Of a stretch of DNA of 64,000 bases, positions 1 to 64,000 are shown piece by piece. Both the position numbers and the translations under genes were made by a program. This stretch comes from Escherichia coli (GTDB taxonomy: Bacteria > Pseudomonadota > Gammaproteobacteria > Enterobacterales > Enterobacteriaceae). Under the pieces are notes generated by a model. It had not been told where the DNA came from. It ran no database searches and was given only the letters and a program-made list of their open reading frames with translations. How positions within the stretch are numbered: the stretch's first letter is position 1; each line of letters begins with the position of its first letter. The stretch lies in the NCBI RefSeq assembly GCF_003790525.1, contig NZ_CP033635.1, one strand, 5' to 3'.

Positions 1-265
1 GGAGGGTGAGGTGTTTGGCTTGCTATTTACCGAACTCAATAGTGCCCAGGCAAAAATCATTGCGGAACGTATGCGTAAAAATGTCGAACTCCTGACCGGC
101 TTTAGTAACAGATATGATGTTCCTGAACAAATGACCATCAGTATTGGCACGGTTTTTTCAACGGGTGACACGCATAATATCTCGCTTGTCATGACGGAAG
201 CAGATAAAGCCTTACGCGAAGCGAAAAGCGAGGGGGGCAACAAAGTGATTATTCATCATATTTAA
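1..265 (+). CDS. dgcI: diguanylate cyclase DgcI (YeaI), C-terminal fragment; 5' end upstream of window
   Basis: ORF in frame to the window edge ending at TAA 263..265; GGDEF-family C-terminal tail (...TEADKALREAKSEGGNKVIIHHI); sits immediately upstream of dgcJ as in E. coli. Confidence 0.8.
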   Translation, partial: EGEVFGLLFTELNSAQAKIIAERMRKNVELLTGFSNRYDVPEQMTISIGTVFSTGDTHNISLVMTEADKALREAKSEGGNKVIIHHI

Positions 266-445
266 GTGCAAAAATATTCAGAGCCATGCTTTTTGCGTGG
301 CTTTTGCATACAATTTATTACTATTACCCCTAAATTTCCCCTCCCCAGCGGCGCAGAGATGAGTATAATTAGCGCCCCTGTGCCAGGCCGCAATCGAACT
401 TTATCTGGTTTTCTCGTTTCACTAACCGAAGGAGTGCCATTTATC

Positions 446-1936
446 ATGAAATTGCACCATAGAATGCTCCGGCATTTTATCGCCGCAAGTGTCATTGTGC
501 TGACATCTTCCTTCCTTATTTTTGAACTTGTCGCCAGTGACAGAGCAATGAGTGCCTATCTGCGCTATATCGTGCAGAGAGCAGACTCCTCCTTTCTTTA
601 TGATAAGTATCAGAATCAGAGTATTGCCGCGCATGTGATGCGCGCTCTCGCTGCTGAGCAGTCGGAAGTGTCGCCAGAACAGCGGCGAGCCATCTGCGAG
701 GCTTTTGAGTCTGCCAATAATACCCATGGCTTAAACCTGACTGCCCATAAATACCCTGGCTTACGCGGCACACTACAAACCGCATCCACTGACTGCGACA
801 CAATTGTGGAAGCTGCTGCACTATTACCCGCTTTTGATCAGGCAGTGGAAGGCAACCGCCACCAGGATGATTACGGTTCAGGTCTTGGGATGGCCGAAGA
901 GAAATTTCACTATTATCTCGATCTCAATGACCGCTATGTCTATTTTTATGAGCCGGTTAATGTTGAGTACTTTGCGATGAATAACTGGTCCTTCCTGCAG
1001 TCAGGAAGTATTGGCATCGATCGCAAAGATATTGAAAAGGTATTTACCGGGCGTACCGTATTATCGAGCATTTACCAGGATCAGCGTACTAAACAGAACG
1101 TGATGAGTTTGCTGACGCCGGTATATGTCGCAGGGCAGCTAAAAGGGATTGTGCTGCTGGATATTAACAAAAACAATCTGCGGAATATCTTTTACACTCA
1201 TGACCGCCCTCTCCTCTGGCGTTTTCTCAATGTCACGCTAACTGATACCGATTCGGGGCGCGACATTATCATCAACCAGAGCGAAGATAATCTGTTCCAG
1301 TATGTCAGTTACGTCCATGACTTACCGGGCGGCATTCGTGTCTCGTTATCCATTGATATTCTTTACTTTATCACGTCTTCGTGGAAAAGCGTTCTGTTCT
1401 GGATTTTGACGGCGTTAATTTTGCTGAATATGGTGCGGATGCACTTCCGTTTATACCAAAATGTGTCGCGAGAAAATATTAGTGATGCGATGACTGGACT
1501 CTATAATCGCAAAATTTTAACCCCTGAACTGGAGCAGCGGTTGCAGAAACTGGTGCAATCCGGTTCTTCGGTGATGTTTATTGCAATTGACATGGACAAG
1601 TTAAAGCAAATAAATGACACCCTTGGTCATCAGGAGGGGGATTTAGCGATTACGTTATTAGCTCAGGCGATTAAACAATCGATTCGTAAAAGTGATTATG
1701 CCATCCGACTCGGTGGCGATGAATTCTGCATCATTCTTGTCGATTCGACACCGCAAATTGCAGCACAACTGCCTGAACGTATCGAAAAACGTCTGCAACA
1801 TATCGCGCCGCAGAAAGAGATCGGCTTCTCTTCCGGTATTTACGCGATGAAAGAAAACGATACGTTACATGATGCGTATAAAGCTTCCGATGAGCGTTTA
1901 TATGTCAATAAGCAGAACAAAAACAGCCGTTCATGA
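446..1936 (+). CDS. dgcJ: diguanylate cyclase DgcJ (YeaJ), 496 aa
   Basis: ORF 266..1936; ATG at 446 preceded by GGAG (431..434) gives the 496-aa product; intact GGDEF motif (RLGGDEFCIIL); N-terminal TM plus periplasmic sensor domain. Confidence 0.93.
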   Translation: MKLHHRMLRHFIAASVIVLTSSFLIFELVASDRAMSAYLRYIVQRADSSFLYDKYQNQSIAAHVMRALAAEQSEVSPEQRRAICEAFESANNTHGLNLTAHKYPGLRGTLQTASTDCDTIVEAAALLPAFDQAVEGNRHQDDYGSGLGMAEEKFHYYLDLNDRYVYFYEPVNVEYFAMNNWSFLQSGSIGIDRKDIEKVFTGRTVLSSIYQDQRTKQNVMSLLTPVYVAGQLKGIVLLDINKNNLRNIFYTHDRPLLWRFLNVTLTDTDSGRDIIINQSEDNLFQYVSYVHDLPGGIRVSLSIDILYFITSSWKSVLFWILTALILLNMVRMHFRLYQNVSRENISDAMTGLYNRKILTPELEQRLQKLVQSGSSVMFIAIDMDKLKQINDTLGHQEGDLAITLLAQAIKQSIRKSDYAIRLGGDEFCIILVDSTPQIAAQLPERIEKRLQHIAPQKEIGFSSGIYAMKENDTLHDAYKASDERLYVNKQNKNSRS

Positions 1937-1978
1937 TAACCTTCTGTAGTTGTTTGCTTGTAATCTCAGGAGCATGAA

Positions 1979-2482
1979 ATGACTGAAATGGCTAAAGGAA
2001 GCGTGACGCATCAGCGGTTAATCGCTTTATTATCGCAAGAAGGTGCTAACTTCCGCGTCGTTACCCATGAAGCGGTAGGTAAATGTGAAGCGGTGTCAGA
2101 AATTCGTGGCACCGCTTTAGGCCAGGGGGCTAAGGCACTGGTATGTAAAGTCAAAGGCAATGGCGTAAATCAACATGTTCTGGCGATCCTCGCTGCCGAT
2201 CAACAGGCCGATCTGAGCCAACTCGCCAGCCATATAGGCGGATTACGCGCTTCGTTGGCCAGCCCAGCGGAAGTCGATGAACTCACAGGCTGTGTCTTCG
2301 GCGCGATCCCCCCTTTCAGCTTCCATCCAAAACTCAAACTGGTTGCCGACCCCCTACTCTTCGAACGATTTGATGAAATCGCCTTCAATGCAGGCATGCT
2401 GGATAAATCCGTTATTTTGAAAACCGCGGATTATTTGCGTATTGCGCAACCAGAACTGGTCAATTTCCGCCGCACTGCGTAA
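1979..2482 (+). CDS. yeaK: YbaK/ProX-family aminoacyl-tRNA deacylase YeaK, 167 aa
   Basis: Full-length ORF; recognised YeaK sequence; RBS AGGAG upstream. Confidence 0.93.
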   Translation: MTEMAKGSVTHQRLIALLSQEGANFRVVTHEAVGKCEAVSEIRGTALGQGAKALVCKVKGNGVNQHVLAILAADQQADLSQLASHIGGLRASLASPAEVDELTGCVFGAIPPFSFHPKLKLVADPLLFERFDEIAFNAGMLDKSVILKTADYLRIAQPELVNFRRTA

Positions 2483-2587
2483 CTAGCCTGTCCGTTCAAT
2501 AAGCAGAACGGACAAAACCAGCACAGCAGCAATGGCAAAAAACGATGACGTGATAATCAGTGTCTCGACGAACATTTGATCGTTCAT
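2483..2587 (-). CDS. yoaI: small membrane protein YoaI, 34 aa
   Basis: Minus-strand translation [34 protein letters not shown]; below the ORF-track size cutoff; stop codon directly abuts the yeaK stop. Confidence 0.8.
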
Positions 2588-2756
2588 AGTATGCCCCCGG
2601 GAGATAGCTGTTTTCACGTTATTGTTAACGTACACAAATGGCAGTTTGATGACAGTTCGTCTGATTTTTTATGCAAAAAACGTAAAGATTTTCTACTTCC
2701 TGCCTGCAGCAAGCGTAAAGTAAGCAGGCTTATTATTTTTTGGCAAGGAAACCACG

Positions 2757-3203
2757 ATGTTTGATGTCACTTTGCTGATCCTGCTCGGGTTAGCTGCGCT
2801 GGGCTTTATCAGTCATAACACCACTGTCGCCGTTTCAATTCTGGTGTTGATCATTGTCCGCGTCACACCGTTAAGCACCTTTTTCCCGTGGATTGAAAAA
2901 CAGGGGCTAAGTATCGGGATAATCATTCTGACGATTGGCGTTATGGCTCCCATCGCCAGCGGGACGCTACCGCCCTCAACCCTGATTCACTCATTTCTGA
3001 ACTGGAAATCGCTGGTGGCAATTGCAGTCGGCGTTATTGTCTCCTGGCTGGGGGGGCGCGGCGTGACGTTAATGGGCAGCCAGCCGCAACTGGTCGCCGG
3101 GCTGCTGGTGGGCACTGTTTTAGGCGTGGCGCTGTTTCGCGGCGTACCGGTTGGCCCGCTTATTGCCGCGGGTCTGGTTTCGCTGATTGTGGGGAAACAG
3201 TAG
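2757..3203 (+). CDS. yeaL: UPF0756 inner membrane protein YeaL, 148 aa
   Basis: Full-length ORF; highly hydrophobic multi-TM protein; conserved position. Confidence 0.92.
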
Positions 3204-3981
3204 TTAATCCCGCAATATATCGGCCTGGCGTTTGCCCCAGGCCTTTCTTAAACATAGTAATAAAGGCCGTTGTTGAATCATACCCCAGCGTATGAGCAAC
3301 TTTCTGTACAGTATCGCCTTTCACTAATCCCTGAAGCGCCATAATCAGCTGTAACTGCTGACGCCACTGGCGAAAACTCAACCCCGTCTCTTTCACTATC
3401 AGCCGGGCAAGATTGCGTTCACTCATCGCAAAAAAGCCAGCCCATTGCCCCAATGAGCCCCACTCGACGGGCTCTTTCGCCATCATCTCCACCATCGTGC
3501 GGATTTTAGGATGAGAAGAAACGGGCAGGTGCAGCTGTTGTTGTGGCTGCTGAGGGAGTTCATCAAACAGGACCTGAATTAATCTGCGGGTCATCGGCTC
3601 AGCACGCTGAGTCGTCGTCCTGTTTGCCAGGGTTAAAATTAATTCCCGGCATAAGGGCGATATTTTCAATGTGCAACATGTTGTCGGCATTGTCACTGCG
3701 CTGGGCTCGATAAACAGAAAACAGAGTTCAGCGTTAGCTGTCACTTGATTGCTATGTTTCACCCCGCCCGGTATCCAAACCGCATATTGTGGCGGCACCA
3801 TCCACAAAGCATTTTCCACCGTACAGGTAATTGCACCATGTAGCGCCAGTATCAACTGCCCTTTGCGGTGCTGATGTACAGGACTGGTTAACTCATCCGT
3901 TCCGGCGTGAATACAAAATGCGACCGCGGCCTCATGGTGTCGGTCGGGTTCATAGCCATTGAGATTCAACCTGTGCATCAT
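3160..3981 (-). CDS. nimR: AraC-family transcriptional regulator NimR (YeaM), 273 aa
   Basis: Full-length ORF; C-terminal AraC-type HTH; divergent from nimT; 3' end overlaps yeaL convergently by 44 nt. Confidence 0.93.
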
Positions 3982-4077
3982 TTTGTCCGAATTTAGCGAT
4001 AATTTGTCATTTTAGCTTGATTCAACATAACAATAAAAACGGTAAGGTACAGCCTCGTTTGTAACAATGAGAAGCAT

Positions 4078-5259
4078 ATGACCTGTTCAACTTCATTAAG
4101 CGGCAAAAACAGGATTGTCCTTATCGCTGGTATTCTGATGATTGCCACAACATTACGCGTCACCTTTACCGGCGCAGCACCGTTACTGGATACGATTCGT
4201 TCCGCTTACTCGCTGACGACAGCGCAAACCGGCTTATTGACCACCCTGCCATTATTGGCCTTTGCGCTAATCTCACCTTTGGCCGCCCCGGTGGCGCGAC
4301 GTTTTGGTATGGAACGTAGCCTGTTTGCCGCGTTACTTTTGATCTGTGCAGGTATCGCAATTCGCTCTCTCCCTTCGCCTTACTTATTATTTGGCGGTAC
4401 AGCGGTCATTGGCGGTGGGATTGCATTAGGTAATGTCTTACTGCCAGGATTAATTAAACGCGATTTCCCTCATTCCGTCGCCAGACTTACCGGCGCATAT
4501 TCCCTGACAATGGGAGCTGCGGCGGCACTGGGATCGGCTATGGTAGTGCCGCTGGCTTTGAACGGTTTTGGCTGGCGAGGCGCGTTGCTCATGCTGATGT
4601 GTTTTCCTCTGCTGGCTCTTTTTTTATGGCTGCCACAGTGGCGAAGTCAACAACATGCAAATTTGAGTACCTCACGCGCCTTACATACTCGGGGTATCTG
4701 GCGTTCGCCGCTTGCCTGGCAGGTAACATTGTTTCTTGGGATCAACTCACTCGTCTATTACGTGATTATTGGCTGGCTTCCGGCGATCCTCATCAGTCAC
4801 GGCTATAGCGAAGCACAGGCGGGTTCACTGCATGGTTTGCTGCAACTAGCCACAGCAGCTCCCGGTTTGCTGATCCCACTTTTCTTACATCATGTGAAAG
4901 ATCAGCGTGGTATTGCAGCGTTCGTTGCCTTGATGTGCGCAGTGGGCGCGGTTGGGCTCTGCTTTATGCCAGCACACGCGATCACCTGGACTCTGCTTTT
5001 CGGTTTTGGTTCCGGCGCAACAATGATACTGGGGTTGACGTTCATTGGTCTGCGGGCAAGTTCTGCGCATCAGGCGGCGGCACTCTCGGGGATGGCACAA
5101 TCCGTCGGGTATTTGCTGGCAGCCTGTGGGCCGCCGCTGATGGGTAAAATACACGATGCTAACGGTGACTGGTCCGTACCACTGATGGGTGTTGCAATAC
5201 TTTCACTACTGATGGCGATTTTCGGACTTTGCGCCGGGAGAGACAAAGAAATTCGCTAA
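4078..5259 (+). CDS. nimT: MFS transporter NimT (YeaN), 2-nitroimidazole exporter, 393 aa
   Basis: Full-length ORF; 12-TM MFS profile; divergent from nimR. Confidence 0.93.
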   Translation: MTCSTSLSGKNRIVLIAGILMIATTLRVTFTGAAPLLDTIRSAYSLTTAQTGLLTTLPLLAFALISPLAAPVARRFGMERSLFAALLLICAGIAIRSLPSPYLLFGGTAVIGGGIALGNVLLPGLIKRDFPHSVARLTGAYSLTMGAAAALGSAMVVPLALNGFGWRGALLMLMCFPLLALFLWLPQWRSQQHANLSTSRALHTRGIWRSPLAWQVTLFLGINSLVYYVIIGWLPAILISHGYSEAQAGSLHGLLQLATAAPGLLIPLFLHHVKDQRGIAAFVALMCAVGAVGLCFMPAHAITWTLLFGFGSGATMILGLTFIGLRASSAHQAAALSGMAQSVGYLLAACGPPLMGKIHDANGDWSVPLMGVAILSLLMAIFGLCAGRDKEIR

Positions 5260-5313
5260 TATCCGGTGCTATAGTGACGTGACAAATCATGCGTGAAAGG
5301 GAGAACAAACACG

Positions 5314-5661
5314 ATGAATATTCAGTGCAAACGCGTTTATGATCCGGCTGAACAGAGCGATGGTTATCGCGTACTGGTCGACCGCCTCTGGCCGCGCGGT
5401 ATCAAAAAAACCGATTTAGCCCTTGATGAGTGGGATAAAGAAATCACGCCGTCAACGGAACTGCGCAAAGCCTTTCACGGCGAAGTCGTCGATTTTGCAA
5501 CCTTTCGCGAGCAATATCTTGCAGAACTGGCGCAACACGAGCAAGAAGGAAAGCGGCTGGCAAACATCGCCAAAAAACAGCCGCTGACCCTGCTCTACTC
5601 AGCAAAAAACACCACGCAGAACCATGCGCTGGTGCTGGCCGACTGGCTACGTAGCTTATGA
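5314..5661 (+). CDS. yeaO: DUF488 family protein YeaO, 115 aa
   Basis: ORF 5293..5661; ATG at 5314 with RBS AAGGGAGA gives the 115-aa product (MNIQCKRVYDPAEQSDGYRVLVDRLWPRG...). Confidence 0.9.
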   Translation: MNIQCKRVYDPAEQSDGYRVLVDRLWPRGIKKTDLALDEWDKEITPSTELRKAFHGEVVDFATFREQYLAELAQHEQEGKRLANIAKKQPLTLLYSAKNTTQNHALVLADWLRSL

Positions 5662-5682
5662 TTTTAGTACAGCATCCGGCGG

Positions 5683-5937
5683 TTATTTTTCACCAGCCGG
5701 ATGATCCCGTCGCCACAATGCCCATTCATCAATCGTTTCACCGCCCGGTAATTTGCAATTGTTGCTGACCCCTTGCGCTGTCTGCACTGGAATGAGCGTC
5801 CCGCCCTTCTGCTGGCAATAGACCGACGCCGGATTTGCCATACCAATCTGCGGCGGTTTAGGTGCTTCTGGCTGAGAAGAGGTTGAACAACCAGCCAGAA
5901 CCAGCAAGCAAGGCAGAACAAAACTGATAATTTTCAT
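5683..5937 (-). CDS. yoaF: DUF333 lipoprotein YoaF, 84 aa
   Basis: Full-length ORF; signal peptide with lipobox (LVLAGCSTS). Confidence 0.9.
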   Translation of the reverse strand: MKIISFVLPCLLVLAGCSTSSQPEAPKPPQIGMANPASVYCQQKGGTLIPVQTAQGVSNNCKLPGGETIDEWALWRRDHPAGEK

Positions 5938-6119
5938 TTATTGATCTCACATATTTATCCAGGCTTAGAGTATCGCGGTATCGTTTTGTTTTGCAGCACT
6001 ATTTTTATTACATTCACTCAAATCATATTACGCCTTGTTTCATCTTTGTTGATGATGTTTTATCATGCCTGCAAAGATTAAATAATCAGCATTTACCCGC
6101 CGTATCCTGGAGTTGTTTC

Positions 6120-7145
6120 GTGTCAGATCAGATTATCGCCCGCGTCTCGCAATCCCTTGCCAAAGAACAGTCACTGGAAAGCCTGGTCCGACAGCTTCTG
6201 GAGATGCTGGAAATGGTCACTGATATGGAATCAACCTACCTGACCAAAGTGGATGTCGAAGCGCGCCTGCAGCATATAATGTTTGCCCGTAACAGCCAGA
6301 AAATGCACATCCCGGAGAATTTTACCGTCTCGTGGGATTATTCGTTATGCAAACGCGCCATTGATGAAAACTGCTTTTTCAGCGATGAAGTCCCCGACCG
6401 TTGGGGCGACTGTATTGCGGCACGCAATCTTGGCATCACCACATTTCTGAGCACGCCAATTCACTTACCGGATGGATCATTCTATGGCACGCTTTGCGCC
6501 GCCAGCAGTGAGAAGCGCCAGTGGAGTGAACGCGCGGAACAGGTTTTGCAGTTATTCGCCGGACTGATTGCACAATATATTCAAAAAGAGGCGCTGGTAG
6601 AACAGCTGCGCGAAGCCAATGCCGCACTGATAGCGCAATCGTATACCGACTCGTTAACCGGGCTACCGAATCGGCGGGCGATTTTTGAAAATCTGACGAC
6701 GCTGTTTTCTCTCGCCCGGCATCTTAACCATAAGATAATGATCGCGTTTATCGACCTGGATAACTTCAAATTAATCAACGATCGTTTTGGTCATAATAGT
6801 GGCGATCTGTTTCTCATTCAGGTTGGCGAGCGCCTTAATACGCTCCAGCAAAATGGCGAAGTTATTGGTCGTCTCGGCGGTGATGAGTTTTTGGTTGTTT
6901 CACTGAACAACGAGAATACGGATATTTCGTCGCTGCGAGAACGTATTCAACAGCAAATACGTGGAGAATATCACTTAGGTGATGTTGATTTGTATTATCC
7001 CGGTGCCAGTCTTGGCATAGTAGAAGTCGATCCTGAAACGACCGATGCAGACAGTGCCCTGCATGCTGCCGATATCGCGATGTATCAGGAGAAAAAACAC
7101 AAACAGAAAACACCTTTTGTCGCGCATCCAGCGCTACATTCCTGA
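6120..7145 (+). CDS. dgcP: diguanylate cyclase DgcP (YeaP), GAF-GGDEF, 341 aa
   Basis: ORF 5991..7145; GTG at 6120 gives the 341-aa product; intact GGDEF motif (RLGGDEFLVVS); N-terminal GAF-like domain. Confidence 0.92.
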   Translation: MSDQIIARVSQSLAKEQSLESLVRQLLEMLEMVTDMESTYLTKVDVEARLQHIMFARNSQKMHIPENFTVSWDYSLCKRAIDENCFFSDEVPDRWGDCIAARNLGITTFLSTPIHLPDGSFYGTLCAASSEKRQWSERAEQVLQLFAGLIAQYIQKEALVEQLREANAALIAQSYTDSLTGLPNRRAIFENLTTLFSLARHLNHKIMIAFIDLDNFKLINDRFGHNSGDLFLIQVGERLNTLQQNGEVIGRLGGDEFLVVSLNNENTDISSLRERIQQQIRGEYHLGDVDLYYPGASLGIVEVDPETTDADSALHAADIAMYQEKKHKQKTPFVAHPALHS

Positions 7146-7177
7146 GGCGTATTCACATCCTTTTGATTGGTGATAAC

Positions 7178-7276
7178 ATGCGAATCGGTATTATTTTTCC
7201 GGTTGTAATCTTTATTACAGCGGTCGTATTTTTAGCATGGTTTTTTATTGGCGGCTATGCTGCCCCGGGAGCATAA
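7178..7276 (+). CDS. yoaK: small membrane protein YoaK, 32 aa
   Basis: Translation MRIGIIFPVVIFITAVVFLAWFFIGGYAAPGA*; single predicted TM helix; below the ORF-track cutoff. Confidence 0.8.
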   Translation: MRIGIIFPVVIFITAVVFLAWFFIGGYAAPGA

Positions 7277-7278
7277 AG

Positions 7279-7353
7279 ATGAAAAAAACAACGATTATTA
7301 TGATGGGTGTGGCGATTATTGTCGTACTCGGCACTGAGCTGGGATGGTGGTAA
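7279..7353 (+). CDS. yoaJ: small membrane protein YoaJ, 24 aa
   Basis: Translation MKKTTIIMMGVAIIVVLGTELGWW*; starts 2 nt after the yoaK stop. Confidence 0.78.
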   Translation: MKKTTIIMMGVAIIVVLGTELGWW

Positions 7354-7411
7354 CGTCACATCTAGAAAATAGCAAAGGCTGCCTGTGTGCAGCCTTTGTG
7401 CAATTTACGCG

Positions 7412-7660
7412 TTAACTTTTAATCTTTCTGTAGATAAACAGCACGACAATCGCGCCAATAACGGCAACCACGAAGCTGCCAAAATTGAAGCCATCGACTT
7501 TACCAAAGCCAAACAGCGTGCTGATCCATCCGCCGACTACGGCACCGACTATCCCCAGCAGGATAGTCATAAAGAATCCACCACCATCTTTACCTGGCAT
7601 GATCCACTTCGCCAGAATACCGGCAATAAGCCCAAAAATAATCCATGACAGAATGCCCAT
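7412..7660 (-). CDS. yeaQ: GlsB/YeaQ/YmgE-family stress-induced membrane protein YeaQ, 82 aa
   Basis: Full-length ORF; glycine-rich transmembrane protein. Confidence 0.92.
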   Translation of the reverse strand: MGILSWIIFGLIAGILAKWIMPGKDGGGFFMTILLGIVGAVVGGWISTLFGFGKVDGFNFGSFVVAVIGAIVVLFIYRKIKS

Positions 7661-7807
7661 TGTTTCCTCACTTATCTGTTTTGCATTAGCGGGTTAGTCG
7701 CTGATAAAAAGCATAGCACAACATCGGGAGGGCAAGATTTGTGACGAGCATCACGGAGGATTTTTTTGCGATGGCGCAGAAATTGCGCCATCAACGATCA
7801 GTGATAA

Positions 7808-7990
7808 TTACCAACCACAAACATCATGTTCGTTTTCCGTGTCATAAGAACGCACGGTATTCACCAGATCTTTTATCACTTCAGCCGCCACTTCTGGCAC
7901 CAGCAAAGTCATCGGCGTCTCTGTTTCATAATCGACAGAAACGCCATTGCTGTTATTGGTGACGGTCACGGTATACGTTGCTTTGCCCAT
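7808..7990 (-). CDS. yoaG: DUF1869 protein YoaG, 60 aa
   Basis: Full-length ORF; lies 3 nt downstream of yeaR (yeaR-yoaG operon). Confidence 0.9.
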   Translation of the reverse strand: MGKATYTVTVTNNSNGVSVDYETETPMTLLVPEVAAEVIKDLVNTVRSYDTENEHDVCGW

Positions 7991-7993
7991 GAT

Positions 7994-8353
7994 TCATTTC
8001 CCGTTATGAATGACTTTCCGTTGTTGCGCACCTTCCATCAGGACTTCAGGGGCAACGAAGAAGTCAATGTTGAAATAAGTATCGTCAGTCATGGCTTCAA
8101 TGTTGTGCCACTTTTCTGGAGGGAACACCGCAAACTGCCCCGCTTCGATAAGGATCACTTGATCAGGCTCTGTACTGTGTTCATCAGCGTAGCCGAGATA
8201 TTTGACCGCCCCATGCATAACGGAAAGGCGTGGGTAAACCCCCGGGCGCGTTCCTTTATCAAGATGACGTTCGAATATTCCGGCAGGCGCAGTTTGTTTA
8301 TTCCAGAAAGGCGTTGAGCGCGTATGAATATAATTCTGTGGGATTTGCAGCAT
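7994..8353 (-). CDS. yeaR: DUF1971 protein YeaR, 119 aa
   Basis: Full-length ORF; conserved position. Confidence 0.92.
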   Translation of the reverse strand: MLQIPQNYIHTRSTPFWNKQTAPAGIFERHLDKGTRPGVYPRLSVMHGAVKYLGYADEHSTEPDQVILIEAGQFAVFPPEKWHNIEAMTDDTYFNIDFFVAPEVLMEGAQQRKVIHNGK

Positions 8354-8419
8354 CCTTTTCCCTCCTTCGGTGAATGCGCTGAAAACGGTTTATTTCAGCC
8401 GTTTCAGGGTACGCCTGAT

Positions 8420-8442
8420 AATTTGCATTTTAAATACCATTT
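8420..8442 (-). promoter_or_regulatory. putative NsrR operator in the yeaR-yoaG promoter
   Basis: AATTTGCATTTTAAATACCATTT, about 70-90 bp upstream of yeaR, resembles the NsrR inverted-repeat consensus (AAGATGCATTT-A-AAATACATCTT); yeaR-yoaG is a known NsrR/NarL target. Confidence 0.45.
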
Positions 8443-8525
8443 ATTGGTTACTATTTAGCACCGTATCAGAGAAAAATCAGGGAGGATTACAGATGGGAAG
8501 CCCGCGACAACGCGGGCTGAAAGCA

Positions 8526-9233
<708 letters not shown>

Positions 9234-9290
9234 TTAGAAAGGAGAAAATCAGGTTTTAACCCGATATCAACGCGATAATTGAATCATTAA

Positions 9291-10214
9291 TCAGGCATGC
9301 TCCAGTGAAAAATTCGGGTAGTGCTCGGCAAAATACTGGCGTAAAAATTCTACCGTTATCCGCACTTTCGCTGACGTCGCCAGCCTTGAAACATAAACGG
9401 CCCAGACGTTCGCTGGCTGGTAATATTCCGGTAGCACTTGCACTAAATGACCACTGGCAATGTTTTCGCTAACATCCCACCAGGAGCGCAGAGCAATCCC
9501 CTGCCCATCGAGACACCACTGATGGACAATTTCTCCATGATTAGACGACAGTGGGCCGGTAACTTTAATCGCATGGTGGCCTTCTTTATTGCGTAATTGC
9601 CAGACACCAAAAGGATGATCGCGCTCTTTAATGACCAGGCACGGCAATGCAGAAAGATCGGTTAAATGTTTCGGCGCGCCATGTTGCGCAATAAATTCCG
9701 GTGACGCGCAGAGAATGCGATAATTGGTCGCCAGTTTGCGGGCGATTAAATTAGGGGCGATATCATCGCCAATGCGAATATCGAGATCGACACCTTCATT
9801 GACCAAATCGACCAACCGGTCTTCCACATCAAAACGTAATTCCAGTTGCGGATACGCCTTCGCCAGCGCTGATAACGCCGGAGCCACCACCTGTCGTCCA
9901 AAACCAAAGCTGCTGATAATACGCAGCATCCCCTGTGGCACCTGACGCACGTCAGAAAGTTCGTCCATCATCTGACCGACATCCTGCAAAATCCGCTGCG
10001 CCCATTCATAAATCCGCTCTCCTTCTTCGGTAATGGTGACGCGGCGGGTGGTGCGGTGTAACAACACCACGTTTAGCGTTTGCTCCAGCAAGGCGATGCG
10101 CTTGCTGACGAACGCCGGAGAAACGCCCAATTCTTCTGCCACGGCGGCAAAACCAGCCCGGCGAGCCACCAGCATAAAGACGCGCAAATCGTTCAGCAGC
10201 GGTAAATTATTCAT
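9291..10214 (-). CDS. dmlR: LysR-family transcriptional regulator DmlR (YeaT), 307 aa
   Basis: ORF 9291..10235; ATG at 10214 (MNNLPLLNDLRVF...) gives 307 aa; N-terminal LysR HTH; divergent from dmlA. Confidence 0.92.
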   Translation of the reverse strand: MNNLPLLNDLRVFMLVARRAGFAAVAEELGVSPAFVSKRIALLEQTLNVVLLHRTTRRVTITEEGERIYEWAQRILQDVGQMMDELSDVRQVPQGMLRIISSFGFGRQVVAPALSALAKAYPQLELRFDVEDRLVDLVNEGVDLDIRIGDDIAPNLIARKLATNYRILCASPEFIAQHGAPKHLTDLSALPCLVIKERDHPFGVWQLRNKEGHHAIKVTGPLSSNHGEIVHQWCLDGQGIALRSWWDVSENIASGHLVQVLPEYYQPANVWAVYVSRLATSAKVRITVEFLRQYFAEHYPNFSLEHA

Positions 10215-10316
10215 GATTCGTGTTTTATGTTTCACCAGTTACAGGGATTAATTCCTTTTCAGTCAATTATAGGATGGTGATGTTGTCAATTTTGATGGTC
10301 AGGAAGTGAGAACCCA

Positions 10317-11402
10317 ATGATGAAAACGATCCGTATTGCTGCGATCCCGGGAGACGGGATTGGCAAAGAAGTCCTTCCTGAAGGGATTCGCGTGTTAAAG
10401 GCTGCCGCTGAGCGCTGGGGCTTCGCCTTGAGTTTTGAGCAAATGGAGTGGGCGAGCTGCGAGTATTACAGCCATCACGGTAAAATGATGCCGGACGACT
10501 GGCATGAGCAACTTAGCCGTTTCGACGCCATCTATTTTGGTGCCGTCGGCTGGCCGGATACCGTTCCGGACCATATTTCGTTGTGGGGTTCGCTGCTGAA
10601 ATTTCGTCGTGAGTTCGACCAGTACGTCAACCTGCGCCCGGTTCGTCTCTTTCCTGGCGTTCCCTGCCCGCTGGCGGGAAAACAGCCTGGCGACATCGAT
10701 TTTTACGTGGTCAGGGAAAACACCGAAGGAGAATATTCCTCGCTCGGCGGTAGAGTGAATGAAGGTACAGAGCATGAAGTCGTCATTCAGGAATCGGTAT
10801 TTACGCGTCGTGGTGTCGATCGCATTTTGCGTTATGCCTTTGAACTTGCACAAAGCCGCCCACGTAAGACGCTAACTTCTGCAACTAAATCGAACGGTTT
10901 AGCCATCAGCATGCCGTACTGGGATGAGCGAGTGGAAGCAATGGCCGAGAATTACCCGGAGATCTGCTGGGACAAGCAGCATATTGATATTCTCTGCGCG
11001 CGTTTTGTGATGCAGCCGGAACGCTTCGATGTGGTGGTGGCGTCCAATTTGTTTGGCGATATCCTTTCCGATCTTGGCCCGGCCTGCACCGGCACCATTG
11101 GCATTGCCCCATCCGCCAACCTGAATCCGGAACGCACTTTCCCGTCGCTCTTCGAGCCAGTCCACGGTTCCGCGCCGGATATCTACGGGAAAAACATTGC
11201 TAACCCTATCGCCACAATTTGGGCCGGTGCAATGATGCTCGATTTTCTCGGCAATGGCGATGAGCGTTTCCAGCAAGCGCATAACGGTATTCTGGCCGCG
11301 ATTGAAGAAGTGATTGCTCACGGGCCGAAAACACCTGATATGAAAGGCAATGCCACCACGCCACAGGTTGCCGACGCGATTTGCAAAATTATTTTGCGTT
11401 AA
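10317..11402 (+). CDS. dmlA: D-malate dehydrogenase (decarboxylating) DmlA (YeaU), 361 aa
   Basis: Full-length ORF; isocitrate/isopropylmalate/tartrate dehydrogenase family. Confidence 0.93.
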   Translation: MMKTIRIAAIPGDGIGKEVLPEGIRVLKAAAERWGFALSFEQMEWASCEYYSHHGKMMPDDWHEQLSRFDAIYFGAVGWPDTVPDHISLWGSLLKFRREFDQYVNLRPVRLFPGVPCPLAGKQPGDIDFYVVRENTEGEYSSLGGRVNEGTEHEVVIQESVFTRRGVDRILRYAFELAQSRPRKTLTSATKSNGLAISMPYWDERVEAMAENYPEICWDKQHIDILCARFVMQPERFDVVVASNLFGDILSDLGPACTGTIGIAPSANLNPERTFPSLFEPVHGSAPDIYGKNIANPIATIWAGAMMLDFLGNGDERFQQAHNGILAAIEEVIAHGPKTPDMKGNATTPQVADAICKIILR

Positions 11403-11423
11403 GGTCAAACCAGTTTATTTGAA

Positions 11424-11450
11424 CCGCGTCACTGACGCGGTTTTTTTATT
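11424..11450 (+). terminator. intrinsic terminator downstream of dmlA
   Basis: Hairpin CCGCGTC-ACTG-ACGCGG followed by TTTTTTT. Confidence 0.7.
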
Positions 11451-11652
11451 CGTTCTTTGCAGTAAATAACCTGCGTCATTTCACCTTTTATTGTTTCCGT
11501 TTCGTGTTTTATGGCTTTCCGTATTCTTAATTGTTTAATTTATGTAACATGCAAATAATCAATTTGTTAATCACGACATACAACTCATTACCCTGCAAAT
11601 AATTACAACTGGCAAAAGCCAGAGACGGGCTTTTATGCCCAGGAGATGACTC

Positions 11653-13263
11653 ATGATGAGCAATGTTAAGAAAAAAGATGTGCCGCTGATAAGCATCAGT
11701 CTGGTGGCCATTCTTTTCATCGCAGCTGCATTAAGCCTTTTCCCACAACAATCGGCCGACGCGGCCAACGCTATATACACTTTTGTTACGCGTACGTTAG
11801 GTTCCGCCGTACAGGTATTGGTTTTGCTGGCAATGGGACTGGTGATTTATTTAGCCACCAGTAAATACGGCAATATTCGTCTTGGCGAAGGAAAACCGGA
11901 ATACAGCACGCTCTCCTGGCTGTTTATGTTTATTTGTGCCGGTTTAGGTTCTTCTACGCTTTATTGGGGGGTTGCTGAATGGGCCTATTATTATCAAACA
12001 CCTGGATTAAATATCGCACCGCGTTCACAACAGGCACTCGAATTTAGCGTCCCTTACTCCTTCTTCCACTGGGGCATCAGCGCCTGGGCAACTTATACGC
12101 TGGCCTCATTAATCATGGCTTATCACTTTCATGTGCGGAAAAACAAAGGTCTGAGTCTTTCCGGCATTATTGCCGCGATTACCGGCGTTCGCCCGCAAGG
12201 CCCGTGGGGAAAACTGGTCGATTTGATGTTCCTGATCGCCACTGTCGGCGCACTGACCATTTCCCTTGTTGTCACCGCAGCAACCTTTACCCGTGGGCTT
12301 TCCGCGCTGACCGGTTTACCCGATAATTTCACCGTGCAGGCATTTGTGATCCTGCTTTCCGGCGGCATTTTTTGCCTAAGCTCATGGATTGGTATCAACA
12401 ACGGTTTGCAACGTCTGAGCAAAATGGTTGGCTGGGGCGCGTTCCTGCTGCCATTACTGGTGCTCATTGTCGGCCCAACCGAATTTATTACCAACAGCAT
12501 CATCAATGCCATCGGCCTGACCACGCAAAACTTCCTGCAAATGAGCTTATTCACCGATCCGCTTGGCGATGGTTCATTTACCCGCAACTGGACCGTTTTC
12601 TACTGGCTGTGGTGGATCTCATACACCCCTGGCGTAGCAATGTTTGTCACCCGCGTTTCCCGCGGTCGTAAGATTAAAGAAGTTATCTGGGGACTGATCC
12701 TCGGCAGCACCGTCGGTTGCTGGTTCTTCTTCGGCGTAATGGAAAGCTATGCCATTCACCAGTTTATCAATGGCGTAATCAACGTCCCACAGGTGCTGGA
12801 AACACTGGGCGGCGAGACAGCTGTGCAGCAAGTTCTGATGTCGTTGCCAGCCGGTAAATTGTTCCTCGCCGCATACCTGGGCGTGATGATTATTTTCCTT
12901 GCCTCGCATATGGATGCAGTGGCCTACACCATGGCGGCGACCAGTACGCGTAATCTCCAGGAAGGTGACGATCCTGACCGTGGGCTGCGTCTTTTCTGGT
13001 GCGTGGTAATTACCCTGATCCCGCTTTCAATTCTTTTCACTGGCGCGTCGCTGGAAACGATGAAAACCACCGTCGTACTCACAGCCCTTCCGTTCCTCGT
13101 CATTTTACTGGTGAAAGTCGGCGGATTTATTCGCTGGCTGAAACAGGATTACGCCGACATTCCGGCTCATCAAGTTGAATATTATCTCCCGCAGACACCG
13201 GTTGAAGCCCTGGAAAAAACACCAGTGCTCCCTGCGGGAACCGTATTCAAAGGCGACAACTGA
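11653..13263 (+). CDS. yeaV: BCCT-family transporter YeaV (putative carnitine/betaine transporter)
   Basis: ORF with ATG at 11653 preceded by AGGAG; BCCT family resemblance by similarity to CaiT; exact annotated start uncertain. Confidence 0.88.
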
Positions 13264-13294
13264 GCGCCATCATCCTAACGATAAAGGTATCCCT

Positions 13295-14419
13295 ATGAGC
13301 AATCTGAGCCCTGACTTTGTACTACCCGAAAATTTTTGCGCTAACCCGCAAGAGGCGTGGACCATTCCTGCCCGTTTTTATACCGATCAGAACGCCTTTG
13401 AACACGAAAAAGAGAGCGTCTTCGCCAAAAGCTGGATTTGCGTCGCTCACAGCAGCGAACTGGCGAATGCCAATGATTATGTGACGCGTGAGATCATTGG
13501 CGAAAGCATTGTGCTGGTACGCGGTCGTGATAAGGTTTTGCGCGCGTTCTATAACGTGTGTCCGCACCGTGGTCATCAGTTGTTGAGCGGTGAAGGAAAA
13601 GCGAAAAATGTGATTACCTGCCCATATCACGCATGGGCATTCAAACTCGATGGCAACCTGGCCCATGCACGTAACTGCGAAAACGTCGCCAATTTCGATA
13701 GCGACAAAGCGCAACTGGTTCCGGTGCGTCTGGAAGAATATGCCGGATTCGTCTTCATCAACATGGACCCTAACGCCACCAGCGTAGAAGATCAGTTACC
13801 CGGTCTGGGGGCGAAAGTGCTGGAAGCCTGCCCGGAAGTCCACGACCTGAAACTGGCGGCCCGCTTTACCACCCGCACGCCTGCCAACTGGAAGAACATT
13901 GTCGATAACTATCTCGAGTGCTATCACTGTGGTCCGGCGCATCCAGGTTTCTCCGACTCCGTACAGGTTGATCGTTACTGGCACACCATGCACGGTAACT
14001 GGACGCTGCAATACGGTTTCGCCAAACCGTCCGAACAGTCTTTCAAATTCGAAGAGGGCACGGATGCGGCATTCCACGGTTTCTGGCTGTGGCCGTGCAC
14101 GATGCTGAACGTCACCCCAATCAAAGGGATGATGACGGCCATTTATGAATTCCCAGTGGATTCTGAAACTACCCTGCAAAACTACGATATTTACTTCACC
14201 AATGAAGAGTTAACCGACGAGCAAAAATCGCTGATTGAGTGGTATCGCGATGTGTTCCGTCCGGAAGATTTACGTCTGGTTGAAAGCGTACAGAAAGGGC
14301 TGAAATCGCGTGGCTATCGTGGTCAGGGGCGCATCATGGCCGACAGTAGCGGTAGCGGAATTTCCGAACATGGTATCGCCCATTTCCATAATCTGCTGGC
14401 GCAGGTGTTTAAGGACTAA
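13295..14419 (+). CDS. yeaW: carnitine monooxygenase oxygenase subunit YeaW (CntA-like Rieske protein), 374 aa
   Basis: ORF 13175..14419; ATG at 13295 gives 374 aa; Rieske motif CPHRGH...CPYHAW present. Confidence 0.92.
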   Translation: MSNLSPDFVLPENFCANPQEAWTIPARFYTDQNAFEHEKESVFAKSWICVAHSSELANANDYVTREIIGESIVLVRGRDKVLRAFYNVCPHRGHQLLSGEGKAKNVITCPYHAWAFKLDGNLAHARNCENVANFDSDKAQLVPVRLEEYAGFVFINMDPNATSVEDQLPGLGAKVLEACPEVHDLKLAARFTTRTPANWKNIVDNYLECYHCGPAHPGFSDSVQVDRYWHTMHGNWTLQYGFAKPSEQSFKFEEGTDAAFHGFWLWPCTMLNVTPIKGMMTAIYEFPVDSETTLQNYDIYFTNEELTDEQKSLIEWYRDVFRPEDLRLVESVQKGLKSRGYRGQGRIMADSSGSGISEHGIAHFHNLLAQVFKD

Positions 14420-14474
14420 TGACATCAGCGGCGGTATTTTCCGCCGCTGGGCTGATTTTTGATGGAGTACAGCA

Positions 14475-15440
14475 ATGTCAGACTATCAAATGTTTGAAGT
14501 ACAGGTGAACCAAATTGAACCGCTTACCGAACAGGTGAAACGCTTCACGCTGGTGGCAACCGATGGCAAACCATTACCTGCGTTTACCGGAGGAAGTCAC
14601 GTCATTGTGCAGATGAGCGATGGTGATAACGAGTACAGCAATGCGTATTCACTACTGAGTTCGCCGCATGACACCTCTTGTTATCAGATTGCCGTTCGGC
14701 TGGAGGAAAACTCGCGCGGCGGTTCCCGCTTTTTGCATCAGCAGGTAAAAGTGGGCGATCGGTTAACGATTTCAACGCCTAATAACCTGTTTGCGCTAAT
14801 TCCCTCGGCCAGAAAGCATCTGTTTATCGCGGGAGGCATTGGTATCACCCCTTTCCTGTCGCACCTGGCAGAGATGCAATACAGCGACGTCGACTGGCAG
14901 TTACATTACTGCTCACGAAATCCAGAAAGTTGCGCATTTCGTGATGAGCTAGTCCAGCATCCGCAGGCTGAGAAAGTTCATTTTCATCACTCATCAACCG
15001 GAACACGACTGGAATTAGCGCGATTATTGACGGATATCGAACCTGGCACACATGTTTATACCTGTGGCCCCGAGGCGCTAAATGAGGCGGTAAGAAGTGA
15101 AGCTGCGCGTCTGGACATCGCCGTCGATACGATGCACTTTGAACAATTTGCGATTGAAGACAAAACCGGCGATGCATTTACCCTGGTGCTTGCCCGTTCC
15201 GGTAAAGAGTTTGTGGTGCCGGAAGAGATGACTATTTTGCAGGTTATTGAAAATAATAAAGCAGCGAAAGTGGAATGTTTATGTCGTGAAGGGGTATGCG
15301 GAACCTGCGAAACGGCAATACTGGAAGGTGAAGCTGACCATCGGGATCAGTATTTTAGCGATGAAGAGCGTGCCAGCCAGCAAAGTATGTTGATCTGTTG
15401 TTCGCGCGCGAAGGGTAAACGCCTGGTGTTGGATTTGTAG
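14475..15440 (+). CDS. yeaX: carnitine monooxygenase reductase subunit YeaX (CntB-like), 321 aa
   Basis: Full-length ORF; plant-type 2Fe-2S cysteine cluster (CREGVCGTCE) and FNR-like flavin/NAD domain. Confidence 0.92.
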   Translation: MSDYQMFEVQVNQIEPLTEQVKRFTLVATDGKPLPAFTGGSHVIVQMSDGDNEYSNAYSLLSSPHDTSCYQIAVRLEENSRGGSRFLHQQVKVGDRLTISTPNNLFALIPSARKHLFIAGGIGITPFLSHLAEMQYSDVDWQLHYCSRNPESCAFRDELVQHPQAEKVHFHHSSTGTRLELARLLTDIEPGTHVYTCGPEALNEAVRSEAARLDIAVDTMHFEQFAIEDKTGDAFTLVLARSGKEFVVPEEMTILQVIENNKAAKVECLCREGVCGTCETAILEGEADHRDQYFSDEERASQQSMLICCSRAKGKRLVLDL

Positions 15441-15443
15441 TTT

Positions 15444-15481
15444 GCCGAAGCCGGACTGAGCGCGCTCAGTCCGGCTTCGGA
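15444..15481. terminator. long perfect palindrome between convergent yeaX and rnd (probable bidirectional terminator)
   Basis: GCCGAAGCCGGACTGAGCGCGCTCAGTCCGGCTTCGG, about 18-bp perfect arms, in the 46-bp gap between the two stop codons. Confidence 0.6.
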
Positions 15482-15486
15482 AGATT

Positions 15487-16614
15487 TTACTGCGGATATT
15501 CCTGCAATAAATTGTGTAATGCTTCCGCCATCAGCTCACCACGCCAGCCGGAAATCAGCTCCGGCAAATTGTTCTGCGGTTTCAGTTTCCAGTGCCAGTT
15601 CAGCAGTTGGTTGATTTGCCGACGCGATGCCAGCAATTCGGCGCTGATCTTGTGCGTTTCGCTCACGTCAGTAATCAGCGACTTAATCGCTTTAAACGCT
15701 TTACGATAACCCGGCATGTCCATCAGGTTAAGCATCGGCTGCGGTAAGGCCTCTTCCGGCAATGTCTGCGCTTTTTCCACCAGCGCCAGCAGCGTTTTAC
15801 CGTGAAAGCGGATTTCGCTACCGGATAAACCCAGGCTGTCCAGTTCGCCTAAACTTCCCGGCATATAACGCGCTACAGACCACAAATGCTCTTCACGCAC
15901 GACAAAGTTCACTGCCAGATCGCGCTCCCGCGCCTTGCGCAGTCGCCAATCGGCTAACAGTTGCAGACAGGCCAGTTGGCGTGTGCGTAACTGCCAGGCA
16001 TTGGTGATATCACGCCAGGCATCTTCCGGCGCAACGACTTCCTGACGACGCATTTGCATCAGGCGGCATTCATCCAGCGCCGCAGGTAGCCAGCCGGAGG
16101 CCTCCGTTTCTACCATAAGCTTGGCGGTGATCGGTAACAAATACCAGACATCCGCCGCTGCGTATTCACACTGACGTTCGGTCAGCGGTCTGGCCAGCCA
16201 GTCGGTGCGCGATTCACTCTTGTCCAGCGTAACGCCGGAATACTCTTCCACCATGGAAGCAAAACCCCATGACATCGGGCGTCCGCAGAAGGCAGCAAGG
16301 ATTTGCGTGTCAATCAGGGGTTGTGGTAATTCGCCAAAGACATTGAGGAACACTTCCAGATCTTCACTGCCCGCATGGAGAAATTTTGTGATGGACGGAT
16401 CGCGCAGGATCGCTTTCAGTGGTGACCAGTCGGAGATCCCGAGAGGATCAATTAGCGCCAGATGCTCACCATCAAAAAGTTGAATTAGACCTAGCTGCGG
16501 GTAATAGGTGCGCGTACGAACAAATTCAGTATCCAGGGCTATCGCCGGAAAGGCACGGACGGCTTCACACAAAGAAGCCAGCGCATCGTCCGTGGTAATC
16601 ATTTGGTAATTCAA
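15487..16614 (-). CDS. rnd: ribonuclease D, 375 aa
   Basis: Full-length ORF; MNYQMITTDDALASL...; start codon is TTG (plus-strand CAA at 16612..16614), as known for rnd. Confidence 0.95.
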   Translation of the reverse strand: MNYQMITTDDALASLCEAVRAFPAIALDTEFVRTRTYYPQLGLIQLFDGEHLALIDPLGISDWSPLKAILRDPSITKFLHAGSEDLEVFLNVFGELPQPLIDTQILAAFCGRPMSWGFASMVEEYSGVTLDKSESRTDWLARPLTERQCEYAAADVWYLLPITAKLMVETEASGWLPAALDECRLMQMRRQEVVAPEDAWRDITNAWQLRTRQLACLQLLADWRLRKARERDLAVNFVVREEHLWSVARYMPGSLGELDSLGLSGSEIRFHGKTLLALVEKAQTLPEEALPQPMLNLMDMPGYRKAFKAIKSLITDVSETHKISAELLASRRQINQLLNWHWKLKPQNNLPELISGWRGELMAEALHNLLQEYPQ

Positions 16615-16635
16615 ATTGTATTCTCTTTAGTGGGC

Positions 16636-16663
16636 GTCAAAAAAAACGCCGGATTAACCGGCG
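16636..16663 (-). terminator. intrinsic terminator downstream of fadD
   Basis: Minus strand ACGCCGG-TTAAT-CCGGCGT followed by TTTTTTTT. Confidence 0.7.
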
Positions 16664-16683
16664 TCTGACGACTGACTTAACGC

Positions 16684-18369
16684 TCAGGCTTTATTGTCCA
16701 CTTTGCCGCGCGCTTCGTCACGTAATTCTCGTCGCAAAATTTTTCCGACGTTAGATTTCGGTAACTCATCACGAAACTCCACCAGCTTCGGTACTTTGTA
16801 GCCCGTGAGCTGACGGCGGCAAAAAGTCACCAGTGACTCTTCGGTAAGCGATGGATCTTTTTTCACAACGAAGATTTTCACCGCTTCACCACTAGAGCCG
16901 GAAGGTACGCCAACAGCCGCGACTTCCTGTACGCCAGGATGCTGCATGACGACATCTTCAATCTCGTTGGGATAGACGTTAAAACCGGAAACCAGAATCA
17001 TGTCTTTTTTACGATCGACAATGCGCAGGAATCCTTCTTCATCCATCACCGCGATGTCGCCGGTGTGTAACCAGCCATTTTTGATGATTTCATCGGTAGC
17101 ATCCGGACGCTGCCAGTAACCCAGCATCACCTGCGGTCCTTTGACACAAAGCTCACCTGGTTGACCAGGTGGTACTTCATTATCATCATCATCCACCAGT
17201 TTGGCTTCCGTCGACGGCACCGGCAAACCGATGCTACCACTATGATAATCAATATCATACGGGTTAACGCTCACCAGCGGCGCACACTCGGTCAGGCCAT
17301 AACCTTCCAGCAGATACTGTCCAGTCAGTTTCACCCAACGTTCTGCCACCACTTGCTGAACAGGCATCCCTCCGCCTGCGGAAAGATGCAGACTGGAGAA
17401 ATCCAGCTGCTGGAACTCTTTATTGTTCAGCAACGCATTGAACAAGGTGTTAACGCCAGTGATAGCGGTAAACGGATATTTCGCTAACTCTTTTACCAAC
17501 CCTGGAATATCGCGCGGGTTAGTGATAAGCAGGTTCTGCCCCCCCAGTTCGATAAACAGCAGGCAGTTAATGGTCAGTGCAAAAATGTGATACAGCGGCA
17601 GCGCCGTCACCACCAGCTCTTTGCCCGGATGCAACAGCGGACCATAGGTCGCGTTAACCTGTTCCAGGTTCGCCAGCATATTGCGGTGAGTCAGCATCGC
17701 GCCTTTCGCCACACCAGTGGTACCGCCGGTGTATTGCAGGAAAGCTAAATCTTCCGGCACCAGTTCGGGTTTGACGTACTGCATCCGGTAGCCGTTGTGC
17801 AGGGCGCTACGAAATGAAATGGCATCTGGCAGATGGTATTTCGGCACCAGACGCTTGATGTATTTAACAACGAAATTGACTACCGTGCCTTTTGCCGTAG
17901 ATAGCTGATCGCCCATACGGGTCAGAATTACGTGCTGAACGGCGGTTTTATCAACCACTTTTTCCAGAGTGTGGGCAAAGTTAGACACGATAACAATCGC
18001 CGATGCGCCGCTATCGTTAAGCTGATGCTCAAGTTCACGCGGGGTATACAACGGGTTAACGTTTACGACAATCATCCCGGCACGCAAAATGCCAAACAGC
18101 GCCACCGGATATTGCAATAAATTAGGCATCATCAACGCAACGCGATCGCCTTTCTTCAGTCCCAACCCTTGTTGCAAATAAGCGGCAAACGCGCGACTGC
18201 GTTCTTCCAGTTTGCGGAAGGTCATCACCTCCCCCATATTCACAAACGCGGGTTGATCGGCGTAGCGCGCGACCGACTGCTCAAACATATCTACCAGAGA
18301 TTGATAACGGTCAGGGTTGATCTCCGTCGGAACGTCCGCGGGATAACGGTTAAGCCAAACCTTCTTCAA
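16684..18369 (-). CDS. fadD: long-chain-fatty-acid--CoA ligase FadD, 561 aa
   Basis: ORF 16684..18435; the 561-aa product begins [33 protein letters not shown]..., implying a TTG start at 18369; AMP-binding motifs present. Confidence 0.93.
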
Positions 18370-18441
18370 TTCTTCACCTCTAAAATGCGTGTTCGTCGTC
18401 ATCGCAACCCCAAATGATATACATGCCGTTAACATAATATT

Positions 18442-18458
18442 AACTCATCATACCAGCT
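18442..18458 (-). promoter_or_regulatory. putative FadR operator upstream of fadD
   Basis: Minus-strand AGCTGGTATGATGAGTT resembles the FadR consensus (AGCTGGTCCGACCTATACT type). Confidence 0.45.
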
Positions 18459-18573
18459 TGATAATTACCCAACGAAAAGGTTGCGAAGCGCGTCACTATT
18501 TATTTTTATCTTTACCGTAAGAATGCAGAAACAGCGGACCAGCCGCTGTTTCTTTTTCTTTAAAAACAAGCAA

Positions 18574-19155
18574 TTATTCAGTTACAACAGTTTGTACTCT
18601 CGCGGGGCCGGGATTATACCAGCCCCATCCACCGTAGCCATAGGGCCAGCCACGACCGCCATAAAACCATGGATCAATCGGCTGAGGCGGCATAATCACC
18701 TGCTGGGTTAAATGCCAACGTTTGTAACCTGTTGCCTGCATCACCATAAATTTATAGGGCGTGTTGCCGATTTTTCCGTCAACCGTACCGGTGATTGGCC
18801 CGACAACTGTCACCAGCTGCCCACGGAAATCGACCGGATCAAGAAAACCATTCACATCGGCATAAATGCGACCGCGAGAAGGTTCTCCCAGCGTCGGTCT
18901 GGCTCCGCTGTCCAGTGGTACGGTGGCAATTTCCAGGCGGGTTTTCCCTTGCTGGTTTTGTACCGCAACCACTTTGCCACCAAAGCGTGCCTCCTGACCA
19001 ACGTACAGCTGCGGCGCACTCATCACCCGAACTAAATCTTGTTGCGGCGTGGGACTGCTGCCTTTAATGGCGTCCGGCACAGTAACACAACCGCTGAGCA
19101 TTAGCGCAAACGTACCTGCCAGTATGCCTTTGATAACTTTCTTTTGAACCGCCAT
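18574..19155 (-). CDS. yeaY: Slp-family outer membrane lipoprotein YeaY, 193 aa
   Basis: Full-length ORF; signal peptide with lipobox (LMLSGC). Confidence 0.92.
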
Positions 19156-19193
19156 GATGCGACTCCTTTTTTCTCAGGGCATACTCTTAAGAT

Positions 19194-19889
19194 TCATTCT
19201 TTGCCCGGAAGTTTCTTCCATGCGACGTTGTTACGTAAATAAACCGGTTCGGCATGTTCCACCGCCACCGTTTTACCCTCGGCAAACATCTGACACGCAA
19301 TCGGCAGCATATCTTCGGCGGCAGGCAGTAACACATCGCCATCGCGCAGGGCCAACCCGCTCTCTTTACCGAGATCCGGCCAGGCTTGCCAGCCCGTACC
19401 CACGGTTACCCATTCGCCGGAAAGCTGTTGCAACCGTTCATGAACGAGTCCTGGTTTCAGTACGGCTTCTGTTTCTTCGCCGTGCCAGACGCCGTTTTCA
19501 TCGCGCTGATATTCGGCCCAGTAAACTTCCCCCATTCGCGCGTCAATGGCTGCCAGCACGCGGGTTGCGCCGTTTTTGCGCCACGCCCCTTGCGCCATGG
19601 TCATGAGCGTGGAAACGCCAATCATGGGCAGATCCGCGCCAAGCGCCAGCCCCTGCGCAATACCAATACCAATGCGCACGCCGGTAAAGCTACCGGGGCC
19701 GCGCCCGTATGCCAGAGCATTTATGTCAGTCAGGGAAGTTCCGCTGGTGGTCAGGATATCCTGCACCATCGGTAAAATTCGTTGAGTATGTTCACGAGGG
19801 CAAAGCTCAAAATGAGCGTTGACAGTACCGTCGTTCCACAGGGCGACAGAGCAGGCCTCTGTCGCGGTATCGATAGCCAGAATTCGCAT
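19194..19889 (-). CDS. tsaB: tRNA threonylcarbamoyladenosine biosynthesis protein TsaB (YeaZ), 231 aa
   Basis: Full-length ORF; [17 protein letters not shown]... Kae1/TsaD-like fold partner. Confidence 0.95.
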
Positions 19890-19946
19890 GGGTCTTCGTG
19901 CTTAGATCAATAAAAAGGCGCGCATCATACCATACTCCGTAACAAA

Positions 19947-21857
19947 TTACCTGGAGGATGGTATCGCAAGGAAGCGAACCGCACGGGCAATGTCACGGGT
20001 GCGCGGCGCGGGCGGCAGACTGGCGAGAAACGTCGCGCCGTAAGGGCGCATCACCAGCCGATTGTCACAAATCACCAAAACCCCGCGATCGTCGGCGTCG
20101 CGAATCAGTCGCCCTACTCCCTGCTTGAGAGTAATCACCGCATCCGGTAGTTGTACTTCATCGAACGGGTCACCACCACGCAAACGGCAATCTTCCATGC
20201 GCGCTTTTAATAGTGGATCATCCGGTGAGGTAAACGGCAACTTGTCGATAATCACCAATGACAATGTATCGCCACGCACATCCACCCCTTCCCAGAAGCT
20301 GCTGGTTGCCACAAGAAGCGCGTTACCGGCGCTGACAAATTGCTGCAACAGTTGCCCTTTGCTGGTTTCCCCCTGCAACAAAACGGGAAGCGTCATGGTA
20401 GCGCGGAACTGCTCAGCCAGATCGCGCATCATGGCGTGCGAGGTACAAAGCATAAAACAACGACCGTTGTTAGCTTCGATGATCGGTCGCAACATTGCCG
20501 CCAGTTGCCGTGCGGAGCCCGGTTGATTGGTTTGCGGCAGGTTGCGCGGCACACAGAGTAACGCCTGGCGGCTGTAATCAAACGGGCTGGGTAACAGCAA
20601 CGACTCCGCCTGTTCGATGCCAAGCCGCGAGGTGAAATGATGCAGATCGTCGTTCACCGACAGCGTTGCTGAGGTAAAGATCCAGCTACCGGGTTTTTGC
20701 GCCATTAACTCTTTGAATTTATCCGCCACGCTGAGCGGCGTGAGTGCCAGAGTAAAATGGCGCGAAGTGCATTCGTACCAGTAGCTGTAGCCCGGCTGAT
20801 TGATCTCTTTTAGCCGTTTCAGCCGCGTGCGATACAACGTGGCGCGCTCAAATGCCGCATCCAGCAAAGCGGAACGCCCCAGCGACAGTTTCGCCACGTC
20901 ATAACAAAGTTCCAGGGTGTCATCGAGCAGTAAAAACGCCCGTTGAATTTGCGGATTAGCTAACAGTTCGCGCAGGTTGCCACGATAACCAGGCTCACCG
21001 AGTTGCAGACGAAAATCCTGCGCGCTCTGGGCAAGGCGGTCGGCGCACTTTTGTAACTGCTGGGTGTCTTTTAATTCGGTGCGGTAGGCGATGGTGATGT
21101 CTTTTGCCAGGTCGAGCAGTTGTCGACTGGAGAGTGACTGACCAAAATACTGGCTGGCAATGTCGGGCAGTTGGTGGGCTTCGTCGAAGATCATGACGTC
21201 AGCTTCCGGGATCAGTTCGCCAAATCCACTCTCTTTCACCACCATATCCGCCAGAAAGAGATGATGGTTTACCACCACCACATCGGCGTCCATCGCTTTT
21301 TTGCGTGCTTTGACCACAAAGCAATCTTTATACATCGGGCAGTCGCTGCCAAGGCAGTTATCGTTGGTGCTGGTGACCAGCGGCCACGCCTGTGAATCTT
21401 CCGCCACGCTGACGCAGGTGCTGATATCACCATCGACTGTTTGATTAGACCAGGAGCGCAGCAGGATCACATCGCTTAAGATTTGTACCGGCAGATCGCC
21501 CCCCGCCAGCGCCTGCTGTTCGAGACGTTCGAGGCAGAGGTAGTTTGAGCGCCCTTTCAGCAACGCCAGGTTGCCCGTGTATTTCAATGCCTTTGAGACC
21601 GTTGGCAAATCGCGGCTGTAGAGCTGATCCTGCAACGCTTTTGAACCGGTCGAGATAATGACTTTCTTTTTCGCCCGCAGCGCAGGGGCCAGGTAAGCGT
21701 AGGTTTTGCCCGTACCGGTTCCGGCTTCCACCACCAGCGGCTGGCCTTTTTCTATCGCCTGGGTGACGGCTACCGCCATCTGTCGCTGTGGTTCTCGCGG
21801 CTTAAAGCCTGGTATCGCTTTCGCCAGCTGACCGTCTGGTGCAAAATCGTCCGTCAC
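19947..21857 (-). CDS. yoaA: DinG-family ATP-dependent DNA helicase YoaA, 636 aa
   Basis: Full-length ORF; Walker A (GTGKT), DEAH box (DEAH), Fe-S cysteine cluster. Confidence 0.95.
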   Translation of the reverse strand: MTDDFAPDGQLAKAIPGFKPREPQRQMAVAVTQAIEKGQPLVVEAGTGTGKTYAYLAPALRAKKKVIISTGSKALQDQLYSRDLPTVSKALKYTGNLALLKGRSNYLCLERLEQQALAGGDLPVQILSDVILLRSWSNQTVDGDISTCVSVAEDSQAWPLVTSTNDNCLGSDCPMYKDCFVVKARKKAMDADVVVVNHHLFLADMVVKESGFGELIPEADVMIFDEAHQLPDIASQYFGQSLSSRQLLDLAKDITIAYRTELKDTQQLQKCADRLAQSAQDFRLQLGEPGYRGNLRELLANPQIQRAFLLLDDTLELCYDVAKLSLGRSALLDAAFERATLYRTRLKRLKEINQPGYSYWYECTSRHFTLALTPLSVADKFKELMAQKPGSWIFTSATLSVNDDLHHFTSRLGIEQAESLLLPSPFDYSRQALLCVPRNLPQTNQPGSARQLAAMLRPIIEANNGRCFMLCTSHAMMRDLAEQFRATMTLPVLLQGETSKGQLLQQFVSAGNALLVATSSFWEGVDVRGDTLSLVIIDKLPFTSPDDPLLKARMEDCRLRGGDPFDEVQLPDAVITLKQGVGRLIRDADDRGVLVICDNRLVMRPYGATFLASLPPAPRTRDIARAVRFLAIPSSR

Positions 21858-21988
21858 ACTACCCCCTGTTGATTTGAACAGGGATTATGTCAGGATGAGG
21901 GCGCTTTCGCCAGTTGAAGTGGTGACGGCGACCTCACATTGTGGCAGTCTTTGCAGCACGAAAATGGAAGGATAATGAGGACAAAATG

Positions 21989-22333
21989 ATGACTATCGTT
22001 CGTATCGATGCTGAAGCCCGCTGGTCTGATGTGGTGATCCACAACAACACGCTATACTACACTGGTGTACCGGAAAACCTCGACGCCGATGCTTTTGAGC
22101 AAACCGCCAACACGCTGGCGCAGATTGACGCCGTGCTGGAAAAACAGGGCAGCAATAAATCGAGCATTCTGGATGCCACCATTTTCCTGGCTGATAAAAA
22201 CGACTTCGCGGCGATGAATAAAGCGTGGGATGCCTGGGTTGTCGCTGGTCATGCGCCGGTGCGCTGCACGGTACAAGCGGGTTTGATGAACCCGAAGTAT
22301 AAAGTTGAAATTAAGATTGTGGCTGCAGTGTAA
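21989..22333 (+). CDS. yoaB: RidA/YjgF-family protein YoaB, 114 aa
   Basis: ORF 21941..22333; ATG at 21989 gives 114 aa (MTIVRIDAEARW...). Confidence 0.9.
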   Translation: MTIVRIDAEARWSDVVIHNNTLYYTGVPENLDADAFEQTANTLAQIDAVLEKQGSNKSSILDATIFLADKNDFAAMNKAWDAWVVAGHAPVRCTVQAGLMNPKYKVEIKIVAAV

Positions 22334-22754
22334 GCTTTATCGAAGCATAATAAGTCAGACGATAATTTATCGATAATACTGGTCGGTTTTGCATAAATCG
22401 ACCAGAGATTAAGTTATTACTGTTGATGCTCCTGCTAATTCATTATTTATTTTTATAATTTCAATTTCATCTATAAAACTGGCTATATAAATAAACATAA
22501 CCATGCCGTTGTGTTCGCCCTCTGATTAGCAACTCTGGTTTTCTTTCTTAGCTGAACAATCTGGTTATAGCGTGAGAACTGACCGTTAATTTTCTCCCTC
22601 TTACTGGATAACACACCATGAGCTGCTACCTTTAAAACACCTGAATGTCAACAGGTTAACTCGTGCCATATCGTTATAATCCCTTTGATATTAGATGCAA
22701 ATTAAGGTCATATATAGCCTTATCGATAACATGGTTAATTTTAAGGATAAGAAT

Positions 22755-23054
22755 ATGCCTGCTGTAATAGATAAAGCCCTGGATTTCATTGGTGCCATGG
22801 ATGTATCAGCACCAACACCAAGTTCGATGAATGAAAGCACGGCGAAGGGAATCTTTAAATATTTGAAAGAACTGGGAGTACCCGCGAGTGCCGCTGATAT
22901 TACGGCGCGAGCTGACCAGGAAGGCTGGAACCCGGGGTTCACGGAAAAAATGGTTGGATGGGCAAAAAAAATGGAGTCTGGTGAACGCATTGTGATTAAA
23001 AATCCTGAATACTTTTCAACATATATGCAGGAAGAACTAAAAGCACTGGTCTAA
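22755..23054 (+). CDS. yoaC: DUF1889 protein YoaC, 99 aa
   Basis: ORF 22695..23054; ATG at 22755 (MPAVIDKALDF...) gives 99 aa; preceded by a 420-bp AT-rich intergenic region. Confidence 0.88.
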   Translation: MPAVIDKALDFIGAMDVSAPTPSSMNESTAKGIFKYLKELGVPASAADITARADQEGWNPGFTEKMVGWAKKMESGERIVIKNPEYFSTYMQEELKALV

Positions 23055-23083
23055 GTTAAATTTACATCAGCATAAATGGGTCA

Positions 23084-23120
23084 GGACGCTTTTAATCACA
23101 TATGAAAAGCGTCCTTTTTC
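23084..23120 (+). terminator. intrinsic terminator downstream of yoaC
   Basis: GGACGCTTTT-loop-AAAAGCGTCC followed by TTTTT. Confidence 0.7.
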
Positions 23121-23173
23121 TCACAATCAAATAATCATCGGCTTCTATAACGAAAGCGATACGGGTTAGTGTG

Positions 23174-23353
23174 TTACTCGTCTTCATCCTCAAAACGCGC
23201 CACGATTCGCTCGCCGGAATGGTTGGCACGCAGCTCTTCTGCCATCAACGCGATTGCCTGGCCGCTGCTCATCCCTTGAGCCATCAGTTCCTGGATCCGC
23301 TCGACAGCTTTTTGCTGCTGTTCATGGGTGAGTGAAGGTAAACCTGCAAACAT
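23174..23353 (-). CDS. yoaH: UPF0181 protein YoaH, 59 aa
   Basis: Minus-strand translation [59 protein letters not shown]; divergent from pabB. Confidence 0.85.
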
Positions 23354-23426
23354 TGTTAACTCCTGCTAAATTGTTGGCGCTAATTATTTCATGCTACCCG
23401 GCACATAGCCAGTAGAGTCAGGACTG

Positions 23427-24788
23427 ATGAAGACGTTATCTCCCGCTGTGATTACTTTACCCTGGCGTCAGGACGCCGCTGAATTTTATTTCTCACGCTT
23501 AAGCCACCTGCCGTGGGCGATGCTTTTACACTCCGGCTATGCCGATCATCCGTATAGCCGCTTTGATATTGTGGTCGCCGAGCCAATTTGCACTTTAACT
23601 ACTTTCGGTAAAGAAACCGTTATTAGTGAAAGCGATAAACGTACAACGACCACTGATGACCCGCTACAGGTGCTCCAGCAGGTGCTGGATCGCGCAGACA
23701 TTCACCCAACGCATAACGAAGATTTGCCATTTCAGGGCGGCGCGCTGGGGTTGTTTGGCTACGATCTGGGCCGCCGTTTTGAGTCACTGCCAGAAATTGC
23801 GCAGCAAGATATCGTTCTGCCGGATATGGCAGTGGGTATCTACGACTGGGCGCTGGTTGTTGACCACCAGCGTCAAACAGTTTCTTTGCTGAGTCATAAT
23901 GATGTCAATGCTCGTCGGGCCTGGCTGGAAAGCCAGCAATTCTCGCCGCAGGAAGATTTCACGCTCACTTCCGACTGGCAATCCAATATGACCCGCGAAC
24001 TGTACGGCGAAAAATTTCGCCAGGTACAGGAATATCTGCACAGCGGTGATTGCTATCAGGTGAATCTCGCCCAGCGTTTTCATGCGACCTATTCTGGCGA
24101 TGAATGGCAGGCATTCCTTCAGCTTAATCAGGCCAACCGCGCGCCGTTTAGCGCTTTTTTACGCCTTGAACAAGGCACGATTTTAAGCCTTTCGCCAGAG
24201 CGGTTTATCCTTTGTGATAACAGTGAAATCCAGACCCGCCCGATTAAAGGCACGCTACCACGCCTGCCCGATCCTCAGGAAGATAGCAAACAAGCAGAGA
24301 AACTGGCGAACTCAGCGAAAGATCGTGCCGAAAATCTGATGATTGTCGATTTAATGCGTAATGATATCGGTCGTGTTGCCGTAGCAGGTTCGGTAAAAGT
24401 ACCAGAGCTGTTCGTGGTGGAACCCTTCCCTGCCGTGCATCATCTGGTCAGCACCATAACGGCGCAACTACCAGAACAGTTACACGCCAGCGATCTGCTG
24501 CGCGCGGCTTTTCCTGGTGGCTCAATAACTGGGGCTCCGAAAGTACGGGCTATGGAAATTATCGACGAACTGGAACCGCAGCGACGCAATGCCTGGTGCG
24601 GCAGCATTGGCTATTTGAGCTTTTGCGGCAACATGGACACCAGCATTACTATCCGCACGCTGACTGCCATTAACGGACAAATTTACTGCTCTGCGGGGGG
24701 TGGAATTGTCGCCGATAGCCAGGAAGAAGCGGAATATCAGGAAACTTTTGATAAAGTTAATAAGATATTACGCCAACTGGAGAAGTAA
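23427..24788 (+). CDS. pabB: aminodeoxychorismate synthase component I PabB, 453 aa
   Basis: Full-length ORF; chorismate-binding enzyme family. Confidence 0.95.
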   Translation: MKTLSPAVITLPWRQDAAEFYFSRLSHLPWAMLLHSGYADHPYSRFDIVVAEPICTLTTFGKETVISESDKRTTTTDDPLQVLQQVLDRADIHPTHNEDLPFQGGALGLFGYDLGRRFESLPEIAQQDIVLPDMAVGIYDWALVVDHQRQTVSLLSHNDVNARRAWLESQQFSPQEDFTLTSDWQSNMTRELYGEKFRQVQEYLHSGDCYQVNLAQRFHATYSGDEWQAFLQLNQANRAPFSAFLRLEQGTILSLSPERFILCDNSEIQTRPIKGTLPRLPDPQEDSKQAEKLANSAKDRAENLMIVDLMRNDIGRVAVAGSVKVPELFVVEPFPAVHHLVSTITAQLPEQLHASDLLRAAFPGGSITGAPKVRAMEIIDELEPQRRNAWCGSIGYLSFCGNMDTSITIRTLTAINGQIYCSAGGGIVADSQEEAEYQETFDKVNKILRQLEK

Positions 24789-24791
24789 GAC

Positions 24792-25370
24792 GTGGAATAC
24801 CGTAGCCTGACGCTTGATGATTTTTTATCGCGCTTTCAACTTTTGCGCCCGCAAATTAACCGGGAAACCCTAAATCATCGTCAGGCTGCCGTGTTAATCC
24901 CCATCGTCCGTCGACCGCAACCGGGGTTGTTGCTGACTCAGCGTTCGATTCATCTGCGCAAACACGCTGGACAAGTGGCATTCCCTGGAGGCGCAGTCGA
25001 TGACACGGACGCATCCGTTATCGCCGCTGCGCTGCGCGAAGCTGAAGAAGAGGTCGCTATACCGCCTTCCACCGTTGAAGTTATCGGCGTGCTGCCGCCC
25101 GTCGATAGCGTCACTGGCTACCAGGTAACCCCAGTGGTCGGCATTATCCCGCCCGATCTGCCGTATCGCGCCAGTGAAGATGAAGTCTCGGCGGTGTTTG
25201 AAATGCCGCTCGCCCAGGCATTACATCTGGGTCGTTATCATCCTTTAGATATCTACCGCCGTGGCGATTCACATCGGGTATGGCTGTCCTGGTACGAACA
25301 GTATTTTGTATGGGGAATGACCGCAGGCATAATTCGTGAACTGGCGCTGCAAATTGGTGTGAAACCCTGA
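24792..25370 (+). CDS. nudL: Nudix CoA pyrophosphatase NudL (YeaB), 192 aa
   Basis: Full-length ORF starting (GTG) 3 nt after the pabB stop; Nudix box ([25 protein letters not shown]). Confidence 0.92.
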
Positions 25371-25553
25371 CTATACTTATCTTTACATCTACAAAACACT
25401 ACTTGAGACAATCATCGCAATATTAGTTAAATCGCGGTTTTTGATTAGTTTAATTCATGTGAATAGTTAAGCCAGTCGCCGCGTTCCCTCTTACACTATG
25501 CGCTGTTATTAGTTCGTTACTGGAAGTCCAGTCACCTTGTCAGGAGTATTATC

Positions 25554-26918
25554 GTGATTAGTCTATTCGACATGTTTAAGGTGGGGATTGGTCCCTCATC
25601 TTCCCATACCGTAGGGCCTATGAAGGCGGGTAAACAGTTCGTCGATGACCTGGTCGAAAAAGGCTTACTGGATAGCGTTACTCGCGTTGCCGTGGACGTT
25701 TATGGTTCACTGTCGCTGACGGGTAAAGGCCACCACACCGATATCGCCATTATTATGGGTCTTGCAGGTAACGAACCTGCCACCGTGGATATCGACAGTA
25801 TTCCCGGTTTTATTCGCGACGTAGAAGAGCGCGAACGTCTGCTGCTGGCACAGGGACGGCATGAAGTGGATTTCCCGCGCGACAACGGGATGCGTTTTCA
25901 TAACGGTAACCTGCCGCTGCATGAAAACGGTATGCAAATCCACGCCTATAACGGCGATGAAGTCGTCTACAGCAAAACTTATTATTCCATCGGCGGCGGT
26001 TTTATCGTCGATGAAGAACACTTTGGTCAGGATGCCGCCAACGAAGTGAGCGTGCCGTATCCGTTCAAATCTGCCACCGAACTGCTCGCGTACTGCAATG
26101 AAACCGGCTATTCGCTGTCTGGTCTCGCTATGCAGAATGAACTGGCGCTGCACAGCAAGAAAGAGATCGACGAGTATTTCGCGCATGTCTGGCAAACCAT
26201 GCAGGCATGTATCGATCGCGGGATGAACACCGAAGGCGTACTGCCAGGCCCGCTGCGCGTGCCGCGTCGTGCGTCTGCCCTGCGCCGGATGCTGGTTTCC
26301 AGCGATAAACTGTCTAACGATCCGATGAATGTCATTGACTGGGTAAACATGTTTGCGCTGGCAGTTAACGAAGAGAACGCCGCCGGTGGTCGCGTGGTAA
26401 CTGCGCCAACCAACGGTGCTTGTGGCATTGTTCCGGCAGTGCTGGCTTACTATGACCACTTTATTGAGTCCGTCAGCCCGGACATCTATACCCGCTACTT
26501 TATGGCAGCGGGTGCGATTGGTGCACTGTATAAAATGAACGCCTCTATTTCCGGTGCGGAAGTCGGTTGCCAGGGCGAAGTGGGTGTTGCCTGTTCAATG
26601 GCTGCTGCGGGCCTTGCCGAGCTGTTGGGCGGTAGCCCGGAACAGGTTTGTGTGGCGGCGGAAATTGGCATGGAGCACAACCTCGGTCTGACCTGCGACC
26701 CGGTTGCAGGGCAGGTTCAGGTGCCGTGCATTGAGCGTAATGCTATTGCCTCTGTGAAGGCGATTAACGCCGCACGGATGGCTCTGCGCCGCACCAGCGC
26801 ACCGCGCGTCTCGCTGGATAAGGTCATCGAAACGATGTACGAAACCGGTAAGGACATGAACGCCAAATACCGCGAAACCTCACGCGGTGGTCTGGCAATC
26901 AAAGTCCAGTGTGACTAA
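25554..26918 (+). CDS. sdaA: L-serine dehydratase 1 SdaA, 454 aa
   Basis: Full-length ORF with GTG start at 25554 ([23 protein letters not shown]...). Confidence 0.95.
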
Positions 26919-26928
26919 TACTTCTTAC

Positions 26929-26960
26929 TCGCCCATCTGCAACGGATGGGCGAATTTATC
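26929..26960 (+). terminator. probable intrinsic terminator downstream of sdaA
   Basis: TCGCCCATC-TGCAAC-GGATGGGCGA hairpin followed by a T-rich tail. Confidence 0.5.
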
Positions 26961-27048
26961 CCCGCTTTCTCGTCTGCTGTAATATTCCCCACTACACTTC
27001 CACTGTTGCGTCAGGCGTTTGTCGCCATACGCTTACAGGGTGGCCCGC

Positions 27049-28647
27049 ATGCAAAAAGCACAACGGATCATTAAAACCTATCGCCGTAATCGAATGATTG
27101 TTTGTACGATTTGCGCCCTCGTTACGCTCGCTTCGACCCTGAGCGTGCGATTTATTTCACAGCGTAACTTAAATCAACAACGGGTAGTACAATTCGCCAA
27201 TCACGCTGTAGAGGAATTAGATAAAGTACTGCTTCCCCTACAGGCAGGTAGCGAAGTCTTGCTTCCGCTGATTGGTCTGCCCTGCTCTGTCGCCCATTTG
27301 CCATTACGTAAACAGGCGGCAAAACTCCAAACTGTGCGATCCATTGGCCTGGTGCAAGACGGCACACTTTATTGCTCCAGCATTTTTGGTTATCGCAATG
27401 TGCCCGTCGTGGACATTCTGGCTGAACTTCCTGCACCGCAACCACTTTTACGCCTGACGATCGACCGTGCCCTGATTAAAGGCAGTCCGGTTTTGATTCA
27501 GTGGACGCCAGCAGCGGGCAGTAGCAAAGCTGGGGTCATGGAGATGATTAACATCGACTTACTGGCGGCAATGCTGCTTGAGCCACAACTGCCGCAAATC
27601 AGTAGCGCCAGCCTGACGGTGGACGATCGGCATTTGCTCTATGGTAATGGGCTGGTAGATTCCCTTCCGCAACCTGAAAACAATGAAAACTACCAGGTTT
27701 CTTCGCAACGCTTTCCTTTTACCATTAACGTTAATGGTCCGGGGGCTACGGCGCTGGCATGGCACTATCTTCCAACACAATTACCGCTGGCGGTGCTGCT
27801 AAGTTTACTGGTGGGCTACATCGCCTGGCTGGCGACCGCTTACCGGATGAGCTTTTCCCGCGAAATCAATCTGGGCCTGGCGCAACATGAGTTCGAATTG
27901 TTCTGTCAGCCTTTGCTTAATGCGCGCAGCCAGCAATGTATTGGTGTAGAGATTTTGCTTCGCTGGAACAATCCGCGTCAGGGCTGGATTTCACCGGATG
28001 TGTTTATTCCTATCGCGGAAGAACATCATTTAATTGTGCCACTGACCCGCTATGTGATGGCAGAAACCATTCGTCAGCGCCATGTTTTCCCGATGAGTAG
28101 TCAGTTTCATGTTGGCATTAACGTCGCACCCAGCCATTTTCGCCGTGGTGTGCTGATAAAAGATCTCAATCAGTACTGGTTTAGCGCTCACCCGATTCAG
28201 CAACTGATCCTCGAAATCACCGAACGCGATGCCTTACTGGATGTTGATTATCGGATTGCCCGCGAGCTACATCGTAAAAACGTCAAACTGGCGATTGATG
28301 ACTTCGGCACCGGCAACAGTTCATTTTCCTGGCTTGAAACATTACGTCCTGACGTGCTGAAAATTGATAAGTCATTTACCGCAGCTATAGGTTCTGACGC
28401 GGTTAACTCGACGGTGACCGATATCATCATCGCTCTGGGGCAAAGACTGAATATTGAACTGGTGGCGGAGGGTGTGGAAACACAAGAACAGGCGAAGTAT
28501 TTGCGCCGTCATGGGGTGCATATTTTGCAAGGGTATTTGTACGCACAGCCGATGCCGCTACGTGATTTTCCCAAATGGCTGGCGGGCAGCCAACCGCCGC
28601 CCGCCCGGCATAATGGACATATCACGCCCGTTATGCCGTTACGTTAA
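27049..28647 (+). CDS. pdeD: c-di-GMP phosphodiesterase PdeD (YoaD), CSS-EAL, 532 aa
   Basis: ORF 27019..28647; ATG at 27049 gives 532 aa; N-terminal TM plus periplasmic CSS domain; EAL domain with E(I)L signature in VEILLRW. Confidence 0.92.
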   Translation: MQKAQRIIKTYRRNRMIVCTICALVTLASTLSVRFISQRNLNQQRVVQFANHAVEELDKVLLPLQAGSEVLLPLIGLPCSVAHLPLRKQAAKLQTVRSIGLVQDGTLYCSSIFGYRNVPVVDILAELPAPQPLLRLTIDRALIKGSPVLIQWTPAAGSSKAGVMEMINIDLLAAMLLEPQLPQISSASLTVDDRHLLYGNGLVDSLPQPENNENYQVSSQRFPFTINVNGPGATALAWHYLPTQLPLAVLLSLLVGYIAWLATAYRMSFSREINLGLAQHEFELFCQPLLNARSQQCIGVEILLRWNNPRQGWISPDVFIPIAEEHHLIVPLTRYVMAETIRQRHVFPMSSQFHVGINVAPSHFRRGVLIKDLNQYWFSAHPIQQLILEITERDALLDVDYRIARELHRKNVKLAIDDFGTGNSSFSWLETLRPDVLKIDKSFTAAIGSDAVNSTVTDIIIALGQRLNIELVAEGVETQEQAKYLRRHGVHILQGYLYAQPMPLRDFPKWLAGSQPPPARHNGHITPVMPLR

Positions 28648-28650
28648 CAC

Positions 28651-30207
28651 TTACTCATCTTCATCGTGCGCCGGTTGCTCTTTAACAATGCGAACCAGAT
28701 CAACACGATAATCATTGGCTTCAATGATGGTGATATGCAGTGGCCCTACATCAATCACATCGCCCACACGGGGAATGTGACCATTTGCCGAGATCACGAG
28801 GCCCGCGACCGTCGCGATATCATCGTCATCGGCAAGGTGCTCAACATCAAGCGCCTGCTGCAAGGCATGCAAATCTGTACCGCCTTTTACCAGCCAGCCG
28901 TCACCGTCGGTAATGATTTCCGGCGTTTCGTCAGCGTCCGGGAATTCACCCGCAATGGCTTCCAGCACATCCAGCGGCGTGACCAGACCTTGTACCACAC
29001 CAAACTCGTTGGTCACGATAACAAAGCTCCCGCGAGCACGACGCAGTACGCCCAGCAGGTTGATCGGATCGAGGGTTTCCGGGACGATAATCGCCGGAGA
29101 CGCCGAAGCAATCGCCGCCACATCAACGCCCTCTTCCAGCGCCACCAGCAGTTCTTTAGCACGTACGATACCGATGATTTCATCCAGTTCACCGCGACAT
29201 ACCGGGAACAGACTGTGCGGTGAAGAGAGCAGTTGCTCGCGGATTTCATCGACCCCGAGATTAGCGTCAACCCAGCTTATTTCACCGCGCGGCGTCATGA
29301 TCCCGCGCAGAGAACGCGACGCCAGCGTCAGTACGCCGTTAATCATGTAACGTTCTTCTTCGGCAAATGCACCTTCCGGGATCGGCATCGGCATCGGGTT
29401 ATCGGCATCGTGCTGGACATTGGCCTGACGTTTCCCGCCCATCAAACGCAGGATGGCATCGGCAGTACGCGCTCGCAGCGGCAAAGTCGACTGGTGACGA
29501 ATAAAGTTGCGACGCGCAATTTGGTTAAACACTTCGATGATGATCGAGAAGCCAATCGCGGCATACAGGTAACCTTTCGGAATGTGGAAACCGAAACCTT
29601 CTGCCACCAGACTCAGACCTATCATTAACAGGAAGCTCAGACAGAGCACCACCACCGTTGGATGCTGGTTAACAAATCGCGTCAGCGGTTTCGATGCCAG
29701 CAGCATAACCGCCATCGCAATCACTACCGCCGCCATCATCACTGGCAGATGGTTAACCATCCCTACTGCCGTAATTACCGCATCCAACGAGAAGACGGCG
29801 TCAAGGATGACGATCTGTGTGACGACCACCCAGAAACTGGCGTAGCCTTTACCGTGGCCGGAATCATGATCGCGGTTTTCCAGCCGTTCATGCAGTTCGG
29901 TTGTTGCTTTGAACAGCAAGAATATCCCCCCGAACAACATAATCAGGTCGCGTCCGGAGAAGGAGAAATCCATGACGGTAAATAGCGGTTTGGTCAGCGT
30001 GACCATCCATGAAATCAGCGACAGCAGCCCCAGACGCATAATCAGCGCCAGTGATAATCCCAGCAAACGCGCTTTATCGCGTTGTTTTGGCGGCAGTTTG
30101 TCAGCAAGAATGGCGATGAAGACCAGGTTATCGATACCCAGCACAATTTCGAGAACAACAAGCGTGAGTAGCCCCGCCCAAATCGAGGGGTCCATTAAGA
30201 ATTCCAT
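28651..30207 (-). CDS. yoaE: TerC-family/CBS-CorC domain inner membrane protein YoaE, 518 aa
   Basis: Full-length ORF; N-terminal TerC-like TM region, C-terminal CBS pair and CorC/HlyC domain. Confidence 0.93.
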
Positions 30208-30669
30208 GACAAGCTCCTGCTTAAGGAATAGCTATTCGACGCCAGAAATAATGCAGGCGTAACGACAAAATGCAAACGAAAGGTGCGGCATAAAGTGCCA
30301 GAAAGGCAGGCGTTAAAAGGCCTGATGCTGAAATGACGTCGGTGACGATCCATACTGCGGGCTACTGCCCTATACTCCATGGTTGTTAAACAGGAGTTAA
30401 ACATATCAGAGACACATCTGATTTGGCAAAGATTTACCTTCCTTTGCAAACGAATGTGACAAGGATATTTTACCTTTCGAAATTTCTGCTAATCGAAAGT
30501 TAAATTACGGATCTTCATCACATAAAATAATTTTTTCGATATCTAAAATAAATCGCGAAACGCAGGGGTTTTTGGTTGTAGCCCTTATCTGAATCGATTC
30601 GATTGTGGACGACGATTCAAAAATACATCTGGCACGTTGAGGTGTTAACGATAATAAAGGAGGTAGCAA

Positions 30670-31641
30670 GTGACCATTGCTATTGTTATAGGCACACATG
30701 GTTGGGCTGCAGAGCAGTTGCTTAAAACCGCAGAAATGCTGTTAGGCGAGCAGGAAAACGTCGGCTGGATCGATTTCGTTCCAGGTGAAAATGCCGAAAC
30801 GCTGATTGAAAAGTACAACGCTCAGTTGGCAAAACTCGACACCACTAAAGGCGTGCTGTTTCTCGTTGATACATGGGGAGGCAGCCCATTCAATGCTGCC
30901 AGCCGCATTGTCGTCGACAAAGAGCATTATGAAGTCATTGCAGGCGTTAACATTCCAATGCTCGTGGAAACGTTAATGGCCCGTGATGATGACCCAAGCT
31001 TTGATGAACTGGTTGCGCTGGCAGTAGAAACAGGCCGTGAAGGCGTGAAAGCTCTGAAAGCCAAACCGGTTGAAAAAGCCGCGCCAGCACCCGCTGCCGC
31101 AGCACCAAAAGCGGCTCCAACTCCGGCAAAACCAATGGGACCAAACGACTACATGGTTATTGGCCTTGCGCGTATCGACGACCGTCTGATTCACGGTCAG
31201 GTCGCCACCCGCTGGACCAAAGAAACCAATGTCTCCCGTATTATTGTTGTTAGTGATGAAGTGGCTGCGGATACCGTTCGTAAGACACTGCTCACCCAGG
31301 TTGCACCTCCGGGCGTAACAGCACACGTAGTTGATGTTGCCAAAATGATTCGCGTCTACAACAACCCGAAATATGCTGGCGAACGCGTAATGCTGTTATT
31401 TACCAACCCAACAGATGTAGAGCGTCTCGTTGAAGGCGGCGTGAAAATCACCTCTGTTAACGTCGGTGGTATGGCATTCCGTCAGGGTAAAACCCAGGTG
31501 AATAACGCGGTTTCGGTTGATGAAAAAGATATCGAGGCGTTCAAGAAACTGAATGCGCGCGGTATTGAGCTGGAAGTCCGTAAGGTTTCCACCGATCCGA
31601 AACTGAAAATGATGGATCTGATCAGCAAAATCGATAAGTAA
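30670..31641 (+). CDS. manX: PTS mannose-specific EIIAB ManX, 323 aa
   Basis: Full-length ORF with GTG start at 30670 after AGGAGG; Ala/Pro-rich linker (KAAPAPAAAAPKAAPTPAKP) between IIA and IIB. Confidence 0.95.
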   Translation: MTIAIVIGTHGWAAEQLLKTAEMLLGEQENVGWIDFVPGENAETLIEKYNAQLAKLDTTKGVLFLVDTWGGSPFNAASRIVVDKEHYEVIAGVNIPMLVETLMARDDDPSFDELVALAVETGREGVKALKAKPVEKAAPAPAAAAPKAAPTPAKPMGPNDYMVIGLARIDDRLIHGQVATRWTKETNVSRIIVVSDEVAADTVRKTLLTQVAPPGVTAHVVDVAKMIRVYNNPKYAGERVMLLFTNPTDVERLVEGGVKITSVNVGGMAFRQGKTQVNNAVSVDEKDIEAFKKLNARGIELEVRKVSTDPKLKMMDLISKIDK

Positions 31642-31703
31642 CGTATTGTGTTGATTATCACTCAGTTTTCACACTTAAGTCTTACGTAAACAGGAGAAGT
31701 ACA

Positions 31704-32504
31704 ATGGAGATTACCACTCTTCAAATTGTGCTGGTATTTATCGTAGCCTGTATCGCAGGTATGGGATCAATCCTCGATGAATTTCAGTTTCACCGTCCGC
31801 TAATCGCGTGTACCCTGGTGGGTATCGTTCTTGGGGATATGAAAACCGGTATTATTATCGGTGGTACGCTGGAAATGATCGCGCTGGGCTGGATGAACAT
31901 CGGTGCTGCAGTTGCGCCTGACGCCGCTCTGGCTTCCATCATTTCTACTATTCTGGTTATCGCAGGTCATCAGAGCATTGGTGCAGGTATCGCACTGGCA
32001 ATCCCTCTGGCCGCTGCGGGCCAGGTACTGACCATCATCGTTCGTACTATCACCGTTGCTTTCCAGCACGCTGCGGATAAGGCTGCTGATAACGGCAACC
32101 TGACAGCGATTTCCTGGATCCACGTTTCTTCTCTGTTCCTGCAAGCAATGCGTGTGGCTATTCCGGCCGTCATCGTTGCGCTGTCTGTTGGTACCAGCGA
32201 AGTCCAGAACATGCTGAATGCGATTCCGGAAGTGGTGACCAATGGTCTGAATATCGCAGGTGGCATGATCGTAGTGGTTGGTTATGCGATGGTTATCAAC
32301 ATGATGCGTGCTGGCTACCTGATGCCGTTCTTCTACCTCGGCTTCGTAACCGCAGCATTCACCAACTTTAACCTGGTTGCTCTGGGTGTGATTGGTACTG
32401 TTATGGCAGTGCTCTACATCCAACTTAGCCCGAAATACAACCGCGTAGCCGGTGCGCCTGCTCAGGCAGCTGGTAACAACGATCTCGATAACGAACTGGA
32501 CTAA
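31704..32504 (+). CDS. manY: PTS mannose-specific EIIC ManY, 266 aa
   Basis: Full-length ORF; recognised ManY sequence. Confidence 0.95.
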   Translation: MEITTLQIVLVFIVACIAGMGSILDEFQFHRPLIACTLVGIVLGDMKTGIIIGGTLEMIALGWMNIGAAVAPDAALASIISTILVIAGHQSIGAGIALAIPLAAAGQVLTIIVRTITVAFQHAADKAADNGNLTAISWIHVSSLFLQAMRVAIPAVIVALSVGTSEVQNMLNAIPEVVTNGLNIAGGMIVVVGYAMVINMMRAGYLMPFFYLGFVTAAFTNFNLVALGVIGTVMAVLYIQLSPKYNRVAGAPAQAAGNNDLDNELD

Positions 32505-32507
32505 CAG

Positions 32508-33368
32508 GTGAGCGAAATGGTTGATACAACTCAAACTACCACCGAGAAAAAACTCACTCAAAGTGATATTCGTGGCGTCTTCCTGCGTTCTAACCTCTTC
32601 CAGGGTTCATGGAACTTCGAACGTATGCAGGCACTGGGTTTCTGCTTCTCTATGGTACCGGCAATTCGTCGACTCTACCCTGAGAACAACGAAGCTCGTA
32701 AACAAGCTATTCGCCGTCACCTGGAGTTCTTCAACACCCAGCCGTTCGTGGCTGCGCCGATTCTCGGCGTAACCCTGGCGCTGGAAGAACAGCGTGCTAA
32801 TGGCGCAGAGATCGATGACGGTGCTATCAACGGTATCAAAGTCGGTTTGATGGGGCCGCTGGCTGGTGTAGGCGACCCGATCTTCTGGGGAACCGTACGT
32901 CCGGTATTTGCAGCGCTGGGTGCCGGTATCGCAATGAGCGGCAGCCTGTTAGGTCCGCTGCTGTTCTTCATCTTGTTTAACCTGGTGCGCCTGGCAACCC
33001 GTTACTACGGCGTAGCGTATGGTTACTCCAAAGGTATCGATATCGTTAAAGATATGGGTGGTGGCTTCCTGCAAAAACTGACGGAAGGGGCGTCTATCCT
33101 CGGCCTGTTTGTCATGGGGGCATTAGTTAACAAGTGGACGCATGTCAACATCCCGCTGGTTGTCTCTCGCATTACTGACCAGACGGGCAAAGAACACGTT
33201 ACCACTGTCCAGACTATTCTGGACCAGTTAATGCCAGGCCTGGTACCACTGCTGCTGACCTTTGCTTGTATGTGGCTACTGCGCAAAAAAGTTAACCCGC
33301 TGTGGATCATCGTTGGCTTCTTCGTTATCGGTATCGCTGGTTACGCTTGCGGCCTGCTGGGACTGTAA
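32508..33368 (+). CDS. manZ: PTS mannose-specific EIID ManZ (286 aa from 32508; 283 aa if started at 32517)
   Basis: Full-length ORF; recognised ManZ sequence. Confidence 0.94.
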   Translation: MSEMVDTTQTTTEKKLTQSDIRGVFLRSNLFQGSWNFERMQALGFCFSMVPAIRRLYPENNEARKQAIRRHLEFFNTQPFVAAPILGVTLALEEQRANGAEIDDGAINGIKVGLMGPLAGVGDPIFWGTVRPVFAALGAGIAMSGSLLGPLLFFILFNLVRLATRYYGVAYGYSKGIDIVKDMGGGFLQKLTEGASILGLFVMGALVNKWTHVNIPLVVSRITDQTGKEHVTTVQTILDQLMPGLVPLLLTFACMWLLRKKVNPLWIIVGFFVIGIAGYACGLLGL

Positions 33369-33383
33369 GACTGTTGTACACTA

Positions 33384-33410
33384 CCGGGGCCTTTTGGCCC
33401 CGTTTTTTTA
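33384..33410 (+). terminator. intrinsic terminator downstream of manZ
   Basis: GGGGCC-TTTT-GGCCCC followed by GTTTTTTT. Confidence 0.75.
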
Positions 33411-33422
33411 TCTGGAGGATTA

Positions 33423-33881
33423 ATGACAATCACGGACCTGGTACTGATTCTTTTCATCGCCGCACTCCTGGCCTTCGCGATCTACGATCAGTTCATCATG
33501 CCCCGCCGTAACGGCCCCACTCTGCTGGCAATTCCTTTGCTCCGGCGTGGTCGCATCGATAGCGTTATATTCGTCGGATTGATTGTCATTCTTATCTATA
33601 ACAACGTCACGAATCATGGCGCGCTAATAACAACATGGTTATTAAGTGCACTGGCTCTGATGGGTTTTTATATATTCTGGATCCGCGTTCCGAAGATCAT
33701 CTTTAAACAAAAAGGTTTTTTCTTCGCCAATGTCTGGATTGAATATAGCCGAATCAAAGCGATGAACTTGTCGGAAGATGGCGTGTTGGTGATGCAATTA
33801 GAACAACGTCGGCTGTTAATCCGCGTTCGAAATATCGACGATCTGGAAAAAATTTATAAGCTTCTCGTTTCAACTCAATAG
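33423..33881 (+). CDS. yobD: UPF0266 inner membrane protein YobD, 152 aa
   Basis: Full-length ORF; RBS GGAGG upstream. Confidence 0.92.
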
Positions 33882-34084
33882 GTTATGAATTTAGCCAAAG
33901 CTATGTTTAGTGTATTTTTAATAATCAGACATAGCTTAGGCTATATTACCTCTTCCCTTATTTGTTATTTATTTTAACGTTTCATTGATATATAAATCTA
34001 AATGAAAATCGTTATCAATAAAGTGATGAAATAATATATTCCAACAGTTGTTTTATATTCTCAAAATATGTTAAGGTTGCGCCC

Positions 34085-34215
34085 TCATTTGGGGAGTAGC
34101 CGATTTCCAGATTCCGGAAATGTACGTGTCAACATACTCGTTGCAAAACGTGGCACGTACGGACTGAACACTTTCAGTCAGGCGAGACCATATGCACATC
34201 AATCGCTATGCCTGC
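34085..34215 (+). promoter_or_regulatory. Mn2+-sensing yybP-ykoY riboswitch in the mntP 5' leader (approximate bounds)
   Basis: Conserved UUGGGGAGUAGC (34090..34100) and ACAUACUCGUUGCAAAACG / CAGGCGAGACC elements within a roughly 230-nt leader upstream of mntP; mntP is known to carry this riboswitch. Confidence 0.7.
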
Positions 34216-34309
34216 ATGAACGCGAAAACCATCGCGGTTTGTTGTTCATGTATGCATGTTTGCTGGGGGCGATGATGTGTTTTATGGATACCCCGGTCAG
34301 GACGTTGTC

Positions 34310-34876
34310 ATGAATATCACTGCTACTGTTCTTCTTGCGTTTGGTATGTCGATGGATGCATTTGCTGCATCAATCGGTAAAGGTGCCACCCTCCATAAAC
34401 CGAAATTTTCTGAAGCGTTGCGAACCGGCCTTATTTTTGGTGCCGTCGAAACCCTGACGCCGCTGATCGGCTGGGGAATGGGCATGTTAGCCAGCCGGTT
34501 TGTCCTTGAATGGAACCACTGGATTGCGTTTGTGCTGCTGATATTCCTCGGCGGGCGAATGATTATTGAGGGTTTTCGTGGCGCAGATGATGAAGATGAA
34601 GAACCGCGCCGTCGACACGGTTTCTGGCTACTGGTAACCACCGCGATTGCCACCAGCCTGGATGCCATGGCTGTGGGTGTTGGTCTTGCTTTCCTGCAGG
34701 TTAACATTATCGCGACCGCATTGACCATTGGTTGTGCAACCTTGATTATGTCGACATTAGGGATGATGGTTGGTCGCTTTATCGGCTCAATTATTGGGAA
34801 AAAAGCGGAAATTCTCGGCGGGCTGGTGCTGATCGGTATTGGCGTCCAGATCCTCTGGACGCACTTCCACGGTTAA
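34310..34876 (+). CDS. mntP: manganese efflux pump MntP (YebN), 188 aa
   Basis: ORF 34256..34876; ATG at 34310 ([21 protein letters not shown]...) gives 188 aa. Confidence 0.92.
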
Positions 34877-35682
34877 TAAGAACGCTGCCAGAGGTGAATA
34901 TTAAAGTCCGTCTGGCAGTCGAACACTTCTTTTGCGGCCAGTGTTTGCCAGACTTCTGACTTCGCACGCCAGGCAAACGGCGTCATCTGCAATAATGCGA
35001 CGGCTTCGTCACCGCGAAGACGCATCGGATAACACAACTCATCACTCTGCTGTAATGTAAAACCTTCCAGTTGTTCTGCATGTGGTGCATGAAGATGTAC
35101 TTCATTGTAAATCAGCCCCTTCAGCTCCATCAAATGTCGCGGTCCCGGCGTGGCAGTAATGACCCAACCGCCAGGCTTCACTACTCGCGCTAATTCTTCT
35201 GCTTTACACGGCGCGTAAATACGTATTATGGCGTCCATACTGGTATCGGAAAACGGCAAACGGTGGCTGGAAGCAACACAAAAAGTGACCTGCGGATAGC
35301 GTTTCGCCGCCGCTTTTATCGCTACCTTCGAGACATCCAGACCAAACGTGGTGATTTCGGGCAGCGCATCGGCAAATGCGTGTGTGTAATACCCTTCACC
35401 ACAGCCAATATCCAGCACCGCCGTGGCCTTTTCATCAAGCCGTTCCCGCAGTTGGGCGACAATTGCATCACGCAGCGGCTGATAATGTCCGGCATCTAAG
35501 AATGCGCGGCGTGCTTGCATCATTTCCGCGCTGTCGCCCGGATCACGAGACCGTTTATGCTGAACGGGCAGCAGATTGACATACCCTTCTTTCGCCATAT
35601 CAAACTGATGTCACTGGGGACAGATATAGCTGTTTTTTTCACGCGAAAGAGGCTGATGGCAAAGTGGACAGGAAAACGACAT
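34873..35682 (-). pseudogene. rlmA: 23S rRNA (guanine745-N1)-methyltransferase RlmA (RrmA/YebH), interrupted by in-frame TGA at codon 24
   Basis: Minus strand from ATG at 35682 reads [34 protein letters not shown]...; stop at 35617..35619; longest intact ORF is 34873..35598 (241 aa from Met29) versus the 269-aa characterised protein. Confidence 0.6.
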
Positions 35683-35775
35683 GACAACTCCGGCAGGATA
35701 CTAAAGGCCGCAAGTGTAACGCGAATCACGCGGCGGGCAAATATCCGAACGCCAGGAGCGAAGATAAAGCAAAGT

Positions 35776-35803
35776 AAAAAGCCTCGCATTCGGCGAGGCT
35801 TTA
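35776..35803 (-). terminator. intrinsic terminator downstream of cspC
   Basis: Minus strand AAAGCCTCGCC-GAAT-GCGAGGCTTT followed by TT. Confidence 0.7.
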
Positions 35804-35847
35804 TAGCGAGATTGAAGCGTATTCACACTTCAGATCAGTGGATTCGA

Positions 35848-36057
35848 TCAGATAGCTGTTACGTTAACAGCTGCCGGACCTTTCTGGCCGTCCTGAATTT
35901 CGAACTCAACGTTCTGACCTTCAGCCAGAGTTTTGAAGCCATTACCCTGGATAGCGGAGAAGTGTACGAACACGTCTTTGCTGCCATCAGCCGGAGTAAT
36001 GAAGCCAAAACCTTTAGACTCGTTGAACCACTTAACCTGACCTTTAATCTTTGCCAT
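35848..36057 (-). CDS. cspC: cold shock-like protein CspC, 69 aa
   Basis: Full-length ORF; [22 protein letters not shown]... with RNP motifs. Confidence 0.97.
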
Positions 36058-36069
36058 TTGAAAAATTCC

Positions 36070-36213
36070 TTAGATTGTTTTCTTCGCCCGCAGGCATAAC
36101 ATAGATAAAACTGACACATTACTGCATGAGGCACCAATATAAGGCTCGGCAGAGAAGCGGTATTCAACGTCAACGTGTTTACTCAGGACTTCTTTACTGA
36201 AAATGCCACACAT
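36070..36213 (-). CDS. yobF: small protein YobF, 47 aa
   Basis: Minus-strand translation [47 protein letters not shown]; ends 12 nt upstream of cspC (yobF-cspC operon). Confidence 0.82.
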
Positions 36214-36882
36214 AAACAGAACTGTACCTCGTTTAACCCGAAATCTGTTATCACATACAACGTTAATTATGGCAAGCCATTTTTAAACATGTCTCGATCA
36301 GACGCACAAATCTCGATACGTCTTCCACTTTTTTTGCACACTTATGCAACGGAATACGCGCCGATATATCATTGTGCTTAACCTTGCCAGTTCAGGCAGA
36401 TACTTAAACTGACGTATTTTCTAACATAGTTCAATAAGTTCAGTTGTTCCATGCCAATGGGAGAAGTTATTACATAGTGCGTGCAATATCACATTTTCTG
36501 CTATGCAATGAATAAAAAGTTATATCACTTTTTCTCATAAAACAGTCAGTTAACGGCCATCAATCACCCCAAAGAGAAGTCAATCGCCAAAGGTATTGTA
36601 AATTTAAAATAAGAAAAATTGATGAATGCGCAAAAAAATCAAGAGAGAAACGTTTCGCTAATAAATAATACCACGCTTAATCACAAATCCGATGTAAACA
36701 TCCTAATAAATTAATGGGCTAAATATCTTTTTCTGATATCCCGTTACGCAAATAAATAATATGATAATTATTTGAAGTCAGACCAGAGTTTTAATTTGAA
36801 GCAGTTGCACCATGACAGTGCGTATAATCAGGATGAATTGAGTAACCCTTCAACGACGGGGTTACTCAAGATTGAGGAAGGA

Positions 36883-37170
36883 TTATCGTTCGGCGACCAG
36901 ACGAATAATATCTTCGTCTTCAACCGATTTTTGACTCTCAACGGTCTTTTTATCTGCTTTCTCAGGTTCGTTTGCTTCGCACAAACGACGTAACAGAGCA
37001 TTTTGACGTTTTTGCTGATCCAGCAACGCCTCAAGCAGTTCAATCTGTTCGTTAGTCCGTGAACTGGCACGATTGATAAAAAACCACAAGATAAGCCCGA
37101 TAAAAAGAACCACCACCGATACAACCAAAGACGCAATGTTCATCACGCCTGAATTTACAACTTCGTTCAT
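36883..37170 (-). CDS. yebO: small membrane protein YebO, 95 aa
   Basis: Full-length ORF; N-terminal TM helix; recognised YebO sequence. Confidence 0.9.
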   Translation of the reverse strand: MNEVVNSGVMNIASLVVSVVVLFIGLILWFFINRASSRTNEQIELLEALLDQQKRQNALLRRLCEANEPEKADKKTVESQKSVEDEDIIRLVAER

Positions 37171-37244
37171 TTCACCACCTCTGAGTAGAGGCGCTATTCT
37201 ACCACTGCTGGAGAGGAAGAAAATCTAGTGCTGAAAAAATGATA

Positions 37245-37388
37245 TCACCACGGGATAAACTGGTTAATGGCACAAATTCCGCTGAAAAATTGTACATCCT
37301 GATCGCACATCATGTTGAATACCTGCGCCCAAAGCAGCAAGCAAGCCAACACCACGACAACCAGAACGACCCATCGAAACTTTTTCAC
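37245..37388 (-). CDS. mgrB: PhoQ feedback inhibitor MgrB, 47 aa
   Basis: Minus-strand translation (GTG start) [46 protein letters not shown]; GGAG upstream. Confidence 0.88.
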
Positions 37389-37546
37389 TCCAATCTCCGT
37401 TTCACCTACCTTATGTCATTAAACTAGCATGCGTTAGTTAAACAGCGCCTAACTATGTCGATATTCGTGCTTTTTCAGAATGAGTCGCTTGCTTCAGCGC
37501 ATATTGCCGCTACGATTAAGCGAACATAAAAAGAGAAGAGGTTGTA

Positions 37547-37786
37547 ATGCGATTCATCATTCGCACAGTTATGCTGATAGCACTGGTATGGATAGGATTA
37601 TTACTCAGCGGATATGGCGTTTTGATTGGAAGCAAAGAGAATGCCGCGGGATTAGGTTTGCAATGTACCTATCTGACCGCCAGAGGCACCAGCACGGTAC
37701 AATACCTGCACACTAAAAGTGGTTTTCTGGGGATAACAGATTGCCCGTTGTTACGTAAAAGCAATATTGTGGTCGATAATGGTTAA
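37547..37786 (+). CDS. yobH: small secreted/membrane protein YobH, 79 aa
   Basis: Full-length ORF; N-terminal hydrophobic segment. Confidence 0.88.
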   Translation: MRFIIRTVMLIALVWIGLLLSGYGVLIGSKENAAGLGLQCTYLTARGTSTVQYLHTKSGFLGITDCPLLRKSNIVVDNG

Positions 37787-37887
37787 GGGTAATAAATAAC
37801 CAGATTCTCACTCATGAGTAAAATATTCTTATCGCAAGTGCGTTTAATATAACGCCACCTTCAACTTTATTTTTCTCATGCTAAATA

Positions 37888-37920
37888 AAGAACCTGTCTG
37901 TTTGATATTCAGACAGGTTC
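37888..37920 (-). terminator. hairpin terminator downstream of kdgR (also faces yobH)
   Basis: AACCTGTCTG-loop-CAGACAGGTT with T-rich flank on the minus strand. Confidence 0.55.
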
Positions 37921-37929
37921 TTACTCTCA

Positions 37930-38721
37930 TCAGAACGGATAGTCGTGATAACCCATTTGGGCAGAAATTTTGCGCGCCGCGGTATGCAACATTGCGACAT
38001 ATTCCTGTAAACGCTCTTCAGAGAAACGTAACGTCGGGAAGGAGATGCTCAAACCGGCAATGACCACGCCAAAGCGATCAAATACCGGAACCGCAATGCA
38101 TCGCAGCCCTTCTTCCTGCTCTTCATTATCTTCGCCATACCCCTGCTCGCGCACCTGGTCCAGAACGGGTAATAACGCTTCTGTACTGGTGATGGTCCGC
38201 TCGGTACTGCGTTTATACTCCACGCCCTCAAGAATTTGCTTCACTTCATCGCGATCGCGCCATGCCAGCAGTACCTTACCAATCGCGGTGCTGTACAGCG
38301 GATTACGACGCCCAATCCGTGAATACATGCGCAAATTGTACATAGAGTCAATTTTGTGGATGTAAACAATACTGTCTTCGTCCAGTGCGCCGAGGTGGAT
38401 AGTTTCTTTCGTCAGGCGGGAAATCTCACGCATCTGGATATCTGCGCTACGAATTAAATCGACGTTTTGCAACGCGCGAGCGCCCAGTTCAAACAATTTC
38501 AGGGTCAGCGAATATTTCTCCGACTCCCCTTCCTGCGCCACATAACCCAGGGTTTTCATGGTCTGTAAAAAGCGATAAACGGTGCTTTTTGACATCATGA
38601 CGCGCTGCGACAGCTCGGTTATCCCTATTTCGCGCTCTTCACCCAGCGCCTGCAAAATGCCAAAAACTTTCAGCACAGAAGATACAGAATCAGGCTGTTT
38701 ATCCAGATCTGCGTTAGCCAT
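37930..38721 (-). CDS. kdgR: IclR-family transcriptional repressor KdgR, 263 aa
   Basis: Full-length ORF; N-terminal IclR HTH. Confidence 0.95.
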   Translation of the reverse strand: MANADLDKQPDSVSSVLKVFGILQALGEEREIGITELSQRVMMSKSTVYRFLQTMKTLGYVAQEGESEKYSLTLKLFELGARALQNVDLIRSADIQMREISRLTKETIHLGALDEDSIVYIHKIDSMYNLRMYSRIGRRNPLYSTAIGKVLLAWRDRDEVKQILEGVEYKRSTERTITSTEALLPVLDQVREQGYGEDNEEQEEGLRCIAVPVFDRFGVVIAGLSISFPTLRFSEERLQEYVAMLHTAARKISAQMGYHDYPF

Positions 38722-38897
38722 TTATCACCTCATTGCGAGTGTTTTATAAAAATCAGAACTGTTTTTTATTATAATTTCGCACCTGGGTGGTCGCAATCCA
38801 TCTTTTGCCGGTTAGTTACAATTCTGCGACATCCACCGTGAATATCAGTGCTAGAATCATACCCCTGTTGATTATTCACCAAAGATATAAAATTCCT

Positions 38898-40271
38898 ATG
38901 CCAAAAGTTCAGGCCGACGGCCTGCCATTGCCCCAGCGATACGGTGCGATATTAACCATTGTGATTGGTATTTCGATGGCTGTCCTTGACGGCGCAATCG
39001 CCAACGTCGCCCTGCCAACAATCGCCACGGACCTTCATGCCACGCCAGCCAGTTCCATCTGGGTAGTGAACGCCTATCAAATCGCCATTGTCATCTCCCT
39101 GCTCTCATTTTCGTTTCTGGGCGATATGTTTGGCTATCGACGTATTTATAAATGCGGTCTGGTCGTTTTTCTGTTGTCTTCACTGTTCTGCGCCCTTTCT
39201 GATTCGCTGCAAATGCTCACCCTTGCGCGTGTCATACAAGGTTTCGGCGGTGCAGCGTTGATGAGCGTTAATACCGCACTTATCCGCCTGATCTATCCAC
39301 AACGTTTTCTGGGTAGAGGGATGGGCATAAACTCGTTTATTGTTGCCGTCTCTTCTGCTGCCGGGCCGACAATTGCTGCAGCAATCCTCTCCATCGCATC
39401 CTGGAAATGGTTATTTTTAATCAACGTACCGTTGGGTATTATCGCCCTGCTTCTGGCGATGCGTTTTCTGCCACCCAATGGTTCTCGCGCCAGTAAACCC
39501 CGTTTCGACCTGCCCAGCGCCGTGATGAACGCGTTAACCTTCGGCCTGCTTATTACTGCATTGAGTGGTTTCGCTCAGAGGCAATCGCTGACATTGATTG
39601 GTGCGGAACTGGTGGTAATGGTTGTCGTTGGTATTTTCTTTATTCGCCGCCAGCTTTCTCTTCCCGTACCGCTGCTACCGGTGGATTTACTGCGTATCCC
39701 GCTGTTTTCACTTTCTATTTGCACATCTGTTTGCTCTTTCTGCGCACAAATGCTGGCAATGGTTTCCCTTCCCTTTTACCTGCAAACCGTGCTCGGGCGT
39801 AGTGAAGTCGAAACAGGTTTACTTCTGACACCGTGGCCGTTAGCAACAATGGTGATGGCTCCACTGGCAGGCTATTTGATTGAACGCGTACATGCAGGAT
39901 TGCTGGGTGCTTTAGGGTTATTCATCATGGCTGCGGGGCTTTTTTCCCTGGTTCTGCTGCCAGCGTCACCTGCGGATATCAATATTATCTGGCCGATGAT
40001 CTTATGTGGTGCTGGATTTGGCTTGTTCCAGTCACCCAATAACCACACCATTATTACCTCCGCTCCTCGCGAACGTAGCGGTGAAGCCAGTGGCATGTTA
40101 GGGACGGCTCGTCTTCTGGGTCAGAGTAGCGGCGCGGCTCTGGTAGCGCTGATGCTAAATCAGTTTGGTGATAATGGTACGCACGTCTCGCTGATGGCTG
40201 CGGCTATTCTGGCGGTGATTGCAGCCTGTGTCAGTGGTTTACGTATCACTCAGCCACGATCCATGGCATAA
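38898..40271 (+). CDS. yebQ: MFS transporter YebQ, 457 aa
   Basis: ORF 38787..40271; ATG at 38898 (MPKVQADGLPLPQRYG...) gives 457 aa; 14-TM DHA2-type profile. Confidence 0.9.
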   Translation: MPKVQADGLPLPQRYGAILTIVIGISMAVLDGAIANVALPTIATDLHATPASSIWVVNAYQIAIVISLLSFSFLGDMFGYRRIYKCGLVVFLLSSLFCALSDSLQMLTLARVIQGFGGAALMSVNTALIRLIYPQRFLGRGMGINSFIVAVSSAAGPTIAAAILSIASWKWLFLINVPLGIIALLLAMRFLPPNGSRASKPRFDLPSAVMNALTFGLLITALSGFAQRQSLTLIGAELVVMVVVGIFFIRRQLSLPVPLLPVDLLRIPLFSLSICTSVCSFCAQMLAMVSLPFYLQTVLGRSEVETGLLLTPWPLATMVMAPLAGYLIERVHAGLLGALGLFIMAAGLFSLVLLPASPADINIIWPMILCGAGFGLFQSPNNHTIITSAPRERSGEASGMLGTARLLGQSSGAALVALMLNQFGDNGTHVSLMAAAILAVIAACVSGLRITQPRSMA

Positions 40272-40302
40272 AAAAAGCGCGTCGATCAGGACGCGCTTTT
40301 TA
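40271..40302. terminator. bidirectional intrinsic terminator between yebQ and htpX
   Basis: AAAAAAGCGCGTC-GATCAG-GACGCGCTTTTT, palindrome flanked by A-run and T-run. Confidence 0.75.
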
Positions 40303-40316
40303 GTATTTACTTCATA

Positions 40317-41198
40317 TTACTTCAGGTATTCACCCGTACGCAGAGCTTCAATACGTTTATCCAGTGGCGGGTGAGTCATGAACAACTCACTGAGCGATTT
40401 CGACTTCCCGTTAATGCAGAAAGCCATCATGCTGGTTGCTTCTTGCGGTTCATAGCTGGTTTTCAGGCGTTGCAATGCAGCAATCATTTTCTCGCGACCA
40501 ACCAGTTTTGCTGAACCCGCATCGGCGTGGAATTCACGATGACGCGAGAACCACATGGTGATAATGCTCGCCAGAATACCAAACACCAGTTCCAGAACCG
40601 TTGCAACCGCAAAGTAGATCAGCGGGTTGCCGTTGCTCTCTTCACCTTCATCACGATTTCCGCCCATAAAACCCGCGGCAAGTTGCGCCAGAATACGGGA
40701 AATAAAGATAACGAAGGTGTTCACCACGCCCTGAATCAGCGTCATGGTGACCATATCACCATTGGCGATGTGGCTGATTTCGTGAGCAATTACCGCCTCG
40801 GCTTCATCCGGGCTCATGTTCTGCAGCAAACCAGTGCTGACAGCAACCAGAGAAGCATCACGGCGCGCACCGGTTGCAAAAGCATTGATGTCCGGCGCAT
40901 GGTAGATAGCCACTTGCGGCATAGCGATCCCCGCCTGACGAGCCTGGGTTGCTACAGTATTAACCAGCCAACGTTCCCTTTCGTTACGCGGTTGCTCGAT
41001 CACTTCCCCGCCAACAGATCGTAATGCCATCCATTTGGACATCAGAAGCGAAACGAAGGAACCACCAAAACCGAACAGCAAGGCCATGATCATCAGCCCC
41101 TGAACGCTGCTCGACTGTATCCCTGTCAGGCTCAGTACCAGCCCGAAAACGACCATTACGGCCAGGTTCGTTAGCAGGAAGAGCGCGATTCGCATCAT
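40317..41198 (-). CDS. htpX: membrane zinc metalloprotease HtpX, 293 aa
   Basis: Full-length ORF; HEXXH motif (HEISH). Confidence 0.96.
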
Positions 41199-41351
41199 AA
41201 TTTTCTTTTTACCTCAGTTTAACAAAACGCAATATGCGATACCCACATCGTATGGGTTACGCGACTATTTTCAAGTCTGGATAGTGCGTAAGTCACCAGA
41301 AAGACACAACTTTACATTTTGTAGCATCTGATTTACGGCATCTTGCCGCTG

Positions 41352-41385
41352 TTAAAAAATCAGGCACAATTTCTTGTGCCTGATT
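41352..41385 (-). terminator. intrinsic terminator downstream of prc
   Basis: Minus strand AATCAGGCACAA-GAAA-TTGTGCCTGATT followed by TTTTTAA. Confidence 0.75.
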
Positions 41386-41389
41386 GATG

Positions 41390-43438
41390 TTACTTGACGG
41401 GAGCGGGTTGTTCCGCGGGTCTGGCTTTTTCAAGCTTCGCCAGATCGAGTGCGATATTCACCGTCTCATCCAGATAAGGATCTGGCTCCTGGTAATCTTT
41501 CGGTAGATCATCCAGTTTCTTCAACTCCGGTTTACCTTCGCGTTTAAAGCGTTCGTTCAAACGCGCCAGACGCGTCGCATCATCTTCATTATTCTCTTTC
41601 TCACGCACAGCGTAATTCAGAGAAACGATATTGCGCTTGTCCTTCATAGCGTTGAAGCGTGCGATATCCTTCATGATGTTCTGGAACTCAGGATCTTTCG
41701 CGATACGCGCATTATGTTCCTTCAGCAGCTCCGGTTCAAAGGCCGTTAAATCTCCTGATTTCACATAAGTCGCGGCATCAATGCTATCCCACGGCAGCGC
41801 GTTATCTTCGAATTTCTCACCCGTTTCCGTTTCTTCATTACCCGTCGGCATGATGATGTCTGGCGTTACGCCTTTACGTTGCGTACTGCCGCCGTTAACG
41901 CGATAGAATTTCTGGATCGTGTACTGCACAGATCCCAGCGCTGGCCATTCAGGACGTAACATCTGATCGTAGATACGGTTCAATGAACGGTATTGCTGAA
42001 CGGTGCCTTTACCAAACGTCGGTTCACCCACAACCAGCGCACGACCGTAATCCTGCATTGCCGCGGCAAAGATTTCTGAAGCCGAAGCACTGAAACGGTC
42101 AACCAGTACCACCAGCGGGCCTTTATAGAAGACCTGTCCGTCGGTATCGCTGTCTTCACGAACTTTACCGTTGTTATCACGGACCTGAACAATCGGGCCG
42201 GATGGAATAAACAGACCGGAGAGCGATACCGCTTCGGTCAGCGCCCCACCACCATTGCTACGCAGGTCGATGATGACGCTGCTGACATTCTGTTTTTCCA
42301 GTTTCTGCAGCTGTACTTTGACATCATCTGTCAAACCCACATAGAAGCCCGGAATATCCAGCACGCCGACTTTCTCTTTACCGACGGTCTTCACCGACAT
42401 TTTAACCGCGCGGTCTTCGAGACGAATACGTTCACGGGTCAACGTTACAGTACGGGTCTTGGTCCCTTTACCAGCAGGTAAAATTTCCAGACGAACTTTA
42501 CTGCCCTTCGGCCCTTTAATTAAGGCAACCACATCATCAAGACGCCAACCAATCACGTCAACCATCGGCTTGCCTGTTTGACCAACACCGACAATTTTGT
42601 CACCAACGCTGATAGCTTTACTCTTCGCTGCCGGGCCACCTGCCACCATCGAATTGATAACGGTGTAGTCATCATCCATTTGCAGCACTGCGCCAATACC
42701 TTCCAGCGACAAACTCATTTCAGTGTTGAACTGTTCGGTATTTCGCGGGGAAAGATAGTTGGTATGCGGGTCGATTTCACGCGCAAACGCCGTCATTGCC
42801 AGCGAGAAAACATCTTCGCTGTTGGTTTGCGCCAGACGACGAATGGCAAATTTGTAGCGGCGAGTCAGGGTTTCACGAATTTCTTTATCCGTTTTTCCTG
42901 CCAGCTTCAGGCTTAACTCGTCGAATTTGACTTTACTGTCCCACAGCGCGTTCAACTCAGCCTCGTTTTTCGGCCAGGGCGCTTTGCTGCGGTCAAGGTT
43001 ATAAGTGTCGTTGCCGGTGAAATCCATCGGCTTTTCCAGTACCGACAAAGCGTACTGGTAACGTTCAAAACGACGCTTTTGCGCCAGATTGTAGAGATCG
43101 TAGAAAACGTCGAGTTTGCCTGAACGCAGTTCATCGCCTAACTCGGTTTTCTTTTTCGCGAACTGTTCAACATCGCTTGCCAACAGCACGTTGTGGCTGT
43201 AATCGAGCAGATTCAGGTAGCGGTCAAAGATTTTGGCCGAAAATGCCTGATCGAGGTCGAACTGGCGATAATGAGAACGGGTGAAGCGCGACGTTACGCG
43301 CTCACTTACCGTCGCATGCTGCGTCTCTTCCTTTAATACCGGAATTTGATCAGCACGCGTGATATCTTCTACAGCGAAGGTCTGGCCTGCTATTGCAAGC
43401 AGGCCAGCTAACGCGGTAAGCCTAAAAAACATGTTCAT
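41390..43438 (-). CDS. prc: tail-specific periplasmic protease Prc (Tsp), 682 aa
   Basis: ORF 41390..43486; ATG at 43438 (MNMFFRLTALAGLLAIAGQTFA...) gives 682 aa; PDZ and S41 peptidase regions. Confidence 0.95.
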   Translation of the reverse strand: MNMFFRLTALAGLLAIAGQTFAVEDITRADQIPVLKEETQHATVSERVTSRFTRSHYRQFDLDQAFSAKIFDRYLNLLDYSHNVLLASDVEQFAKKKTELGDELRSGKLDVFYDLYNLAQKRRFERYQYALSVLEKPMDFTGNDTYNLDRSKAPWPKNEAELNALWDSKVKFDELSLKLAGKTDKEIRETLTRRYKFAIRRLAQTNSEDVFSLAMTAFAREIDPHTNYLSPRNTEQFNTEMSLSLEGIGAVLQMDDDYTVINSMVAGGPAAKSKAISVGDKIVGVGQTGKPMVDVIGWRLDDVVALIKGPKGSKVRLEILPAGKGTKTRTVTLTRERIRLEDRAVKMSVKTVGKEKVGVLDIPGFYVGLTDDVKVQLQKLEKQNVSSVIIDLRSNGGGALTEAVSLSGLFIPSGPIVQVRDNNGKVREDSDTDGQVFYKGPLVVLVDRFSASASEIFAAAMQDYGRALVVGEPTFGKGTVQQYRSLNRIYDQMLRPEWPALGSVQYTIQKFYRVNGGSTQRKGVTPDIIMPTGNEETETGEKFEDNALPWDSIDAATYVKSGDLTAFEPELLKEHNARIAKDPEFQNIMKDIARFNAMKDKRNIVSLNYAVREKENNEDDATRLARLNERFKREGKPELKKLDDLPKDYQEPDPYLDETVNIALDLAKLEKARPAEQPAPVK

Positions 43439-43457
43439 GCCTGGCCCGGCCTCCGTT

Positions 43458-44156
43458 TCAGAACACCAGGTGTTCTGCGCGCACAATCAAAGACATACCC
43501 GAATTCAGCTGGACGCGGACGCCGTCTTTGGTGATTTCTAATACGGTGGCATCCATCGCGTTTTGACCCGCTTTCACCTTCAGGGCTTGTCCGACAGTCA
43601 GAGCTGAAATGTCAGAAACCGGGGTGTGCTGTTCTTCGCGAGGTGCTTTTACTGTTTTTGGCGCTTTCTCTACCGGCTTTTGCGCACGAGGTTTACGTTC
43701 AGCGCCTTCTTTGCGGCGTGGCGTGGTCGGACGTGGCTTGCGTTCGCGGCGCGGTGCGTCTTCTTTCTCACCAGCAGCTGCGGCAGCTTCGCGTTTTTTC
43801 GCTTGCTGTTCAGCACGCTGTGCCTGAACACGCGCTTTCGCTTCTTCAAGCTGCTTGCGAGCATGCTCGACATGTTGCTCGTCCAGCTCACCGCATGGGT
43901 TGCCGTCAAGATCGACACGCGTTGCGCCGGGTTTAACACCGTAAAGGTAACGCCAGCTCGAAGTGTAGAGACGTAAAGCGGATCGCAATTGCGTTTTGCT
44001 CAGGTTCATTTCCCCGGCAACACGATCGACCAAATCCTGAAAAATACCGATTTTCAGCGGACGCGCTTCACCTTCCGCACTGAAACAGTGGGGAAAACGT
44101 TCGGCCAGAAACGCGATTACTTCTTTACTGCTATTCAACTTAGGTTGATTTTCCAT
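43458..44156 (-). CDS. proQ: RNA chaperone ProQ, 232 aa
   Basis: Full-length ORF; N-terminal FinO-like domain, basic Ala/Lys/Arg-rich linker, C-terminal Tudor-like domain. Confidence 0.96.
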
Positions 44157-44252
44157 GAAATTTCCTGATTACAACGGACGTAGCCAACAAGCGCAGGCAT
44201 GAACAGGCGTCATTATAATGACGCTATCAGTAAATGCTACGTTATCCGTTGA

Positions 44253-44750
44253 TTATCCTGCGACGCTCGCAAAGAATTTTTTGTAATCCGTCGTTGCAAG
44301 CACCTTTTCAAGCTGTGCCACAAGCTGACGTAAGCCTTGCTCGTCCTCGTCTGTAAAGCGACCGAAGACGGTACTGTCGATGTCGAGAACACCAATAATC
44401 TGATTTTTCACCACCAGTGGCAGAACAATTTCAGAATTACTCGCCGCATCACAGGCAATATGCCCGTCAAACGCGTGAACATCCTCGATACGCTGCACTT
44501 GATTGCGGGCAACCGCAGTGCCGCATACGCCGCGCCCAACGGGTATCCGGACACAGGCAATTTTGCCCTGAAATGGTCCGAGCACCAGTGTATCGTCGTC
44601 AAGCAAATAAAAACCTGCCCAGTTTACGTCAGTGAGACGCTCATATAACAACGCACTGGTGTTCGCAAGCGTTGCCAGAAAACTGGTTTCTCCCGCCATC
44701 AGCGCGTTAAAGTCGCGATTAAAATCCGCGTAAAATTCTGCTTTGTTCAT
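44253..44750 (-). CDS. msrC: free methionine-(R)-sulfoxide reductase MsrC (YebR), GAF domain, 165 aa
   Basis: ORF 44253..44804; ATG at 44750 (MNKAEFYADFNRD...) gives 165 aa. Confidence 0.92.
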   Translation of the reverse strand: MNKAEFYADFNRDFNALMAGETSFLATLANTSALLYERLTDVNWAGFYLLDDDTLVLGPFQGKIACVRIPVGRGVCGTAVARNQVQRIEDVHAFDGHIACDAASNSEIVLPLVVKNQIIGVLDIDSTVFGRFTDEDEQGLRQLVAQLEKVLATTDYKKFFASVAG

Positions 44751-44879
44751 TATATAATCACTTGGTTGTCTTACCTGGAACTGCCAGCCTATTAAAATAA
44801 GCATTAAATGCGTTAATGCTCAAGATCATTCCCATCATGGGTTAAGATTAATGTTAATTCTTATTACATTTGGCACGTC

Positions 44880-46163
44880 ATGGCTCTTAACACACCACAA
44901 ATTACGCCGACAAAGAAGATAACAGTGAGGGCTATCGGCGAGGAACTGCCGCGTGGTGATTACCAACGTTGCCCGCAATGTGACATGCTGTTTAGCCTGC
45001 CCGAGATAAATTCTCATCAAAGTGCCTATTGTCCGCGCTGTCAGGCAAAAATTCGTGACGGGCGCGACTGGTCGCTAACGCGCCTGGCGGCAATGGCGTT
45101 CGCTATGCTGTTGTTGATGCCGTTTGCCTGGGGCGAACCGCTGTTGCATATCTGGCTGTTAGGCATCCGTATTGACGCCAACGTTATGCAAGGCATCTGG
45201 CAAATGACCAAACAGGGCGATGCGATAACGGGGTCGATGGTCTTTTTTTGCGTTATTGGTGCCCCCCTTATTCTGGTGACCTCCATAGCTTATTTATGGT
45301 TTGGTAACCGACTGGGAATGAATTTACGTCCGGTACTGCTGATGCTTGAGCGACTGAAAGAGTGGGTAATGCTCGATATCTACCTGGTCGGCATTGGCGT
45401 TGCTTCTATAAAGGTACAGGATTATGCCCATATCCAGGCGGGTGTCGGCTTGTTCTCTTTTGTGGCGTTGGTGATTTTAACGACGGTGACGTTGTCACAT
45501 CTTAATGTCGAAGAACTGTGGGAGCGATTTTATCCGCAGTGCCCCGCTACGCGAAGGGACGAGAAACTCCGTGTCTGTCTTGGGTGTCATTTTACCGGCT
45601 ATCCTGATCAGCGTGGTCGCTGCCCGCGTTGCCATATCCCGCTACGCCTGCGTCGCCGTCATAGTCTGCAAAAATGCTGGGCGGCGCTGTTAGCGTCAAT
45701 CGTTTTGTTGTTACCTGCCAACCTGTTGCCTATCTCTATCATTTATCTGAATGGTGGTCGGCAGGAAGATACGATTCTTTCCGGAATTATGTCGCTGGCA
45801 AGTAGCAACATTGCGGTTGCGGGAATCGTGTTTATCGCCAGTATTCTGGTACCGTTTACTAAAGTGATCGTCATGTTCACTTTACTGTTGAGTATTCATT
45901 TTAAATGCCAGCAAGGTTTACGCACACGCATTCTGTTACTGCGGATGGTGACCTGGATTGGTCGCTGGTCGATGCTCGACCTGTTTGTCATATCTTTAAC
46001 CATGTCGCTGATTAATCGCGATCAGATCCTCGCTTTTACTATGGGACCGGCTGCGTTTTATTTCGGCGCAGCGGTAATTTTGACTATTCTTGCTGTGGAA
46101 TGGCTGGACAGCCGCTTACTTTGGGATGCACATGAGTCAGGAAACGCCCGCTTCGACGACTGA
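44880..46163 (+). CDS. letA: PqiA-family inner membrane protein LetA (YebS), 427 aa
   Basis: Full-length ORF; two PqiA repeats each with a Cys4 zinc-ribbon (CPQC...CPRC; CLGC...CPRC). Confidence 0.93.
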
Positions 46164-48765
46164 AGCGCAGATTAAAAATAAACGCCGTATCTCACCTTTC
46201 TGGCTGCTGCCGTTCATCGCGCTAATGATTGCTGGTTGGCTGATTTGGGACAGTTATCAGGACCGGGGTAATACTGTCACCATCGACTTTATGTCGGCGG
46301 ATGGTATTGTTCCAGGCCGTACGCCTGTTCGTTATCAGGGCGTTGAAGTCGGAACTGTGCAGGATATCAGCCTCAGCGACGATCTTCGTAAGATTGAAGT
46401 CAAGGTCAGCATCAAGTCCGATATGAAAGATGCGCTGCGCGAAGAGACACAGTTCTGGTTGGTGACGCCAAAGGCCTCGTTGGCAGGTGTCTCCGGGCTG
46501 GACGCCCTCGTCGGTGGTAATTATATCGGCATGATGCCGGGCAAAGGTAAAGAGCAGGATCACTTTGTCGCACTCGACACCCAACCGAAATATCGGCTGG
46601 ACAATGGCGATCTGATGATCCACCTGCAAGCCCCCGATCTCGGTTCACTGAGCAGTGGTTCATTGGTCTATTTCCGCAAGATCCCGGTGGGTAAAGTCTA
46701 CGACTATGCCATCAATCCCAATAAGCAAGGCGTGGTGATTGATGTCCTGATCGAGCGGCGTTTTACCGATCTGGTGAAAAAAGGTAGCCGTTTCTGGAAC
46801 GTTTCCGGCGTTGATGCCAACGTCAGTATCAGTGGCGCGAAGGTGAAACTGGAAAGTCTGGCGGCACTGGTTAACGGTGCGATTGCCTTCGATTCACCTG
46901 AAGAGTCGAAACCTGCCGAGGCGGAAGATACCTTTGGTCTGTATGAAGATCTCGCCCACAGCCAGCGTGGCGTAATAATAAAACTGGAACTGCCGAGTGG
47001 GGCCGGATTAACCGCCGACTCGACGCCGTTAATGTATCAGGGGCTGGAAGTCGGACAGCTGACTAAACTGGATTTAAATCCTGGTGGTAAAGTCACTGGG
47101 GAAATGACCGTTGATCCCAGCGTCGTCACCCTGCTTCGTGAAAATACCCGCATCGAATTACGCAACCCGAAATTATCCCTTAGCGATGCCAATCTCAGCG
47201 CCCTGCTGACCGGAAAAACCTTTGAGTTGGTGCCCGGCGATGGCGAGCCACGCAAAGAGTTCGTTGTTGTGCCAGGCGAAAAAGCACTGCTGCATGAACC
47301 TGATGTTCTGACACTGACCCTGACAGCACCGGAAAGTTACGGTATTGATGCTGGTCAGCCGCTCATTCTTCACGGCGTGCAGGTAGGCCAGGTTATTGAT
47401 CGTAAACTCACCAGCAAAGGCGTCACCTTTACCGTCGCCATCGAGCCTCAGCATCGAGAACTGGTAAAAGGCGATAGCAAATTTGTCGTCAACAGCCGTG
47501 TCGACGTGAAGGTGGGGCTGGATGGCGTTGAGTTTCTCGGAGCCAGCGCCTCAGAATGGATTAACGGCGGGATACGTATTCTGCCGGGCGATAAAGGCGA
47601 GATGAAAGCCAGCTATCCACTGTATGCCAATCTGGAAAAAGCGCTGGAGAACAGCCTTAGCGATTTACCCACCACAACCCTAAGTTTGAGTGCAGAGACG
47701 CTGCCGGATGTGCAGGCAGGATCGGTAGTGCTGTACCGTAAATTTGAAGTTGGTGAAGTTATTACCGTGCGTCCGCGAGCTAACGCGTTTGATATCGATC
47801 TGCATATTAAGCCGGAGTATCGCAACCTTCTGACCAGCAATAGCGTGTTCTGGGCAGAAGGCGGGGCGAAAGTTCAGCTGAATGGTAGTGGCCTGACCGT
47901 ACAGGCATCCCCGCTCTCCAGAGCATTAAAGGGAGCCATTAGCTTCGATAACCTCAGCGGTGCCAGCGCCAGTCAGCGTAAAGGCGACAAACGTATTCTG
48001 TATGCTTCCGAAACAGCGGCCCGTGCGGTTGGCGGGCAGATTACGCTTCACGCTTTCGATGCCGGAAAACTGGCGGTCGGGATGCCAATTCGCTATCTCG
48101 GTATTGATATCGGGCAAATCCAGACGCTGTATCTGATTACCGCGCGCAATGAAGTGCAGGCAAAAGCGGTGCTCTATCCGGAGTATGTCCAGACCTTCGC
48201 CCGCGGCGGTACGCGCTTCTCGGTGGTCACACCGCAAATTTCAGCCGCGGGCGTTGAGCATCTTGATACCATCCTCCAGCCGTATATCAACGTCGAACCA
48301 GGTCGGGGTAATCCTCGCCGCGACTTTGAGTTGCAAGAAGCCACCATTACTGATTCGCGTTACCTGGATGGCTTAAGCATTATTGTTGAAGCGCCGGAAG
48401 CCGGTTCGTTAGGTATTGGTACGCCTGTGCTGTTCCGTGGTCTGGAAGTCGGTACGGTTACCGGAATGACGCTGGGGACATTGTCTGATCGCGTGATGAT
48501 TGCGATGCGCATCAGTAAACGCTATCAACACCTGGTGCGCAACAATTCCGTCTTCTGGTTGGCATCAGGTTACAGTCTGGACTTTGGTCTGACGGGCGGA
48601 GTAGTGAAAACCGGCACCTTTAACCAATTTATCCGTGGCGGCATCGCCTTCGCCACGCCTCCGGGTACGCCACTGGCACCGAAAGCCCAGGAAGGCAAGC
48701 ACTTCCTGTTGCAGGAAAGTGAACCGAAAGAGTGGCGTGAATGGGGAACTGCGCTTCCCAAATAA
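46132..48765 (+). CDS. letB: multi-MCE-domain envelope-spanning protein LetB (YebT), 877 aa
   Basis: ORF 46090..48765; ATG at 46132 (MSQETPAST...) gives 877 aa; N-terminal TM then tandem MCE domains; overlaps the letA 3' end by 32 nt. Confidence 0.93.
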
Positions 48766-48773
48766 TGCCCACT

Positions 48774-48800
48774 GCTCCGGCGTGTCTGCGCCGGAGCGTT
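48774..48800 (+). terminator. possible hairpin terminator downstream of letB
   Basis: GCTCCGGCG-TGTCT-GCGCCGGAGC followed by GTTTATG; T-tract is weak. Confidence 0.4.
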
Positions 48801-48844
48801 TATGCTAAACTGCGCGCCTGTTTTTTTGCCAGTGGTATATGCTC

Positions 48845-50284
48845 GTGGCCCAACACACCGTTTATTTCCCGGACGCCTTTCTGACACAAATGCGCGAAGC
48901 TATGCCTTCGACGCTCTCTTTTGATGATTTTCTTGCCGCCTGTCAGCGCCCGTTGCGCCGCAGCATTCGCGTTAATACGCTGAAAATCTCCGTTGCTGAT
49001 TTCCTGCAATTAACCGCTCCTTATGGCTGGACGCTTACGCCAATTCCGTGGTGTGAAGAAGGTTTCTGGATTGAACGCGACGATGAAGATGCATTGCCAT
49101 TGGGTAGTACCGCCGAGCATTTAAGCGGCCTGTTTTATATTCAGGAAGCCAGTTCAATGTTGCCCGTTGCCGCCTTGTTTGCTGACGGTAATGCACCACA
49201 GCGGGTGATGGATGTCGCTGCCGCGCCCGGCTCCAAAACGACGCAAATTGCCGCGCGGATGAATAACGAAGGGGCGATCCTTGCCAATGAGTTTTCCGCC
49301 AGTCGGGTAAAAGTGTTACATGCCAATATCAGCCGCTGTGGCATCAGTAATGTTGCGCTCACACATTTTGATGGCCGCGTGTTTGGTGCGGCAGTGCCAG
49401 AAATGTTCGATGCCATTTTGCTGGACGCTCCCTGCTCCGGCGAAGGCGTGGTGCGTAAAGATCCCGATGCGCTAAAAAACTGGTCACCAGAAAGCAATCA
49501 GGAAATCGCAGCGACCCAACGGGAACTGATCGACAGCGCCTTTCATGCATTACGCCCTGGCGGTACGCTGGTTTACTCGACCTGTACCTTAAACAGGGAA
49601 GAAAACGAAGCCGTTTGCCTGTGGCTGAAAGAGACTTACCCCGACGCAGTAGAGTTTTTACCGCTTGGCGATCTCTTCCCTGGTGCAAATAAGGCGCTGA
49701 CCGAAGAAGGCTTTTTGCATGTTTTCCCACAAATTTACGACTGCGAAGGCTTCTTCGTTGCTCGTCTGCGTAAAACTCAGGCGATCCCCGTCTTACCCGC
49801 CCCAAAATACAAAGTGGGCAATTTCCCGTTTAGCCCGGTGAAAGATCGCGAAGCCGGTCAAATTCGTCAGGCGGCTGCAGGTGTTGGCTTAAACTGGGAT
49901 GGAAACCTGCGACTCTGGCAACGCGACAAAGAACTGTGGTTGTTCCCGGTAGGCATTGAAGCCCTGATCGGTAAAGTCCGATTTTCTCGGTTGGGGATTA
50001 AACTTGCCGAAACGCATAACAAAGGTTATCGCTGGCAGCATGAAGCGGTTATTGCCCTTGCCTCCCCCGACAATGTGAACGCTTTTGAACTGACACCGCA
50101 GGAAGCGGAAGAGTGGTATCGCGGGCGCGATGTTTACCCGCAAGCCGCGCCAGTAGCGGATGATGTATTGGTTACTTTCCAGCATCAGCCGATTGGTTTA
50201 GCCAAACGAATTGGTTCGCGACTGAAAAACAGCTACCCGCGTGAACTGGTGCGAGACGGGAAACTTTTTACCGGTAACGCCTGA
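48845..50284 (+). CDS. rsmF: 16S rRNA (cytosine1407-C5)-methyltransferase RsmF (YebU), 479 aa
   Basis: ORF 48839..50284; GTG at 48845 gives the 479-aa product ([12 protein letters not shown]...); SAM-dependent MTase fold with catalytic Cys ([11 protein letters not shown]). Confidence 0.92.
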
Positions 50285-50401
50285 CAGCGCACAAAAAAAG
50301 CGCACTTTTTGACTGGCACATTCGGCTGCCTCAACTAGGCTGAAAAATGGTGCGATCGGACTGGTCGTACCACAATCGGCAGCTAAATGGAGAGCACGAA
50401 G

Positions 50402-50638
50402 ATGAAAACCAGTGTGCGCATAGGCGCTTTTGAAATCGACGACGGCGAATTACACGGCGAATCGCCGGGTGATCGAACGTTAACCATTCCTTGTAAATCA
50501 GACCCCGATTTATGTATGCAACTGGATGCCTGGGATGCTGAAACCAGTATCCCTGCCCTGCTAAATGGCGAACACTCTGTCCTTTACCGTACCCGTTACG
50601 ATCAACAATCTGATGCCTGGATTATGCGTCTTGCCTGA
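50402..50638 (+). CDS. yebV: uncharacterised protein YebV, 78 aa
   Basis: ORF 50387..50638; ATG at 50402 gives 78 aa (MKTSVRIGAFEIDDGELHG...). Confidence 0.88.
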   Translation: MKTSVRIGAFEIDDGELHGESPGDRTLTIPCKSDPDLCMQLDAWDAETSIPALLNGEHSVLYRTRYDQQSDAWIMRLA

Positions 50639-50742
50639 TCCAAAAAGAACCCGTCGGCATGGCGGGTTATTTGTCCTGGTTATTCCCCCGTTGTAAAATC
50701 TCACCTAAACTTAACGGTACGGCACCACACTTCGGGGATGAA

Positions 50743-50934
50743 ATGTTCGCGCTGGTACTTTTTGTTTGCTACCTGGATGGCGGTTGTGAAGATATTGTTG
50801 TGGATGTCTACAACACGGAACAGCAGTGTCTTTATTCTATGAGCGATCAACGGATCCGCCATGGCGGTTGTTTTCCGATTGAGGATTTTATAGATGGTTT
50901 CTGGCGACCTGCACAGGAATACGGTGATTTTTAA
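50743..50934 (+). CDS. yebW: uncharacterised protein YebW, 63 aa
   Basis: ORF 50659..50934; ATG at 50743 gives 63 aa (MFALVLFVCYLDGGCEDIVVDVYNTEQQCLY...). Confidence 0.85.
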   Translation: MFALVLFVCYLDGGCEDIVVDVYNTEQQCLYSMSDQRIRHGGCFPIEDFIDGFWRPAQEYGDF

Positions 50935-51591
50935 TTATTGCAATTGCACAAGAGTCAGTTCGCCCCCAAAGACAGCACCTGTATCAATATAATGCAGGTT
51001 GCCAATATCCACGCGATGGCGCAACGGTGTATGACCAAACCAGAAATGATCAGCACCTGTAATTCCCTGCCCTTTTTGGCGTTCACCTAACCGCGAGCGG
51101 CTCCACAAGACCTGATGCAAATCGACGTCCTTTTGCCATTCATAAACATCATCCGGATAATCGGCATGGGCAATAACATGTTTGCCGGTGCGACTGTGTA
51201 CTTCAAGAATAAAGGGCAAATACTGACATTTTTCCAGCGCCGTTTTCGCTTGTTTCTGTTGATAATCTGCCAGCGCAATAAACCAGTTGCCGCCATTCAT
51301 CAACCACAAAGACATCTGCTGGGATGCCAGCGCATCCATCGCCATCTGTTCATGATTGCCTCTTACCGCACGAACCCAATGTTGTTCCAGTAACTGCAGA
51401 CAACGTAAACTTTGCTGCCCACGATCGATAACGTCTCCCACTGAGATAAGTAAATCTCGCCACGGATCAAAACGACAATGCCATAATTTGCGGCGCAACT
51501 GCTCAAGACAACCGTGTATATCGCCTGAAAGCCAGATATGTCGCCATTGATGACCCGCAATTCTCTGATAAACGGGCGCAGGCTGTTTCAT
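50935..51591 (-). CDS. pphA: serine/threonine protein phosphatase 1 PphA (PrpA), 218 aa
   Basis: ORF 50935..51594; metallophosphatase motifs (GDIHG, GDVIDRG, GNHE); stop directly abuts the yebW stop. Confidence 0.93.
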   Translation of the reverse strand: MKQPAPVYQRIAGHQWRHIWLSGDIHGCLEQLRRKLWHCRFDPWRDLLISVGDVIDRGQQSLRCLQLLEQHWVRAVRGNHEQMAMDALASQQMSLWLMNGGNWFIALADYQQKQAKTALEKCQYLPFILEVHSRTGKHVIAHADYPDDVYEWQKDVDLHQVLWSRSRLGERQKGQGITGADHFWFGHTPLRHRVDIGNLHYIDTGAVFGGELTLVQLQ

Positions 51592-51725
51592 CAATATTTT
51601 CCTCCCGCGCTAAAGATCACATAATCTTAACAAGAATGTTAAAAAACGCTGGACTCAGACAGTAGAGTGTGTGTTATGGTTGACTATAAAGTCAGCGAAG
51701 GGAATGCTTCTGGCTTTTAACAGAT

Positions 51726-51828
51726 AAAAAGAGACCGAACACGATTCCTGTATTCGGTCCAGGGAAATGGCTCTTGGGAGAGAGCCGTGCGCTAAAAGTT
51801 GGCATTAATGCAGGCTTAGTTGCCTTGC
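51726..51828 (-). ncRNA. sdsR: small regulatory RNA SdsR (RyeB)
   Basis: Minus strand reads GCAAGGCAACUAAGCCUGCAUUAAUGCCAACUUUUAGCGCACGGCUCUCUCCCAAGAGCCAUUUCCCUGGACCGAAUACAGGAAUCGUGUUCGGUCUCUUUUU, matching remembered SdsR including its 3' terminator hairpin and U-tail; sigma-S-type -10 (CTATTCTTAA) just upstream. Confidence 0.85.
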
Positions 51829-51915
51829 TCTTTAAGAATAGATGACGACGCCAGATTTTCCAGTTTGCGTGCAAAATGGTCAATAAAAAGCGCGGTGGTC
51901 ATCAGCTTAAATGTT

Positions 51916-51957
51916 AAAAACCGCCCGTTCTGGTGAAAGAACTGAGGCGGTTTTTTT
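51916..51957. terminator. bidirectional intrinsic terminator (RyeA on +, yebY on -)
   Basis: AAAAACCGCCCGTTC-loop-GAACTGAGGCGGTTTTTTT; A-run and T-run flank an imperfect stem. Confidence 0.65.
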
Positions 51958-51986
51958 ATTGGAAATCAAAAGGCTATTTTAGGTAA

Positions 51987-52328
51987 TTAACAGAGTTTTT
52001 CAGCTCGTTCTATAAACGGTGCCAGACTCATTTTTTCGCCGGGATTGTTAGGATCATTAATCTGAATCACCGAAATGGGTTGGGCTTTAGTCTTCCCACT
52101 GGCAACTTCCTTTTGTGCGATATCGTTTAAAGGATACTGCACGAGGGTACTTGGGTTGATGACATACAAAGCATTACCCGGTCGGCAAGTCAGCATCACC
52201 TCTTCGCGATTAAACGCCCATTTGTCTTTACCCACTTCAAAACGGCTGACGGTAATCACCTGCGGTGCAGCCAGCGCCGCTGCAGAACTGGTGAGTAACA
52301 GAAACGCCAGAATACTTTTTTTCATCAT
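51987..52328 (-). CDS. yebY: DUF2511 periplasmic protein YebY, 113 aa
   Basis: Full-length ORF; signal peptide ([20 protein letters not shown]). Confidence 0.9.
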
Positions 52329-52340
52329 TTTCGTAATCCA

Positions 52341-53213
52341 TCAAAAAGGTTCGAGAGTCGCAAGCAGGCTGATGATCACCAGCACTACCGCACCTATCGC
52401 CCATTCGAGTTTAGTCATCCACACAAACCAGGGTGCCGCACGATCTTCATCCTGCCTCATGCGCGGTACAAGAACATAACGATTAGCCAGCGCAATGACC
52501 ACCATAATCATCACCAGGATGGCTTTGAGCAATAAGAGTTGGCCCCAGTAAGTCGTAAGCGTGGGGGGAAATCCGGTAATCAACAATGCATTAAGCACGC
52601 CGCTTGCCAGTACGCCGATCACCGCAAAATGCCCGCACCAGGAAAAACGCATCAGCGCCTGAATAGCCTGGTGTCGCCAACGGCCTTTGATGAGTTGCAT
52701 ACACCAGAGCACCGGCAGTAATCCCCCAAACCACGCCGCCGCACAAATCAGGTGAATCGCGTGATTAGTCTGATGGATTTTCGCCGTTACCCCTTCATTC
52801 AGCGTCGCATGCCCGACTCCCGCCAGCAGAAAAAATTGCGCGGTAGTGAGCATAAACAGCAAACGTGGCATATTCCGCGGTTGCATAAGGGCGACGATCA
52901 ACGTTACGAGGGCGAGAACAATTTGCCATAACCAGACGCCACCAAACTGCGCTTGCAAAACAGCCTGCCAAATGTTTGGCGAAAATACATCTGACCATCC
53001 CGTTCCCATCAACCCGCCCTGAACGGCGAGCATTGCAGTGGCACTGATCAAACTCCAGACGGCAGCGTGCTGTTGTAAACGCAGAAAACGCTTCGTCAGC
53101 AAGCGACGAATCGTTAAGGGGGCCAGCCAGGCACCGTACATTGCGAAGCCAAAAACCAACATCAGCGAGGTGAAATGGATAAATCGCAGCGCGATCCAGG
53201 TAAACGCCAGCAT
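52341..53213 (-). CDS. yebZ: CopD-family inner membrane protein YebZ, 290 aa
   Basis: Full-length ORF; 8-TM CopD-like profile. Confidence 0.92.
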   Translation of the reverse strand: MLAFTWIALRFIHFTSLMLVFGFAMYGAWLAPLTIRRLLTKRFLRLQQHAAVWSLISATAMLAVQGGLMGTGWSDVFSPNIWQAVLQAQFGGVWLWQIVLALVTLIVALMQPRNMPRLLFMLTTAQFFLLAGVGHATLNEGVTAKIHQTNHAIHLICAAAWFGGLLPVLWCMQLIKGRWRHQAIQALMRFSWCGHFAVIGVLASGVLNALLITGFPPTLTTYWGQLLLLKAILVMIMVVIALANRYVLVPRMRQDEDRAAPWFVWMTKLEWAIGAVVLVIISLLATLEPF

Positions 53214-53216
53214 GAT

Positions 53217-53591
53217 TTATTTCACGCTAAAGGTGTAGTGTCCTTTCGTTTTATGCCCGTCCACCGAAACAACATGCCAGTTAACGGTGTAGGTTCCGGG
53301 TTTCAGCGAATCGGCCAGTGGAACAATCAGTTGCTTTGGGTCCTGCTCATTTCGCTTCGCCGGTAATGTTTTAATATTTTCGTTTTTTGGCCCCGTGATT
53401 TTTGCACCACTGAATCCTGTTTCAACGCCTTCCGAGAAGTTTAAAGTGATTGCCTGCGGGGCAGCTGTCAGTTGCGCATTTGCTGCAGGATACTGATGCA
53501 TTAAATGCGCATGTGCCCAGACGGAAGGTGTCACCAACGAAGTGGTCAGGATTGCCAGCGCGTAGCGAAGGGAGCGTGCAGTTGAAGCCAT
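53217..53591 (-). CDS. yobA: CopC-family periplasmic copper-binding protein YobA, 124 aa
   Basis: Full-length ORF; signal peptide ending VWA, predicted mature N-terminus HAHLMHQ (His1 as in CopC). Confidence 0.92.
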   Translation of the reverse strand: MASTARSLRYALAILTTSLVTPSVWAHAHLMHQYPAANAQLTAAPQAITLNFSEGVETGFSGAKITGPKNENIKTLPAKRNEQDPKQLIVPLADSLKPGTYTVNWHVVSVDGHKTKGHYTFSVK

Positions 53592-53729
53592 ATTATCTAT
53601 TCCTTTTTGTAATAACTTTTTTACAGAGCATAACCTTGTCTAATGTCTGAGTCGAGGATCATCAATTCCGGCTTGCCATCCAGGCTCACTCTTAGTAACT
53701 TTTGCCCGCGAATGATGAGGAGATTAAGA

Positions 53730-53960
53730 ATGCTGAAGAATCTGGCTAAACTGGATCAAACAGAAATGGATAAAGTGAATGTCGATTTGGCGGCGGCAGG
53801 GGTTGCATTTAAAGAACGCTACAATATGCCGGTGATCGCTGAAGCGGTTGAACGTGAACAGCCTGAACATTTGCGCAGCTGGTTTCGCGAGCGGCTTATC
53901 GCCCACCGTTTGGCTTCGGTCAATCTGTCACGTTTACTTTACGAGCCCAAACTTAAATAA
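53730..53960 (+). CDS. holE: DNA polymerase III theta subunit HolE, 76 aa
   Basis: ORF 53643..53960; ATG at 53730 after GAGGAG gives 76 aa ([35 protein letters not shown]...). Confidence 0.92.
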
Positions 53961-54061
53961 AACTTATACATAGTTACACTTTCTTACATAACGCCTGCTA
54001 AATTATGAGTATTTTCTAAACCGCACCCATAATTTGCAGTCATTTTGAAAAGGAAGTCATT

Positions 54062-54718
54062 ATGTCGTTCTGGAAAGTTGCAGCAGCGCAATATGAGCCT
54101 CGTAAAACCTCACTCACCGAACAGGTAGCTCATCATCTGGAGTTTGTGAGGGCCGCCGCCAGGCAACAATGTCAGCTGTTAGTTTTTCCATCGCTTTCTT
54201 TACTGGGGTGTGATTATTCGCGACGTGCCCTTCCTGCCCCCCCCGATCTCTCGCTATTAGACCCGCTTTGTTATGCTGCAACGACCTGGCGAATGACTAT
54301 CATTGCCGGCCTTCCCGTTGAATATAACGATCGCTTTATTCGTGGAATTGCGGTGTTCGCACCGTGGCGAAAAACGCCAGGGATCTACCATCAGAGTTAT
54401 GGTGCATGTCTGGGCCGTCGTTCCAGAACCATCACGGTGGTCGATGAACAACCGGAAGGTATGGATATGGACCCGACCTGTTCACTGTTTACGACAGGGC
54501 AATGTCTGGGAGAACCCGACCTGCTGGCGTCGGCCCGTCGCTTACAATTTTTTTCACATCAGTACTCGATTGCTGTGCTGATGGCAAATGCCCGTGGTAA
54601 CAGTGCACTATGGGATGAACATGGTCGTCTCATCGTTCGCGCCGATCGTGGTTCATTATTGTTAGTCGGTCAGCGTTCATCACAGGGTTGGCAAGGCGAT
54701 ATCATTCCATTACGCTAG
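54062..54718 (+). CDS. yobB: carbon-nitrogen hydrolase (nitrilase superfamily) protein YobB, 218 aa
   Basis: Full-length ORF; conserved position between holE and exoX. Confidence 0.9.
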   Translation: MSFWKVAAAQYEPRKTSLTEQVAHHLEFVRAAARQQCQLLVFPSLSLLGCDYSRRALPAPPDLSLLDPLCYAATTWRMTIIAGLPVEYNDRFIRGIAVFAPWRKTPGIYHQSYGACLGRRSRTITVVDEQPEGMDMDPTCSLFTTGQCLGEPDLLASARRLQFFSHQYSIAVLMANARGNSALWDEHGRLIVRADRGSLLLVGQRSSQGWQGDIIPLR

Positions 54719-54741
54719 GCTTTTTCGGCCTGGAGCATGCC

Positions 54742-57488
<2,747 letters not shown>

Positions 57489-57667
57489 TTATAAGGGTGG
57501 CAAAACTCACCGGGGATGCAAGCGAAACAGGGTAGTCATTGCTTAGATGATGACAGGTAATGGCGCGGATATCGAATGTTATGCAGACAGAGAAAATCAG
57601 CCTGCTCAAATGGCCGTGCGGTTCTGGATAGCCCGAAATCGTCAACTTCAGGCTATCCAGAGCGGAA

Positions 57668-58327
57668 TTATTCCGCCAAAGTGCGTTTTTGTTGTTCGAG
57701 ATCGCGTTCAATGCCTTCACGAACGTCCTGGGGAATTTTCAGCGCGTCACCCAGTGCATTCAGGTAACTGCGTTCCATAAAATGGTCAATATCAATAGCC
57801 GCGCAGCTCAGGAAATAGATTTCCAGCGCCTCTTCTTCATTGCGGACCCCGGTAGCCAGGCGTTGTGGATCCAGCGGTTGTTCGATTGCCTGCTCAATGA
57901 GTACACGCCCCTGCTCTTCCACGCCGGCTTCACGCAATTGCTGGTCGATTGCCGCACGTTCTCTGGCATCAATATGACCATCACTTTTAGCGGCAAAGAC
58001 CAGCGCAAGGATCAAACGTTCCGTACGCTCATCCAGCGGCGTACTTTGCGCGCCAAACTGCGGTTCGTCCTGATGCGCCGCGCGAATTTTATCTTTGTAT
58101 TTATTCCACAGCACCGTACCCGCGACCGCTCCGCCGCCAACCAGTAACGCGTTGGTGCCATATTTCGTAAGAAGTTTCCGTGCTGATTTATTTGCGACCA
58201 GCAGCCCAGCCAGTCCGCCTAATGCGCCTGGCACTAAAAGTTTGCCCAATCCCTGATCCGCAGACGAGGAGGTAGAAGAACGGCTTTGCCCAAGCAGGGA
58301 TTGCAGTTGATTTAACCAGTTAGCCAT
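57668..58327 (-). CDS. yebE: DUF533 inner membrane protein YebE, 219 aa
   Basis: Full-length ORF. Confidence 0.9.
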
Positions 58328-58542
58328 ATTTGCTCCTCAATAACCATTTTTAGTGCCTGTAGCATAGCGGATGAGGATGTCAGAAAATGTATATCGAGAC
58401 AAAAGATGCGCAAATAAGCGAGTCGGTAGGCCGTTATTCAAAGAAATTCGCGCCAGGTAAGGTGTTCACTGTATATCAGGTGATAAGGGTATTTTAGGTG
58501 AAAGTAGTTTGACGTTTTGAGTAGCACTGTTTGATGCTGATT

Positions 58543-58616
58543 GCCCGATGCGACGCTGTTGCGTCTTCTCAGGCCTACGATTGTGGGGCGGACAAGGCAT
58601 TCGCGCCGCATCCGCC
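58543..58616. repeat. pair of REP (repetitive extragenic palindromic) sequences in inverted orientation (BIME-like)
   Basis: GCCCGATGCGACGCTGTTGCGTCTTCTCAGGCCTAC (58543..58578) and inverted copy GGGGCGGACAAGGCATTCGCGCCGCATCCGCC (58585..58616) match the REP pattern GCC(G/T)GATGCG...GCCTAC. Confidence 0.7.
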
Positions 58617-58643
58617 AACGGTCAATCGAATTATCAGAAGCCA

Positions 58644-59048
<405 letters not shown>

Positions 59049-59066
59049 TCAGGAGCGCAAGTTGCT

Positions 59067-59357
59067 TCAGGCCGCGTGTGAGGCATCTTCCTCTTCGGAT
59101 TCAGCACCGACGACCTGTGGGGACGGTAATTTGCCGGTTTTCAGAATGGTGCTCAGCACATCTTTTTGTTCTGCCAGCCATAGCGAAAGGGCTTCACGTT
59201 GCTCGTCTTCCATTTGCACTGGAGAATTTGTCAGCCAGGTGTCAAGCAGATCCGCCGTATCAAGCATTTTGTCATAAGCATCGGCTTCCTTTTTGCTGGT
59301 AAACGACATTTTCTCTTCGCCCTCACGAATGACTACGTATTTAACTTCAACCGCCAT
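59067..59357 (-). CDS. yebG: SOS-inducible protein YebG, 96 aa
   Basis: Full-length ORF; LexA box immediately upstream. Confidence 0.93.
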   Translation of the reverse strand: MAVEVKYVVIREGEEKMSFTSKKEADAYDKMLDTADLLDTWLTNSPVQMEDEQREALSLWLAEQKDVLSTILKTGKLPSPQVVGAESEEEDASHAA

Positions 59358-59374
59358 TTGCAGCCTCTCATAAT

Positions 59375-59394
59375 AACTGTGATTTTATACAGTA
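59375..59394. promoter_or_regulatory. LexA operator (SOS box) in the yebG promoter
   Basis: AACTGTGATTTTATACAGTA = CTGT-N8-ACAG palindrome, 20 bp upstream of the yebG start. Confidence 0.8.
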
Positions 59395-59437
59395 TATTTC
59401 TTCTCGGTTGGGAAATCAACATCAACAATAAAGACAC

Positions 59438-59453
59438 GCGCAAACGTTTTCGT
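59438..59453. promoter_or_regulatory. PurR operator (PUR box) in the purT promoter
   Basis: GCGCAAACGTTTTCGT matches the PurR consensus ACGCAAACGTTTGCGT at 14 of 16 positions; about 40 bp upstream of purT. Confidence 0.75.
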
Positions 59454-59490
59454 TTATACTGCGCGCGGAATTAATCAGGGGATATTCGTT

Positions 59491-60669
59491 ATGACGTTAT
59501 TAGGCACTGCGCTGCGTCCGGCAGCAACTCGCGTGATGTTATTAGGCTCCGGTGAACTGGGTAAAGAAGTGGCAATCGAGTGTCAGCGTCTCGGCGTAGA
59601 GGTGATTGCCGTCGATCGCTATGCCGACGCGCCAGCTATGCATGTCGCGCATCGCTCCCATGTCATTAATATGCTTGATGGTGATGCATTACGCCGTGTG
59701 GTTGAACTGGAAAAACCACATTATATCGTGCCGGAGATCGAAGCTATTGCCACCGATATGCTGATCCAACTTGAAGAGGAAGGACTGAATGTTGTCCCCT
59801 GCGCGCGCGCAACGAAATTAACGATGAATCGCGAGGGTATCCGTCGCCTGGCGGCAGAAGAGCTGCAGCTGCCCACTTCCACTTATCGTTTTGCCGATAG
59901 CGAAAACCTTTTCCGCGAGGCGGTTGCTGACATCGGCTATCCCTGCATTGTTAAACCGGTGATGAGTTCCTCCGGCAAGGGGCAGACGTTTATTCGTTCT
60001 GCAGAGCAACTTGCTCAGGCATGGGAGTACGCTCAGCAAGGCGGTCGCGCCGGAGCGGGCCGTGTAATTGTTGAAGGCGTCGTTAAGTTTGATTTCGAAA
60101 TTACCCTGCTAACCGTCAGCGCGGTGGATGGCGTCCATTTCTGTGCACCGGTAGGTCATCGCCAGGAAGATGGCGACTATCGTGAATCCTGGCAACCACA
60201 ACAAATGAGCCCGCTTGCCCTTGAACGTGCGCAGGAGATTGCCCGTAAAGTGGTGCTGGCACTGGGCGGTTATGGGCTGTTTGGTGTCGAGCTGTTTGTC
60301 TGTGGTGATGAGGTGATTTTCAGTGAAGTCTCCCCTCGCCCGCATGACACCGGGATGGTGACGCTAATTTCTCAGGATCTCTCGGAGTTTGCCCTGCATG
60401 TACGTGCCTTCCTCGGACTTCCGGTTGGCGGGATCCGCCAGTATGGTCCTGCTGCTTCTGCCGTTATCCTGCCGCAACTGACCAGTCAGAATGTCACGTT
60501 TGATAATGTGCAGAATGCCGTAGGCGCAGATTTACAGATTCGTTTATTTGGTAAGCCGGAAATTGATGGCAGCCGTCGTCTGGGGGTAGCACTGGCTACT
60601 GCAGAGAGTGTTGTTGACGCCATTGAACGCGCGAAGCACGCCGCCGGACAGGTAAAAGTACAGGGTTAA
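59491..60669 (+). CDS. purT: phosphoribosylglycinamide formyltransferase 2 (formate-dependent GAR transformylase) PurT, 392 aa
   Basis: Full-length ORF; ATP-grasp enzyme. Confidence 0.96.
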
Positions 60670-60685
60670 ACCCGGCAAAAAACCG

Positions 60686-60724
60686 CTACAAAAATGCCCG
60701 ATCCTTGATCGGGCATTTTGACTT
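60686..60724. terminator. bidirectional intrinsic terminator between purT and eda
   Basis: ACAAAAATGCCCGATC-CTT-GATCGGGCATTTTGACTTTT. Confidence 0.75.
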
Positions 60725-61366
60725 TTACAGCTTAGCGCCTTCTACAGCTTCACGCGCCAGCTTAGTAATGCGGTCGTAATCGCCCGCTTCCAGCGCATCT
60801 GCCGGAACCAGCCAGGAACCACCGATGCACAGCACGCTTTTCAGCGCCAGGTAGTCACGGTAGTTAGCCGGAGAAATACCACCTGTCGGGCAGAAACGGA
60901 CCTGGGAGAACGGACCCGCGATCGCCTGCAGGGCTTTCACACCGCCGTTAGCTTCAGCCGGGAAGAATTTGAACTCTTTCAAACCGTAGTCCATACCCAG
61001 CATCAGTTCGGAAACAGTGCTGATCCCCGGAATCAGAGGAATAGTCCCTTCGGTAGCAGCTTTCAGCAGCGGCTCGGTCAGACCCGGGCTAATTGCAAAC
61101 TGTGCACCCGCTTCTGTGACTTCTGCCAGCTGCTGTGGATTCAGCACCGTACCGGCACCCACAATCGCTTCAGGCACTTCTTTGGCGATAGCTCGGATAG
61201 CGTCAACTGCGCACTCGGTACGCAGAGTCACTTCCAGAACGCGCACCCCACCAGCAACCAACGCTTTTGCCATCGGCACCGCGTGTTCCAGTTTTTTTAC
61301 CACGATAACCGGTACAACCGGGCCGGTGGTCAGGATTGATTCTGCACTTGTTTTCCAGTTTTTCAT
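60725..61366 (-). CDS. eda: KHG/KDPG aldolase Eda, 213 aa
   Basis: Full-length ORF; recognised Eda sequence ([23 protein letters not shown]...). Confidence 0.97.
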
Positions 61367-61402
61367 CAGAGTTTTCTCTCGCCTGATTACAAATTTGTCG
61401 TC

Positions 61403-63214
61403 TTAAAAAGTGATACAGGTTGCGCCCTGTTCGGCACCGGACAGTTTTTCACGCAAGGCGCTGAATAATTCACGTCCTGTTCCCACGCGTGACGCGCTCA
61501 GGTCAGGAATGTGCGGTTCGCGAGCAGCCAGTTCCGCTTCGTCTACCAGCAGCGTCAGTTCGCCTGTCTGTCCATTCACACGAATGATGTCCCCGTCGCG
61601 CACTTTTGCCAGCAGCCCGCCATCGTAGGCCTCTGGTGTTACGTGGATAGCTGACGGCACTTTACCTGAAGCGCCGGAGAGTCGTCCATCGGTAACTAAC
61701 GCAATTTTGAAACACCGGTCCAATAATACACCAAGTGGCGGCATGAGTTTATGTAATTCTGGCATTCCGTTCGCTTTTGGCCCCTGATGACGGACAACAA
61801 CGACACAATCGCGGTCCAGCAAACCCGCTTCAAAGGCCGGCATAACGTCATGCTGGCTTTCAAAAACAACCGCTGGCGCTTCAATCACCTGGTTCTCTAC
61901 CGGCACGGCAGAGGTTTTCATAACCGCACGGCCCAGGTTACCGCTTAACACTTTTGTCCCACCATGATGAGAGAAAGGTTGTTCGAAGGAAGCGATCACA
62001 TTGCTGTCGAGTGATTTTTCCGCCCCTTCCCGCCAGTCCAGTTCACCATTATTCAGCCATGGTTCAAGGGTATAACGAGACAGACCAAAGCCTGCCACCG
62101 TATTGACATCTTCATGCAGCAGGCCTGCTTTGAGCAGTTCACGCACCAGAACCGGTACGCCACCTGCCGCCTGGAAGTGGTTAATATCAGCCGGACCGTT
62201 CGGGTAGAGACGTGCCATCAGCGGTACAACATCAGAAAGGTCAGAGAAGTCATCCCAGTTAATCTGAATACCGGCCGCGCGTGCCATCGCCACCAGGTGC
62301 ATGGTGTGGTTAGTGGAACCACCGGTCGCCAGCAGTGCAACGATACCGTTCACCACCACTTTCTCATCTATCATCTTACCGATCGGCATCCATTCATTAC
62401 CATTACCGGTCATGCGTGTAACCTGGCGCGCAGCGGCTGCGGTCAAAGCATCGCGCAGCGGAGAATCCGGATGAACAAATGAAGAGCCTGGCAACTGCAT
62501 CCCCATAAACTCCACCACCATCTGGTTGGTGTTGGCAGTACCGTAGAAAGTACATGTTCCCGGCGCATGATAAGATGCGGCTTCTGACTCCAGTAGTGCC
62601 ATGCGGTCCACTTTACCTTCGGCATAAAGCTGACGAATACGCACTTTTTCTTTATTTGGCAAACCGCTTGCCATCGGTCCAGACGGCACAAACACCGCGG
62701 GCAAATGCCCAAACGACAGGGCTGCCATAGTCAGACCCGGAACAATCTTGTCGCACACACCGAGGAACAGCGCACCATCAAACATGTTATGGGACAGCCC
62801 CACCGCCGCAGACATCGCAATCACTTCGCGGCTTAACAGCGACAATTCCATTCCATCCTGCCCCTGGGTGACACCATCACACATCGCCGGAACACCGCCC
62901 GCAACCTGACCAACCGCATTTGCTTCATGCAGGGCTTTACGAATGATTTCTGGATAGTGTTCATAAGGCTGGTGCGCGGAGAGCATGTCGTTATAGGAGG
63001 TGATGATGGCGATATTGTTACGCAACATGCTTTTCAAAGAGGCTTTGTCTTCTGGCTGGCAGGCAGCGAAACCGTGTGCCAGGTTACCGCATGCCAACTG
63101 CGAACGATGAACGGTCGAAGTTTTCGCTTGTTCTATCCGGGCGAGATAAGCAGAGCGAGTCTCGCGCGAACGTTCAATGATTCGATTTGTTACGCGTAAC
63201 AATTGTGGGTTCAT
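61403..63214 (-). CDS. edd: phosphogluconate dehydratase Edd, 603 aa
   Basis: Full-length ORF; ILVD/EDD dehydratase family. Confidence 0.97.
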
Positions 63215-63333
63215 AAAGGCTCCTGAAATTGAGTTGTCAGAGCAGGATGATTCACAACGCGTTTCATTCAGAGGATTTATGACTGAAACGCCTGTAACCG
63301 GAGCTCATAGGGCAAAAACGTTTCAGTCAGTGT

Positions 63334-63370
63334 AATAAAAAAAGCCTCGTGGGTGAATCCGCACGAGGCC
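63334..63370 (-). terminator. intrinsic terminator downstream of zwf
   Basis: Minus strand GCCTCGTG-loop-CACGAGGC followed by TTTTTTTTA. Confidence 0.7.
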
Positions 63371-63408
63371 TGAAAGTGTAAAAATTGTTCTACAATCTGT
63401 GCAAGATC

Positions 63409-63424
63409 ATGTTACCGGTAAAAT
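63409..63424. promoter_or_regulatory. GntR operator upstream of edd
   Basis: ATGTTACCGGTAAAAT closely matches the GntR palindromic consensus ATGTTACCGGTAACAT. Confidence 0.7.
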
Positions 63425-63448
63425 AACCATAAAGGATGAGCGCAGATA

Positions 63449-64000
63449 TTACTCAAACTCATTCCAGGAACGACCATCCCGGGTAATCATCGCCACTGAG
63501 GCAACGGGTCCCCAGGTTCCGGCCTGATACGGTTTCGGCGCATCATTGTCCATCGCCCACGCCTCAGTAATGGAGTCTACCCATTTCCAGGCTTCTTCCA
63601 CTTCATCACGACGTACAAACAGTGCCTGAATACCACGCATGGTTTCCAGCAGCAGACGTTCATAGGCATCTGCCAGATGCGTTTGATTAAAGGTTTCTGA
63701 ATAGCTCAGATCCAGCTTGGTGATTTGCAGGTTATGTTTATGGTCAAGGCCAGGAACTTTATTTAGTACCTGGATATCCACGCCTTCATCAGGTTGCAGA
63801 CGGATAGTCAGTTTATTCTGCGGCAGATCCTGCCACGACTCTTTAAACAGATTCAGTTCAGGTGTTTTGAAATAGACCACGACTTCAGAACATTTGGTCG
63901 GCAGACGTTTACCAGTACGCAGGTAGAATGGCACACCGGCCCAGCGCCAGTTATCAATGTCGACGCGGATCGCCACGAAGGTTTCTGTATTGCTGCTCTT
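63449..64000 (-). CDS. zwf: glucose-6-phosphate dehydrogenase Zwf, C-terminal 183 codons; 5' end beyond window
   Basis: ORF in frame to the window edge; C-terminal G6PD sequence (...QAGTWGPVASVAMITRDGRSWNEFE). Confidence 0.93.
   Translation of the reverse strand, partial: KSSNTETFVAIRVDIDNWRWAGVPFYLRTGKRLPTKCSEVVVYFKTPELNLFKESWQDLPQNKLTIRLQPDEGVDIQVLNKVPGLDHKHNLQITKLDLSYSETFNQTHLADAYERLLLETMRGIQALFVRRDEVEEAWKWVDSITEAWAMDNDAPKPYQAGTWGPVASVAMITRDGRSWNEFE

What the first reader, a model, noticed from the sequence alone, without database searches (positions are those of the whole stretch)
1..7145. Local concentration of c-di-GMP turnover genes (dgcI, dgcJ, dgcP here; pdeD at 27049..28647)
Within 7 kb there are three GGDEF proteins and, 20 kb further on, a CSS-EAL phosphodiesterase. 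dgcJ and dgcP retain canonical GGDEF active-site motifs (RLGGDEFCI and RLGGDEFLV seen), and pdeD retains an E-I-L EAL signature. Only the C-terminal tail of dgcI is in the window, so its active-site status cannot be assessed here.
Basis: partly seen in the sequence, partly recalled or inferred. Interest (0 to 1): 0.3.

Follow-up and report, generated by a model that had tools for sequence, protein, structure and literature searches.

The report
Known E. coli c-di-GMP gene neighbourhood
This is the well-studied yeaI–yeaJ…yeaP…yoaD stretch of the E. coli core chromosome: four independently regulated c-di-GMP signalling genes that lie near each other through evolutionary history rather than shared function, and the first is a non-catalytic c-di-GMP binder (CdgI), not a cyclase called "DgcI".

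Summary
The window is E. coli SMS-3-5 chromosome and carries the 3' end of yeaI (1..265), dgcJ (446..1936), dgcP (6120..7145) and pdeD (27049..28647). The quoted motifs (RLGGDEFCI, RLGGDEFLV, EIL) are present. Two details are wrong. The first gene is cdgI (YeaI); DgcI is YliF, encoded elsewhere. Its active-site motif is inside the window (bases 2-16) and reads EGEVF, which is degenerate, while its RxxD I-site is intact. Published work shows CdgI binds c-di-GMP. The four proteins have four different sensor domains: MASE4, GAPES1/dCache, GAF and CSS. Their GGDEF domains are only 28-30% identical. Unrelated genes on both strands separate them, and they are regulated differently. Synteny in 20 enterobacterial loci shows dgcJ and dgcP at old positions on a conserved backbone. 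cdgI is a low-GC, Escherichia-only occupant of a variable slot next to dgcJ, and its closest paralog is DgcT (37% identity, full length). Three genes within 7 kb is nominally unusual (p about 0.02, noticed post hoc). The older dgcJ–dgcP pair is not unusual (p about 0.6). All four proteins are 98-99% identical to K-12 orthologs. Already known; low interest.

The parts
1..265 (+). 3' end of cdgI (yeaI), codons 404-491 of 491. The full gene is L001:2790-4265. It is a MASE4 + degenerate GGDEF protein that binds c-di-GMP and is not a cyclase.
   Evidence: RefSeq annotation; Pfam MASE4 1.6e-48 + GGDEF 9e-45; translation; PMC5635695
2..16 (+). Degenerate A-site of CdgI: E-G-E-V-F in place of GG(D/E)EF. 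The intact I-site RPDD lies just upstream of the window.
   Evidence: the motif drifts within the CdgI clade while RxxD never changes
446..1936 (+). dgcJ (yeaJ): diguanylate cyclase with a GAPES1/dCache periplasmic sensor and a GGDEF domain. It differs from K-12 at one residue (K45R).
   Evidence: Pfam GAPES1 7e-151, GGDEF 3e-40; NCBIfam DgcJ equivalog 747 bits against a cutoff of 500
1685..1726 (+). DgcJ I-site RKSD (1685-1696) and A-site GGDEF (1712-1726)
   Evidence: D425/E426 intact; the DE425NQ allele is inactive in vivo (PMC8669472)
6120..7145 (+). dgcP (yeaP): cytoplasmic GAF + GGDEF diguanylate cyclase with a GTG start. It differs from K-12 at 2 residues.
   Evidence: Pfam GAF_2 1.4e-10, GGDEF 5e-41
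6876..6890 (+). DgcP A-site GGDEF. There is no RxxD I-site; the corresponding position reads QNGE.
27049..28647 (+). pdeD (yoaD): CSS-domain + EAL c-di-GMP phosphodiesterase. It differs from K-12 at 5 residues.
   Evidence: Pfam CSS-motif 1e-42, EAL 3e-58; 193 bits to the PA3825 EAL structure
27373..27381 (+). CSS motif of PdeD (C109-S-S). The partner cysteine is C79.
   Evidence: both cysteines are conserved in all five E. coli CSS PDEs according to PMC5897775
27949..27957 (+). EIL (EAL-type) motif of PdeD, followed by LR
   Evidence: the other catalytic motifs EITE389, DDFGTG417, KID438, EGVE474 and QGY494 are all present

Best explanation
The region is the ordinary, core-genome yeaG–yoaE segment of the E. 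coli chromosome. It holds four separate c-di-GMP signalling genes that work independently.

(1) CdgI (YeaI) is a membrane MASE4 protein. Its GGDEF domain has lost the catalytic A-site (EGEVF) but keeps the RxxD I-site. It is a c-di-GMP binder and possible GGDEF-domain interaction partner, not a cyclase.

(2) DgcJ (YeaJ) is an active membrane cyclase with a periplasmic dCache/GAPES1 sensor. It delivers c-di-GMP locally to the glycosyltransferase NfrB, whose gene is not in this window, and so controls the phage N4 receptor glycan.

(3) DgcP (YeaP) is a cytoplasmic GAF-GGDEF cyclase without I-site feedback. It is expressed during growth.

(4) PdeD (YoaD) is one of five CSS-domain EAL phosphodiesterases. 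By inference from PdeC and PdeB, a periplasmic Cys79–Cys109 disulfide holds it in a low-activity state, and reduction activates it.

The proximity comes from history rather than from a shared mechanism. dgcJ and dgcP sit at old positions on a conserved enterobacterial backbone. cdgI, a DgcT-type paralog of low GC content, occupies a variable slot between yeaH and dgcJ only in Escherichia. pdeD is simply 20 kb away.

Shown here: identities, domains, motifs, paralogy, synteny and composition. From the literature: c-di-GMP binding by CdgI, the DgcJ→NfrB link, and expression patterns. Inferred: redox control of PdeD, and horizontal acquisition of cdgI.
For: Identity and conservation: 100% match to SMS-3-5. 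The 8-kb stretch is present at 80% coverage or more in 5397 of 5426 complete E. coli genomes. K-12 has the same gene order. The proteins are 98-99% identical to K-12.

Different architectures: MASE4, GAPES1, GAF and CSS.

GGDEF domains are only 28-30% identical to one another, and the similarity is confined to that domain.

CdgI is 37% identical to DgcT over its full length, and DgcT keeps GGEEF.

In the CdgI clade the A-site varies (EGEVF, EGEEF, DGEVF, EGDVF, EGNVF, EGKRF) while RxxD never changes. Relatives at 57-61% identity keep GGEEF.

Synteny: dgcJ lies between yeaH and yeaK in Escherichia, Salmonella arizonae, Citrobacter, Klebsiella and Kluyvera. dgcP lies between yoaF and yeaQ in most of them. 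cdgI is found only in Escherichia. The same slot holds a glycosyltransferase-like gene, an ABC transporter or a methyltransferase in other genera, or is empty.

cdgI GC is 0.39, against 0.46-0.53 for neighbouring genes and 0.50 for the window.

Intervening genes are unrelated and lie on both strands (yeaK, yoaI, yeaL, nimR, nimT, yeaO, yoaF).

Literature:
[quoted passage not shown] DgcP is under vegetative control and PdeD under RpoS control. [quoted passage not shown]
- DgcJ specifically activates NfrB, and catalytic residues are required (PMC8669469, PMC8669472).
- CSS PDEs, including PdeD (PMC5897775).
- YeaI is catalytically non-functional and belongs to the YcdT/DgcX/YeaI family (PMC10459773).
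Against: Three GGDEF genes within 7 kb is nominally improbable under uniform placement (p = 0.024). The specific event, a new GGDEF gene landing directly beside an existing one, is roughly a 2% event by my own estimate, so a selective reason for adjacency cannot be ruled out.

Sarenko et al. report that the CdgI GGDEF domain makes strong heteromeric contacts with several other GGDEF domains. The partner list is in a figure I could not read, so a CdgI–DgcJ or CdgI–DgcP contact is not excluded.

Spurbeck et al. 2012 (PMC3484386) list YeaI among proteins with 'verified' cyclase activity. They also found ΔyeaI complemented by WspR in one medium, which conflicts with the non-catalytic view.

DgcP activity is weak or conditional in Shigella: there was no LC-MS change, and the reporter rose only slowly (PMC11327459).
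Confidence: 0.9

Rival explanations
1. The genes form a functional c-di-GMP module (a signalling 'island'). Physical linkage would then reflect co-regulation or co-inheritance of enzymes acting on one pathway.
For: Nominal clustering p = 0.018-0.024. All four genes are on the same strand. The dgcJ–dgcP linkage is conserved in several genera.
Against: Seven unrelated genes on both strands lie between dgcJ and dgcP, and about 20 genes lie between dgcP and pdeD. The four proteins have four different sensor domains. Reported regulation differs: CdgI is silent and CsrA-repressed, dgcJ is higher at 37 °C, DgcP is vegetative, and PdeD is RpoS-dependent. DgcJ's target NfrB is encoded outside the window, and no other single dgc deletion affects it. 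dgcP is lost in Salmonella arizonae and several Citrobacter that retain dgcJ, and cdgI is absent outside Escherichia. None of the four is an interaction hub.
Confidence: 0.04
2. The cluster arose by local tandem duplication of a GGDEF gene followed by divergence, with cdgI and dgcJ as sister paralogs.
For: cdgI and dgcJ are adjacent, co-directional, of similar length (491 and 496 aa), and separated by 180 bp.
Against: Similarity is confined to the GGDEF domain at 29% identity, no higher than DgcJ against DgcP at 28%. The N-terminal domains are unrelated: MASE4 is an integral-membrane domain and GAPES1 is periplasmic. CdgI's full-length paralog is DgcT (37%), which is encoded next to the pga operon. 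cdgI is absent from the slot in every non-Escherichia locus. Its GC content is distinct (0.39 against 0.46).
Confidence: 0.02
3. CdgI (YeaI) is a genuine, if unusual, diguanylate cyclase, so the region really does hold three cyclases.
For: Spurbeck et al. 2012 list YeaI as having verified DGC activity. They report that ΔyeaI biofilm loss in no-salt LB is complemented by the cyclase WspR (PMC3484386). The GGDEF domain is otherwise well preserved (Pfam 9e-45), and the third motif position (E407) is retained.
Against: The motif is EGEVF, with G→E at position 1 and D/E→V at position 4, plus an IND→INA change. Within the clade the motif keeps drifting, which indicates relaxed constraint, while the I-site is fixed. 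ΔyeaI was not complemented by WspR in glycerol medium. Sarenko 2017 and Cimdins-Ahne 2023 classify it as degenerate or catalytically non-functional and show c-di-GMP binding. K-12 RefSeq names it 'putative c-di-GMP binding protein'.
Confidence: 0.06

Closest known systems
E. coli K-12 cdgI(b1785)–dgcJ(b1786)…dgcP(b1794)…pdeD(b1815) region
   Same: Identical gene order and spacing. The proteins are 98-99% identical and all motifs are the same.
   Different: Only a few substitutions: CdgI 8, DgcJ 1 (K45R), DgcP 2, PdeD 5. None falls in a catalytic or ligand-binding motif.
DgcT (YcdT) / DgcX, the MASE4-GGDEF diguanylate cyclases
   Same: CdgI shares the full MASE4 + GGDEF architecture, is 37% identical to DgcT over 449 residues, and has the same RPDD I-site.
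   Different: DgcT has GGEEF and is an active cyclase. CdgI has EGEVF and is regarded as non-catalytic.
PdeC (YjcC) / PdeB, the CSS-domain EAL phosphodiesterases with DsbA/DsbB redox control
   Same: PdeD has the same CSS-motif domain (Pfam 1e-42) with two conserved cysteines (C79, C109), flanked by hydrophobic segments, and a complete EAL catalytic set.
   Different: Redox switching and DegP/DegQ processing were demonstrated for PdeC and PdeB, not for PdeD. PdeD scores 319 bits against a cutoff of 461 for the NCBIfam PRK10551 equivalog, so it is a paralog and not the same protein.
DgcJ–NfrB local c-di-GMP signalling (phage N4 receptor glycan)
   Same: The DgcJ here is the same protein. The putative ligand-binding residues Y168, Y210, D212 and D239 and the catalytic D425 and E426 are all present.
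   Different: Nothing structural. Whether SMS-3-5 carries an intact nfrBA operon was not checked.
Co-transcribed DGC/PDE pairs such as dgcO–pdeO (dosCP)
   Same: c-di-GMP genes lying close together on the chromosome.
   Different: DgcO and PdeO are encoded in one operon (PMC5635695). The genes here are separated by 180 bp to 20 kb, with unrelated genes between dgcJ, dgcP and pdeD, and they have different reported regulation.

Membership tests
Active GGDEF diguanylate cyclase | GGDEF (PF00990) domain present | tested here: met
   CdgI 9e-45, DgcJ 3.4e-40, DgcP 5.1e-41
Active GGDEF diguanylate cyclase | Intact GG(D/E)EF A-site | tested here: met
   Met for DgcJ (GGDEF aa 423) and DgcP (GGDEF aa 253). 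The result for CdgI is given in the next row.
Active GGDEF diguanylate cyclase (applied to CdgI) | Intact GG(D/E)EF A-site | tested here: not met
   CdgI has EGEVF at aa 405-409, which is window 2-16. The motif is degenerate throughout the CdgI clade. CdgI is therefore not filed as a cyclase.
Active GGDEF diguanylate cyclase | Makes c-di-GMP from GTP | not testable with these tools
   Literature only. The DgcJ DE425NQ allele is inactive in vivo. Shigella DgcP raises a c-di-GMP reporter relative to its GG→AA mutant, but slowly.
Degenerate GGDEF c-di-GMP receptor (CdgI type) | Degenerate A-site combined with an intact RxxD I-site five residues upstream | tested here: met
   RPDD-ILARL-EGEVF. RxxD is invariant in all 19 aligned relatives.
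Degenerate GGDEF c-di-GMP receptor (CdgI type) | Binds c-di-GMP | not testable with these tools
   Reported for purified K-12 CdgI (PMC5635695). The SMS-3-5 protein is 98% identical, with no change near the I-site.
MASE4-GGDEF family (DgcT/DgcX/CdgI) | N-terminal MASE4 integral-membrane domain and full-length homology to DgcT | tested here: met
   MASE4 1.6e-48. 37% identity over 449 aa to DgcT, E = 1e-99.
EAL c-di-GMP phosphodiesterase | EAL domain with E(A/I/V)LxR plus the N, ExxE, DDFGTG, K, EGVE and Q catalytic set | tested here: met
   EAL 2.6e-58. EILLR301, EITE389, DDFGTG417, KID438, EGVE474 and QGY494 are present. The same pattern is tabulated for yoaD in PMC3484386.
CSS-domain phosphodiesterase (PdeC type) | Periplasmic CSS-motif domain with two conserved cysteines | tested here: met
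   PF12792 1.1e-42, residues 43-240. C79 and C109 (CSS) are present.
CSS-domain phosphodiesterase (PdeC type) | Disulfide-dependent inhibition and DegP/DegQ processing | not testable with these tools
   Shown for PdeC and PdeB only, and inferred for PdeD by the authors.
Operon or functional gene cluster | Contiguous co-transcribed genes, or all members conserved together across taxa | tested here: not met
   Unrelated genes on both strands intervene. cdgI is Escherichia-only, and dgcP is lost in several taxa that retain dgcJ.
Tandem paralog array | Neighbours are each other's closest paralogs over their full length | tested here: not met
   29% identity in the GGDEF domain only, with different N-terminal domains. 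CdgI's closest full-length paralog found is DgcT.

The most novel reading that the evidence does not exclude
The placement of cdgI directly beside dgcJ in Escherichia may not be accidental. CdgI, through its c-di-GMP-loaded I-site and its reported tendency to form heteromeric GGDEF–GGDEF contacts, could act as a c-di-GMP-gated inhibitor or scaffold of the neighbouring cyclase DgcJ. That would place the DgcJ→NfrB phage-N4-receptor pathway under feedback control specific to Escherichia.
Probability: 0.05. Interest if true: 0.45.

Novelty: already known. Interest (0 to 1): 0.08.

Why it matters
It matters little beyond correct bookkeeping. All four genes belong to the fully catalogued set of 29 GGDEF/EAL genes of E. 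coli K-12, which have a systematic nomenclature, expression maps, interaction maps and, for DgcJ, a defined target.

Three points are useful:
- The name is corrected from dgcI to cdgI.
- Only two of the three GGDEF genes are cyclases.
- The apparent cluster is a historical accident, an old dgcJ/dgcP backbone plus an Escherichia-specific cdgI insertion, so it should not be annotated as a signalling island.

The minor new observations are that CdgI's A-site drifts while its I-site is fixed, that the yeaH|dgcJ slot is variable, and that the annotated cdgI start is probably too long. They support the existing receptor model and do not open a new question.

Tried and rejected
Tandem-duplication origin. 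Rejected by pairwise comparison, domain content and the DgcT comparison.

A hidden additional GGDEF/EAL gene in the window. tblastn with all four domains found nothing beyond the known genes; the only extra hit had E = 0.35. The annotation lists none.

A strain-specific change in SMS-3-5. None of consequence was found. The substitutions against K-12 avoid all motifs.

Consensus promoter and terminator scan of 1..7600. It was uninformative: 6 promoter-like sites against 10.8 expected, and 11 terminator-like sites against 9.2 expected. It therefore gives no independent evidence on transcription units.

An Rfam scan for a c-di-GMP riboswitch or other regulatory RNA near the genes. Only unrelated known RNAs were found, elsewhere in the window.

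Reading the primary sources for the nomenclature (PMC4686207), the 61-strain comparison (PMC4686209) and the YeaI activity claim (PMC3158426). None of these is held, so I relied on papers that cite them.

Extracting CdgI's GGDEF interaction partners from the Sarenko supplements. Only primer tables are held as text.

Structure prediction and fold searches were not used, because sequence-level assignment was unambiguous.


Full report
WHAT THE WINDOW IS. The first 8 kb match E. coli SMS-3-5 (NC_010498.1, reverse strand) at 100% identity. The stretch is present at 80% coverage or more in 5397 of 5426 complete E. coli genomes, so it is core chromosome. RefSeq annotation of the whole window and of the K-12 reference gives the same gene order: yeaG-yeaH-cdgI-dgcJ-yeaK-yoaI-yeaL-nimR-nimT-yeaO-yoaF-dgcP-yoaK-yoaJ-yeaQ … sdaA-pdeD-yoaE.

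CHECK OF THE OBSERVATION. The coordinates are exact: yeaI tail 1..265, dgcJ 446..1936, dgcP 6120..7145 (GTG start), pdeD 27049..28647.

- Pfam finds GGDEF in the first three proteins and CSS-motif plus EAL in the fourth, all far above threshold.
- The quoted strings are present: RLGGDEFCI in DgcJ (GGDEF at aa 423, window 1712-1726), RLGGDEFLV in DgcP (aa 253, window 6876-6890), and VEILLR in PdeD (aa 301).
- PdeD also carries the rest of the EAL catalytic set (EITE, DDFGTG, KID, EGVE, QGY) and the two CSS-domain cysteines C79 and C109. It aligns over the whole EAL domain to solved, active EAL structures.
- tblastn with all four catalytic domains and the annotation show no further GGDEF or EAL gene in the 64 kb.

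TWO ERRORS IN THE FINDING. First, the gene at 1..265 is not dgcI. RefSeq and K-12 call it cdgI, and Sarenko et al. 2017 state that DgcI is the former YliF and CdgI the former YeaI (PMC5635695). Second, the active site is assessable within the window. Bases 2-16 translate to E-G-E-V-F, which occupies the position of GG(D/E)EF.

With the upstream sequence (L001), the full protein is MASE4 + GGDEF. Its motif region reads RPDD-ILARL-EGEVF, a degenerate A-site with an intact RxxD I-site at the canonical spacing. By the same test, DgcJ has both sites (RKSD … GGDEF) and DgcP has the A-site only (QNGE … GGDEF). So the three 'GGDEF proteins' are one receptor-type protein and two cyclases, and the two cyclases differ in product-inhibition capacity.

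ARE THE GENES RELATED TO EACH OTHER OR LINKED IN FUNCTION? They carry four different sensor modules: MASE4, GAPES1/dCache, GAF and CSS. CdgI against DgcJ is 29% identical over 130 residues of the GGDEF domain only. DgcJ against DgcP is 28%. Adjacency therefore does not reflect recent tandem duplication.

CdgI is instead 37% identical over 449 residues, covering both domains, to DgcT, which is encoded beside the pga operon and retains GGEEF. This agrees with the published YcdT/DgcX/YeaI family (PMC10459773).

Among database relatives, every protein at 64% identity or more to CdgI has a non-canonical and variable A-site (EGEVF, EGEEF, DGEVF, EGDVF, EGNVF, EGKRF). RxxD is invariant in all 19 aligned sequences. 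The next relatives (57-61% identity, several from Citrobacter) have GGEEF. That is the pattern expected if selection maintains c-di-GMP binding but not catalysis.

ORIGIN OF THE PROXIMITY. A scan of one genome per species with DgcJ returned 23 loci. I searched them with 17 neighbourhood proteins, with these results:

- The backbone yeaG-yeaH-[slot]-dgcJ-yeaK-yeaL-(nimR-nimT)-yeaO-yoaF-[dgcP]-yeaQ is conserved in Escherichia, Salmonella enterica arizonae, Citrobacter, the Klebsiella oxytoca group and Kluyvera.
- dgcJ (45-69% identity outside Escherichia) is always between yeaH and yeaK.
- dgcP (55-70%) is between yoaF and yeaQ in Klebsiella, Kluyvera and one C. amalonaticus. It is missing in S. 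arizonae, C. sedlakii and another C. amalonaticus.
- cdgI is found only in Escherichia species.
- The slot between yeaH and dgcJ is empty (about 145 bp) in C. amalonaticus and C. sedlakii. It holds a 386-aa glycosyltransferase-like gene in Klebsiella, an ABC transporter in Kluyvera intermedia and a methyltransferase in C. koseri.
- cdgI has 39% GC, against 46-53% for its neighbours and 50% for the window.

My reading is that an old dgcJ…dgcP arrangement was joined by a lineage-specific, probably horizontally acquired, DgcT-type gene at a variable site. This is an inference.

IS IT MORE THAN CHANCE? Placing 29 genes uniformly on the K-12 chromosome gives P = 0.024 for three within the observed 7.1 kb and P = 0.018 for four within 28 kb. 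A pair as close as the unit (cdgI/dgcJ)–dgcP is expected in 59% of random genomes. The nominal significance is modest and post hoc, and it rests entirely on the single cdgI insertion.

WHAT EACH PROTEIN DOES (LITERATURE).

- CdgI: it binds c-di-GMP and is undetectable under standard conditions. Its isolated GGDEF domain makes strong contacts with several other GGDEF domains, and its function is unknown (PMC5635695).
- DgcJ: it is the one cyclase required for phage N4 infection. It contacts and locally activates the c-di-GMP-binding glycosyltransferase NfrB. The DE425NQ allele is inactive, putative dCache ligand residues matter, and transcription is higher at 37 °C than at 30 °C (PMC8669469, PMC8669472). 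All those residues are intact here, and the protein differs from K-12 only by K45R.
- DgcP: it is strongly expressed during growth under vegetative control. ΔyeaP biofilm loss in CFT073 is rescued by a heterologous cyclase. The Shigella ortholog raises a c-di-GMP reporter slowly relative to its GG→AA mutant.
- PdeD: it is one of five CSS-domain PDEs, is RpoS-dependent, and is conserved in more than 90% of 61 strains. Disulfide control was shown for PdeC and PdeB and is inferred for PdeD (PMC5897775). ΔyoaD is rescued by a heterologous PDE.

A CONFLICT TO FLAG. Spurbeck et al. 2012 list YeaI among proteins with 'verified diguanylate cyclase activity' and saw WspR complementation of ΔyeaI in one medium but not in another. 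The cited primary paper is not held. The motif evidence here and later work favour the non-catalytic view, so I give the catalytic alternative about 6%.

VERDICT. The gene name and the 'cannot be assessed' statement are wrong, and the 'local concentration' has no demonstrated functional meaning. Everything of substance is already published for K-12, and the SMS-3-5 copies are 98-99% identical.

The only reading with some novelty is that CdgI sits beside DgcJ because it modulates it. It is not excluded, because I could not read the partner matrix, but nothing here supports it. Interest is low.

Noticed in passing
L001:2790-2921 (just upstream of the window; codons 1-44 of annotated cdgI): The annotated 491-aa CdgI start is probably 44-47 codons too far upstream. 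Other Escherichia relatives are 447 aa, and the DgcT alignment begins at residue 48. SMS-3-5 against K-12 shows 4 nonsynonymous and 0 synonymous changes in codons 1-44, against 4 and 19 in codons 45-491. No clear Shine-Dalgarno sequence was seen before M45 or M48.
   Followed up: partly
cdgI (window 1-265 and upstream); database clusters P0013, P0018, P0024: Truncated CdgI variants lacking the GGDEF domain are frequent among deposited sequences: 345 aa with 639 members, 281 aa with 934 members, and 295 aa with 249 members, against 10877 members for the full-length cluster. This suggests recurrent inactivation in E. coli lineages.
   Followed up: partly
cdgI–dgcJ–yeaL (window 1-3203); proteins P0026, P0035, P0017: Rare single-member chimeric proteins exist. 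In two, the CdgI N-terminus is joined to the DgcJ C-terminus (532 and 560 aa; the 532-aa one carries MASE4+GAPES1+GGDEF). In one, the CdgI N-terminus is joined to the YeaL C-terminus. These imply occasional internal deletions, or assembly or gene-calling artefacts, in this region.
   Followed up: partly
window 3160-5259 (nimR, nimT); loci L005, L006, L007, L014: The nimR–nimT (2-nitroimidazole exporter and its regulator) pair is missing between yeaL and yeaO in Escherichia sp. E1V33, E. whittamii, Escherichia sp. MOD1-EC7003 and E. albertii. It is present in E. coli, Salmonella, Citrobacter, Klebsiella and Kluyvera.
   Followed up: no
L016:8482-9642(-), L026:4326-6065(+), L013:9059-9829(-): The yeaH|dgcJ intergenic slot is a variable insertion site across Enterobacteriaceae. 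It holds a glycosyltransferase-like gene in Klebsiella, an ABC transporter in Kluyvera intermedia, a methyltransferase in C. koseri and cdgI in Escherichia, and it is empty in C. amalonaticus and C. sedlakii. These functional labels are my reading of the ORF translations and were not checked with a domain search.
   Followed up: partly
window 51722-51866 (both strands), 35773-36233 (-), 16640-16725 (-): Rfam gathering-threshold hits: the overlapping antisense sRNA pair SraC/RyeA (+) and SdsR/RyeB (-), a cspA-type thermoregulator 5' UTR upstream of the cspC-like cold-shock gene, and sroD. All are known E. coli RNAs.
   Followed up: no
L021 (NZ_JAHZMP010000305.1, 429 bp): A 429-bp contig in a Terrisporobacter mayombei (Firmicutes) assembly encodes a fragment 99% identical to E. 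coli DgcJ. This is almost certainly E. coli contamination of that assembly.
   Followed up: no
window 266-1936 (+): The mechanical ORF list gives a 556-aa frame starting at a GTG immediately after the cdgI stop codon and running into dgcJ. The annotated 496-aa start at 446 (MKLHHRML) matches the NCBIfam DgcJ model from its position 1, so the longer frame is not the gene.
   Followed up: yes

Follow-up and report, generated by a model that had tools for sequence, protein, structure and literature searches.

A 44-nt convergent overlap of yeaL and nimR in Escherichia coli that looks like a by-product of stop-codon loss

Convergent genes that overlap at their 3' ends are known to arise by loss of a stop codon and 3' extension of the reading frame (PMC2478687; PMC2716372), and the same origin is given by Rogozin et al. 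(2002), as cited in PMC2478687. The overlaps described in this class (PMC2478687; PMC2716372; PMC4161906) are tail-to-tail, originate from a point change, run to a chance stop, are conserved among close relatives only, and have one dominant frame of constraint. The overlap of yeaL and nimR in Escherichia coli is alike on each of these points, with no essential difference; in this case the base concerned (3189, A to G) and the accompanying change in YeaL (Ile145Val) can both be named. The type of overlap and its origin are already known. Minimal stop-stop overlaps of the form [TC]TA[AG] are a second described class, to which the TTAA of exoX/ptrB and of mntP/rlmA conforms without differences, with yeaK/yoaI and yebW/pphA as the abutting form. 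Rho-dependent termination of antisense read-through has also been described (Adams et al. 2021, PMC7815308; Dar and Sorek 2018, PMC6061677), and the read-through of exoX, yoaE, rlmA, and yeaK is of this kind; yeaL/nimR would resemble it in the C-rich, G-poor composition of the RNA past its stops. Bidirectional terminators and collision-driven termination at convergent pairs were reported by Ju et al. (2019), as cited in bioRxiv 10.1101/2022.10.23.513370. The yeaL/nimR pair is alike in being convergent, with overlapping 3' ends and a hairpin near the junction. It differs in that this hairpin, with its U-tract on one side only, is part of the nimR CDS, precedes the nimR stop by 60-80 nt, and cannot serve nimR.

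The window analysed here is a stretch of 64,000 nt of E. coli DNA. It was compared with E. coli SMS-3-5 (NC_010498.1, positions 1324715..1388714, reverse complement) and with the RefSeq annotation of K-12 MG1655. The coordinates of the junctions in the SMS-3-5 RefSeq annotation are those in the window, and the same six tight junctions are annotated in K-12 MG1655 (Table 1). The overlapping or touching gene ends in the window are real and already annotated in E. coli. An earlier sequence-only reading of this DNA had listed four of them, namely the 44-nt overlap of yeaL and nimR, the TTAA that spans the exoX and ptrB stops, and the immediately adjacent stops of yeaK/yoaI and of yebW/pphA. All four were recovered at the same positions, with gene ends in SMS-3-5 and K-12 unchanged from those it gave; the list was incomplete, with mntP/rlmA and pdeD/yoaE missing. 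The window differs from the SMS-3-5 RefSeq sequence at 4 of 64,000 bases, all four being G:C to A:T changes and nonsynonymous. One of them, R24* (CGA to TGA in codon 24, window 35611-35613), truncates rlmA in the window, and this allele is present in 0 of 5,422 complete E. coli genomes. The others are mntP A139T, yebQ G396E, and holE P70L (sites 34724, 40084, and 53938).

Table 1 Features of the yeaL/nimR junction and of the other tight convergent junctions in the window
Feature	Position	Strand	Description	Basis
yeaL CDS	2757..3203	+	148 aa, DUF441/UPF0756 inner-membrane protein; stop TAG 3201-3203	ORF, Pfam, RefSeq
nimR (yeaM) CDS	3160..3981	-	273 aa; stop TAA (+ strand TTA 3160-3162)	ORF, Pfam, RefSeq
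yeaL/nimR	3160..3203	+/-	Convergent, 44-nt shared CDS	ORFs, RefSeq
Earlier nimR stop position	3187..3189	-	+ strand TTG, nimR CAA (Gln265)	Junction alignment
Terminator-like hairpin	3222..3249	+	GGCCTGG-N8-CCAGGCC then TTTCTT; starts 19 nt past yeaL stop	Consensus scan
C-rich, G-poor RNA past nimR stop	3000..3159	-	Antisense to yeaL; candidate Rho-loading zone	Composition
yeaK/yoaI	2480..2485	+/-	Abutting, + strand TAACTA; yeaK TAA 2480-2482, yoaI stop 2483-2485 (CTA on + strand, TAG read on -)	ORFs, RefSeq
yebW/pphA	50932..50937	+/-	Abutting, + strand TAATTA; yebW TAA 50932-50934, pphA stop 50935-50937 (TTA on + strand)	ORFs, RefSeq
exoX (54742..55404) / ptrB (55401..57461)	55401..55404	+/-	4-nt overlap, TTAA = both stops	RefSeq
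mntP/rlmA	34873..34876	+/-	4-nt TTAA overlap	
pdeD/yoaE	28645..28653	+/-	TAA and TAA, stops 3 nt apart (28647/28651)	

Both yeaL and nimR are genuine genes, with stops fixed by reading frames that are anchored in conserved domains. In YeaL, Pfam DUF441 covers residues 7-145 of 148 (E = 2.7e-44). NimR is an experimentally characterised AraC-family repressor of nimT and of itself (PMC5934670), and matches were obtained to AraC_binding (residues 22-147), HTH_18 (180-255, E = 1.5e-18), and HTH_AraC (224-256), which is the AraC/XylS architecture of an N-terminal cupin/AraC ligand-binding domain and a C-terminal double HTH. Orthologues of YeaL were found in 80 genomes and those of NimR in 60. Many long convergent overlaps in databases are misannotated 3' extensions (PMC2478687), and the yeaL/nimR overlap could in principle be an artefact of this sort, with one stop misplaced or one of the ORFs no gene. 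We consider this hardly credible, because both frames are anchored by strong domain matches that reach the overlap or extend into it, stop codons do not share the ambiguity of starts, and 44 nt is below the 60-nt class examined in PMC2478687. The region was also found at an identity of at least 98% in 5,407 of 5,426 complete E. coli genomes, and K-12 is identical inside the overlap; no polymorphism of the overlap was seen within this set, and the 44-nt state is fixed within E. coli.

The overlap consists of yeaL codons 135-148 plus the stop, opposite nimR codons 260-273 plus the stop. On the yeaL side it encodes the conserved last membrane helix of DUF441 (residues 135-148), and on the nimR side a 14-residue, non-conserved tail past the AraC-type HTH domain, which ends near residue 257. 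Codon position 1 of either frame faces position 1 of the other, 2 faces 3, and 3 faces 2, so that a synonymous change at a yeaL third position alters the second base of a nimR codon.

For the comparison across species, one genome per species was scanned, giving 80 Enterobacteriaceae loci with yeaL, in which stops were placed by codon walking. Sequence resembling nimR adjoins yeaL in 60 of these loci, two of which hold nimR fragments (L004 at spacing 0, and L035 at a 216-nt gap). Between the extremes of a 216-nt gap and a 45-nt overlap, the 60 loci show a variety of junctions, most often a 17-nt overlap (27 loci) and next most often the 44-nt overlap (13 loci). The remaining overlaps are of 20 nt (three loci), 6 nt (two loci), and 45 nt and 21 nt (one locus each); the genes abut (0 nt) in two loci and are separated by gaps of 5 nt (five loci), 1 nt and 4 nt (one locus each), and 122, 127, 181, and 216 nt (one locus each).

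The difference between the 17-nt and 44-nt states can be traced to a single base. At the position of the earlier nimR stop, 27 other species read TTA or TCA (nimR TAA or TGA), which gives a NimR of 264 aa and an overlap of 17 nt. In this 17-nt state, the nimR stop is read from the opposite strand of a triplet to which yeaL codon 144 gives its last two bases and codon 145 its first (xTT/Axx or xTC/Axx). Base 3189, a G in the window, opens yeaL codon Val145. Where YeaL has valine at this residue (GTG or GTT) and not Ile145 (ATx), as in E. coli and most Citrobacter, the nimR stop becomes CAA (Gln). Past Gln265, NimR reads nine more codons up to the TTA at 3160-3162, which is formed by yeaL Leu135/Ile136. 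In the junction alignment, TTA/TCA versus TTG at the 17-nt position tracks Ile145 versus Val145, and close relatives differ in junction state: Ile145 with 17 nt is found in one Escherichia lineage (L005) and in Citrobacter youngae ATCC 29220 (L015), and Val145 with 44 nt in the window and in C. youngae CCUG 30791 (L011), respectively. The nimR frame running antisense across yeaL contains 9 stops in 148 codons (about 1 per 16), so a nine-codon extension is what chance predicts.

The variation inside the overlap follows the YeaL frame. Among 14 genomes with the 44-nt overlap, there are 11 variable sites, of which 10 are yeaL third positions, 1 is a synonymous first position, and 0 are second positions. 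Residues 135-148 of YeaL are identical in 14 of 14, and the NimR tail occurs in 12 versions with a mean identity of 0.70. Some NimR proteins end at 257-258 aa, right past the HTH domain (L010, L029, and L045). The extension thus has the properties of a stop-loss overlap, lying outside the HTH domain, not being conserved as protein, having a chance-like length, and facing an earlier stop in orthologues. The nimR-nimT pair is absent beside yeaL in E. albertii, E. whittamii, Escherichia sp. E1V33, and one genome labelled E. coli (L006-L009), where yeaO comes about 80-100 nt after yeaL. In Escherichia sp. MOD1-EC7003, nimT is absent and nimR is present as fragments only (residues 2-42 and 250-273; L004:2432-2616), remnants that look like a deletion scar.

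We therefore read the convergent junctions in the window as ordinary compact tail-to-tail junctions, and yeaL/nimR among them as a passive overlap produced by a shift of the stop codon, with the YeaL frame setting the constraints; we put the probability of this reading at about 85%. On this view, a single base change did away with an earlier nimR stop, and the resulting 44-nt overlap appears to be a harmless side effect and not a regulatory device. In the proposed sequence of events, the change of base 3189 from A to G (Ile145Val in YeaL) would abolish the nimR stop, and NimR would extend by nine codons to the next chance stop. Judging from the natural variation, the NimR tail would be dispensable and would drift with the synonymous sites of yeaL. 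Transcripts of yeaL would end at the hairpin and U-tract inside nimR, or further on via Rho, and those of nimR would end inside yeaL via Rho; with transcript ends of this kind, the two mRNAs would be complementary over at least 44 nt. Where stops abut or share a 4-nt TTAA, transcription running on into the partner gene would be ended by Rho or by embedded hairpins.

Published 3' ends from K-12 bear on this model. According to the supplements of PMC7815308 combined with K-12 coordinates, rlmA transcripts have their primary 3' end 37 nt into mntP, and the rlmA/mntP junction carries a Rho termination region with a score of 10.2 (PMC7815308). The same source reports further Rho termination regions, which are sensitive to BCM. 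Two run antisense to a partner gene, one within ptrB at a distance of 471 nt from the exoX stop (score 6.3) and one within pdeD at 252 nt from the yoaE stop (score 5.5); another follows the yeaK stop by 148 nt and lies beyond yoaI (score 2.8). No 3' ends or Rho regions were found for yeaL/nimR in the PMC7815308 supplements, searched by gene name or coordinate and covering three growth conditions, and no yeaL/nimR 3' ends matched in the TERMITe and TRS supplements. The RNA past both stops is C-rich and G-poor and in this is consistent with Rho-loading sites. The C/G ratio, which in the window has a median of 1.0 and a 95th percentile of 1.77, is 1.35-2.0 in the ~160 nt that follow the nimR stop and reaches 2.3 past the yeaL stop. 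On the nimR (-) strand past its stop, the consensus scan returned no intrinsic terminator. Beside the yeaK junction, a strong 9-bp hairpin at 2489-2514 (TGTCCGTTC-N8-GAACGGACA) lies in the last yoaI codons, directly past the yeaK stop. For the 71-nt stretch that holds it (2470-2540), the folding z-score is -2.9, equalled by 1 of 200 shuffles. The hairpin lacks a U-tract on both strands and may act as a 3' protective stem-loop for Rho-terminated yeaK transcripts.

The sequence-only reading had held that such arrangements imply transcriptional interference or antisense overlap of 3' ends. Antisense 3' overlap is supported, through the read-through at four neighbouring tight junctions in K-12, and mRNAs that carry the full yeaL and nimR CDS are necessarily complementary at their 3' ends. 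The implied interference did not gain support. Excludons are loci in which a long antisense transcript spans a neighbouring gene and functionally opposed genes are expressed reciprocally. yeaL/nimR would resemble them in having opposite-strand neighbours with overlapping transcripts and differs in that its arrangement is not conserved. If the overlap were a functional antisense module of this type, mutual transcription would lead to collision of RNA polymerases or to duplex cleavage by RNase III, and one gene would go down when the other is induced. A complementarity of at least 44 nt that is guaranteed by the geometry, the lack of an intergenic terminator between the two genes, the documented read-through into partner genes at the neighbouring junctions, and the collision-driven termination described in the literature for convergent pairs all fit such a module. 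We nevertheless judge it improbable, since the arrangement is not kept across genera (from the 216-nt gap to the 45-nt overlap), nimR-nimT is missing in several Escherichia lineages, the NimR tail is not conserved, a functional link between YeaL and NimR/NimT is not known, and the data from three growth conditions list neither 3' ends nor Rho regions nor antisense signals for yeaL/nimR, which fits low expression, at which collisions would be rare. Taken together, the range of junction states, the drift seen in the NimR tail, and the several Escherichia lineages that have lost nimR-nimT argue against a conserved role of the CDS overlap.

It had also been claimed that these arrangements leave no room for terminators. 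There is indeed no intergenic room, and consensus scans for intergenic terminators at the six tight junctions found none; the claim is overstated in that signals can sit in the opposing CDS, an example being the hairpin past the yeaL stop (Table 1). This hairpin (stem and loop at 3222-3243) sits in the nimR codons for a conserved 11-residue HTH motif. A 7-bp stem with 6 G-C pairs encloses an 8-nt loop, and the U-tract that follows reads TTTCTT in E. coli, with TTTTTT in its place in Citrobacter and Salmonella; for yeaL, these are the sequence features of a canonical intrinsic terminator. The hairpin folds at -14.1 kcal/mol (z-score -1.66), a stability that 13 of 200 shuffles also reach. Over 43 distinct sequences, 78.7% of the cells are paired, with little covariation; covariation was also tried as support for the hairpin with all 45 sequences and set aside as weak, with one pair showing a CG/GC exchange and 21% of the cells unpaired. 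In 20 Escherichia/Citrobacter sequences, the four wobble columns of the stem have minor-allele fractions of 0-0.05, and the three wobble columns of the loop have fractions of 0.45-0.65. Equally conserved sets of four wobble columns number 18 of 3,060 (nominal p of about 0.006, from a hand count in which 18 of the 20 sequences are Citrobacter and not independent). The stem sites are variable in the Klebsiella/Enterobacter clade, about half of whose sequences have a broken stem, and the mean fold energy there is -7.3 kcal/mol versus -14.5 kcal/mol in Escherichia/Citrobacter. Term-seq of K-12 reports no 3' end at the hairpin (near 1874840; no coordinate beginning with 18748), perhaps because yeaL is poorly expressed under the conditions sampled.

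The hairpin is a candidate yeaL terminator or 3' stabiliser. That it has been selected as such, which would be compatible with a passive overlap of the coding sequences, is a tentative explanation that we hold to be rather unlikely on balance. The stem composition, the fold energy, and the U-tract so close to the yeaL stop speak for it, as does the contrast between conserved stem and variable loop wobble columns, but the z-score is modest with 13 of 200 shuffles folding equally well, conserved amino acids dictate most of the U-tract and three of the seven pairs, the Citrobacter-dominated set does not give independent sites, the stem fails in about half of the Klebsiella/Enterobacter clade, and K-12 Term-seq lists no 3' end here. 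The pattern is suggestive of a lineage-specific yeaL terminator. Because the stem wobble sites are near-invariant in Escherichia/Citrobacter while the loop wobble sites vary, some selection on RNA structure may act at the junction, and the description of the junction as purely passive is possibly too strong for the flanking 30 nt. A bolder version, which seems to us slightly more doubtful still, is that in Escherichia, Citrobacter, and Salmonella the ~30 nt for the conserved NimR motif double as an intrinsic terminator of yeaL on the other strand, with synonymous sites of nimR held by selection and with the codon-145 toggle making the length of a regulator depend on a conservative substitution in a membrane protein. 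A bidirectional terminator was considered and rejected, as the sole hairpin is upstream of the nimR stop inside its CDS and the scan reports the + strand only. A structured leader or attenuator upstream of yeaL (2640-2760) was likewise rejected, with a z-score of +1.3, and no known RNA families were found at the junctions.

The frequency of overlaps was compared with what is usual for E. coli. The window contains 13 convergent pairs, with spacings of -44, -4, -4, 0, 0, 3, 21, 45, 46, 55, 58, 119, and 143 nt. Combining two published counts, 75 convergent overlapping pairs (PMC4161906) and 704 convergent pairs (bioRxiv 10.64898/2026.03.23.713779), gives a base rate of 10.7% in E. coli, and 3 overlapping pairs of 13 is not clearly above it (P(≥3/13) = 0.15). 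As a control, four 50-kb regions of K-12 (200 kb) with 28 convergent pairs were parsed by eye. Three of the 28 overlap, each by 4 nt, and six are spaced by 3 nt or less. Between window and control, Fisher tests gave p = 0.28 for overlaps and p = 0.11 for spacings of 3 nt or less, neither a significant enrichment. The median spacing is 21 nt in the window versus 62 nt in the control (Mann-Whitney p = 0.02), a tighter spacing that weighs somewhat against reading these junctions as ordinary. A local enrichment of overlaps was accordingly rejected (p = 0.15-0.28), the overall spacing alone being somewhat tighter. Spacings of 4-nt overlap and 0 nt are common minimal states of convergent genes, and among the junctions in the window only the 44-nt overlap of yeaL and nimR is unusually long. 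In window and control taken together (41 convergent pairs, a small sample parsed by eye), 12 pairs are spaced by 3 nt or less, 0 between 4 and 20 nt, and 29 by 21 nt or more.

The overlap is of little importance beyond annotation and housekeeping; it illustrates at the level of single bases how convergent genes come to overlap and switch between states, with one conservative Ile/Val change in YeaL adding or removing nine NimR residues. Terminators and Rho sites of tightly packed convergent genes lie within the opposing CDS. In engineering work, a deletion, tag, or recoding placed at the 3' end of yeaL, nimR, exoX/ptrB, or mntP/rlmA changes the partner gene or the end of its transcript.

Other features of the window were recorded alongside. 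Co-directional overlaps are present at yebS/yebT (letA/letB; 32 nt, 46132-46163) and yoaL/yoaE (13 nt, 30195-30207). Known RNAs in the window are the antisense sRNA pair RyeA/SdsR, sroD, a match to the cspA-type thermoregulator, and the mntP Mn2+ riboswitch (51722-51866, 16640-16725, 35773-36233, and 34083-34179, respectively). The thermoregulator match overlaps the cold-shock gene at 35848-36057 and its upstream region; RefSeq names this gene cspE in SMS-3-5 and cspC at the same position in K-12, an inconsistency of naming. The riboswitch match scores 41.9 bits, just below the Rfam gathering score of 45. Upstream of it, the stretch 33877-33959 gives weak matches to several microRNA-precursor models on both strands, which suggests a long palindromic hairpin, possibly a repeat element.

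Follow-up and report, generated by a model that had tools for sequence, protein, structure and literature searches.

The yoaK-yoaJ locus and its surroundings

The DNA under study is a 64,000-nucleotide stretch of Escherichia coli, referred to here as the window, and a pair of very short open reading frames (ORFs) occupies positions 7178-7353 of its plus strand. The first ORF runs from an ATG at 7178 through 32 codons, encoding MRIGIIFPVVIFITAVVFLAWFFIGGYAAPGA, to a TAA at 7274-7276 (7178..7276, +), while the second starts with an ATG at 7279, comprises 24 codons encoding MKKTTIIMMGVAIIVVLGTELGWW and ends with a TAA at 7351-7353 (7279..7353, +). There is virtually no doubt that the two are yoaK and yoaJ, known coding genes that belong to the E. 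coli core genome and specify single-helix inner-membrane proteins of 32 and 24 amino acids, respectively. On the upstream side lies dgcP (yeaP; 6120..7145, +), which in the RefSeq annotation encodes a GAF-GGDEF diguanylate cyclase and is the upstream member of the dgcP-yoaK-yoaJ transcription unit. On the downstream side, the pair faces yeaQ (7412..7660, -), a conserved convergent neighbour coding for an 82-residue membrane protein of the GlsB/YeaQ/YmgE family. The coordinates, the peptides, the 2-nt gap and the placement between dgcP and yeaQ, all given in a preliminary description of this DNA, were confirmed from the sequence and from RefSeq.

Several independent records agree on the identity of the genes. 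RefSeq uses the names yoaK and yoaJ at this position in K-12, in the best-matching strains and in all E. coli matches listed; in the RefSeq entry of K-12 MG1655, yoaK is b4676 and yoaJ is b4675, their starts corresponding to K-12 positions 1878773 and 1878874. The K-12 genes do not differ from those of the window, as they have identical protein sequences in public collections and the same position between dgcP and yeaQ. YoaK residues 1-32 aligned to positions 1-32 of the 32-position NCBIfam profile NF033821 ("YoaK family small membrane protein", equivalog) with 69.1 bits (E = 1.8e-19; curated cut-off 32 bits), and YoaJ scored 60.4 bits (E = 1.1e-16; curated cut-off 54 bits) against the 24-position profile NF011343 ("protein YoaJ", equivalog). 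Within the species, the 801 bases around the pair had matches in 5418 of the 5426 complete E. coli genomes, many of them with 100% identity, and at least 80% of the 201-nt yoaK-yoaJ region was found in 5403 of the 5426. Identity over the 201-nt region was at least 99% in 5338 matching records, compared to just 754 records at 99% for the 801-nt stretch including the flanks.

With regard to transcription, an RNA-seq operon database lists yeaP-yoaK-yoaJ as one transcript (PMC4620388), and our terminator scan of the plus strand returned no terminator-like site between the dgcP stop codon and yoaK. The sole sigma-70-like match on the plus strand, at 7152-7179, was rejected as a yoaK promoter because its -10 element overlaps the yoaK ATG. 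The two small genes lie at the 3' end of this transcript. Between the convergent genes yoaJ and yeaQ, the terminator scan located a GC-rich hairpin (7373..7398, no strand assigned) having a 10-bp stem and a T-run on the minus strand. This hairpin also forms in the minimum free energy (MFE) fold of the plus-strand RNA, its stem is retained, with differing sequence, in Salmonella, Citrobacter and Enterobacter, and it is a probable bidirectional intrinsic terminator. A long hairpin within yoaJ, seen in the E. coli MFE fold, was discarded as a candidate conserved RNA element, as it involves sequence following the stop codon that varies even among Escherichia species. We also considered that the genes might belong to a stationary-phase stress operon, an idea that would require sigma-S dependence of dgcP. 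DgcP has been reported to be under vegetative RpoD control, being fairly abundant in growing cells and less so once these reach stationary phase (PMC5635695), and the idea was therefore dropped.

The preliminary description had further placed four small genes in the window, and their coordinates proved correct. All four lie on the minus strand and have the expected products: yoaI (2483..2587, -), a 34-residue small membrane protein (NCBIfam NF041475, 79.8 bits); yoaH (23174..23353, -), a 59-residue UPF0181 protein (Pfam PF03701, NCBIfam NF003476); yobF (36070..36213, -), a 47-residue DUF2527 protein (Pfam PF10736) encoded upstream of cspC; and mgrB (37245..37388, -), the 47-residue PhoQ inhibitor, which uses a GTG start (NCBIfam NF007635, Pfam PF13998). 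Absent from that list was yoaL (30195..30353, -), annotated with 52 residues and known as b4751 in K-12, an upstream ORF that overlaps the start of yoaE and is present as an ORF in the window. A stop codon in yoaL strongly reduces the activity of a yoaE-lacZ fusion, translation of yoaL being needed for yoaE expression (10.1101/511675). Further hydrophobic small ORFs occur at 45571-45693 (+) and 50955-51086 (-), and K-12 coordinate mapping locates them inside letA and pphA.

The portrayal of all these genes as encoding small membrane proteins holds for YoaK, YoaJ and YoaI but not for YoaH, which is hydrophilic, lacks a hydrophobic stretch (GRAVY -0.51) and, by its sequence, is not a membrane protein; YobF has no predicted transmembrane helix, yet its His-tagged form fractionates with membranes (PMC11429745). 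Likewise, the view that functions are largely obscure except for MgrB is dated, since YoaI, also reported as PhoB-regulated, has been reported to bind and stimulate EnvZ (PMC12648545), and deletion of yobF impairs growth in low Mg2+, a defect that can be complemented (PMC11429745). The small genes are indeed missing from an ORF track with a 60-residue minimum, but this reflects the cut-off rather than biology. Nor is the richness of the window in small genes statistically significant: given about 150 annotated proteins of up to 50 residues per 4.64 Mb (PMC11429745), the expectation for 64 kb is 2.07, as compared to five observed (Poisson P = 0.059), so that about 4 of the roughly 72 genome windows of 64 kb reach five by chance. 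In such a count, yoaK and yoaJ represent one locus and not two independent events. The finding itself carries little weight, as it re-finds two annotated, experimentally detected small proteins and four further small genes that are likewise annotated; yoaK and yoaJ are already catalogued as E. coli small membrane protein genes, and their identity is a rediscovery that holds nothing new.

Coding selection, synteny and the stop-start junction

Because 308 ATG-initiated ORFs of 24-59 residues exist across the six frames of the window, an ORF of such size alone proves nothing. A 15-residue stretch with a mean Kyte-Doolittle hydropathy of at least 2.5 is present in three of the 308, a count that is not itemised by ORF. 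YoaK, YoaJ and YoaI all exceed this threshold, and the 15-residue maxima of 3.10 for YoaK and 2.52 for YoaJ bear out their earlier characterisation as hydrophobic single-helix ORFs. Across 62 species-representative Enterobacteriaceae genomes, the pN/pS ratio in the annotated frame was 0.13 for yoaK and 0.28 for yoaJ. The antisense frame having shared wobble positions yielded 0.28 and 0.42, respectively, as expected from the sharing, and the remaining four frames ranged from 1.07 to 4.17 for yoaK and from 1.05 to 1.87 for yoaJ. Codon-position entropy reached about 1.2 bits at the third position, as compared to 0.1-0.6 bits at positions 1 and 2, and both ORFs were intact at 62 of 64 syntenic loci, the two exceptions being frameshifts in homopolymer runs. 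In-frame purifying selection and the integrity of the ORFs across species identify yoaK and yoaJ as genuine protein-coding genes and not chance ORFs: they are real, conserved, annotated and under purifying selection.

These data also bear on the proposal that the two ORFs lack a function as proteins and either act as regulatory leader or trailer ORFs, affecting the stability or termination of dgcP mRNA, or are mere hitch-hikers. The selection acting at the amino acid level, seen in the pN/pS ratios, the number of invariant residues and the helical periodicity described below, largely refutes this proposal. Furthermore, the genes are located downstream and not upstream of dgcP, persist where dgcP is absent and, unlike a regulatory leader or upstream ORF, are the last genes before the probable terminator and have strongly conserved peptide sequences. 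In favour of the proposal, a deletion spanning yeaJ-yeaV, which removes both yoaK and yoaJ, leaves growth in M9 glucose unchanged (PMC9769844), YoaK-SPA, seen by immunoblot, gives one of the weaker signals within the set of small proteins first identified (10.1101/511675), and the same window does contain a genuine regulatory upstream ORF, yoaL. Weighing these observations, we judge it very improbable that the pair lacks a function as proteins.

We used an alignment of YoaK relatives to scan one genome per species, which returned 80 loci, and the distribution of YoaJ given here covers only loci found via yoaK. At 64 of the 80 loci, the synteny was that of E. coli, yeaO-yoaF-(dgcP)-yoaK, usually followed by convergent yeaQ; in RefSeq tables and in the tblastn synteny of these 64 loci, yoaK sits behind dgcP or yoaF, with yeaQ as its convergent neighbour. 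A 24-residue yoaJ ORF, which conforms to the pattern M-[KR]-K-[TS]-T ... G-x-x-x-G-W-W, directly follows yoaK in 62 of the 64, and yeaQ is located directly downstream in most yoaK-yoaJ loci. Genera carrying the pair include Escherichia, Salmonella, Citrobacter, Enterobacter, Lelliottia, Leclercia, Klebsiella/Raoultella, Kluyvera and Pseudocitrobacter. In most genera dgcP lies upstream of yoaK; it is absent in Salmonella, C. amalonaticus and C. sedlakii, where the pair is kept and is preceded by a short remnant resembling the 3' end of dgcP. At the remaining 16 loci (Kosakonia, Pluralibacter and others), a YoaK-like gene stands by itself in unrelated surroundings, with no yoaJ, and YoaK is thus able to function in the absence of YoaJ.

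Two features of the sequence records deserve mention. A set of longer proteins named YoaK (P0017-P0020, P0023, P0039), among them the apparent YoaK-YoaJ fusion P0018, was considered as Rosetta-stone evidence and rejected, since these proteins require indels in the G-run or the A7-run at the junction and were treated as frameshift or sequencing artefacts. Moreover, the tested YoaJ orthologues from Salmonella, Kluyvera, Raoultella and one Enterobacter scored 42.6-51.7 bits, under the NF011343 cut-off, and yoaJ was uncalled in three of seven loci examined from other genera. Together, the orthologues below the cut-off and the uncalled genes constitute a small and fixable annotation gap.

The boundary between the two genes is tightly conserved. 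In the window, the yoaK stop/yoaJ start junction (7274..7281, +) reads TAAAGATG, with the 2-nt spacer AG at 7277-7278, and is the putative site of translational coupling. In all 62 pairs, the distance from stop to start falls between -4 and +3 nt: 30 junctions are of the TAAATG type (0 nt), 20 have a +2-nt spacing, eight are ATGA overlaps, two have a +3-nt spacing and two are TAATG overlaps. This constancy points to translational coupling, and we consider the two genes to be probably coupled. Inspection of the initiation signals revealed a Shine-Dalgarno (SD)-like GGTGAT (7169..7174, +) located 3 nt ahead of the yoaK start codon, and 52 of the 62 orthologous loci have an SD-like motif, commonly AGGTGA, at -14 to -4 before yoaK. 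The corresponding motif of yoaJ, GGGAG (7267..7271, +), is embedded in the last yoaK codons (Pro-Gly-Ala) and separated by 7 nt from the yoaJ ATG that follows, and an SD-like motif precedes yoaJ in 60 of the 62 loci. The mRNA fold predicts a weakly structured yoaJ start. Given this weak structure and the SD of its own, yoaJ may also be initiated independently, and the fold does not by itself imply a dependence on yoaK translation.

Along these lines, the peptides might be independent of one another, the tight junction merely saving expression signals and each helix binding a different large membrane protein, as do AcrZ, MgrB, YoaI and CydX. The 16 genomes that have a YoaK-like gene but no yoaJ agree with independence, as do the SD preceding nearly every yoaJ, the different behaviour of YoaK and YoaJ in most tag formats of an RseP study (PMC10470546) and the fact that, of the small membrane proteins characterised so far, the majority work on their own (PMC12648545). 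What argues against it is that nearly all syntenic loci keep both genes intact, with homopolymer frameshifts as the only exceptions, that the junction stays within its narrow range across genera and that the pair outlasts the loss of dgcP as a unit. On this evidence, we hold independent action of the two peptides to be unlikely. The comparative work adds to the catalogued identity of the genes that they form a conserved, probably coupled unit in at least eight enterobacterial genera, independent of dgcP.

Helix faces, membrane topology and the role of RseP

The conserved residues of the two peptides fall into a regular pattern. Beyond the start methionine, 16 of the 32 YoaK residues are invariant among 35 distinct sequences (G4, I5, F7, P8, I11, F12, A15, F18, L19, W21, F22, G25, G26, Y27, A28 and P30), and six of the 24 YoaJ residues are invariant among 47 distinct sequences (K3, T5, A12, G18, G22 and W24), including a G18xxxG22 motif. 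The periodicity of conservation peaks at 102 degrees in YoaK (permutation p<0.0003) and at 104 degrees in YoaJ (p 0.004-0.013), which corresponds to about 3.5 residues per turn. Each helix accordingly has a conserved and a variable face, the arrangement to be expected if helices pack specifically against one another in the bilayer; in YoaK, positions 6, 10, 14, 17, 20 and 24 lie on the variable face. The N-termini are basic, beginning with MR- in YoaK and MKK- in YoaJ, and R2 of YoaK and K2/K3 of YoaJ are conserved as R/K; the C-termini are short and rich in Gly and aromatic residues (GGYAAPGA in YoaK, GTELGWW in YoaJ). Both peptides thus combine a single hydrophobic helix of at least about 18 residues with a positively charged N-terminal side, as in type II membrane proteins. 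The invariant Gly motifs occupy corresponding ends of the two helices and would share one leaflet if both peptides adopt an N-in/C-out orientation. No chain matching YoaK or YoaJ was present in the PDB, and neither peptide has hence surfaced as an unexpected subunit of a solved complex.

According to published work, YoaK and YoaJ are detected and, as documented for YoaJ, membrane-integral. The detection of tagged products, put forward in the preliminary description as a way to check the ORFs, had in fact already succeeded, as documented by the YoaK-SPA immunoblot (10.1101/511675) and by the N-in/C-out (type II) topology of YoaJ, determined by Fontaine et al. 2011 as cited in PMC4597795. HA-MBP-YoaJ resists alkali extraction, and YoaJ co-immunoprecipitates with the protease RseP, an association dependent on the MRE beta-loop, the MBP fusion not being cleaved (PMC4597795). 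For YoaK, a search of the literature consulted returned no comparable statement on topology or membrane integration. YoaJ levels are reported to rise after diamide treatment, as cited in PMC12542507. In vitro, both peptides are cut by purified RseP, and active RseP lowers the level of 3xFLAG-YoaJ (PMC10470546). With plasmid-borne RseP, HA-MBP-YoaK was cleaved and 3xFLAG-YoaK was not, YoaJ showing the reverse pattern, and at the chromosomal level of RseP neither peptide was cleaved in vivo (PMC10470546, Table 1). The authors placed YoaK and YoaJ in an inconsistent "class II" of RseP cleavage (PMC10470546). Our literature search found no report of a YoaK-YoaJ interaction, of yoaK-dependent YoaJ synthesis or of any phenotype.

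Considering these observations together, we propose the following mechanism. Ribosomes that end translation on yoaK would re-initiate on yoaJ, such that the two peptides would be made together, in the same place and in linked amounts. Each forms one transmembrane helix whose basic N-terminus should remain cytoplasmic and whose C-terminus would lie at the periplasmic face, and the two would insert into the inner membrane in parallel. They may then pack via their conserved faces, including, near the periplasmic leaflet, G18xxxG22 of YoaJ and G25-G26 of YoaK. Each would pack against the other and/or against a larger protein of the inner membrane, modulating the activity or the stability of the latter, and RseP may contribute to their turnover. 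The full statement, comprising known genes that specify a coupled, co-inserted pair of packing helices with RseP-aided turnover, is the one we favour, with moderate confidence. For the coupling-and-packing mechanism as such, in which we infer the coupling, the hetero-oligomer and the role as accessory subunit, we see the chances as evenly balanced. The conserved faces supply the residues to mutate in a search for partners, namely G18 and G22 of YoaJ and G25, G26 and P8 of YoaK.

A stricter form of this mechanism would make YoaK and YoaJ the halves of one obligate, coupled two-helix module throughout the Enterobacteriaceae, the heterodimer docking on and tuning a larger inner-membrane protein, with YeaQ and RseP as candidates, and the YoaJ half often being missed in annotation outside Escherichia. 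We regard this form as doubtful.

Given the RseP data, one may also ask whether the peptides act mainly via this protease, their type II helices resembling signal peptides and serving either as competitive modulators of the S2P protease or as quality-control substrates. The MRE beta-loop-dependent co-immunoprecipitation of YoaJ, the cleavage of both peptides in vitro and the drop of 3xFLAG-YoaJ in the presence of active RseP would be in line with this possibility. Over-expression of HA-MBP-YoaJ, however, has little effect on RseA cleavage (PMC4597795), and chromosomal RseP left both peptides uncleaved in vivo. In addition, RseP cleaves many unrelated small membrane proteins, and its cleavage activity consequently leaves the specific conservation of YoaK and YoaJ unexplained. 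An action mainly through RseP therefore appears improbable, and in the mechanism we favour the protease would have a part in turnover.

Being short and very hydrophobic, and having been handled alongside Hok toxins in the RseP study (PMC10470546), the peptides could finally be suspected to be type I toxin-like membrane peptides in the style of Hok, Ldr, Ibs or TisB. Several findings speak against a toxin. YoaJ serves as an N-terminal fusion and periplasmic anchoring tag that gives mg/L yields (PMC7558204), HA-MBP and FLAG fusions have been over-expressed with no toxicity reported (PMC4597795, PMC10470546), and the genes occur as a single copy per genome at a fixed syntenic site, being neither multicopy nor mobile. 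An Rfam scan of the whole window at the gathering threshold matched SraC/RyeA, SdsR, sroD and the cspA thermoregulator only, all of them outside 7100-7450, and revealed no antisense or antitoxin RNA family within that interval. We consider a toxin function to be extremely improbable.

Relation to known small-protein systems

The coupled, packing helix pair that we favour can be compared with several characterised systems. In gene arrangement, the pair resembles mgtS-mgtT, adjacent small ORFs of a single operon in which the stop codon of one and the start codon of the next overlap out of frame (PMC11429745), similar to the yoaK-yoaJ junctions of -4 to +3 nt. There is no sequence relationship between the two pairs, and whereas mgtS is controlled by PhoP and its target is known, yoaK and yoaJ are located behind a vegetatively controlled gene. 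With regard to the proteins, YoaK and YoaJ resemble RseP substrates such as YqfG, YkgR and HokB, with which they share a predicted type II topology, a very short periplasmic tail and cleavage by RseP in vitro. They differ from these substrates in that their cleavage is inconsistent in vivo, reflected in the "class II" assignment, and is not achieved by chromosomal RseP. The small subunits and regulators of the MgrB-PhoQ, YoaI-EnvZ, AcrZ-AcrB and CydX-cytochrome bd complexes match YoaK and YoaJ in size, in having a single transmembrane helix, in their inner-membrane location and in the conserved helix face, and two of their genes, mgrB and yoaI, sit in the same window. In contrast to MgrB, YoaI, AcrZ and CydX, which are single, YoaK and YoaJ are paired, and the PDB holds no complex with either of them.

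Retention and annotation of the yoaK-yoaJ pair

In one Salmonella and two Enterobacter assemblies (L004, L006 and L008 among the compared loci), yoaJ is present at locus positions 3100-3180 but carries no gene call. YoaJ orthologues from Salmonella, Kluyvera, Raoultella and the one Enterobacter tested scored 42.6-51.7 bits, below the 54-bit cut-off of the NCBIfam model, which would explain why YoaJ is nearly Escherichia-specific by annotation. The pair is also retained without dgcP, as seen in Salmonella enterica, Citrobacter amalonaticus and C. sedlakii (L004/L005, L009/L010, L018, L036, L044). Immediately upstream of yoaK in these loci (region 2805-3000 in L004/L005 and 2813-3000 in L009/L010), a brief sequence similar to the 3' end of dgcP is left (..CCTTTTGTC..). 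The persistence of this remnant-like sequence suggests that the dgcP gene body was deleted in these loci.

A second group of YoaK-like genes was found in Kosakonia, Pluralibacter and other Enterobacteriaceae (L071-L086). These genes are solitary, lying in varied contexts without yoaJ, dgcP or yeaQ, and their products follow the pattern MRIGIAFP[IV]LVFIVAVAFLAWF..GGYA.PG. while still passing the YoaK NCBIfam model with 67.3 bits. Public collections further contain elongated 'YoaK' proteins (P0017-P0020, P0023, P0031 and P0039 of the relatives search), with one apparent YoaK-YoaJ fusion. The elongation originates from indels in a G-run and an A7-run at the yoaK/yoaJ junction, and the entries most likely reflect sequencing or assembly errors.

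Strain differences and additional small ORFs

Among complete E. coli genomes, strain RS571 (NZ_CP034389.1, match H1) shows a match to the 801-nt region comprising yoaK-yoaJ and its flanks that is broken into two parts. The annotation beneath this match includes an IS1A transposase, indicating an IS1 insertion in the neighbourhood of the pair. Elsewhere in the window, yeaV (about 11650-13260) is annotated with 1611 nt in L001, the strain matching at 100%, versus 1446 nt in K-12 MG1655, a between-strain difference in start site or length.

The list of sub-60-aa genes compiled in the preliminary description was incomplete, as it left out yoaL (b4751; 30195-30353, minus strand; annotated with 52 aa), which overlaps the start of yoaE. 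The true yoaL start has been placed downstream of the first-annotated one, and a stop codon in yoaL strongly reduces yoaE-lacZ expression (10.1101/511675). Screening the small ORFs of the window by hydropathy yielded two hydrophobic ORFs with GTG starts, of 40 and 43 aa (45571-45693, plus strand, and 50955-51086, minus strand). Coordinates mapped from the K-12 annotation place them within letA and pphA, and they are probably chance ORFs.

RNA elements

Known sRNA genes in the window are sroD (16640-16725, minus strand) and the overlapping SraC/RyeA (51722-51866, plus strand) and SdsR/RyeB (51726-51825, minus strand). Upstream of mntP, a Mn2+ (yybP-ykoY) riboswitch (34083-34179, plus strand) matched with 41.9 bits (E = 8e-10), slightly short of the Rfam gathering score of 45, and was therefore lost in the default scan and recovered by the E-value scan only. 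The cspA thermoregulator (RF01766, 137.6 bits) matched 35773-36233 on the minus strand, spanning cspC and the entire yobF ORF, so that yobF sits where the csp 5' leader aligns. This position fits the published post-transcriptional induction of yobF.

Follow-up and report, generated by a model that had tools for sequence, protein, structure and literature searches.

The intergenic region between leuE and yeaR of Escherichia coli raises the question of which regulator, if any, recognizes an AT-rich, imperfect palindrome upstream of yeaR, and how this palindrome is placed with respect to the promoter from which yeaR and yoaG are expressed. The stretch of DNA analysed, referred to here as the window, comprises 64,000 nucleotides of contig NZ_CP033635.1, and the palindrome occupies its positions 8420..8442. 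This palindrome is the already published NsrR operator of the yeaR-yoaG promoter. We hold with high confidence the fuller reading in which the operator belongs to a sigma-70 promoter, lies on the -35 element, overlaps the NarL site and acts through derepression. The genes of the locus are arranged as follows.

9291..10235, minus strand: dmlR
8526..9164, minus strand: leuE, with its stop at 8526
7994..8353, minus strand: yeaR (DUF1971), ATG at 8353, first gene of the regulated operon
7808..7990, minus strand: yoaG (DUF1869), second gene of the regulated operon
7412..7660, minus strand: yeaQ

The operator is contained in the leuE-yeaR intergenic region (8354..8525, 172 bp), which was found in 5417 of the 5426 complete E. 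coli genomes. Positions 7400-9300 were matched in 5421/5426 of these genomes and are 100% identical to E. coli SMS-3-5 and several others. E. coli K-12 shows the same gene order, dmlR-leuE-yeaR-yoaG-yeaQ, and differs from the window by seven single-base changes in a 211-bp alignment. Numbered from the putative transcription start, five of these fall upstream of -52 and a sixth at about +5, within the 5' UTR; the seventh lies in codon 2 of yeaR. The regulatory elements are untouched by these differences: the NarL site, the -35 and -10 elements, +1 and the 23-mer of the operator are all identical between K-12 and the window. The repressor gene itself, nsrR, lies outside the 64-kb window and is present in 5425/5426 complete E. 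coli genomes at an identity of at least 95%.

The operator has the following structure.

8420..8442, minus strand: NsrR operator, an 11-1-11 inverted repeat AAATGGTATTT-A-AAATGCAAATT centred on 8431 (= -32)

Read on the plus strand, the element is AATTTGCATTTTAAATACCATTT; counted from the sequence, its two 11-bp arms agree at 8 of 11 positions, making it an imperfect palindrome. Read on the minus strand, that of yeaR, it is AAATGGTATTTAAAATGCAAATT, which is letter-identical to the 11-1-11 NsrR site given for yeaR in Table 4 of Mehta et al. 2015 (PMC5320621). The same study places the yeaR site 11th of 27 in its genome-wide NsrR table for strain CFT073, with an ln P of -17.05 (PMC5320621). To score the element, a symmetrised NsrR weight matrix was derived from 16 distinct ChIP-seq-positive 11-1-11 sites of this Table 4, the yeaR site being left out of the training set. 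With this matrix the operator obtained 20.97 bits, the highest value among 63,978 window positions, followed by a runner-up at 11.21 bits. No sequence among 200 first-order Markov controls of 64 kb attained this score, their mean maximum being 13.3, and the operator ranks in the upper half of the training sites, whose own scores range from 13.1 to 31.2 bits. Its promoter-distal half-site has just 7/11 consensus matches and is also under NarL constraint. The remaining NsrR-like matches in the window, at 11.2 bits or less, were dismissed because they score below the weakest training site (13.1).

The earlier note, which had quoted this palindrome as an NsrR-type operator and proposed a position-weight-matrix scan as a check, is borne out by that scan: the palindrome is present where it had been placed, its score lies far beyond chance, and the exact match to the published site, the position, the matrix score and the cross-species conservation concur in the same reading. 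A reading made without tools had placed a real operator with single-base accuracy.

The IscR motifs of types 1 and 2 are not known to resemble the yeaR operator. That a different regulator, either another Rrf2-family protein or one such as IscR, is the one that binds here is extremely improbable; Rrf2 proteins do bind AT-rich palindromes of comparable length, but the match is specific to the NsrR matrix and the site is catalogued as an NsrR site (PMC5320621).

The place of the NsrR operator within the promoter can be derived from the published position of the NarL site, from which the following elements were assigned.

8435..8450, minus strand: NarL 7-2-7 activator site TAACCAATAAATGGTA, centred at -43.5, with sequence and position taken from PMC10853779 and found in the window
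8429..8434, minus strand: putative -35 hexamer TTTAAA, placed by NarL at -43.5, matching TTGACA at 4 of 6 positions and lying inside the operator
8406..8411, minus strand: putative -10 hexamer TACCCT (-12..-7), placed by the -43.5 numbering and the discriminator at -6..-1 (PMC10853779)
8399, minus strand: putative transcription start +1, a G, placed by arithmetic from the NarL centre at -43.5

In a cryo-EM structure of the NarL activation complex, TAACCAATAAATGGTA centred at -43.5 was resolved with a bound NarL dimer, and the transcript starts with G (PMC10853779). By our own count the site matches 10 of the 14 NarL consensus positions, its heptamers being related to TACYYMT, inverted and 2 bp apart. 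Since the 7-2-7 site at 8450..8435 is centred at -43.5, +1 should fall at about 8399 and the centre of the operator at -32, so that the operator would cover the -35 hexamer and overlap the core promoter. The G at +1 is invariant across 12 representative orthologues, and the spacer between the -35 and -10 hexamers measures 17 bp. The NsrR operator is reportedly centred at -32, in agreement with the arithmetic from the NarL position. The operator centre at 8431 also lies 78 bp 5' of the yeaR ATG; the proposal that the palindrome stands at a suitable distance upstream of the yeaR start fits as regards its placement, with the correction that the relevant reference point is the transcription start near 8399, not the ATG. 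The NarL site and the NsrR operator share 8 bp (8442..8435), which are promoter-proximal for NarL and promoter-distal for NsrR. A sigma-70 consensus scan of 8300..8600 called no promoter; as the yeaR promoter is a weak one that depends on an activator, this result was not counted against it.

Additionally, a 14-nt inverted repeat (8371..8384/8393..8406, 79% complementary) extends across the -10/+1 region and the early yeaR 5' UTR, and the orthologue alignment places it in Escherichia, not in Citrobacter or Salmonella. An mRNA hairpin formed by this repeat was considered and kept out of the mechanism, because the putative start at 8399 lies inside one of its arms and the repeat is not conserved beyond Escherichia.

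Conservation of the operator was assessed in orthologous loci collected by a YeaR scan with one genome per species, which provided 26 usable loci from Escherichia (five lineages, including E. albertii and E. whittamii), many Citrobacter, Salmonella (Salmonella enterica subsp. arizonae and diarizonae) and Silvania. In all of them (26/26), the top match to the NsrR matrix within the 3.3-kb locus occurs at the equivalent position, centred 73-84 bp 5' of the yeaR ATG and scoring 11.4-24.2 bits. The Silvania operator, AAGTCGCATTTTAAATGCATTTT, reaches 23.2 bits although the corresponding YeaR is just 68% identical, and that of C. amalonaticus, AAATGGTATTTAAAATGCCAGTT, reaches 24.2 bits; orthologues with an altered operator sequence retain or raise the NsrR score. 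Among 12 representative lineages, mean pairwise identity is 0.80 in the NsrR 23-mer and 0.80-0.84 in both the NarL site and the -10 hexamer, against 0.31 in the upstream spacer and 0.48 in the 5' UTR. The invariant positions of the orthologous operators are the ATTT/AAAT core and the terminal TT, together with promoter positions -35 to -33, while the uninformative base at the centre of the 11-1-11 motif is among the most variable positions and other low-information positions vary as well. Conservation follows matrix information, with a rho of 0.64 for the 15 positions that the operator does not share with the NarL site and of 0.53 when all 23 are included (p ~0.01).

Some of this conservation would be expected without NsrR, as the left 8 bp of the palindrome belong to NarL and its middle is the -35 hexamer. 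The palindrome could accordingly be viewed as no more than an AT-rich -35 region joined to the downstream NarL half-site, in which case it would resemble the NsrR motif by coincidence and the induction by NO would be indirect. NsrR ChIP-seq in CFT073 showed no peak at yeaR, a probable false negative according to its authors (PMC5320621), and this absence agrees with such a coincidence. The explanation is nevertheless very unlikely to be correct: the 21 bits were obtained with a matrix that excludes the site and are approached by neither random nor window sequence, and the orthologous sequences that have changed hold or increase their score. The positions attributable to NsrR only, -27, -26, -22 and -21, which belong to neither the -35 hexamer nor the NarL site, are conserved, whereas positions to which the matrix is indifferent vary. 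Direct control by NsrR is moreover credited to mutational analysis in the citing literature, as its passages on yeaR present it (PMC5320621; Conover et al. 2016). The reading as an NsrR operator is based on direct observations: which published site the 23-mer corresponds to, how strongly it scores, where it lies with respect to the NarL site and how well it is conserved.

Previous studies had already assigned this operon to NsrR and NarL. In the relevant passage of Mehta et al. 2015 (PMC5320621), yeaR is described as "known to be regulated by NsrR" with reference to Lin et al. 2007, and Conover et al. 2016 likewise cites Lin et al. 2007 for the control of yeaR-yoaG by NsrR and NarL; as later papers cite them, Lin et al. 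2007 and Filenko et al. 2007 are jointly credited with this control. The tests that had been suggested for the locus, an nsrR mutant and a mutation of the site, were reportedly published in 2007 with results supporting control by NsrR, to judge from these citations. The induction by nitrate or NO that had been ascribed to the operon is likewise documented, nitrate-derived NO raising yeaR 160-fold and yoaG 168-fold in CFT073, among the most induced genes (PMC5320621). The wording of the same paper, in the part concerned with yeaR, suggests that an earlier ChIP-chip study in K-12 was apparently without yeaR. Engineered probiotics also use the yeaR promoter to sense nitrate (PMC11753152). The operator, its regulator and the overlapping activation by NarL have been in the literature since 2007 and are already known. 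As an instance of ordinary textbook regulation, the operator carries little weight as a discovery.

A Fis site is said to overlap the NarL site at -43.5. The AT-rich region and this reported Fis site could add to the conservation observed. According to its title, Squire et al. 2009 describes Fis-dependent repression that competes with NarL at the yeaR promoter. The conserved AT-rich block might on these grounds be chiefly a Fis site, where Fis would displace NarL and so repress yeaR during growth in rich medium, leaving NsrR a secondary role. We give this view very little credence, as Fis complements the reading as an NsrR operator and does not exclude NsrR, and as highly degenerate Fis motifs cannot account for the 11-1-11 pattern, the variable centre base and the score of 21 bits. 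Furthermore, the Fis site is reported on the NarL site, not in the region around -32.

For the NsrR operator, the literature provides the repression by NsrR, the activation by NarL and the repression by Fis, which can be assembled into an account of derepression. NsrR, an NO-sensing iron-sulfur repressor of the Rrf2 family, would occupy the operator as a dimer when NO is absent. The bound holo-NsrR dimer would block sigma region 4 of RNA polymerase at the weak -35 hexamer and would probably also block the promoter-proximal protomer or half-site of NarL. This steric competition between NsrR and NarL is what we infer from the 8-bp overlap. NO would damage the cluster of NsrR, causing NsrR to depart, and phospho-NarL at -43.5, activated by nitrate or nitrite through NarX/NarQ, could then recruit polymerase via the alpha C-terminal domain. 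Fis would contribute a growth-phase repression, in keeping with the title of Squire et al. 2009. Since the NarL site and the NsrR operator share 8 bp, the yeaR promoter would integrate nitrate/nitrite and NO.

The shared segment takes a different form in three loci of the Citrobacter sedlakii / amalonaticus group (L007, L015 and L024), where, at about 1395..1431, TGCCCCTTTTGGTGTA replaces the NarL site TAACCAATAAATGGTA.

Citrobacter sedlakii-type promoter sequence: TGCCCCTTTTGGTGTATTTAAAATGCCAGTT

The replacement resembles a 7-2-7 site and matches 11 of 14 NarL consensus positions by our own count. In the same loci the left arm of the NsrR operator is TTGGTGTATTT and the NsrR score is still 21.1-21.6 bits; further upstream, the sequence does not align to the leuE end. 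Because Citrobacter keeps both motifs and the ChIP-seq peak in CFT073 is missing, the NarL and NsrR sites might be regarded as one composite element, whose 8 shared bp evolve under two regulators and at which NsrR acts mainly as a low-occupancy competitor of NarL, not as a classical polymerase-blocking repressor. This variant of the mechanism seems to us unlikely.

Compared with the NsrR operators of ytfE, hcp and hmp, that of yeaR has the same 11-1-11 architecture with an ATTT-N-AAAT core, the same location over the core promoter and the same NO signal. Its strength is middling, at 21 bits against 31 bits for ytfE, with a promoter-distal half at 7/11, and it is unusual beside the three in having 8 bp in common with a NarL activator site. 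The other Fnr-independent promoter activated by NarL, that of ogt, resembles yeaR in its dependence on NarL alone, in a 7-2-7 site abutting the -35 element and in repression by Fis, and differs from yeaR in requiring two tandem 7-2-7 sites, according to the portions of PMC10853779 that deal with these promoters. Those portions of the literature on the ogt and yeaR NarL promoters mention no NsrR operator at ogt (PMC10853779).

The description of the operon products as still lacking a biochemical function also holds. Pfam assigns only DUF1971 to YeaR and only DUF1869 to YoaG, and the YeaR structure PDB 3BB6 was deposited as "Uncharacterized protein yeaR", its closest solved relatives being TehB-type tellurite-resistance proteins. 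In UPEC, deletion of yeaR lowers type 1 piliation, and Conover et al. 2016 agrees that the function "has yet to be elucidated". A literature search on DUF1971 returned nothing about function. The operator leaves the biochemical role of YeaR (DUF1971) and YoaG (DUF1869) unaddressed.

Several further features were observed in the surroundings of the operon. Just past the leuE stop (8526), the minus strand carries at 8499..8518 a GC-rich hairpin whose perfect 8-bp stem, AGCCCGCG/CGCGGGCT, encloses a loop of 4 nt; in the orthologues this stem is kept by compensatory changes, as GGCCCGT/ACGGGCC in locus L011 and as GACCCG/CGGGTC in the Salmonella locus L016. The hairpin is probably the leuE terminator, which would shield the yeaR promoter from read-through; its T-run is weak, and a terminator scan made no call at it.

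Insertion elements occur at several points of the locus. In E. coli AMSCJX03 (L030, NZ_CP058355.1), an IS1A at 1786..2499 has entered the intergenic region at the equivalent of window position ~8454/8455, 4 bp before the NarL 7-2-7 site; the NsrR operator, the NarL site and the core promoter are all preserved and are now detached from the leuE hairpin and the spacer upstream. An IS421 insertion is found within the same 1.9 kb (7400-9300) in other E. coli genomes. Of 5,421 E. coli genomes, about 1,150 show a break in their match to the locus at the yoaG 3' end (window ~7844). In the one example inspected (L031), an IS200/IS605-type element lies at 2301..3940 between yoaG and yeaQ, carrying, besides a degraded tnpA, a gene for a TnpB/InsQ RNA-guided endonuclease; the C-terminus of the annotated YoaG is changed there and slightly extended.

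Between yoaG and yeaQ, the window contains an ORF of 40 amino acids (7672..7794, minus strand). By size and location it may be UTI89_C1993, a protein of 40 amino acids described as a hypothetical member of the operon (Conover et al. 2016). A GC-rich inverted repeat is located inside this ORF at about 7772..7794.

Follow-up and report, generated by a model that had tools for sequence, protein, structure and literature searches.

Genes of the locus and their products

The window analyzed here is a stretch of 64,000 nucleotides from Escherichia coli, which matches E. coli SMS-3-5 (NC_010498.1) at 100% identity. Between leuE and rnd it carries five genes (9291-15440), named in the original prediction as dmlR, dmlA, yeaV, yeaW and yeaX and borne out by RefSeq and domain matches; yeaX and rnd are convergent. 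dmlR (yeaT; 9291-10214, minus strand; ORF and RefSeq) encodes a LysR-type regulator of 307 amino acids. On the plus strand follow dmlA (yeaU; 10317-11402), for a decarboxylating D-malate/tartrate/3-isopropylmalate dehydrogenase (RefSeq, Pfam, TIGR02089), yeaV (11653-13263), for a full-length BCCT-family transporter of 536 amino acids (RefSeq, Pfam, NF007412), yeaW (cntA; 13295-14419), for the 374-amino-acid Rieske oxygenase subunit of carnitine monooxygenase (RefSeq, match to PDB 6y8j), and yeaX (cntB; 14475-15440), for the reductase subunit, which contains FMN/NADH-binding and plant-type [2Fe-2S] domains (Pfam, match to PDB 2pia). RefSeq names both YeaW and YeaX carnitine monooxygenase subunits. 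The mechanically called dmlR frame extends to a GTG at 10235 (RefSeq end, 10214), and that of yeaW begins at a TTG at 13175 (RefSeq start, 13295); corrections to the first reading of the locus were limited to these two start codons and leave its span unaffected.

Domain matches for all five proteins are far above chance. DmlR combines a LysR helix-turn-helix with a substrate domain (Pfam HTH_1, LysR_substrate) and scores 359 against the TtdR equivalog model, under the cut-off of 398. DmlA matches Pfam Iso_dh (5.5e-88) and TIGR02089 (563 bits, cut-off 470), and YeaV matches BCCT (1.9e-121) and NF007412 (1031 bits, cut-off 647; full 536 positions covered). YeaW contains the Pfam domains Rieske and Ring_hydroxyl_A, and YeaX contains FAD_binding_6, NAD_binding_1 and Fer2. 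The CntAB-type architecture that had been proposed is confirmed by the match of YeaW to the structure of Acinetobacter baumannii carnitine monooxygenase CntA (PDB 6y8j; E 1.2e-196), with all metal ligands kept (C89, H91, C109, H112, E208, H211, H216, D325). The motifs on which the proposal drew are all located in the translations, CPHRGH (residues 89-94) and CPYHAW (residues 109-114) in YeaW and CREGVCGTCE (residues 270-279; cluster cysteines C270, C275, C278) in YeaX. The latter matches PDB 2pia at 6.7e-55 and is the phthalate-dioxygenase-reductase-type partner of YeaW. GbcAB (glycine betaine monooxygenase) and stachydrine demethylase (PDB 3vca) likewise have an alpha-only oxygenase with a Rieske cluster and mononuclear iron and a separate FNR-type/[2Fe-2S] reductase like YeaX, and their N-terminal halves are detectably similar. 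However, their substrates and products differ from those of YeaW, which scores 154 bits against the GbcA model (cut-off 670) and E 1e-30 against 3vca, compared with 1e-196 for CntA.

Predicted transcription units and a shared upstream box

Scanning located an intrinsic terminator after dmlA (11421-11450, plus strand; -16.9 kcal/mol, z -3.8), whose GC-rich stem of 10 bp is capped by a 3-nt loop and followed by U7. Escherichia and Citrobacter both keep it, one pair having changed in a compensatory way; analogous hairpins follow dmlA in Xenorhabdus, Serratia and Pseudomonas, and none was found in the compared Acinetobacter loci. Because this strong terminator closes dmlA, yeaVWX probably has its own promoter. 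An AT-rich block with TGTTTAA, TGTAAC and TGTTAA repeats (11526-11571, plus strand), conserved from Escherichia to Yersinia, Xenorhabdus and Serratia, is probably the yeaV promoter/operator region. GTTAAC repeats occupy the equivalent spot in Pseudomonas and occur in the Acinetobacter carR-mdh spacer, and a scan for consensus sigma-70 promoters detected none in either spacer. Two small hairpins (CTGGC-AAAA-GCCAG and GGGC-TTTTAT-GCCC; 11609-11640, plus strand) in the presumed yeaV 5' UTR directly precede the Shine-Dalgarno sequence AGGAG at 11641-11645; the region 11570-11660 folds at -22.4 kcal/mol (z -3.8), and the stems are retained in Citrobacter with variable loops. In Enterobacterales, dmlA would be monocistronic and terminator-closed, and yeaV-yeaW-yeaX would be transcribed as another unit, from a promoter region of their own.

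Two further hairpins lie downstream. The 55-nt yeaW-yeaX spacer holds a 10-bp stem-loop with a T-run (14425-14460, plus strand; scan and fold, -26.9 kcal/mol, z -5.4), whose pairing is held over 10 sequences, four pairs showing double changes. Its string GGGCTGATTTTT.A.GGAGT is common to the msadh-yeaX spacer of Citrobacter sp. R56, and the sequence comparison indicates that the stem-loop descends from the spacer between msadh and yeaX in msadh-bearing clusters. It is possibly a partial terminator or an mRNA element ahead of the reductase gene. In the yeaX/rnd gap, a perfect 16-bp palindromic hairpin (15445-15480) folds at -33.6 and -32.8 kcal/mol on the two strands (z about -7 on both). Its matches to Rfam are at chance level, no better, and it is probably a bidirectional terminator.

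The two predicted transcription units are preceded by related boxes. Box 1, TTCGTGTTTTATGTTTCAC (10217-10235, plus strand), is a GTG-N10-CAC dyad that abuts the dmlR start and lies 97 nt upstream of the dmlA ATG, a candidate recognition site for a LysR-type regulator, here DmlR. Box 2, TTCGTGTTTTATGGCTTTCC (11501-11520, plus strand), 149 nt upstream of the yeaV ATG, contains the second copy of GTGTTTTAT; in E. coli its second half is degenerate (TTTCC for TTCAC). The exact 13-mer common to both boxes occurs only at 10217 and 11501 within the 64 kb. Across 25 enterobacterial loci (12-17 kb each), the 9-mer GTGTTTTAT falls almost only upstream of dmlA and yeaV: it is found at the box 1 position in 16 loci and upstream of yeaV in all 25, 59-291 nt before the computed yeaV start. 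The spacer comparison showed no such box in the clusters of Pseudomonas or Acinetobacter. Since the same box stands in both promoter regions, dmlA and yeaVWX are predicted to be under common control by one factor, most simply DmlR.

Distribution of the cluster, msadh loss and yeaV alleles

Examination of 80 loci showed the arrangement dmlR<>dmlA-yeaV-(hyd)-yeaW-(msadh)-yeaX in about 60 species of three orders, including Escherichia, Citrobacter, Yersinia, Xenorhabdus, Serratia, Pseudomonas, Acinetobacter, Vitreoscilla and Neisseriaceae, a repetition that points to one ancestral unit. In A. baumannii, the cluster carR<>mdh-bcct(aci01347)-hyd-cntA-msadh-cntB shares five genes with the window, their order and orientation unchanged. 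Identity at the protein level is 45-49% for the orthologues DmlR/CarR, 72% for DmlA/MDH, 56% for YeaV and the BCCT protein Aci01347 (a carnitine/choline transporter orthologous to YeaV), 72-74% for YeaW/CntA and 49-52% for YeaX/CntB. However, A. baumannii also has hyd (a putative acylcarnitine hydrolase) and msadh, both absent from the window, and its cluster is a single operon with mdh-bcct gaps of 20-56 nt in Acinetobacter, whereas the window has a terminator and a 250-nt spacer. CarR binds DNA in a carnitine-dependent manner, whereas DmlR is known as a sensor of D-malate, as stated in a passage of PMC5795001 that cites Lukas 2010.

The synteny comparison found no aldehyde dehydrogenase gene within the Escherichia cluster. 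All Escherichia loci are without msadh, as are some Citrobacter, Yersinia, Xenorhabdus and Serratia loci. In other Citrobacter (Citrobacter sp. R56, C. youngae CCUG 30791), a cluster at the same rnd-adjacent site and with the same gene order, 90-94% identical to the window for DmlR, DmlA, YeaV and YeaW, has the same dmlA terminator, both GTGTTTTAT boxes and the pre-yeaX hairpin, but still has, between yeaW and yeaX, an msadh of 1.45 kb that is 62-64% identical to Acinetobacter MSA-DH. The Escherichia yeaW-yeaX spacer corresponds to the msadh-yeaX spacer of these loci, an alignment by which msadh is lost in Escherichia and the spacer hairpin retained. All five genes give dN/dS values of 0.015-0.087 in the comparison of E. 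coli with E. albertii (rnd, 0.019); as both species are msadh-less, these low values indicate that purifying selection continued after the loss.

Most published work has used the yeaVWX allele of E. coli K-12/BL21(DE3), which shares genes and flanks with the window at 97-100% protein identity but is without 11557-11781 (plus strand). Strain alignments show this 225-bp segment, intact in the window, to be deleted with an identical junction in K-12 MG1655, BL21(DE3) and XD35. It spans 96 bp upstream of yeaV, with the 5' UTR hairpins and the ribosome-binding site, and the start codon and first 43 codons, including the first transmembrane helix. In two of the three deletion strains yeaV carries the PGAP flag 'missing N-terminus', and PGAP treats BL21 yeaV as a pseudogene; the K-12 annotation gives a 481-aa YeaV from an internal TTG. 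The segment is retained in 2930 of 5426 complete genomes (~54%), this one included, and full-length yeaV also occurs in SE11 and HS. The deletion is present in ~26% of complete genomes, and the whole cluster is lost in ~19%, with degraded dmlR/dmlA fragments remaining.

Carnitine catabolism and competing interpretations

Enzyme activity and the Acinetobacter pathway are taken from the literature, and identities, ligands, synteny, terminator structures, box conservation and allele frequencies from the present analysis. The predicted trimethylamine (TMA)-forming function agrees with published biochemistry, in which L-carnitine is split into TMA and malic semialdehyde by the purified YeaW/YeaX of E. 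coli (PMC9508527), the same chemistry as in A. baumannii. The suggested connection to dmlA holds in principle: in A. baumannii, L-carnitine becomes malic semialdehyde, then D-malate and finally pyruvate, the last step by the DmlA orthologue, and E. coli dmlR-dmlA-yeaV-yeaW-yeaX has been explicitly described as an orthologous cluster without hyd and msadh (PMC11353897). Given the purified enzyme and this description, the cluster is already known and ordinary, an orthologue of the Acinetobacter carnitine cluster. The link carries caveats: the Escherichia cluster is without the D-malate-making msadh, and E. coli BL21, B and K12, unlike A. baumannii, do not grow on L-carnitine, with no carnitine monooxygenase activity detected in BL21 extract (PMC11353897). 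Overexpression of the K-12 form of YeaV depleted serum carnitine (PMC10971958).

In the proposed mechanism, YeaV would import L-carnitine and probably also gamma-butyrobetaine. Electrons would pass from NADH through the FMN and plant-type [2Fe-2S] cluster of YeaX into the Rieske cluster and the mononuclear iron of the YeaW trimer, which would hydroxylate carnitine at C4, the product collapsing to TMA and (R)-malic semialdehyde. In complete clusters, the in-cluster malic semialdehyde dehydrogenase would yield D-malate, which a DmlA-type enzyme would oxidatively decarboxylate to pyruvate, the set being controlled by the divergent LysR regulator (CarR/DmlR).

It is improbable that dmlR/dmlA and yeaVWX are functionally unrelated, independently regulated neighbours, dmlRA serving only free D-malate/tartrate use and LeuB back-up and yeaVWX being a separate module, for example one tuning how much carnitine, a compatible solute, the cell contains. 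The strong terminator and long spacer between dmlA and yeaV, and the absence of msadh as the enzymatic link of both halves, fit such a separation, as does the suggestion that clusters without msadh and/or mdh mainly adjust carnitine levels, made with Achromobacter piechaudii as the example (Piskol 2024); the msadh-less E. coli cluster would fall in the same class. However, the halves are adjacent across three orders and form one operon in Acinetobacter, one conserved box precedes both units, purifying selection is equally strong on all five genes, and by stereochemistry D-malate is expected from L-carnitine cleavage (PMC11353897). The protein that binds the box may not be DmlR but, for example, CRP or a different global regulator, a possible if doubtful reading under which the units would be co-regulated only via general catabolite control. 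Box 1 reads TGTTT-N6-TCACC, with three mismatches to the CRP consensus, and a genomic SELEX study has yeaV among CRP targets; in view of this resemblance and listing, DmlR is no more than a candidate binder. Yet three-mismatch matches are expected 1.6 times per 250 bp by chance, box 2 spacing is N7, not N6, in Citrobacter, Yersinia and Serratia, the downstream half of E. coli box 2 is degenerate, and the invariant GTGTTTTAT differs from the CRP half-site. Moreover, box 1 abuts the divergent LysR gene, and such sites are typical of LysR autoregulation.

Loss of msadh and hyd could also have left a decaying, cryptic remnant with no physiological role in E. coli. The yeaV deletion and cluster loss, the failure of carnitine to support growth of tested strains and low expression in the gut, where cntA transcripts are rare in human metatranscriptomes (PMC8364193), point in this direction, but selection equal to that on rnd, intact catalytic residues, an enzyme highly active in vitro, retention of full-length yeaV by the majority of genomes and about two-fold induction of yeaV and yeaW at the growth transition of O157 Sakai make it hardly probable. 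Somewhat less improbable, though still unlikely, is that gamma-butyrobetaine, not carnitine, is the physiological substrate in E. coli. This species has the cai pathway and the succinic semialdehyde dehydrogenases GabD and Sad. The anaerobic cai pathway would turn carnitine into gamma-butyrobetaine, from which YeaWX, with oxygen, would form TMA and succinic semialdehyde, oxidized by GabD/Sad to succinate; msadh and the D-malate branch would then both be dispensable. CntA orthologues including that of E. coli are highly active on gamma-butyrobetaine and L-carnitine (PMC9508527, PMC5433236), GabD is 62% identical to MSA-DH, and msadh was lost repeatedly in Enterobacterales while yeaVWX remains under selection. 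However, dmlA/dmlR have stayed next to yeaVWX and are conserved, a fact better accounted for by the D-malate route, and stool gamma-butyrobetaine is equal or higher, not lower, where the cntA gene is present.

Altogether, the five-gene stretch is very probably the form taken in Escherichia by the cluster for aerobic carnitine catabolism first solved in A. baumannii. Since Escherichia is without an in-cluster dehydrogenase gene, the aldehyde step would fall to an enzyme encoded elsewhere, GabD or Sad for example, or else the pathway would end at TMA release.

Gene content and enzymology of the cluster

The window matches the E. coli SMS-3-5 chromosome at 100% identity. Between leuE and rnd it carries dmlR on the minus strand (9291-10214, from the RefSeq start at 10214; the mechanical ORF extends to a GTG at 10235), followed on the plus strand by dmlA (10317-11402), yeaV (11653-13263), yeaW (13295-14419, from the RefSeq start at 13295; the mechanical ORF extends to a TTG at 13175) and yeaX (14475-15440), with dmlA, yeaV and yeaX placed by ORF and RefSeq alike. 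Spacers of 31 nt (yeaV-yeaW) and 55 nt (yeaW-yeaX) separate the last three genes, no further ORF is present inside the cluster, and the RefSeq product names of yeaW and yeaX are carnitine monooxygenase subunits. The original prediction identified these genes, read yeaWX as a CntAB-type enzyme and gave dmlA a role in the downstream route; all of this is correct, and the sequence strings that it quoted were located at YeaW 89-94 and 109-114 and YeaX 270-279. The finding is real and its interpretation right, but it was already in the literature, because the enzymology, the Acinetobacter route and the orthologous E. coli gene set have all been published. With gene content and enzymology settled, it therefore adds nothing new by itself.

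In the translated YeaW sequence, the Rieske [2Fe-2S] motif C-X-H-X17-C-X2-H is formed by C89, H91, C109 and H112, and the mononuclear iron triad by H211, H216 and D325 (segment E208-C-Y-H211-C-G-P-A-H216, with D325 within RPEDL), while the bridging residue is a glutamate, E208, where aspartate is usual. These residues are those assigned for E. coli YeaW (PMC9508527). The protein matches A. baumannii CntA (6y8j) over residues 4-371 with an E-value of 1.2e-196, the second PDB family following at about 6e-33, and the solved CntA structure is 72-74% identical to YeaW. No gene for a small beta subunit is found in the cluster, as in alpha-only oxygenases, and YeaW has the sequence features of the oxygenase subunit CntA/YeaW (EC 1.14.13.239). 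YeaX, related to phthalate dioxygenase reductase (PDB 2pia, E 6.7e-55), combines N-terminal flavin and NADH domains (Pfam FAD_binding_6, 9-103; NAD_binding_1, 117-207) with a C-terminal plant-type [2Fe-2S] domain (Fer2, 240-313), as is characteristic of CntB/YeaX. Three of its four cluster ligands were located at C270, C275 and C278, with further cysteines at 308-309, and the fourth ligand has been named as C308 (PMC9508527). Purified E. coli YeaW/YeaX form TMA and malic semialdehyde from L-carnitine (PMC9508527); from near-identity to the K-12 proteins (YeaW 99%, YeaX 97%), the enzyme encoded here would be expected to release TMA from L-carnitine in an O2- and NADH-dependent manner.

The remaining proteins fit the same assignment. 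DmlR contains the HTH_1 and LysR substrate domains of Pfam, is encoded divergently from its target as expected of a LysR-type DmlR/CarR, and does not reach the cut-off of the model for its paralogue TtdR; the dmlR-dmlA spacer is 102 nt long and ranges from 94 to 135 nt across all loci. DmlA exceeds the cut-off of the tartrate dehydrogenase equivalog TIGR02089 (563.4 against 470.4 bits) and is 72% identical to the D-malate-specific MDH of A. baumannii. YeaV matches the equivalog NF007412 over positions 1-536 of 536 (1030.8 bits, cut-off 647) and Pfam BCCT at 1.9e-121. Its substrate is probably carnitine, as suggested by 56% identity to Aci01347, which transports carnitine and choline inward (PMC11353897), and by the depletion of carnitine when yeaV is overexpressed (PMC10971958).

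Conserved gene order and the loss of msadh

In A. baumannii, the whole route has been reconstituted from L-carnitine through malic semialdehyde to D-malate, by the malic semialdehyde dehydrogenase MSA-DH, and on to pyruvate and CO2 by MDH, the DmlA orthologue; D-malate formation in this pathway is stereospecific (PMC11353897). The E. coli set carR(dmlR)-mdh(dmlA)-bcct(yeaV)-cntA-cntB has been called orthologous, with hyd, the putative acylcarnitine hydrolase gene, and msadh absent (PMC11353897). The cluster in the window thus differs from the complete carnitine-to-pyruvate operon of A. baumannii, which contains both genes. Attention has been drawn to GabD, 62% identical to MSA-DH (PMC11353897), and GabD/Sad may stand in for the lost enzyme.

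Synteny was compared across 80 loci encoding YeaW relatives, with one genome per species and neighboring genes mapped by tblastn. The order dmlR<>dmlA-yeaV-(hyd)-yeaW-(msadh)-yeaX was found again in Escherichia, Citrobacter, Yersinia, Xenorhabdus and Serratia, as well as in Pseudomonas, Acinetobacter, Vitreoscilla and Neisseriaceae, so the juxtaposition in E. coli is inherited and not accidental. In Paraburkholderia, dmlR is kept with yeaW-msadh-yeaX, and dmlA lies a few kb off in several loci. Nine Paraburkholderia/Burkholderia loci (L046, L049, L052, L054, L060, L069, L070, L075 and L076) have no BCCT gene beside cntA. A second Rieske oxygenase paralogue with 31-34% identity lies in these loci beyond a dmlR-like regulator gene, on the side opposite from cntA, and their dmlA is encoded on the other strand, 3-6 kb downstream. 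The hyd gene was found in Acinetobacter, Vitreoscilla and Aquitalea, and in no Enterobacterales or Pseudomonas locus.

A tblastn search with MSA-DH gave no match in the cluster of the window, nor in the other Escherichia loci. At this same site next to rnd, several Citrobacter species have msadh flanked by yeaW and yeaX. The gene is also missing from some loci of Citrobacter, Yersinia, Xenorhabdus, Serratia and Pseudomonas; msadh has therefore been lost repeatedly. The 55-nt yeaW-yeaX spacer of Escherichia matches the msadh-yeaX spacer of Citrobacter, with GGGCTGATTTTT.A.GGAGT and the preceding stem-loop in common, and this comparison shows that msadh was deleted cleanly from the Escherichia cluster. 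For E. coli SMS-3-5 compared with E. albertii, neither of which has msadh, dN/dS is 0.016 for dmlR, 0.029 for dmlA, 0.035 for yeaV, 0.015 for yeaW and 0.087 for yeaX, and 0.019 for the neighboring housekeeping gene rnd. Strong purifying selection on the cluster has persisted after the loss of msadh, which argues against its simple decay. Two cntA loci (L015 and L018) are present in one genome of Citrobacter braakii (ATCC 51113), in contrast with the published statement that the gene is single copy in nearly all genomes: a rnd-adjacent copy without msadh (YeaW 91% identical) and a second, more divergent copy with msadh (88%).

Probable transcription units and a candidate shared operator

A canonical intrinsic terminator follows dmlA at 11421-11450 on the plus strand (10-bp stem, U7 run; -16.9 kcal/mol, z -3.8). 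Escherichia and Citrobacter both keep it, with a single compensatory change of one pair, and different hairpins occupy the same position in Xenorhabdus, Serratia and Pseudomonas. Because hairpins follow dmlA in these genera, whereas only 20-56 nt separate mdh from bcct in Acinetobacter, the cluster outside Acinetobacter probably forms two transcription units, dmlA alone and yeaV-yeaW-(msadh)-yeaX. The stem-loop between yeaW and yeaX (14425-14460; -26.9 kcal/mol, z -5.4) retains its pairing in ten sequences, with four pairs changed on both sides. It may act in partial termination, or as an mRNA element that keeps expression of the reductase below that of the oxygenase. Between the convergent yeaX and rnd, a perfect 16-bp palindrome (15445-15480) folds at about -33 kcal/mol on both strands and probably terminates transcription from both directions; this hairpin is still present in strains lacking the cluster. 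An Rfam scan of 9000-15800 at a permissive threshold returned chance-level matches only (E 0.13-0.86), with no known riboswitch or sRNA in the spacers. A sigma-70 scan, with fewer matches overall than in shuffled sequences, found no consensus promoter in the dmlA-yeaV spacer and only a minus-strand match at the dmlR start (10235-10206). A possible yeaV promoter, TTGTTT-N16/17-AATAAT at about 11532-11559, was considered by eye alone and is not claimed. Also upstream of yeaV, a 17-codon ORF (MQIINLLITTYNSLPCK, 11549-11602), open in E. albertii too and absent in Citrobacter, is not preceded by any obvious Shine-Dalgarno sequence and probably arose by chance.

The two units have a conserved element in common in their upstream regions. 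Across the 64 kb of the window there are exactly two copies of TTCGTGTTTTATG, both on the plus strand: box 1 at 10217, which abuts the dmlR start 97 nt before the dmlA ATG, and box 2 at 11501, with 149 nt between it and the yeaV ATG. The 10-mer CGTGTTTTAT has three occurrences against 0.16 expected; its remaining exact copy lies far from the cluster, on the minus strand at 55094-55103. Among 25 enterobacterial loci of 12-17 kb, GTGTTTTAT precedes yeaV in every one and dmlA in 16, with two occurrences only elsewhere in these loci. Box 1 is a GTG-N10-CAC dyad, and a site adjoining a divergent LysR gene is the expected place of a LysR recognition site. Since the same box precedes dmlA and yeaV, we infer that one factor, most simply DmlR, may control both units through a predicted shared operator.

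Several points weaken this reading: Pseudomonas and Acinetobacter do not share the box, the downstream half of box 2 is degenerate in E. coli, and the box might instead be bound by CRP, given that box 1 is three mismatches away from a CRP site and that yeaV was among the CRP targets in a genomic SELEX study, although matches with three mismatches occur at background frequency. CRP, FNR, ArcA and IHF sites in both spacers are likewise weak matches at background frequency and were rejected as evidence, as was an exact IHF core (AATCAATTTGTTA, 11557-11569) that is not conserved in Citrobacter. A search of Pseudomonas and Acinetobacter for GTGTTTTAT or any motif common to both spacers showed that sharing of the box is confined to Enterobacterales, which rules out GTGTTTTAT as a universal CarR/DmlR site. 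Repeats resembling TGTTAA mark a second conserved block (11526-11571), with counterparts ahead of the Pseudomonas BCCT gene and in the Acinetobacter carR-mdh spacer; speculatively, this block may be a carnitine-responsive operator. CarR of A. baumannii binds the carR-operon spacer in a carnitine-dependent manner (PMC11353897), and DmlR is known as a cytosolic D-malate sensor (PMC5795001, citing Lukas 2010); induction of the product type, by D-malate, may be envisaged. Experimental work on yeaVWX regulation, including DmlR acting at yeaV, was not found in the literature.

Alleles of the cluster in E. coli and their possible consequences

Among 5426 complete E. coli genomes, the cluster is carried by 4366, and the segment 11556-11790 is retained in 2930 (about 54%), so that about 1436 have the cluster without this segment. 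The difference is exemplified by a 225-bp deletion of 11557-11781, identical in K-12 MG1655, BL21(DE3) and XD35, which takes away the 96 nt before yeaV with their Shine-Dalgarno sequence, and also the start codon and codons 1-43, including the first hydrophobic helix. K-12 YeaV is accordingly annotated as 481 aa from an internal TTG, and PGAP flags the N-terminus as missing in BL21(DE3) and XD35; yeaV is intact in SE11, HS and the window. No mention of the deletion was found in the literature searched. A further 1042 of the 5426 genomes, including those of the type strain ATCC 11775 and NC101, both of phylogroup B2, have lost the cluster and share one common scar. In FEX669 (L003, 3292-3707), this scar equals the loss of window positions 9459-15416, leaving the dmlR 3' end, a 173-bp internal dmlA fragment and the dmlA 3' end. 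These remnants are 89-92% identical, compared with 98% for the flanks, and the scar looks like a single old loss. Outside E. coli, yeaV of Escherichia whittamii has an 81-bp in-frame gap (27 codons, equivalent to window 12209-12289), so that the transporter gene shows a further lesion or variant of independent origin. Insertions absent from the window are found nearby in two strains: IS421 splits yeaR just upstream of the cluster neighborhood in BL21(DE3) (L085, 24270-25382), and in SE11 yoaG has a tnpB/tnpA pair of the IS200/IS605 type as its neighbor (L086, 8584-10225).

The strains BL21, B and K12 did not grow on carnitine (PMC11353897). Two of these three (K-12 and BL21) carry the truncated yeaV, and strain B probably carries the 225-bp deletion as well. 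Truncation is not thereby proven to be the cause: no E. coli has msadh, and there are other systems for carnitine uptake. A methods table listing K-12 as TMA-positive from carnitine traces to K-12 DNA used as a qPCR standard, and was therefore not counted as native activity. Any physiological role of the cluster in E. coli is putative. It is conceivable, if rather unlikely, that strains with the intact allele (the window, SE11 and HS; about 54%) run a DmlR-wired, O2-dependent pathway for carnitine and gamma-butyrobetaine that has been overlooked in laboratory work. In such strains, yeaVWX would be turned on via the GTGTTTTAT box that it shares with dmlA, and the step of the lost aldehyde dehydrogenase would fall to GabD/Sad.

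Few microbial routes are known by which dietary carnitine becomes trimethylamine, and carnitine monooxygenase is one of them. Trimethylamine is the precursor of TMAO, a compound with links to cardiovascular disease. The cntA sequences in human stool come almost all from E. coli (PMC5433236). The residual value of the finding lies in the regulatory question and the allele polymorphism, both directly testable: the predicted dmlA/yeaV operator, the clean loss of msadh in Escherichia and a three-allele polymorphism, within which standard laboratory strains carry a truncated transporter gene, make the question of expression and carbon use more testable, and they call for caution when TMA production is estimated from nothing but cntA gene counts. 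If the overlooked pathway does operate, the share of TMA contributed by E. coli would depend on the allele of a person's strain, whether intact, yeaV-truncated or of the cluster-less B2 type, and this could explain the poor prediction of TMA/TMAO by cntA gene counts.
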